IMG/VR virus record: IMGVR_UViG_3300027785_000140
Span: 1-24,084 of that record
Direction: 5' to 3' (one strand)
From: a virus
Lineage: Duplodnaviria; Caudoviricetes
DNA: 24,084 bases
Of this stretch, positions 1 through 24,084 are shown one piece after another. Under the pieces are notes generated by a model that was given only the letters and a program-made list of their open reading frames with translations, did not search any database and was not told the origin of the DNA. A program made the translations under genes and the position numbers. Numbering within the stretch: position 1 is the stretch's first letter; every line of letters begins with the position of its first letter.

Positions 1-2
1 CA

Positions 3-377
3 CGGCGTTTCTTGTCTGCTTGCAATAAACACGGCATCACCCATCTACAAGCCAATGACATACACGGATGGAACGAGGATGCCCAACTGTCTGCCTTGCT
101 CAAACCCCGGTTACAAGAGTTGGGATACAGGTATGCACCTGACCACATTGCCAAATACTTTTCTTTGGAGTACACGGGGCCAGGATTTCACGAAGAAGGT
201 TTTGCGTTTGATAGGCTGCTGGGTTGTCACGCCCAGAGCAGGAAGCTCATGGATGATGACCACATCATTGTTCCTGCTGACCCAACAAAAGCATACGGAG
301 AAGTAGAGTTTTTGGACTACTTGCAGTCCACAGGCTACACAGTAGAGTTCAGATATGAAGTCCCTGTCCAAGTTTGA
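3..377 (+). CDS. DUF5672-like protein (glycosyltransferase-associated), 5'-truncated by the window edge
   Basis: The frame is open from position 3 (RRFLSAC...). The motif order (SLRS)RRFL...NED...YAP..IA..FS.E...LG.H matches my recollection of the DUF5672 C-terminal half. The TTG at 12 is probably not the real start. Confidence 0.6.
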   Translation, partial: RRFLSACNKHGITHLQANDIHGWNEDAQLSALLKPRLQELGYRYAPDHIAKYFSLEYTGPGFHEEGFAFDRLLGCHAQSRKLMDDDHIIVPADPTKAYGEVEFLDYLQSTGYTVEFRYEVPVQV

Positions 378-744
378 ACTCAAGCGCCAGATAAAACGCT
401 TCCACGCAGACAAGGATAGGGGTATCTCTATCAACTTGTTCTGCGAATTAGCGGGTATGTCTATGGCTCACTTTCTGGATGTGTTCGTCAGAGACAAGGA
501 ACCGCTCAGTGAAGTAGTGCAAATCAGGGTTAGTAAGGCCTATCAGCAGTGGAAAAGCGGAAATGTACGGGTCATGCAGAACAAAGACAGGACAAGATAC
601 GTGGAATACAGGAAGGAAAGCAAGCCACCAATGATGGCAAGCATGGGTTTACAGGTCACATCAGGGGGCATAAAACTAAAAGTCGGCATGGTTAACCGCC
701 ATGACTATTCAGAAATCACACTTGACGAAGCACTAAGAGGGTAA
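355..744 (+). CDS. hypothetical protein, possible N-terminal helix-turn-helix
   Basis: 129-aa ORF overlapping the upstream stop. ISINLFCELAGMSMAHFLDV resembles an HTH. Confidence 0.6.
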   Translation: MKSLSKFELKRQIKRFHADKDRGISINLFCELAGMSMAHFLDVFVRDKEPLSEVVQIRVSKAYQQWKSGNVRVMQNKDRTRYVEYRKESKPPMMASMGLQVTSGGIKLKVGMVNRHDYSEITLDEALRG

Positions 745-746
745 CT

Positions 747-1256
747 ATGAGCGTTCTAAAAGACTATCACTGCAAAAATCACGGCATATTTGAGGCTTGG
801 GAGCCTGTATGCCCCATGAAGAACTGCAAAGGCGAACTGTCCGTTGTTTTTTTGAAGCCTGTGGGCACAAGGTCTGCCAAGACCAAGCACACAGACAACA
901 CAGTCAAGCAATTGGCTATTGAGTACGGTATGACGGATGTAAAAACCACCAGAGAGGGCGAACACCAGACTGGTTACCTCAAACGCAACAACAAGCTGTC
1001 AGACAAAGAGTTTGCACACGCTACAGACGCTATGAACGCCCAAAAGAAAGAAGCTAGGCCTGGAGATGCGGCAATTTGGGGCGGCGGTGGTAGTATTAGC
1101 ATGAAATCCGTTATGGGTGGACAATTCAAGCCAGTGAAAGACGAGTCTGTTGGCATAATGCCCAGAGATGCCTCTCCTACAGGTTCATTGTCCGGCCCTA
1201 CGGCGGGTGTTGGCACTATGCGTGACCCAGATAACTTACAGGTGAAGACAACATGA
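747..1256 (+). CDS. hypothetical protein with N-terminal zinc-ribbon-like motif
   Basis: DYHCKNHG...CPMKNC (CxxH...CxxxxC). SD-like GAGGG upstream, ATGA overlap with the portal gene. Confidence 0.65.
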   Translation: MSVLKDYHCKNHGIFEAWEPVCPMKNCKGELSVVFLKPVGTRSAKTKHTDNTVKQLAIEYGMTDVKTTREGEHQTGYLKRNNKLSDKEFAHATDAMNAQKKEARPGDAAIWGGGGSISMKSVMGGQFKPVKDESVGIMPRDASPTGSLSGPTAGVGTMRDPDNLQVKTT

Positions 1257-2857
1257 GGATACCTACCAACCCCGTAGATAGAGAATTGTTCTATCTTGAC
1301 CTGATTTCCAAGTGTCAAGTCTCTCAAGAGGAGAGAAAAGTAGACTATAGCTCCCTGCGGAGCTTCTATTTGTTTGGTAGTGGCCCAGATGAAGCCCCGG
1401 CTCTGTACAACAAAATCTTTCCGCACATTGACCAACTCACCAGTTTTCTGTATTCAGCAGAAACAACCCGCTTTTCCATTGATGTTGGTGCTGCTGTTGA
1501 CCCCAGAGAACAGGTAAAAGTCCCGGCTTTGACCCGTGCACTCAACGATGAGTGGATAAATAGCAACGCTGACCAAGTGTTTTCCATCGCTACAACGTGG
1601 TCATTGTGCTACAACACCACGTTTATCAAGATAATTATTAACAACGGCATCCATCCGTACATGGTGGAGCCAGCTTGCATGGGTGTATTGCGGGAAGATA
1701 CGCCCTATTCAGACAGGCAAGAGGCAATTACCCAGACCTATTACATCACCAAGTCGGAGTTGTATGACCGTCTGTACAGCCATCCCAAAAGGGAAGAGAT
1801 TGTCAAGCGCATCACGGCTACCCAGCATGAGCGCACACACATTGCAAACGGTGTTGAGCGCATCATGTTGTCTCAGTCAAACCCAACAATGTACGGTAAT
1901 GTTAATTTAGACCTTGCCGGACAGAACCGTTATAAAGCCACAGTTGCTGAAGACACCATAGAGATGACTGAGCTATGGGTGTGGAACGATGAAATCAAAG
2001 ACTACCAAGTTGTAACCAAAGCAGACCCAGACGTAATTATCTATGACCGCCCTGGTGAGCAGGTGTTCCTCAAAGGCGAGTTGCCATTTGTGCAGGTCTG
2101 CCCCAACCCTCTGTATGACTACTACTGGGGTGGCTCGGAGGTTCAACGTTTGATTTTCCTCCAGCAGCTACGCAACAAGCGTATGCAGGAAATTTTGGAC
2201 TTGCTATCTAAACAGGTCAACCCGCCTACTGCGCTAATTGGCTTCACTGGAATCTTGGACGAGAAGAACTTTGCGCTCAATCGTGCTGGTGGATTGCTGG
2301 CAACTGACATGCCTAATGCCAAGGTCGAGAAGTTAGCGCCAACTATTCCACCTGACTTGTTTAGGGAAATTGGTGAGATTGACTTGATGTTTGAAGAGGC
2401 ATCTGGCATTGTGTCTGTGTTGCAAGGCCGGGGTGAAGCAGGTGTGCGTTCATCTGGTCACGCATCTCAGCTTGCTCGTCTAGGCTCTAGCCGTGCCAAG
2501 AAACGTGCCCTCATTATTGAGGACAGCTTGGAGAAGTTGGCAACCCTATATCTGAAGTGTATGCAAGTCTATGATGCAACCCACTTCACAGATATGGAAA
2601 ACAAGAAGTTCATTGCTGAACAGTTTACCCAAGACTTTGTTGTAAAGGTGGACGCCCATTCCAACTCACCCATCTTCATGGAAGACATGAGAGAGCTTGC
2701 TTTTAACCTCTACAAAGCCCAGGTGATTGACAAAGAATCTCTGCTTGACTTGTTGGAACCACCAATGAAACAATTACTCAAAGACAGATTGAAGAAGATG
2801 GAGGCTACGCAACAAGCACAAGCTGCTGCCGCCCCTCTTCCCAATGCAGAGGGTTAA
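1253..2857 (+). CDS. portal (head-tail connector) protein, podovirus type
   Basis: 534 aa, lying before scaffold and capsid. Portal-like segments LPFVQ..PNP....YWG.SEV, LQQLRNKRMQEILDLL...NPP and EEASGI..VLQG. Confidence 0.85.
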   Translation: MRIPTNPVDRELFYLDLISKCQVSQEERKVDYSSLRSFYLFGSGPDEAPALYNKIFPHIDQLTSFLYSAETTRFSIDVGAAVDPREQVKVPALTRALNDEWINSNADQVFSIATTWSLCYNTTFIKIIINNGIHPYMVEPACMGVLREDTPYSDRQEAITQTYYITKSELYDRLYSHPKREEIVKRITATQHERTHIANGVERIMLSQSNPTMYGNVNLDLAGQNRYKATVAEDTIEMTELWVWNDEIKDYQVVTKADPDVIIYDRPGEQVFLKGELPFVQVCPNPLYDYYWGGSEVQRLIFLQQLRNKRMQEILDLLSKQVNPPTALIGFTGILDEKNFALNRAGGLLATDMPNAKVEKLAPTIPPDLFREIGEIDLMFEEASGIVSVLQGRGEAGVRSSGHASQLARLGSSRAKKRALIIEDSLEKLATLYLKCMQVYDATHFTDMENKKFIAEQFTQDFVVKVDAHSNSPIFMEDMRELAFNLYKAQVIDKESLLDLLEPPMKQLLKDRLKKMEATQQAQAAAAPLPNAEG

Positions 2858-2880
2858 CCAAACTGAAAGAAGGTAGGACA

Positions 2881-3039
2881 ATGGCAACACAAGCAATCGT
2901 GCCTCCTAGGGCTGACCAGCCTCGGACAAGCACTGAGCAACTGAAACGTGGGGAAATGCCCTCCAGCTTGACATATCGTCAAACTGGGGTTAAAAACAAC
3001 ACCGGGCGTAGTCAACGTGACTATTCTCGGCAAGGTTAA
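2881..3039 (+). CDS. 52-aa basic hypothetical protein (not in ORF track)
   Basis: Translated by hand: MATQAIVPPRADQPRTSTEQLKRGEMPSSLTYRQTGVKNNTGRSQRDYSRQG*. Purine-rich AAGGTAGGA upstream, and it fills the gap after the portal gene. Confidence 0.7.
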   Translation: MATQAIVPPRADQPRTSTEQLKRGEMPSSLTYRQTGVKNNTGRSQRDYSRQG

Positions 3040-3051
3040 CCAGGAGGCATC

Positions 3052-3090
3052 ATGTACGGTACAAAACGTGGTCGTAAGACCCGGCGTTAA
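3052..3090 (+). CDS. 12-aa basic micropeptide MYGTKRGRKTRR
   Basis: AGGAGG SD at 3042-3047, ATG at 3052, TAA at 3088-3090. Confidence 0.6.
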   Translation: MYGTKRGRKTRR

Positions 3091-3092
3091 AT

Positions 3093-3143
3093 TTTCCGCA
3101 AGGAAATAGGGTATGGCTGCTTCCCCTATGAAGCAAGTGGCCG
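3093..3143 (+). ncRNA. putative cis RNA structure 1: GCAA tetraloop hairpin plus H-type pseudoknot
   Basis: TTTCC-GCAA-GGAAA (3093-3106). S1 ATAGGG 3106-3111 / CCCTAT 3124-3129. S2 TGGCTGCTT 3114-3122 / AAGTGGCCG 3135-3143 with 3 G-U pairs. Confidence 0.45.
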
Positions 3144-3163
3144 CCTGAACCAAGGAGCGCATC

Positions 3164-3202
3164 ATGCGTAAAGGTCGTAAGGGTCGTAAAGCCTGTAAGT
3201 AA
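3164..3202 (+). CDS. 12-aa basic micropeptide MRKGRKGRKACK
   Basis: AAGGAG SD at 3152-3157, ATG at 3164, TAA at 3200-3202. RKG repeats resemble the previous peptide. Confidence 0.65.
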   Translation: MRKGRKGRKACK

Positions 3203-3247
3203 TCCGCAAGGATTTGTCTTTGGGAAGCAGACACAAAATGCTTCCCA
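3201..3247 (+). ncRNA. putative cis RNA structure 2: GCAA tetraloop hairpin plus compact H-type pseudoknot
   Basis: AATCC-GCAA-GGATT (3201-3214). S1 TGTCT 3215-3219 / AGACA 3229-3233. S2 TGGGAAGC 3221-3228 / GCTTCCCA 3240-3247. All pairs are Watson-Crick. Confidence 0.55.
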
Positions 3248-3251
3248 CCTA

Positions 3252-3281
3252 TTGACAAGCAGTTTGTAAGTGGTTACAAAC
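3252..3281 (+). promoter_or_regulatory. sigma70-like promoter candidate overlapped by a perfect inverted repeat
   Basis: TTGACA (3252-3257), 17 nt, TACAAA (3275-3280, imperfect -10). Inverted repeat GTTTGTAA-GTGG-TTACAAAC at 3262-3281. Confidence 0.45.
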
Positions 3282-3299
3282 GGCGCACAAGGAGTTTTT

Positions 3300-3764
3300 A
3301 TGAGCGTACCTTCAGATAAATTGATGGAATTGATGCGAGGCAGTCGGTCTGCCGCCGCACCTGCCCCTGTCCCTGAACCTGAAAACAACCCCTCAGAAGC
3401 ATTCTCTAGTGATGACACTTCTCCAATGGCATCGCCCATGTCTACGCCTGAACCAAAGATGGGTTCAAAAGAGGCGGCAATGATTAACATTGGCATGGCA
3501 ATGGATTTGCTAGAGCAGTCTCTCCCCGCCCTTGGCTCTGATTCTGATGAAGGCCAGAAAGCTCTGGCAGCAATCCGTACCCTCACAGGTTTGATGGGGC
3601 CACGCAAAAACAACACCAACGAACTCCAGCAATCTGAAATTTTGCAGATGCTTCAAACATTACCCCAGGCAGGTGGCGCAACGCCTGAAGGTAGAGCAAT
3701 GCAAGCAGCGCCGATTCCCGGTATGCCGCCAGCAGGTGGCGCACCAATCCCACCCCCAATGTAA
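3300..3764 (+). CDS. Pro/Met-rich hypothetical head-module protein (154 aa)
   Basis: AAGGAG at 3289-3294 favours ATG 3300 over the GTG at 3270. Located between portal and scaffold. Confidence 0.75.
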   Translation: MSVPSDKLMELMRGSRSAAAPAPVPEPENNPSEAFSSDDTSPMASPMSTPEPKMGSKEAAMINIGMAMDLLEQSLPALGSDSDEGQKALAAIRTLTGLMGPRKNNTNELQQSEILQMLQTLPQAGGATPEGRAMQAAPIPGMPPAGGAPIPPPM

Positions 3765-3773
3765 GGAAACAAC

Positions 3774-3956
3774 ATGGAATTGTTCAAACCCCGTGGCGCA
3801 GCCGCACCCCGCCGTCCTACTGACAACAATCAGCAAAACGGTACTATCACCAACACCCCCCGTTTCTCACAACTTGGTGGCTTGAGCAACCCAGCTAAAG
3901 TCGGTAAGACTGGCATGGCTGTGCAGAAACCTGCTGACGGTAAAAAAGTCATCTAA
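3774..3956 (+). CDS. 60-aa basic hypothetical protein
   Basis: TAAGGA SD overlapping the upstream stop. Fills the gap on the coding strand. Confidence 0.75.
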   Translation: MELFKPRGAAAPRRPTDNNQQNGTITNTPRFSQLGGLSNPAKVGKTGMAVQKPADGKKVI

Positions 3957-3976
3957 TCGTATAAAGAGGGTAAACC

Positions 3977-4507
3977 ATGTCACTTGAAAACATTTCATCA
4001 GATGCTCGGGATGAGTTAGCGGCCTTGGCCCAACAACTCGCTGAGAATCCCGCCACTCGCAAAGACTTTCTGCGTATGACCAAAAAGGTCAAACCAGACT
4101 TGCCCATTCCCGAGCTTGACATTGAAGACTACACGCACCGGGCGGTTAACCGTTCTGAAGAGCGTGTGCAACAGTTGGAAGCCAAGTTGCGTGAGCGGGA
4201 TGCGATGGAAGAGTTAACCAAGCGCCGTCAGTCCTTGATGAAAAAAGGATTGATTGCTTCTGAATCTGAAGTGGGCGATGTGGAGAAAATTATGCTGGAG
4301 CAAGGTATCACCAACCATGAAACAGCAGCACAGTATCATACGTGGATGAAGCAAGCGGCAGTTCCGACTTCTTCTGGTTACAACCCCCAAGTCATTCAAC
4401 AGTTTGACTTGAAGGGATACTGGAAGAATCCGACAACTGCTGCCCGTTCTGAAGCAATGAAAGCACTCAATGACCTGCGGAAACCGCAACGTCCCATTGG
4501 GTTGTAA
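3977..4507 (+). CDS. probable capsid scaffolding protein
   Basis: 176 aa, charged and helical/coiled-coil, directly upstream of the major capsid gene. The call is positional. Confidence 0.6.
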   Translation: MSLENISSDARDELAALAQQLAENPATRKDFLRMTKKVKPDLPIPELDIEDYTHRAVNRSEERVQQLEAKLRERDAMEELTKRRQSLMKKGLIASESEVGDVEKIMLEQGITNHETAAQYHTWMKQAAVPTSSGYNPQVIQQFDLKGYWKNPTTAARSEAMKALNDLRKPQRPIGL

Positions 4508-4535
4508 AGAGGGTATTTTTTTCTAAGGAGGCCTT

Positions 4536-5537
4536 ATGGCTATTGGCGGCGGCATCCTACCAGCAACAGGGTCAAATCAGTTCAATGAATTGACCTACGT
4601 TACTCGTAGAGCCTTTATCCCCAAGCTGGTTGTCCAGCTTTACAACTCGACACCCCTGATGGCGGCTCTGATTGCCAACAGTCAGCAAGCCTCCGGCGGT
4701 GTGTCTTCCGTAACCGTGCCCGTTCAAGGCGCTCAATTTGTGAATGCTCAGTGGTCTGACTACTCTGGCTCCTTTGCCCAGCCGTCAGTTCAGCAGGGTG
4801 CTTACAACGCTGAGTTTGACCTGAAGCTGATGATTTCTCCCGTGCCGTTCCTCGGTATGGAAGGCGCTGTTCAGCAAGACGCAGCTATTATTCCGTTGAT
4901 TGAAGCTCGTATGAACGATGCAACCAACGTGATGATGGATGCAATGGCAACAGCCTTGTACAACAACACTACCAACACTCAGCAGTTTATCGGTCTTCCT
5001 GCTGCCGTTAGCGCCACTGGCACTTATGGCAACATCAGCCGCTCTGCTTATACGTGGTGGCAGTCCAAAGCCTACGCTGCTGGTTCAGTGAACCCAACTC
5101 GTCAAAACATTCTGCAATACATTTCCGGCACTGTGAAAAACGGCGCTGAAATGCCTAGCTTTGGTGTTTGCGGTTTTGGCACCTGGACTTTGCTGGCTCA
5201 AGACTATGTTGGTCAAGAACAGTATGTCATTACCCCAGGCTCCGGCTTTGATGGCGACAACAACGGCCCCCAGGCAGCATTCCGTGCCCTGATGGTTGCT
5301 GGCGTTCCCATTTATCCTGACCCCTACTGCCCAGAAGGTACGGTTTACTTCCTGAACACTAATTACCTGTCGCTCTACATCCATGAGCAAGGTTCGTTTG
5401 TGTTTACTGGATTTGAATCCACCCTCCCGAACTGGCAGATTGGTTACGTTGGTGCGGTTTTGATGATTGCCGAATTGGTAAGCGTCAAACCCAAGTCGAT
5501 GACCGTGGTGTCTGGTTATAACTACCTCTCACTGTAA
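4536..5537 (+). CDS. major capsid protein (HK97 fold expected)
   Basis: 333 aa with a strong TAAGGAGG SD. Capsid-like segments FIPKLVVQLYNSTPL, FIGL.AAV...TYGNISRS..TWW and GVPIYPDPYCPEGTVYFLN. Confidence 0.88.
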   Translation: MAIGGGILPATGSNQFNELTYVTRRAFIPKLVVQLYNSTPLMAALIANSQQASGGVSSVTVPVQGAQFVNAQWSDYSGSFAQPSVQQGAYNAEFDLKLMISPVPFLGMEGAVQQDAAIIPLIEARMNDATNVMMDAMATALYNNTTNTQQFIGLPAAVSATGTYGNISRSAYTWWQSKAYAAGSVNPTRQNILQYISGTVKNGAEMPSFGVCGFGTWTLLAQDYVGQEQYVITPGSGFDGDNNGPQAAFRALMVAGVPIYPDPYCPEGTVYFLNTNYLSLYIHEQGSFVFTGFESTLPNWQIGYVGAVLMIAELVSVKPKSMTVVSGYNYLSL

Positions 5538-5546
5538 GGAGTCATC

Positions 5547-5870
5547 ATGTCTCTATCAACTAACAAAATCATCCTGGCTGGTGCAACCACCAACTCTGCT
5601 GGTGCATATTTCAGCAATGCCACTGTTACAGCAACCAATGCTGGCGCAGTGATTCCTGCTGGTGTGTACGTGATGTTTCCAGCAGCTAACGTAGTTGTTC
5701 AAGCAAACAACGGTTCTACCATCTCAACAGTTCTCGCCAACAACACTGGTGGCGTGATTCTGTCTGATGGTGTAAACGTGTTTGCCACTTCCACAATTGC
5801 TGGTAACGGCACTGTTGTTCTGTTGGCTACCAATGGTGGTATCAACGTCAGCAGCACCTACGCAGCATAA
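5547..5870 (+). CDS. putative head decoration / small virion protein
   Basis: 107 aa, A/T/N/V/G-rich beta-like composition, TAAGGAG SD, immediately after the capsid gene. Confidence 0.6.
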   Translation: MSLSTNKIILAGATTNSAGAYFSNATVTATNAGAVIPAGVYVMFPAANVVVQANNGSTISTVLANNTGGVILSDGVNVFATSTIAGNGTVVLLATNGGINVSSTYAA

Positions 5871-5879
5871 GGGGACGGC

Positions 5880-6290
5880 ATGAACGCAAACCATGTAGGC
5901 TCACTTTATCCTGCCAGCTTTGGCAATTTTCTCATTGGCGCTACCCCCAATCCTATCGGGCTGGGCAACACGGGTAATGCTGTTGCGACAATTCCAACCG
6001 TTGGTACAAGCTACATTGTTCGCCGTATCACCGTGTCGGGAGCTAATGGAACAGTAGCCGCCGCAAATGTGACCATCATCAATAGCTCTGATGGTGCAGT
6101 TGCAAATGCGGTGTCTAACGCTGTTGTATTGGCAAACGTCACAGGCACAACCAAGTATCAGGATTTGAATTTGACGGCTAACACCGCTACTACCATCTAC
6201 ACTGGTTCTTTGTTTGTTTGTGTGAACACGGGGGCCGCAGCTAACAACTCGGTTCTGGTTGAGGTATACGGCGACATTGTGACGCTATGA
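5880..6290 (+). CDS. putative virion surface (decoration) protein
   Basis: 136 aa, beta-rich, low charge, in the head module. Confidence 0.55.
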   Translation: MNANHVGSLYPASFGNFLIGATPNPIGLGNTGNAVATIPTVGTSYIVRRITVSGANGTVAAANVTIINSSDGAVANAVSNAVVLANVTGTTKYQDLNLTANTATTIYTGSLFVCVNTGAAANNSVLVEVYGDIVTL

Positions 6291-6625
6291 GTGTTGTCTA
6301 CGTAACCAATCGCTCTCCTGACAGGCTTGCAGTAATGTATGCCTACCAAGAGTTAGAGTTCCCAGTCGGGAAATGTGTTGAGATACCTTTAGAGGCAGCT
6401 CAATATATTTTTGGTTACGGTAAAGATGACAAGGAGTCGTGTCTGGCCCATCTGGGCTGGATACGCCTTCACTCCGAATTGGAACAAGGAATGGAGAAGC
6501 TGTCTAAATTCCATATTCAGACAGAAGCTCCCGAACAGAACCGCTCGTTACCCTCGGCGGTTGGCGTAGTACCTCTGCGGCTTGAGAAAGCCGCCGGGGG
6601 AAAGGTCACCCAAAGGGCAGCTTAA
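6287..6625 (+). CDS. hypothetical protein
   Basis: 112 aa, ATGA overlap with the upstream gene. Confidence 0.7.
   Translation: MSVVYVTNRSPDRLAVMYAYQELEFPVGKCVEIPLEAAQYIFGYGKDDKESCLAHLGWIRLHSELEQGMEKLSKFHIQTEAPEQNRSLPSAVGVVPLRLEKAAGGKVTQRAA
6551..6600 (+). other. GC-rich stem-loop with an alternative pairing
   Basis: GCGGCTT-GAGA-AAGCCGC (6577-6594). Alternative 12-bp helix 6551-6562 / 6589-6600. No U-tract follows. Confidence 0.4.
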
Positions 6626-6637
6626 AATGGAAGCCAA

Positions 6638-7480
6638 ATGGCAACTCTCACTTCCTACATCTCGGAAGTCCGGCGGCTCTTGCATGATGCCAATGGTGTC
6701 TTCTGGTCAGACGCTGAACTAACGGACGACATTAACAGCGCCCGTGAGAGAGTAGCGAGAGATACTGGCTGTTTACGCACACTTCAAATTTCTAGCACCC
6801 CCATTTCTAACACGGGCGTAGCTGCAACTGTTTGGACTGCTGGAGCAATTGTCACTACCAACTCATTTGTTTTTAGTGGCGTTTTTATTTACAAAGTTAT
6901 TACTGGTGGCACATTAGGCTCTACGGCTCCTCCTTACCCATCTGCTTCTTACACATTTCCGCCAAGTACGTCTTTCACTGACGGCACGGCAACCCTGCAA
7001 TATTCCAGCCCTGCTGAGATTATTCCGTATGGCATTTTGTCTACAGGAACAACGCTAGACATTCTGAACATCACGTTGTATTGGGGCAACAGTCGCCTTC
7101 CTTTGCGATACTTGCCTTGGTCAAACTTCAATGCCCAGTTGCGGTATTGGCAAAACTATGTTGGCAGACCCGTGTGTTTTTCAGTCTATGGACAATCTCA
7201 GATATACATCGGGCCTGTGCCTGACCAAGCGTATGTCATAGAAATTGATAGCACCATTCTGCCAACCCCTCTAGTCACGACAAGCCCGTCTGCAACAGAC
7301 CCTATTAATGACCCCTACACATCGCCTGTAGCTTTCTATGCGGCCTACAAAGCCAAGTACAAAGAGCAGAGCTATGGTGAAGCGGAAATTTACAAGCAAG
7401 AATATCTGAAGCATGTGAATGCCGTGCTTAACAGCACCTTCACACGGCGTATTCCAGACCCTTACTCAACTCCGTACTAA
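6638..7480 (+). CDS. head-tail adaptor (tail tubular protein A-like) with inserted domain
   Basis: N-terminal TL..YI.EVRRLL.D....WSD.EL...IN.A is typical of adaptors. C-terminal G.P..F....IYIGPVPD..Y and VAFYAAYKA...E..A..Y. Confidence 0.7.
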   Translation: MATLTSYISEVRRLLHDANGVFWSDAELTDDINSARERVARDTGCLRTLQISSTPISNTGVAATVWTAGAIVTTNSFVFSGVFIYKVITGGTLGSTAPPYPSASYTFPPSTSFTDGTATLQYSSPAEIIPYGILSTGTTLDILNITLYWGNSRLPLRYLPWSNFNAQLRYWQNYVGRPVCFSVYGQSQIYIGPVPDQAYVIEIDSTILPTPLVTTSPSATDPINDPYTSPVAFYAAYKAKYKEQSYGEAEIYKQEYLKHVNAVLNSTFTRRIPDPYSTPY

Positions 7481-7482
7481 TC

Positions 7483-9705
7483 ATGGCAGCAGCAGAGCAA
7501 AAAAAGTCCTATGCTGTCATCAAGAACTTCAAAGGCCTAAACACAAAGGCCAACCGAACGGCGATTGATGAAGAAGAGTTCTCCTGGATAGAGAATGCCC
7601 AGCCTATCGGGTTTGGCAACATCAAGATTGTCCAAGCTCAGTCTGCTGTCAATACCTCTGGCAATGCGGCAGTTGTTTTTGCCAATAGCACTACGGCCCT
7701 AGAGTCAGTAAACATCAATGTCAGTGACTATCTCTTGTCTTTTGAGGATAACGGACGGGCTGAATACTTCAACCTGACCAACTCTACCAAAGGCAACGTG
7801 GCTGTGACAGGCACTTTCTCTAGTGCCAACGTGTCTACCGCCCAGTTTAAAAACGAGCGTGTCATCATTGGTGACCCCAACAAGGGTTTGTTTAACTGGG
7901 ATGAGACAAACCTAGTCTCTATGGGGTCTGTAGGCTCTATAGGCATCACAAACCCAGGTTCAGGGTACTTGGCTGCACCCTCAGTGGTTATCGGCGCTCC
8001 TAACAACACTGGTGGTGTTCAGGCTACAGCAGAAGCAACCATTAGTTCTGGCGCTGGTGGGCTTACCAGCATTGACGTAACTTCTGGGGGTACTGGATAC
8101 GCAACTTTCCCAGGCGTGACGATTACACCCCCAGACGTACAAGGTGGAACACCAGCTCAAGCGGTGGTATCTGCCATTTCTAATAGTGCAGTTGTTGCCG
8201 TTACCATAACTGAACCCGGCTCTGGATACTTGAATGTGCCCACGGTTGGCTTTTCTTCTGGCGCAGCCACTGCTACAGCGGTGTTAACCAAGGGTACGGT
8301 AAATTCCATCACCCTGACAAACGCTGGTACAGGCTATACCTCCCCGCCTACCATCACATTGACAGGTGGTGGCGGAGCAAATGCAGCCGCTATCTGCCAG
8401 CTTGTCACGTTTAAAACTGGCACGTTGTCTGTGCTGGTGACCAACGGTGGTTCTGGCTACGGGGCCAGCGGTTCTTTCTTTGTCACGGTCACAGGCACTA
8501 CTGGCACAGGTGCAAATGCCTCTGCTATTGTCAGCGGTGGCGCAGTCACGCAAGTGATTATGAACAACCCTGGTAGTGGCTACACGGCTGCTGGCACGGT
8601 TACTTTTGGTGGCTCTGGTTCTAATGCTGCTGGCACGGTCATCCTCAACAGTGATGAGATTGCCTCTGTAGCCACTTTCTCAGGCCGTACTTGGGTGGCG
8701 GCGGGGCGTACCATCTACTATTCTGCTGCTGGAAGCTACAGCGACTTCACTTCAGTGTCTGCCGGAAACTTCCCGATAACAGACTCAACTCTGCATGGCA
8801 ACATCAAATCCTTGTTGTCGGCAAACAACTTCCTCTACATTTTTGGTGAAGACAGCATCAACGTCTTCTCTGACTTGCGTGTCTCCGGCACAGGTACAAC
8901 CCTGTTTACAAACACCAACGTCAGTGCCAGCGTAGGCAGTAACTTGCGGTATGCGGTATTCCCATACTTTCGCAGTGTGCTGTTTATGAACAACTACGGG
9001 ATATACGCCCTGGTTGGTTCTACTACCAGCAAGTTGTCTGACCAGCTAGACGGCATTTTCCCGTTCATAGACTTTACTTTTCCCGTGACTGGCGGTCAGG
9101 TGTTGCTTAACAACATCTTGTGCGCTGCCTTTAACTTCTACTTGAAATCTACCTACCCGTATGCAACAGGTGGGCGTTTCATCCAGTGTGTGTTCTTTGA
9201 AAAGAAGTGGTTTGTCACCAGCCAGGGTGAGCTTACATACGTGACCTCTGCTCCTGTTGGTGGCCTAATTAGCCTGTACGGAGTTGCAGACAAGTCTCTA
9301 TTCAGGCTGTACGCCAGTGCAACAGCCAATGTATCCAGCGAGATACAGACGGCCTTGTCTCCCATGAAAGACCCCATTCGTACCAAGCAAGCTCTAAAGT
9401 TTGGTATAGAGGCAACGCTTACCTCGGGTGGCACATTTAACGTAACTGTAGACAGCGAGAGTGGCTCTAGTCCTACCTACGTGCTGAACAACTCTGTGAC
9501 TTGGTACAACAATTCGAATGTAATTATTACTTGGGTAAATAATTCCAGTGCGACTATTGTCTGGTTGACAAGTAACGGTTATGCTCTTTATAAATCAGAT
9601 GCCCAGCAATACGGTAAGTATTTGGGTCTGACAATGACTTCTACAGACCCCGGGTTTGTAGTCAACACGTTTGAATTTGAACATGAACTACGAGTGAGGT
9701 TCTAA
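7483..9705 (+). CDS. tail nozzle / DNA stabilisation protein (P22 gp10- or T7 gp12-like) with repeat insert
   Basis: 740 aa after the adaptor. N-terminal F.GLN, propeller-like ATFSGRTWVA...IYYS and LYIFGEDSI segments, and an internal GSGY repeat block. Confidence 0.7.
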   Translation: MAAAEQKKSYAVIKNFKGLNTKANRTAIDEEEFSWIENAQPIGFGNIKIVQAQSAVNTSGNAAVVFANSTTALESVNINVSDYLLSFEDNGRAEYFNLTNSTKGNVAVTGTFSSANVSTAQFKNERVIIGDPNKGLFNWDETNLVSMGSVGSIGITNPGSGYLAAPSVVIGAPNNTGGVQATAEATISSGAGGLTSIDVTSGGTGYATFPGVTITPPDVQGGTPAQAVVSAISNSAVVAVTITEPGSGYLNVPTVGFSSGAATATAVLTKGTVNSITLTNAGTGYTSPPTITLTGGGGANAAAICQLVTFKTGTLSVLVTNGGSGYGASGSFFVTVTGTTGTGANASAIVSGGAVTQVIMNNPGSGYTAAGTVTFGGSGSNAAGTVILNSDEIASVATFSGRTWVAAGRTIYYSAAGSYSDFTSVSAGNFPITDSTLHGNIKSLLSANNFLYIFGEDSINVFSDLRVSGTGTTLFTNTNVSASVGSNLRYAVFPYFRSVLFMNNYGIYALVGSTTSKLSDQLDGIFPFIDFTFPVTGGQVLLNNILCAAFNFYLKSTYPYATGGRFIQCVFFEKKWFVTSQGELTYVTSAPVGGLISLYGVADKSLFRLYASATANVSSEIQTALSPMKDPIRTKQALKFGIEATLTSGGTFNVTVDSESGSSPTYVLNNSVTWYNNSNVIITWVNNSSATIVWLTSNGYALYKSDAQQYGKYLGLTMTSTDPGFVVNTFEFEHELRVRF
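7927..8640 (+). repeat. six degenerate ~40-aa repeats, consensus ITNxG(S/T)GY..xP.V
   Basis: ITNPGSGY, VTSGGTGY, ITEPGSGY, LTNAGTGY, VTNGGSGY, MNNPGSGY. Boundaries are approximate. Confidence 0.8.
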
Positions 9706-9706
9706 C

Positions 9707-11242
9707 ATGCCCGTACCTAATACATTTGGCACTGCAACTTCTGCCATACCTTTGTCCCAACTGGACGCAAACTTTGCCACGCCAATTACTATCGGTAACA
9801 CGGCAGTGCAGTTAGGCAATACTGTCACTACGCTCAACAACATGACGTTAGCTAACGTCACTATTAGTAGCGGCACTATCACTATCACAAACGTAGCTGT
9901 GACTACAGCTAACGTGAGTGGCACTGCAAACATCTCTACGCTGGTAGTTGTAGGTAACGCAACTGTGGGTGGCAACACATCAGTCACTGGAACGCTGAGT
10001 GCTACGGGCATAATTACCGGCAACAATTCAATTAAGTCCACAACCGCCTCCGCAGGGCAACCTGAGTTTGTGCTTACTCAAACAAGCGTAGCTTCATGGT
10101 CTATCTATAACCCTCCATCATCTACTGACCTCCGTTTTTATAATGGGGCAGATAGATTAGTCCTTTCCGCCACTGGCCTTGCAGTCACTGGAACGCTGAG
10201 TGCTACGGGGGCTATACAAACAGGGTCGGGCAATAGTACCGCCGCTGGCCTTATTGCTGGATATTTTGGTGCTTCTGGATACGGTGCAATTTGGAGTACG
10301 GGCGTAACTCCATCAACATCTAATTTTTCTTTTCTTACAAATGCAACAAGTACCGTGCTTAATGGCACTACGGGAGTTGCTTTTCAAGTAGGCAATGTCG
10401 ATAAAATGTCATTAGGCGCAAGCTTATTGACGGTTACGCCCGGAGCAACCATTCAAGGACTCACTGTAGGTCTTGGCGCAGGTGCTGTAGCCACCAACAC
10501 TGCGGTGGGTAAAAATGCTTTGGCGGGAAATGTGGGCGGGCTGGAGCAAGTTGCCGTAGGACAAGATGCTCTATTTACAAATCAGTCAGGTAGCTATAAC
10601 ACGGCAGTTGGTCTTGGAGCCTTGAAGCTTAATCTTTCTGGTAGTAATAATACGGCCCTTGGTTATCTTGCTTTATTGCAAAGCACAGCCTCAGACAACA
10701 CTGCTGTAGGTTATCAGGCGGGATACACCAATATAAACGGCAACGGAAATGTATTTGTTGGCTATCAAGCTGGGTTTTTATCAAACTACCCAACCAACGG
10801 AGCAATACAAAATTGTTTTGTTGGTTATTCGGCTGGCTCTGCAATAACCACGGGGTACAAAAATACCATTATTGGTACATTCCCCGGCAACTTATCTAGT
10901 CTGGACATTCGCGCAAAAAACAACAACATCGTAATGTCTGATGGAGATGGATATCCACTCTTTGGTCGCCTTTACGGACAATGGACGCAATCAGTGAGCA
11001 CAGCTTTTGTGGCATTGACCCCCGTCAGCGGTGTTGGTATGTTTGTATTTATTAACGGGTACAACGCCTCAACCGGGGCACAGGGCAACTGGATAATTTC
11101 AGCAAATGGAACATCTGGCGTTACTGTTGTCAACGCCAATAACTCAACAGGATTAACTGTTAGTTTTGATTATGCCGGGAGTCAACTGAGAATGTCAACA
11201 GCATCCGGGCAACTTGGCATTGCTGTTTTCTACACACTGTAA
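9707..11242 (+). CDS. tail fibre / receptor-binding protein
   Basis: 511 aa. N-terminal anchor-like IPLSQLDANF, T/N/G-rich shaft and NTAVG..AL repeats resembling trimeric adhesin head repeats. Confidence 0.8.
   Translation: MPVPNTFGTATSAIPLSQLDANFATPITIGNTAVQLGNTVTTLNNMTLANVTISSGTITITNVAVTTANVSGTANISTLVVVGNATVGGNTSVTGTLSATGIITGNNSIKSTTASAGQPEFVLTQTSVASWSIYNPPSSTDLRFYNGADRLVLSATGLAVTGTLSATGAIQTGSGNSTAAGLIAGYFGASGYGAIWSTGVTPSTSNFSFLTNATSTVLNGTTGVAFQVGNVDKMSLGASLLTVTPGATIQGLTVGLGAGAVATNTAVGKNALAGNVGGLEQVAVGQDALFTNQSGSYNTAVGLGALKLNLSGSNNTALGYLALLQSTASDNTAVGYQAGYTNINGNGNVFVGYQAGFLSNYPTNGAIQNCFVGYSAGSAITTGYKNTIIGTFPGNLSSLDIRAKNNNIVMSDGDGYPLFGRLYGQWTQSVSTAFVALTPVSGVGMFVFINGYNASTGAQGNWIISANGTSGVTVVNANNSTGLTVSFDYAGSQLRMSTASGQLGIAVFYTL
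9981..10209 (+). repeat. 28-bp exact direct repeat, 201 bp apart, in frame
   Basis: CAGTCACTGGAACGCTGAGTGCTACGGG at 9981-10008 and 10182-10209, encoding VTGTLSATG. Confidence 0.9.
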
Positions 11243-11251
11243 GGAATAAAA

Positions 11252-11509
11252 ATGACAGCCTTTTCATGGAATATAAAACACCTCAAAGAAGATGACCGGG
11301 GGTATGCCTCAACTCTGTACTGTGAGTTAAAAGGCGTATCAGACCAAGGTGTCACAAAAACTTCGTCCACTGTGTTTTCTTTTGGCGGGGATGATTACAA
11401 GCCGAAATCTGAATGGACGCAGGAGCAAATTGACCAATGGGCTGAAACCACCCGTGTTCGTTTGGAAGAAAACCTCAACGACAAATTTAATCGAGGAACC
11501 ACACCATGA
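11252..11509 (+). CDS. tail-fibre accessory (assembly/chaperone-like) protein 1
   Basis: 85 aa, TAAGGA SD. Pattern MT.F.W.I..L...Y.P..EWT.EQI..W is shared with the next gene. Confidence 0.55.
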   Translation: MTAFSWNIKHLKEDDRGYASTLYCELKGVSDQGVTKTSSTVFSFGGDDYKPKSEWTQEQIDQWAETTRVRLEENLNDKFNRGTTP

Positions 11510-11820
11510 CCACTTTTACTACCACCATCACCGCTATGTGGACTATGCAACAGCCAGACCCCGACTATGTGGTCAATGTGCTGTGGGAAGTCACTGGCGT
11601 GGACGGGGAATACACCGCCAAGATCGGTGGCAACACCACCTTTAACAGCAATCAATCTCCTTCTTTTATTCCTTACGATGAATTGACAGAAGCAACAGTG
11701 ATTGGCTGGATTCCAGAAAATGCGATGGCAAGCGCACAAGCATGCGTGCAAGGGCAAATCAATAGCATGATTAACCCTCCTGTAAGCCCTGAAAACACAC
11801 CTCTTCCCTGGAGTGCATGA
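11506..11820 (+). CDS. tail-fibre accessory protein 2 (DUF7936-like by recollection)
   Basis: 104 aa. VVNVLW.VTGVDG...FIPYDELTE..VIGW...PLPW is a pattern I recall downstream of fibre genes. Confidence 0.65.
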   Translation: MTTFTTTITAMWTMQQPDPDYVVNVLWEVTGVDGEYTAKIGGNTTFNSNQSPSFIPYDELTEATVIGWIPENAMASAQACVQGQINSMINPPVSPENTPLPWSA

Positions 11821-12155
11821 TGAGCGTTAATTCACCTTTCACACCGACAGGAAACACTGTCACATTCACAGGCGTTATTACTACGCCTCCTACGCCTGTG
11901 CAAGTTAACAGCTACTCTCTAGGCTCTAATCAGTACCGCATCCTTAATGCTGGTACTGTTACTGTCTTTCTGGGTATAGGTAACACTGCTGCTGGAGCTA
12001 CTGCGAATGCAACTATAGTTACTGGCAATGCCGCCGCTATACCGTTGCTTGCGGGTACAGATGAAATATTGTCGTTTGCCCCTAACGCATATTTCACGGG
12101 TATCACAGGCTCTAGCTCTGCCATTGTCTACATTACCCCTGGTAGCGGTTCGTAA
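11817..12155 (+). CDS. small beta-rich virion protein, paralog of 21688-22038
   Basis: 112 aa (start may be 11820). QYRI.N.G...VF.GIG and C-terminal AIVYITPG.G. Confidence 0.65.
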   Translation: MMSVNSPFTPTGNTVTFTGVITTPPTPVQVNSYSLGSNQYRILNAGTVTVFLGIGNTAAGATANATIVTGNAAAIPLLAGTDEILSFAPNAYFTGITGSSSAIVYITPGSGS

Positions 12156-12907
12156 TGTTAAAAACAGTTAGTTCAATTACCAATGCCATAGGCGCTCTTA
12201 ATTACAAGGGCACATGGAATGCGTCTACAAATACACCTACGTTGGTGTCTAGTGTTGGTACGCAGGGTGATTACTATGTCGTTTCTGTAGCTGGTTCTAC
12301 AAACCTTGACGGAACTACCTTGTGGGGTGTCGGGGATATGGCTATCTTCAACGGTAGCATCTGGCAAAAGGCAGATGGTGGAGACACCAGCCTAGTTACA
12401 GGCCTGACAGTCACTAGCCTGACAGGTTACATGTATGCCAACAACACCACACCTGTTACCGCATCTACAACCATTCCTGTTGCTAACATAACAGGCGCTG
12501 TGCCTAACACAGTCAACATCATTGCTGGCACAGGCATGTCTGGTGGTGGTGCGCTTACAGGTAACGTCACCCTCAACCTAGCCAACACCGCTGTAACTGC
12601 TGCCATTTACGGTAATGCCTCTGCTGTCTCGCAGATAACTGTAGACTCACAAGGGCGTATAACCAGTGCTGGTAATGTCACTATTGCTATTGCCAACTCT
12701 GCTGTGTCAGGGCTGGGCACTATGTCTACGCAGAATGCCAACAACGTAGCCATTACTGGTGGCAATGTCACCGCAAATGTGTCGCTGACAAACACCACTA
12801 ATGTTGGTGTTACGTTTGCAACCTCTAGCTTACCGCTTGTACCTGCCGGGTATATCAAAGTCAATTTGAATGGAACGGTGGTGCTTGTGCCGTACTATGC
12901 CCAGTGA
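12155..12907 (+). CDS. second fibre/collar-like virion protein
   Basis: 250 aa. YKGTWNASTNTPTL...GDYYVVSVAG domain, fibre motif YG.A......TVD.QGRITSA and LGTMSTQNANNVAITGG. Confidence 0.7.
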   Translation: MLKTVSSITNAIGALNYKGTWNASTNTPTLVSSVGTQGDYYVVSVAGSTNLDGTTLWGVGDMAIFNGSIWQKADGGDTSLVTGLTVTSLTGYMYANNTTPVTASTTIPVANITGAVPNTVNIIAGTGMSGGGALTGNVTLNLANTAVTAAIYGNASAVSQITVDSQGRITSAGNVTIAIANSAVSGLGTMSTQNANNVAITGGNVTANVSLTNTTNVGVTFATSSLPLVPAGYIKVNLNGTVVLVPYYAQ

Positions 12908-13242
12908 ACATGGAGACACTATCCTATGTGAAGTACGGGGACAAGGATGGCCTCGGAGAGTTCTTGTTTGAGAACGGTGTGCAGCACCAGCTCTTCTACG
13001 AGATTCTTGCTGACCAGGGAATACTCATCCAGAAGTATCCCATCACAGATGCCGACCCCGAAAACCTAGATGACTGGTTGTTCGTGCATAACCAAGAACA
13101 TCAGCAGTTAGCTGTTATCTTAAACCTGGATAACCCGTTTCAGTTGCTAGACAGTGACTGGAATGTAGAAGATGATTTTTACGACTGGGTTGGCGTGCAT
13201 CAATCTATTCATCAACAGATAGCATCGTCTTTGGGAGTGTGA
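12904..13242 (+). CDS. acidic hypothetical protein
   Basis: 112 aa from the GTG overlapping the upstream stop (or ATG 12910). Repeated W...H...H motif. Confidence 0.7.
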   Translation: MNMETLSYVKYGDKDGLGEFLFENGVQHQLFYEILADQGILIQKYPITDADPENLDDWLFVHNQEHQQLAVILNLDNPFQLLDSDWNVEDDFYDWVGVHQSIHQQIASSLGV

Positions 13243-13243
13243 C

Positions 13244-15892
13244 ATGGCAGTAGACTTACAAAATGCAAAAGGTTTTATTGCTAATAAATTTGGCACAACA
13301 GTAGAACAGCTAGATTCTTTATCTGTAATTCCAGGGTTTGACTCACAATTACAAAGAGGAATAAACCTTTTTGCTATAGGAATGAATGAAGGTGGAAACA
13401 GGGTTATTGCTGGTTTAGAAATTATGTCTAACGCAATTACAGGAGCATCAGCCGACCCTGTTGCTTTTGTAAAGTCAGCTATGCGTGATTCTGTTTATAA
13501 CGGAAACATAGATTTACTTAAAAAACAAAGTGTTTATTTACAGCAAAACAACATACCTGTAGAAGATATTAAATCTTTGTATACAAGTTATGCAACGCAA
13601 AAAGCCAATGATGATGCGGCTTATGCCGCTGCACAGCAGGGTGGAGGCGGTTTATTTGGTGATATTGGTAAGTTTTTTGCCAGCATTGACCCCAGCACTG
13701 CCATCAGCCGTGAGCTAACAAATCTTTATCAACCTGTAGAAAAAGCAATCACTGCTGGTGTAGAAGAAGTCAGCAAAGCTCTCAGCACTGATGATGCTAA
13801 GAAAGCTATGGCAATCGCTGCGGCATATTACTTACCTGGTGTTGGTGTTGAGCTTGGCTCAATATTGAAAGCGCAAGGTCTTATTACTGGTGCTGCCATT
13901 CCTTATGCAACCGCTATTGGCACTGCACTTGCCAGCACAGGAGCTAGTGTTGCGCAAGGTGTTCCTTTTGATACTGCATTGACAAACGCAACTGTGAATG
14001 CAGTAACAAGCACTGGTTCACAAAGTGTTGCCGGATACATAAGTAAGTTGGGTGCATCACCAGAAGTGGCAAACGCAGTTACTTCTGTGGGCGCATCAGG
14101 ATTAGCGACTGCTGCAAAAGGTGGAAGCGCAGCAGATATAGAAAGAAACATGACTGGCGCACTTGCCGGGTCAACTATCACAAGCATGACTGGTGACAAG
14201 ATTACTGGCGCTGCTGTTGGTGGACAAATAACTGGTGGTACAACAGGCGCTCTTTTAGGTGCTGCTGGTGCTGCTGGTGCAAGAGATGCAAAAGAAGGTG
14301 CTACTACTACAACCGCACCAACTACACAGGCCACTCTCACCCAAGACCTTACTGACGCACAAGTTAGCCAGATACAGAATGCACTTGGCATATCTGTAAG
14401 TGATGCAACCAACAATGATGTAAAGCTGGCACTAGGCCCATTGCTTGCCCCGCTGGGTGCGGGTGCTGCAATTGTTTCTGACTCCGTTATTCCTTTGATT
14501 GGTATCTTTGGAGCAAAAGCGGTATCTGACACCATTGATTATTTCAAAGCGCAAAACGACTCATCTGGTTTTTATAGGTGGGTAAACGAAAATATGCAAG
14601 CGGCAGATGACCGTGTGCAAAACAAACTATCGCTTAACCCCGCTGGTGCAGGTAGAGGTTTTGTTAATCCTCCTGTAGCCACACCCATCACACCTTCACA
14701 GGCGGCTGTTTCTGGCTCTTATAACGCTGGATTTTCTGGCGCAGGTGGTGGCGCAGGTGCTGGTGTAACTGCTGGAGAAGCAACTGCTGGAGAAGCGGAA
14801 GCCAGAGATTTCTTGGTGGCACAAAAAGTTACCAATCCAGAAATTGATTTTGAAACATTGGCAAGAGAGCCAGCGTTAAACGAGCCGCCCACCGACCAAA
14901 AAATTATTGATTTGATTCAGCCTGGTGTTGCGTCCACACCTGCAACTACTCCTCCTGGTACAACACCTACTGACAGAGACATCCTTAATTTTTCAGGCAT
15001 AACTCAGCCGGGAACATCAACGGTAACGCCATCAACTGCGGTAACTCAACCAACAACTGTTACTCCGCAAACCGCAACTCCAGTAACATTTACACCCGCA
15101 ATTGCAAAAATTGCTACACCCGCAATACCGCAAATTTTTACACCTGCAATACCGCAAATTTTTACTCCAACAGTAGAAACTGATGCCGAAAGAACTGCCA
15201 GAAGGAATGAGTATATAGAACGAACAATTGCAGGGGAGCAGTATTACTACAAAAAGTTAAATGAGGGTAGAGGCCTTGGCAATGTTGTCGTTGGCCCAGC
15301 ACCAGTTGCTACACCTGCCGACCAAGCAGTTATTGATTTAACACAAACAAGAAATGGAAATGTGGTTATTGGCCCTGGGCCAGGACCAGGCCCAGGAGGC
15401 CCGCCGCTCGGCAACGCCACTGGAAATGTTGTTATCGCTGATAGTGGTGACAACGCAGCAGGGAATGTGGTTGTTGGGCCTGGTCCCGGACCAGGAAATG
15501 TTGGCAATGTAACTATCATTACTGGCGGTGAAAGCAACAATGCATCCTCTAACGTGTCTGGAAATGTGGTTGTAGATGAGCCACCTGTTGATGAAGACGA
15601 ACCACCACCTCCTCCACCTCCTCCACCTCCTCCACCTGAAGAAGAGAAGCCACCAGATGAGCCTGAATACAAGCCGGAGATATTTATCTATGGTGGGAAA
15701 GAGCCTCCTAGAAGACCTCGTCCAGAGTTGAGGACTACACTACAGGGGCCGTTTGCCCCGTCAACCACTCTGGGACAGGCATTGACAGGATACCGTGGAG
15801 CGGGTGAAATTGAGGGTAAGAAAACTGGTAAGCCTCGCAAGAATGTGTGGAACGAGGAATCACTGCGTCTTAAAGATGCGTTAGGACTGTAA
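13244..15892 (+). CDS. large low-complexity putative internal virion (ejection) protein
   Basis: 882 aa with A/G-rich hydrophobic helices followed by T/P-rich, GNV and poly-Pro tracts. First of four large genes after the tail module. Confidence 0.65.
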   Translation: MAVDLQNAKGFIANKFGTTVEQLDSLSVIPGFDSQLQRGINLFAIGMNEGGNRVIAGLEIMSNAITGASADPVAFVKSAMRDSVYNGNIDLLKKQSVYLQQNNIPVEDIKSLYTSYATQKANDDAAYAAAQQGGGGLFGDIGKFFASIDPSTAISRELTNLYQPVEKAITAGVEEVSKALSTDDAKKAMAIAAAYYLPGVGVELGSILKAQGLITGAAIPYATAIGTALASTGASVAQGVPFDTALTNATVNAVTSTGSQSVAGYISKLGASPEVANAVTSVGASGLATAAKGGSAADIERNMTGALAGSTITSMTGDKITGAAVGGQITGGTTGALLGAAGAAGARDAKEGATTTTAPTTQATLTQDLTDAQVSQIQNALGISVSDATNNDVKLALGPLLAPLGAGAAIVSDSVIPLIGIFGAKAVSDTIDYFKAQNDSSGFYRWVNENMQAADDRVQNKLSLNPAGAGRGFVNPPVATPITPSQAAVSGSYNAGFSGAGGGAGAGVTAGEATAGEAEARDFLVAQKVTNPEIDFETLAREPALNEPPTDQKIIDLIQPGVASTPATTPPGTTPTDRDILNFSGITQPGTSTVTPSTAVTQPTTVTPQTATPVTFTPAIAKIATPAIPQIFTPAIPQIFTPTVETDAERTARRNEYIERTIAGEQYYYKKLNEGRGLGNVVVGPAPVATPADQAVIDLTQTRNGNVVIGPGPGPGPGGPPLGNATGNVVIADSGDNAAGNVVVGPGPGPGNVGNVTIITGGESNNASSNVSGNVVVDEPPVDEDEPPPPPPPPPPPPEEEKPPDEPEYKPEIFIYGGKEPPRRPRPELRTTLQGPFAPSTTLGQALTGYRGAGEIEGKKTGKPRKNVWNEESLRLKDALGL
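15091..15162 (+). repeat. three tandem 24-bp repeats (TPAIAKIA / TPAIPQIF / TPAIPQIF)
   Basis: TACACCCGCAATTGCAAAAATTGC, TACACCCGCAATACCGCAAATTTT, TACACCTGCAATACCGCAAATTTT. Confidence 0.85.
15602..15637 (+). repeat. 12-codon poly-proline tract, (CCACCTCCT)n
   Basis: Read directly from the sequence. Confidence 0.9.
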
Positions 15893-16873
15893 ATGGCTTC
15901 AGCACTTAGAAAAATGACCAGCGTTGGCGCAGATGTGCGCCAGATTGCCGCACTGTTGCAAGCAAAAGCTCCGCAAGGGCACATGCTGGCCTACATTACC
16001 CCCCAGGAAGCAGCCCTGTTAAAAGCACAAGGCGGCTCTGGGGAGCCTGATATGGAGACTGGAATCCCGTCTTTTCAAGAATATGCTCCAGGTGACTTTG
16101 ATTCTGGCCCTGAAATACCCTACACGCCAGAGCAAGTTGAGGATTTATACCCTGCTGGGTCAGACCCTAACACTTATACAGCTGATTTCGCTCCCCCGCC
16201 CCCAGAAATTTCAGGTTTCCAACCTTACACACCTTTGACTGTTGGCGGTAGAGATTTGCAGCCATCAGAGTTTGCTGGTGCGGCAGACAGAATAACTGCT
16301 GGGCCTAGCCCACAGGCTACCAACATTGGCCCTAGCGGGGTTACTCCATCTGCCATAAAACCTAAAGATGAGGCAGCAGCACCTAGAGCTGCAAGAGACT
16401 CAAACGAGATGTTGGCAAGGCTTGGTCTTGCTGGTGCGTTAGGTCTTATTGGTGCTGGAACATCAAGAAGAGCTGCTGAAGAAGGACAGGCTGGTAGGCG
16501 TGAGATACAAGCTCTTGCCTCACCTTATCAAGCTCAAGGCCAACAGTTGCAAGCGGCTGCACAGCGGGGTGAACTCACTCCCACAGGCCAGCAAGCTATT
16601 GCTGCAGCACGGGCACAGGCGGCACAGGGCGCAGAGCGCAGAGGTGGTGTGGGCGCACAGCAGACAGAAGCGCAGGTACAGGCTTTGCGTCAGCAGTTGT
16701 TGTCACAACAGTTTGACTACGGATTGAAGTTGGCAAACATTGGTGACCAGATGGCTATGGGCGCTATCAGAACTGGTTTGCAAGCTGACCAGTACGTCAA
16801 CCAGTTGAATCAATCCTTCTTTACCAACATGGCATATATTGCTGCTGGTTCAGTACCGTTTAGGAGTCAGTGA
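15893..16873 (+). CDS. putative ejection / DNA-transfer protein
   Basis: 326 aa. HMLAYITPQEAALLKAQGGSG....TGIPSF motif (recalled from phage internal proteins), GLAGALGLIG hydrophobic stretch and Q/A-rich coiled coil. Confidence 0.65.
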   Translation: MASALRKMTSVGADVRQIAALLQAKAPQGHMLAYITPQEAALLKAQGGSGEPDMETGIPSFQEYAPGDFDSGPEIPYTPEQVEDLYPAGSDPNTYTADFAPPPPEISGFQPYTPLTVGGRDLQPSEFAGAADRITAGPSPQATNIGPSGVTPSAIKPKDEAAAPRAARDSNEMLARLGLAGALGLIGAGTSRRAAEEGQAGRREIQALASPYQAQGQQLQAAAQRGELTPTGQQAIAAARAQAAQGAERRGGVGAQQTEAQVQALRQQLLSQQFDYGLKLANIGDQMAMGAIRTGLQADQYVNQLNQSFFTNMAYIAAGSVPFRSQ

Positions 16874-18333
16874 TGGCTTTAGATTCAATCACGCAAATGC
16901 CCAATTTGCCTATTACATCGGCATTCAAGGCATCTCTACCTGCCGCTCCCAACGGACGTATAGGCCCAAAAGAAATTGCACCTGCGGCAGAAGAGCTTAG
17001 TTCTGCTATTTCCACTGCTTCACAAAAGGTTGGAGAAGCAGATGTAAACATAGAAAAAGCTAAGAGAGAAGAACAAGCTATTGGGTTTGAAAAAAGAGCA
17101 GAAGGCAAGCGAAAGTTTGTTGAAGACATTAAGATAATGCCAGAAAGACAAGCGTACAAAGAAGTTGTGAAACAAGAAAGGGGAATGGAGTTTGTTCCTA
17201 CTAGAGACACAGTGCAAGACATTGCTGGCTTGTTTGGATTGCTTGGTGTTGTTGGTATGGTCATTGGAAAAGGCAATGCCATGCAAGCTATGGGCGCTAT
17301 GAATGGCATGATGGAAGGCCATCGCAAAGGCCGTCAAGATTTGTATAAACAAGAGCTGCAACAGTTTGAAAAGAACTTCAAGGCTATGCAAGCAAAGGTG
17401 TCTGCTGCTTTGGCTGATTTACAAGAGGCATTGAAAGTCAAACAATATGACAATGAAGCGGGAGACCTTGAAATACAAGCTGTTCTTGCTAGGTCAGAAT
17501 CACCTTTTTTAAAAGCTGTAAAAGACAAGCAGGGCGATGCCGCTGTTTTAGAACGACTGAAAGAAGTCAACAAGTCAGTGACCGTTGACATGCCTAGAAC
17601 AATTAACGATTTGCAAGAAAAAGCAGATGCAAAAGTCATTGCTGAACGCCGTTTCCGTGAAACTATGGAACAGCGTGACCGTATAGCAAGGGAACAAGCG
17701 GTTTTGCGTGAAAAATTGGCAACGATTGCCGCGAGTGGAAAAGGTCAAGGCACTCTTAAGCCTGGAGCAAAAGTAACAGAGGGTTACATTGCTGACAACA
17801 TTTTAAAGACGGATGTTGAAGGTTTAATTAAAGATTTGAGCAATCCCGCATTGCAACAACAAATTAAAGCCAATCGTATTGAAGCGTTTTTGACTGAGGA
17901 AAGCAAGGTTCTCAATCAAGTATTAGCCAAAGAGATTCCTCCAGAACTTCAACAGTTTCTCACTAAAGTCAGAGATATTCGTAACAACTACTACTTGAAC
18001 ATATCAGGTAAGGCGGTTACGGGTGGTGAGGCTTTGCGTAACTACGGCACTGTTCCACAGCCCGGTGACGATGCTTCTGTCATGGTAAACAAATTGAATG
18101 GTATGTCAGGCCGTATATCTGATTCCATATTACTCAAGCAACAATTGTTTGGGTTGCCAAACTTAACTTTGCGCCCTGGAACAAAACCCAATTTAAAACC
18201 TGGAGAAGACTATGCTGTAGGTAGTCAACCCGGCGCATATGAGCTAAACCAAGTTATAACGCTAGGTCGCAAGAAATACAAAGTCATAGGATTGGATGAC
18301 CCTAGTGACCCTGACCTGGAAGAAATAAGATGA
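16870..18333 (+). CDS. putative ejection protein (coiled-coil, one hydrophobic segment)
   Basis: 487 aa from a GTGA overlap (or ATG 16873). IAGLFGLLGVVGMVIG...AMGAMNGMM segment. Confidence 0.65.
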   Translation: MMALDSITQMPNLPITSAFKASLPAAPNGRIGPKEIAPAAEELSSAISTASQKVGEADVNIEKAKREEQAIGFEKRAEGKRKFVEDIKIMPERQAYKEVVKQERGMEFVPTRDTVQDIAGLFGLLGVVGMVIGKGNAMQAMGAMNGMMEGHRKGRQDLYKQELQQFEKNFKAMQAKVSAALADLQEALKVKQYDNEAGDLEIQAVLARSESPFLKAVKDKQGDAAVLERLKEVNKSVTVDMPRTINDLQEKADAKVIAERRFRETMEQRDRIAREQAVLREKLATIAASGKGQGTLKPGAKVTEGYIADNILKTDVEGLIKDLSNPALQQQIKANRIEAFLTEESKVLNQVLAKEIPPELQQFLTKVRDIRNNYYLNISGKAVTGGEALRNYGTVPQPGDDASVMVNKLNGMSGRISDSILLKQQLFGLPNLTLRPGTKPNLKPGEDYAVGSQPGAYELNQVITLGRKKYKVIGLDDPSDPDLEEIR

Positions 18334-20852
18334 AACTTTCAGAAGTATCCACTGCTGAACCTAAAAAACTAAAGCTCTCTGACATTCAGTCAGAAGCTCC
18401 GGCATCTGACAAAGCTGCTTTTGGCGTTTTCCCCAAGCCGGGAATGGAGCCGGAAACAGACCCGAACAAAAAAACCTTTTTAAGTGAAGCGGGTGATGTT
18501 GTAAAAGCCGGAGGCTATGGTGCGCTTGCTGGCTATTTCACTCCAGAATTAATGACGGCTGGAGGTGCGCTTGCCGCAACTAATCCCGTAACTCTCCCAG
18601 CAGCCCCATATTTGTTTGCTGGTGGTCAATTAGCCCGTGGAGCAAGACTTGCAGGTGCTGTGGGTGGAGGACTAGCTGGCGCTACTGGCAAGACTCTTGG
18701 GAAGGTTGTGCCTGACCCAGAAAAGGTTGAGGTTGACATTCCAGGAATACGGCTTACACGAAAGCAACTCGCTGAGACTGCTGGTGAATTTGCTGGCCCA
18801 GGTGCGCTTAAAGGATTTGAACTTGCGGCTCGTGGCTCTCCCATAGTTGGTAGTGCCATACGTTCACTAGAGCGGTTTGGAAGTATGGGAAGAGCAGAGT
18901 ATGCAGATGCTGCCGCCCGTGAACTTGCTTTGATTGCAAAGCCTGGGTTGCGTGAGCGGTTTGCCGGGTCTGCTGTCCCGGTAACTGAAATCAAAGCCTA
19001 CCGTGACATTTACGATTCTCTTGCCGGGTTAGATTCTGCAAAGCGCAGAGAAGGTGAGATGGCGCTGGAAGGCGCAAAGACCAAAGCACAGAAAGTCATC
19101 TCTTACTACAGTGAGCAAGCTAGGCGTGTGCAGCAGTTTGATGTTGCAGAAGCCCAGCGGTTGCGTGAGAAAGGCAACACTGATGCCCAGCAAGTTATTG
19201 ATGACGCAATCAGTCAGGTAGAGCAGAGGTTTGGCATTGTTCGCAAAGCAGAAGCGGCTGGCAAGAAAGCTGTTGCAAGCGGTCAAGAAGCTCTTGCATC
19301 TGTTGGCAATGCACAACGCTCTCGCTTTGACATTGGCACTGCTTTGCAAAACAAAGTTAAAGCCACTGATGATGTTCAAGTCAAAGCATTAAAAGATGCG
19401 TTTGACGCTGACCAAGCAGCTAGAAATAAAATTGTTGCAGAGAGAGAAGCTGCCGGGATATTTCCAGAAAATACAGAAGCCTATAAAAACACATTGGCAT
19501 TTTTGAACGACAAGCTGGTTAAAGGTAGACAGCCAGCAGAGCGTGTCAAGATTGATGTGACTGAGCAAGGCGTGAAGAATGCTTACGAGCGTGTGCGTGA
19601 AGCCATGCTCAACAAGCGTGTGATGATGGAAGGCACAGAGGCTGAAGTAGCGCAGCAGGTTGCAGCCATACAACAAGCTGGTGGCAAAGTGCAAAGAGGC
19701 ACAAACCCGGCTACTGGTGAGCCAGCCGTATACCGTGTATACAAAACATCGTTTGAGGCACTAGACCCTGTTCGCAGAAAGCTGGGTGAGGCGTTTGATG
19801 GCAAGCCTGTGGAAGGCTTTGAAGGTTTGCTCAAAGACCAGGCTAAAGACTTGTACGGGCGCATTCGTGCTATCCAAGTTGAGTACGCTGGTGGCAAAGA
19901 TGGCCCACAAGACATGCTGCTCAGAAATTACTCTGAAGGCAAAGACATTCTCAATGCCCTGCGTATTCCCGCTGGGCGCAAGGTAATAGGCGCAGACAAG
20001 CTAAATCCCGAGTATCTGACACAAGACCCGTCAGAGATTCCAGCAGCATTTTTCCGCACCAAGAAGGGTGTGCAAGACCTGTTGCAGATTACCAAAGACC
20101 CAGCCCTAGTAGAGGGTGCGGCATCTGATTACCTTGCCCGTAAGTTGTCTGGCAAGAACACAAAAGAAATCACAGACTTTTTGAAAGACAACAAAGAGTG
20201 GATTGACTTGTTTCCAGGTTTGTCTGGGCGTGTCAAGAGTGCCGTGTCTGCATTGGAACGTGGGGAAAGCATTGGCCCCAAGACAGGCAAGCTGGCAGAA
20301 TCATTGCGTACAGAGATTAAAAACTTGCCTATTGCAGCACAGCAGCAAGCGGGTAAGGTGCGTACTGAAGCAGAAAAAGAAGCGGCAGCACGGGCACAAG
20401 CTGGCTTCAAACGTGCGGCAGACATACGTGAAACAGGCAAGAAGATGGCTGCAACTGCAACGCCAGAGCAAGTAAAGATTGAGAGCATTCTTGGCAAGGG
20501 TGACCCCACTGTTGAGATTGAGAAACTCATTTCTAGTGGTGAGACAGTCAAGCTCAGAGATGCCGCCCCCTTCATCAAGGGTAACCCTCAGTTGATGGAT
20601 TCCTTCAACCGGGCGCTGGACATTACCTTGTCCCGCATGAACCCCAAGAATGTTGCGGATGACTTTGAGCGGATTATCAAACCTGCCCTGCTCAACACCG
20701 GGTTGATTTCAACAAAGAAAGCCGCTGAGTTGAGTCAGCGCATTCGCACTGTACAGATGACCCTGGAGCCAAGTGCAGCCGCACAGACGGTTCGTTGGAT
20801 AATCAAAACAGGTATAGCTGGTGAAGCTGGAACACGATTAACTAAGGAGTAA
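18330..20852 (+). CDS. large putative ejection protein
   Basis: 840 aa, Gly-rich hydrophobic N-terminal region followed by a long helical body. The position matches podovirus internal proteins. Confidence 0.65.
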   Translation: MKLSEVSTAEPKKLKLSDIQSEAPASDKAAFGVFPKPGMEPETDPNKKTFLSEAGDVVKAGGYGALAGYFTPELMTAGGALAATNPVTLPAAPYLFAGGQLARGARLAGAVGGGLAGATGKTLGKVVPDPEKVEVDIPGIRLTRKQLAETAGEFAGPGALKGFELAARGSPIVGSAIRSLERFGSMGRAEYADAAARELALIAKPGLRERFAGSAVPVTEIKAYRDIYDSLAGLDSAKRREGEMALEGAKTKAQKVISYYSEQARRVQQFDVAEAQRLREKGNTDAQQVIDDAISQVEQRFGIVRKAEAAGKKAVASGQEALASVGNAQRSRFDIGTALQNKVKATDDVQVKALKDAFDADQAARNKIVAEREAAGIFPENTEAYKNTLAFLNDKLVKGRQPAERVKIDVTEQGVKNAYERVREAMLNKRVMMEGTEAEVAQQVAAIQQAGGKVQRGTNPATGEPAVYRVYKTSFEALDPVRRKLGEAFDGKPVEGFEGLLKDQAKDLYGRIRAIQVEYAGGKDGPQDMLLRNYSEGKDILNALRIPAGRKVIGADKLNPEYLTQDPSEIPAAFFRTKKGVQDLLQITKDPALVEGAASDYLARKLSGKNTKEITDFLKDNKEWIDLFPGLSGRVKSAVSALERGESIGPKTGKLAESLRTEIKNLPIAAQQQAGKVRTEAEKEAAARAQAGFKRAADIRETGKKMAATATPEQVKIESILGKGDPTVEIEKLISSGETVKLRDAAPFIKGNPQLMDSFNRALDITLSRMNPKNVADDFERIIKPALLNTGLISTKKAAELSQRIRTVQMTLEPSAAAQTVRWIIKTGIAGEAGTRLTKE

Positions 20853-20855
20853 ATC

Positions 20856-21044
20856 ATGGAAGACAGAAAAGACAAAATGGGTAAAGCAATAACAAAAAGT
20901 GAAATTGACCGCATGGCTCGCCAAGGTGGTGAGAATGAGGTTCGAGCATCTGAGGACTACAACCGTCAGATGGCAAACAACTATGGTAAATCCATAACTA
21001 AAAACGAAATGAAACGCTCTGCTCCCCGCAAGAACAAGCGATGA
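20856..21044 (+). CDS. 62-aa basic hypothetical protein
   Basis: TAAGGAG SD and ATGA overlap with the next gene. Confidence 0.75.
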   Translation: MEDRKDKMGKAITKSEIDRMARQGGENEVRASEDYNRQMANNYGKSITKNEMKRSAPRKNKR

Positions 21045-21250
21045 GCAAGAAGGCCAAGGGCATCAATCCAGAGTTGGAGAAGGCCTTAAACGAGCTTCTG
21101 AAGCAGGTCATGGCTGACCCTACAGCCACCATCACCGACAAGATGCGGGTGGCTGACCGTGCCCTGAAGCTGGAGGCCTTGAAGCTCAAAGACTCTGATG
21201 CCGAGTGGGGCGCAGGGTTTATGGATGTAGATGATGATGAGGATAAGTGA
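21041..21250 (+). CDS. 69-aa hypothetical protein with acidic tail
   Basis: Coupled ORF on the coding strand. Confidence 0.7.
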   Translation: MSKKAKGINPELEKALNELLKQVMADPTATITDKMRVADRALKLEALKLKDSDAEWGAGFMDVDDDEDK

Positions 21251-21282
21251 TAATATGATTATCCCGACATTAAGGAGTAATC

Positions 21283-21495
21283 ATGGACGGAATCAAAATC
21301 ATCAAAGTTGCACTTGCAATCATCACAGACAGGCTTATAAGCATCTTGGCTTTGCTGACCTCATTTGCCCTGGGGTGTTGGACAATGAGCGAGCCGGAGT
21401 GGACAAGAGTTGCAACACTGGGTATATTTGTAGTATTCAGTTTCCTATTGGTAAACATCAAGGAGAGAAGTAATGGACATGATTCCCAAGGTTAA
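21283..21495 (+). CDS. small two-TM membrane protein
   Basis: TAAGGAG SD. Hydrophobic LISILALLTSFALGCW and VATLGIFVVFSFLLV segments. Confidence 0.7.
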   Translation: MDGIKIIKVALAIITDRLISILALLTSFALGCWTMSEPEWTRVATLGIFVVFSFLLVNIKERSNGHDSQG

Positions 21496-21688
21496 ATCTG
21501 TAAGCAAGATGGCGCACGTTGGCACTGGCATCATTCAAAACAAGCTGTGTGTTCCTGGTGAGTTCACCCCTGGCAAGCTCCCCGCTGGTGGCTTCCAAGC
21601 CGTGTGGAACTTCAAGAACAACCAGCCCAATGACTACTTCACTCGCAAAGAGTCTCCCACTTCTGGCGGTGGCAAGAAGGTGTACTGA
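21473..21688 (+). CDS. 71-aa basic hypothetical protein
   Basis: AAGGAG at 21460-21465 and TGATG coupling to the next gene. Confidence 0.7.
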   Translation: MDMIPKVKSVSKMAHVGTGIIQNKLCVPGEFTPGKLPAGGFQAVWNFKNNQPNDYFTRKESPTSGGGKKVY

Positions 21689-22038
21689 TGGCTAATAACA
21701 TTGCCTTTCAGGTGCAGGGAAAGACAACTCGCATCAACGTCACCACTGCGGCTAACACGGTTGCAATCCTGTCAGACAGCCCTGCCAACCAGTTGCGTAT
21801 CCACAACGGAACTGCTGGTGAGGTGTTTATTAGGATAGGCACAGGAAGCACAGATGATGCAGTCATTCCTGTTGCGGGTACACCTGCGTATGGAACCGTG
21901 TTGCACAACAATCAAACTCTGACGGTTACTTCTCCTAAACAAGCAACCAACAGTGCGTCTACTACCGTGTTTGTATCTGCAATTGTTGCAACTGGAACCG
22001 CAATTGTGTACGTGACTCCTGGCGAGGGTTTGCAATAA
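21688..22038 (+). CDS. small beta-rich virion protein, paralog of 11817-12155
   Basis: 116 aa. QLRI.NG....VFI.IG and C-terminal AIVYVTPGEG. Confidence 0.65.
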   Translation: MANNIAFQVQGKTTRINVTTAANTVAILSDSPANQLRIHNGTAGEVFIRIGTGSTDDAVIPVAGTPAYGTVLHNNQTLTVTSPKQATNSASTTVFVSAIVATGTAIVYVTPGEGLQ

Positions 22039-22047
22039 GGGGTTGCT

Positions 22048-22377
22048 ATGACTGAAAAGTTAGAAGCAAAATCAGCGTTAATTGAAAAGGTGGCATTTGC
22101 TTTACTGCCCATCTTGTTCACCTGCGTGGTTTACCTGATGAATTCCCTTTCAACCCTGTCGCATGAGGTAACCATCCTCAACAACAAAATCAGTCTGGTG
22201 GTGACCAGCGACAACCGACAAGCAGTAAATTCAGGCGCAGAGCTTGCCCGTGAAAAGTTGCGGCAAGACTTGGAAAAAGAAATCCAAAAGAACCGGGATG
22301 ACATTCAGGTCAACAGAATGCACATTGCCATTCTTGAAGACAAACTTAGTGTTGCCCACCGCATAAAAGAAAAGTGA
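22048..22377 (+). CDS. single-TM coiled-coil protein in the lysis module
   Basis: VAFALLPILFTCVVYLM followed by a coiled-coil-like C-terminus. Confidence 0.65.
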   Translation: MTEKLEAKSALIEKVAFALLPILFTCVVYLMNSLSTLSHEVTILNNKISLVVTSDNRQAVNSGAELAREKLRQDLEKEIQKNRDDIQVNRMHIAILEDKLSVAHRIKEK

Positions 22378-22871
22378 TGGAAACCTTACTCAACCTCCTT
22401 AAAAACGCAGCGCCAGGACTGGCAACCATTGTTGCTGGCCCCCTGGGTGGTGCAGCCGTGTCTGCCATCGCAAGCAAGTTGGGTGTGTCTGATACTGTTG
22501 CCGCCGTGACACAAGCCCTGCAAGCTGACCCAGAAGCCGCACAGAAGCTGGCAGAGATAGACCTCAAGCAATTCCAGCTAGAGAATGAAGACCGTGCCAG
22601 TGCCCGTCACATGCAAGAAGTGGCCCTGCAACAAGATAGCTGGTTTGCCAAAAACTTCTTGTACATGTTTACTTCTGTGTGGTCAGTGTTTGCCATGACG
22701 TTCTTTGCAATGGCATCGTTCTTCACTATCCCAGAAGCTAATACCCGCATTGTGGACACCATCATTGGTGTGCTTATCGGCACGGTGTTGACCGGGTTCT
22801 TCAACTTCTTCTTTGGGTCATCCAAGGGTAGCAAGGATAAGACTGACGCACTGGTGAAAGGTGTGAAATGA
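22374..22871 (+). CDS. holin (GTA 3TM holin-like)
   Basis: AP.LAT...GPLGGAA, EDR.SAR.MQ, two C-terminal TM segments and FFFGSS.GS..K. Directly upstream of the endolysin. Confidence 0.75.
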   Translation: MMETLLNLLKNAAPGLATIVAGPLGGAAVSAIASKLGVSDTVAAVTQALQADPEAAQKLAEIDLKQFQLENEDRASARHMQEVALQQDSWFAKNFLYMFTSVWSVFAMTFFAMASFFTIPEANTRIVDTIIGVLIGTVLTGFFNFFFGSSKGSKDKTDALVKGVK

Positions 22872-23296
22872 ACCTGACCCCACACTTCACCCTGGAAGAG
22901 CTGACGCACACAGACCACCGCACCCTGGATAATATTCCCAATGAAGCTGAACTTGCAAACCTTAAAAGACTGGCTGAATTCCTTGAAGCAGTCAAAACCG
23001 TACTTGGCGGTAAGCCAATCATTGTCAACAGTGCTTTCCGCTCTAAAGCGGTTAACGATGCGGTAGGAAGTAAAGACACAAGCCAGCACCGCACGGGTTG
23101 TGCTGCCGACATACGTGTACCCGGCATGACCCCAGATGAAGTGGTGAAGGCCATCGTTGCAGCCAACTTAGGCCATGACCAAGTGATACGTGAGTTTGAC
23201 AGGTGGACGCATGTGAGCATCCCTAACAACACTGCTGACAAACCCAGACTGCAAGCTCTCATCATTGACAAGCAAGGGACACGGTTCTATGCCTAA
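22868..23296 (+). CDS. endolysin, peptidase M15A (Zn peptidase) family
   Basis: HFTLEE, SAFRS..VN.AVG...SQH..G.AAD and E..RW.HVS, which give the H/D/H Zn ligands of the M15 family. Confidence 0.88.
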   Translation: MNLTPHFTLEELTHTDHRTLDNIPNEAELANLKRLAEFLEAVKTVLGGKPIIVNSAFRSKAVNDAVGSKDTSQHRTGCAADIRVPGMTPDEVVKAIVAANLGHDQVIREFDRWTHVSIPNNTADKPRLQALIIDKQGTRFYA

Positions 23297-23519
23297 AAAG
23301 AAGTTTCCCAATTTAAGTGTTGGCAGAGGCGAGAAGCTGTCTGTCAAAAAGGGTGGCGGTCTGACTGCTAAAGGCAGAGCCAAGGCCAACAGAGCTACGG
23401 GTAGCAACCTGAAGGCTCCCACCAAATCAGGCCCACGCCAAAAGTCCTTCTGCGCTAGAAGCAAGAGCTGGACTGGAGAACGTGGTAAAGCTGCTCGTAA
23501 ACGCTGGGGATGCAGATAA
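23289..23519 (+). CDS. 76-aa very basic protein (DUF6321-like by recollection)
   Basis: GGLTAKGRA...TGSNLKAP...KSFCAR...RW.C. ATG 23289, with AAGGGA upstream, is preferred over the start at 23265. Confidence 0.7.
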   Translation: MPKKKFPNLSVGRGEKLSVKKGGGLTAKGRAKANRATGSNLKAPTKSGPRQKSFCARSKSWTGERGKAARKRWGCR

Positions 23520-23665
23520 TGGCATACACACCTAAAGCCCAACGTGGCTTGTACTTCAACATCAACCAACGGCGCAAAGCAGGGCTGCCTCCTAAACGCA
23601 AAGACCAAGCTGGTTACCCTACAAAAGAGGCGTTCATCAAGTCGGCACGGACTGCTAAACGCTGA
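23519..23665 (+). CDS. 48-aa basic protein (not in ORF track)
   Basis: TAATG coupling. MAYTPKAQRGLYFNINQRRKAGLPPKRKDQAGYPTKEAFIKSARTAKR*. GLY.NI...PT..AF..SA.TAK is a pattern I recall from small phage proteins. Confidence 0.72.
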   Translation: MAYTPKAQRGLYFNINQRRKAGLPPKRKDQAGYPTKEAFIKSARTAKR

Positions 23666-24083
23666 CCTTCCGCATTTCGCATTGCAGGTGTGGGCCGTGA
23701 TAGCCTATGCTCTCAATCTGAAATGCACCCACAAACCCGTACACGCTGGCCCACCGCTTCTTGTCATCAAAGTATTCACCCCAGGTATCTGGCGTGATGA
23801 TGTTGACATGAGTTGGGTCTTGGAAAGCGGCCGCATGTGGGAATGCAGGGGTGGATGAGTAGAACAAACCACCCGGCACAAGCACTCTCCATATCTCGTT
23901 CATCAGGTCTATGAACGGGTACTTGGCTTGTTTGTCCACATAGACAACCCGTGGGATATGCTCTATGAAGTCAAAGGCAGTGATGTAGTCGTATGAGTTG
24001 TCCAGGCAGGGAATAGGCTCCCACACCAAGTCAGCTTGCAAGTCAGCGACAGGGAACTGGTCTAGACCCATAAGCGTATCAGC
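23655..24083 (-). CDS. class I SAM-dependent methyltransferase, 5'-truncated by the window edge
   Basis: The frame is open to the edge (ADTLMGLD). IP..DNSYD.I.AFDFIEH, MNEIWRVL.PGG and AFQDPTH motifs. Confidence 0.85.
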   Translation of the reverse strand, partial: ADTLMGLDQFPVADLQADLVWEPIPCLDNSYDYITAFDFIEHIPRVVYVDKQAKYPFIDLMNEIWRVLVPGGLFYSSTPAFPHAAAFQDPTHVNIITPDTWGEYFDDKKRWASVYGFVGAFQIESIGYHGPHLQCEMRKVSV

Positions 24084-24084
24084 G

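Follow-up and report, generated by a model that had tools for sequence, protein, structure and literature searches.

Organization of the portal-to-head interval

The window analyzed here, IMGVR_UViG_3300027785_000140, is a single contig of 24,084 bases that holds the structural region of a tailed phage. Between the portal gene and the head genes lie two 12-codon micro-ORFs, two hairpins and two H-type pseudoknots (PK1 and PK2, with stems S1 and S2), arranged as follows.

1253..2857, + strand: portal gene, the upstream anchor (phrog_1216 portal, E = 1e-8; Pfam SU10_portal above cut-off)
2881..3039, + strand: 52-aa ORF with a basic C-terminus, found in related loci
2968..2996, + strand: predicted internal sigma70-type promoter TTGACA-N17-TAAAAA, inside the 52-aa ORF and upstream of the peptides
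3042-3047 and 3052-3090, + strand: Shine–Dalgarno sequence (SD) AGGAGG and micro-ORF 1, MYGTKRGRKTRR, ending in TAA
3093-3106, + strand: hairpin TTTCC-GCAA-GGAAA after stop 1, loop sequence not conserved
3106..3143, + strand: PK1, H-type; S1 3106-3111/3124-3129, S2 3114-3122/3135-3143, with tandem G-U pairs
3152-3157 and 3164-3202, + strand: SD AAGGAG and micro-ORF 2, MRKGRKGRKACK, ending in TAA
3201-3214, + strand: hairpin AATCC-GCAA-GGATT overlapping stop 2, variable
3215..3247, + strand: PK2, H-type; S1 3215-3218/3230-3233, S2 3221-3229/3239-3247, no U-tract
3252..3280, + strand: predicted promoter TTGACA-N17-TACAAA of the downstream head genes, with a palindrome over the -10 box
3300..3764, + strand: 154-aa gene, acidic and Pro-rich, the downstream anchor
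4536..5537, + strand: major head protein gene (phrog_9953, E = 4e-33)

The original prediction had described two consecutive units, each made of an SD, CATCATG, a 12-codon Lys/Arg/Gly peptide, TAA, a hairpin and a pseudoknot; all of these parts are present, at the refined coordinates given above. CATCATG precedes both starts in the window and is not conserved in relatives. Searches of PHROG, Pfam and the ESM Atlas returned no family for the 52-aa ORF, and neither the ESM Atlas nor Pfam gave a function for the 154-aa gene. The phage family is very common in freshwater, with roughly 2,200-2,500 stretches in IMG/VR. Its two complete GenBank relatives are spring-water phages of 34.2 and 35.6 kb, and the RNA runs that hold parts of the stretch are labeled freshwater, lake or river. 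Three MAG contigs carry inconsistent host labels.

The micro-ORFs are conserved genes

Of the window's 472 ORFs that span 9-25 codons, counting both strands, only micro-ORFs 1 and 2 combine a strong SD with at least 40% Lys plus Arg. Both were found in 67/67 complete intervals of a first sample, and at least one Lys/Arg micro-ORF is present in all 199 distinct portal-to-next-gene intervals obtained from 274 loci. When distant relatives were added, 324/325 distinct regions downstream of the portal gene had such an ORF, including those of relatives whose portals are only 34% identical (the SD requirement being waived for two start patterns in this count); the sole miss, L611, has a portal identity of 31%. 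The original prediction had hinged on the ORFs recurring in relatives, and they do. Each locus carries one to three copies. The 225 distinct coding sequences encode 126 distinct peptides, mostly 12-15 aa long, with 61% Lys plus Arg (32% Arg and 28% Lys, the two being interchangeable); acidic residues are almost absent, under a filter that itself allowed at most one. Arginine is encoded by CGT or CGC in 779 of 899 cases, and one peptide is encoded by as many as 12 synonymous DNA versions. Across 28 ORF2 sequences, third codon positions are variable in 8 of 8 cases, first positions in 2 and second positions in 1. Both 12-codon ORFs are conserved genes under coding selection.

A DNA pattern for the end of ORF2 matched about 550 IMG/VR stretches, and 119 of the 120 matches fetched adjoin portal or head genes, the remaining one being truncated. 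Of the 33 matches to a looser DNA pattern, 28 came from the same family and 3 were chance hits out of frame; the other 2 are similar ORFs (around 900-950) in L466 and L467, which are other phages. In L466, which belongs to another phage family, a Lys/Arg/Gly micro-ORF lies between genes that by eye are terminase-like and portal-like, with no pseudoknot; in L467, the micro-ORF is accompanied by upstream hairpins and a second basic ORF. That gene calling overlooks both ORFs, as had been suspected, is seen in the GenBank annotation of the two relatives, which misses the peptides and places opposite-strand hypothetical genes there. Long antisense ORFs over the region were rejected because spacer lengths shift their frame freely.

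Two distinct pseudoknots are supported by covariation

Pseudoknots were sought with our own H-type finder, which requires perfect stems, scores them by ViennaRNA stacking and compares them with dinucleotide shuffles. PK1 scored -26.0 kcal/mol, equalled by 1/500 shuffles, and PK2 scored -25.8 kcal/mol, equalled by 0/500. On the + strand of the window, seven pseudoknot-like sites reach -22 kcal/mol or lower, and these two are the strongest; the G-U pairs in their stems fit that strand. A further site, inside the portal gene at window positions 1674-1705 (-25.6), is probably due to chance.

PK1 was aligned with MAFFT in 56 stretches, hand-picked for diversity from 119 distinct ones, some rows being misaligned; 87.9% of the cells were paired, and in 54 cells both sides had changed. 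Shuffles gave a mean of 13 such cells and none of 500 reached 54, and all slid registers were lower, the covariation counts being inflated by relatedness of the rows. In a motif-anchored count of 51 rows, S2 pairs 2, 3, 7 and 8 are 98-100% canonical, and pairs 5-6 form a recurrent non-canonical 2x2 spot (73% and 71% canonical). The position of PK1 is tightly kept relative to the gene behind it: its end lies 17-24 nt ahead of the next ATG in 153/153 rows (20-23 nt in 141, and 20 nt ahead of the second ATG in the window) and 6-13 nt from the SD, and the preceding stop lies 14-32 nt upstream in 142/144. Its primary sequence is kept more than that of PK2 and includes conserved nucleotides. An alternative register through 3130-3135 was dropped, as it leaves no loop 3.

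PK2 was called at or below -18 in 126/131 distinct stop-to-promoter regions, one call being a mis-call, compared with 190/1310 shuffles. The five misses comprise L140, which has no structure, and a variant that by eye appears to be a PK2 with an internal mismatch. The S1 and S2 strand pairs of the element come in 30 and 51 different versions; it starts 0-52 nt after the last stop, and its end lies 0-6 nt ahead of a TTGAC box in 121/126. The U-tract of an intrinsic terminator (at least five T in the next 8 nt) follows PK2 in just 3/126. Many PK2s end in purine-CC or purine-CT; a tRNA-like CCA end was considered and rejected, as it is not conserved.

Both pseudoknots are real and supported by covariation, and compensatory changes and shuffles bear out the original prediction of two structures that differ in sequence and share a topology. 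A PK1 covariance model did not match PK2, and the two are not detectably related. Long-range pairing between PK1 and PK2, possible in the window, was set aside as unspecific in relatives, where a duplex at or below -14 formed in 37/111 and was driven by G/C runs. The Infernal search that had been proposed gave no match to any Rfam 15 family, riboswitches, ribozymes, type III antitoxins and tmRNA included, at gathering threshold in the window, and at relaxed E only chance-level matches in the interval and in 20 related loci; matches to DUF3800-XI, RAGATH-33, Lacto-phage-1 and IRES_Bip were discarded as far below the Rfam threshold. ARAGORN found no tRNA or tmRNA in the window. The same source collection has yielded 8,495 uncharacterized candidate structured RNAs, likewise intergenic and covarying, according to PMC10690425. 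The PK motifs had no match in four of six supplements listed there, and PK1 or PK2 may be among those candidates, listed without interpretation.

The two hairpins do share a CC-GCAA-GG core in this window, as had been pointed out, and the core is not conserved beyond it. A strict GNRA loop occurs in 33/97 and 52/106 distinct hairpins, counts that run low where the closing pair opens in folding; it is the commonest class among many other loops. The second hairpin is absent in L053-type loci and multiplied in others.

The peptide is the constant core of the module

Among the 199 distinct intervals, 45 have a peptide without PK1, of which 41 leave no room for any 3' structure and 4 have only the 3' pseudoknot. 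In the 41, a single peptide is followed directly by the promoter box, and they fall into at least two separate lineages of the portal tree (unrooted, FastTree, 52 of 108 portals). Five loci (L490, L517, L539, L541 and L612) have two or three peptides and PK2 with no PK1. Ten intervals were scored as one peptide plus PK1: in eight, ORF1 is genuinely absent and PK1 comes after the 52-aa gene, and in L217 and L435 the first ORF is damaged or has a weak SD. In L443 and L459, PK1 directly follows the portal stop, ahead of the first peptide. Extra peptide copies in L091, L134 and L188 have neither hairpin nor pseudoknot. The PK1 covariance model found no match in 14 loci scored as PK1-less; a relaxed 5'-pseudoknot test over-called, flagging 25 structure-less intervals, and its 5' counts were not used.

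The peptide is thus the constant core, with PK1 and PK2 as 5' and 3' elements that are separately gained or lost, and the 41/199 intervals that keep a peptide without flanking structure make the RNA structure accessory. Selection on the module, claimed in the original prediction, is upheld by the coding signal and covariation; its picture of a duplicated peptide-hairpin-pseudoknot unit is not. PK1 belongs to the leader of the downstream peptide and remains where no peptide precedes it. PK2 closes the peptide cluster and is likely a 3'-end element, which retains the 3' protection of a stable mini-mRNA from the earlier proposal. In three relatives with portals 52-54% identical (L476-L478), an intrinsic terminator stands where PK2 would be, behind an 11-of-12 sigma70 promoter, a different pseudoknot and two peptides. 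These loci (L476 4117-4379, L477 3048-3330 and L478 4123-4400) form a self-contained promoter-pseudoknot-two-peptide-terminator unit with a third pseudoknot family. Where lineages lack the promoter (L435, L490, L517, L539, L541 and L564), the end of PK2 is some 15-27 nt ahead of the next ATG, a placement like that of PK1, and PK2 may there be a 5' element of the next gene instead.

Promoters and RNA-library coverage

The internal-promoter pattern is present in 77/154 PK1-bearing intervals and in 0/45 others. A consensus promoter scan listed neither 2968..2996 nor 3252..3280. The palindrome TTTGTAA-N4-TTACAAA (window 3263-3280) overlaps the predicted -10 box and is a possible repressor or activator site; its TTTGTA-N6-TACAAA form is present in 54/154 PK1 intervals, and L084 has a different palindrome. 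Fourteen RNA runs hold part of the stretch, nine of them at a share of at least 0.2. The four that were compared consist entirely of contigs, which may include DNA and give no strand, ends or level. These contigs cover the head module broadly, with a depth of 12 for an exact-match contig over the cassette and 9.6-11.3 for its neighbors. PK2 is crossed by RNA-library contigs X1 (2988-3306, with a 2-base gap at 3231) and X3 (3229-3428).

A protamine-like mini-message as the favored reading

The module is real, widespread and unannotated, and its genes and structures are well supported; what it does is read from sequence and stays short of probable. We tentatively propose a pseudoknot-bounded, high-output mini-message for protamine-like peptides that would neutralize phage DNA in head assembly. 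A bulk product that binds nucleic acid by charge fits the composition-only conservation, the free Lys/Arg exchange and the variable copy number, as well as the strong SDs and the fixed place in the head module. The peptides would likely be protamine-like counter-ions on phage DNA, either during head filling or in the virion, and would bind it by charge and not by sequence. Late transcription would reach them by read-through from the portal gene and, in roughly half of the lineages with PK1, also from a predicted internal promoter. The simplest role for PK1 is that of a 5' leader element; placed just outside the footprint of the initiating ribosome, it may shield the 5' end or aid initiation. 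PK2 would form a 3' exonuclease barrier, a role that an intrinsic terminator may fill in distant relatives. This is the simplest reading of PK2 because a terminator can replace it and because it persists where a promoter lies between it and the following gene. Intercistronic 3' stem-loops such as REP elements and those of the puf operon stabilize upstream message segments. Like them, PK2 is a terminator-interchangeable structure right behind a cistron, here predicted to be highly expressed, within a longer operon; it is a pseudoknot, however, and not a hairpin, and its stabilizing effect is predicted.

By simple arithmetic, half-neutralizing a 35-kb genome with +6 or +7 peptides takes about 5,000 copies per particle, a demand that would explain the dedicated promoter, the tandem genes and the protective RNA ends. 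Eukaryotic dsDNA viruses have their genomes condensed by small basic proteins, and lambda DNA is shifted by short basic peptides (PMC6163548). The baculovirus P6.9 and ascovirus P64 basic repeats described there share with the phage peptides their very short, Lys/Arg-rich, acid-free and low-complexity character and their encoding with virion-assembly genes (here 119/120 pattern matches and 324/325 regions). The phage peptides differ in being mostly only 10-15 aa, in having one to three tandem genes and in belonging to tailed dsDNA phages with a portal motor; no sequence homology is claimed, and their DNA binding and packaging role are predicted. Spermine lowers phage capsid pressure, according to PMC2771126. 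The same paper also supplies an argument against the proposal, in that tailed phages fill a preformed head by motor, and ejection uses a DNA pressure that polycations reduce. Also against it, PK2 lacks a U-tract and is crossed by RNA-library contigs, which leaves a discrete 3' end there hypothetical.

In the usual description, tailed phages package bare DNA whose charge is offset by small ions and by polyamines from the host. Full-text searches found no literature on protamine-like peptides in tailed phage virions. The phiX174 J protein and adenovirus mu are further protamine-like viral comparators. The arrangement of micropeptides with pseudoknots was likewise found in no description in the full-text literature searched, which covers mostly non-subscription papers, in keeping with the original view that it is not a described system. 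A bolder version, which we regard as distinctly improbable, is that a widespread family of freshwater tailed phages makes its own 12-residue protamine in thousands of copies from a mini-message capped by pseudoknots. The peptides would enter the head together with the genome and adjust capsid pressure in low-salt water, and PK1 would be a sensor that shuts off synthesis once the DNA is saturated. If the favored reading holds, a phage 12-mer polycation kept across portals 34-100% alike would add a missing component of head assembly. Rfam lacks both of the compact pseudoknot families found at this locus, whose natural variants with or without each pseudoknot, or with a terminator for PK2, offer a test of pseudoknots as 5' and 3' message boundaries in bacteria.

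Alternative explanations

The peptides could instead have their role inside the infected cell and not in the virion, where they might, for example, coat the DNA, RNA or ribosomes of the host or chaperone phage DNA ahead of packaging; the pseudoknots would then only raise the dose. Free 12-mers could bind any nucleic acid, composition cannot separate these targets, and no capsid-targeting motif is visible in the 126 peptide variants. The near-invariant position in the head module speaks against such a role, as does the similar ORF in L466 of another phage family, whose terminase-like and portal-like neighbors were judged by eye, and we consider it rather unlikely.

Another reading, compatible with a DNA-binding role of the peptides, makes PK1 an autoregulatory operator to which excess peptide would bind, stopping its own translation. 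The precedent is the gene 32 operator of T4, T2 and RB69, likewise an H-type pseudoknot of phages, located 5' of the ribosome-binding site for a nucleic-acid-binding product (here a predicted one), which gp32 binds when in excess over ssDNA (PMC3014915). The fixed distance of PK1 before the SD (6-13 nt), its more conserved primary sequence relative to PK2 and the recurrent non-canonical 2x2 spot in S2 all suit an operator. The gene 32 pseudoknot, however, is 67 nt upstream, and an unstructured A+U-rich tract leads from it to the ribosome-binding site, whereas PK1 lies about 21 nt upstream, with 6-13 nt to the SD and no such tract. The product here is moreover a 12-mer, a second pseudoknot lies 3' and repression is hypothetical. 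An anti-SD switch is not conserved, the SD pairing with the PK1 interior in only 5/138; S2 of the L362 PK1 is all Watson-Crick; L476-L478 combine near-identical peptides with a different pseudoknot; and the peptides are of low complexity. We consider an operator unlikely.

If the RNA itself were the product, as a ligand-binding, catalytic or tRNA-like molecule, the ORFs would be incidental. The purine-CC/CT ends of many PK2s and the conserved nucleotides of PK1 could be read this way; with no Rfam or ARAGORN match, a PK2 sequence that is free to vary and peptides more widespread than either pseudoknot, we regard it as very unlikely.

The original prediction had also raised a regulatory pair of an Arg-rich peptide and GNRA hairpins, as in antitermination by lambda N and boxB. 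Arg-rich peptides near GNRA-type hairpins, with GNRA the commonest loop class, are shared with that system. Yet GNRA accounts for no more than about half of the loops (33/97 and 52/106), the second hairpin is missing in L053-type loci and 41/199 intervals keep a peptide with no hairpin. No boxA-like 9-mer lies in 2900-3300 (consensus with up to one mismatch; seven matches in the window against a chance mean of 4.1). N has separate antitermination regions (reference cited in PMC3177189), for which 12 aa leave no room; in contrast to that system, the loop here is unconserved, boxA and activation regions are lacking and the peptide persists without the RNA. The pairing is disfavored and exceedingly unlikely.

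A stop followed by a hairpin and a pseudoknot resembles a readthrough signal, and Lys/Arg leader peptides might sense charged tRNA; recoding by readthrough or frameshifting, or attenuation, is nonetheless judged highly improbable, since frames are distributed at random from ORF1 to ORF2 (54/46/44) and from the last ORF to the gene after it (64/55/54), spacing is free (0-52 nt from stop to PK2, 14-32 nt from stop to PK1 in 142/144) and no terminator was found in window 2700-4100.

Other small basic ORFs

Further small basic ORFs accompany the peptides. Two that are conserved in the portal-to-capsid interval, of 52 aa (2881-3039) and 60 aa (3774-3956), possibly encode additional internal head proteins. 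One sub-clade (L081 and L082) has an extra 32-aa charged ORF (MANKEKK...) immediately 3' of the portal gene, ahead of the 52-aa gene. Within 500 nt past the portal gene of L555 (34% portal identity), there is a 28-aa histone-like ORF (MARKHSKS...), together with a longer basic ORF that, judged by eye, lies right behind the portal stop. At window positions 23265-23519, an 84-aa very basic ORF (MPKKKFPNLSVGRGEKLSVKKGGG...) near the lysis gene is a candidate DNA-binding virion protein.
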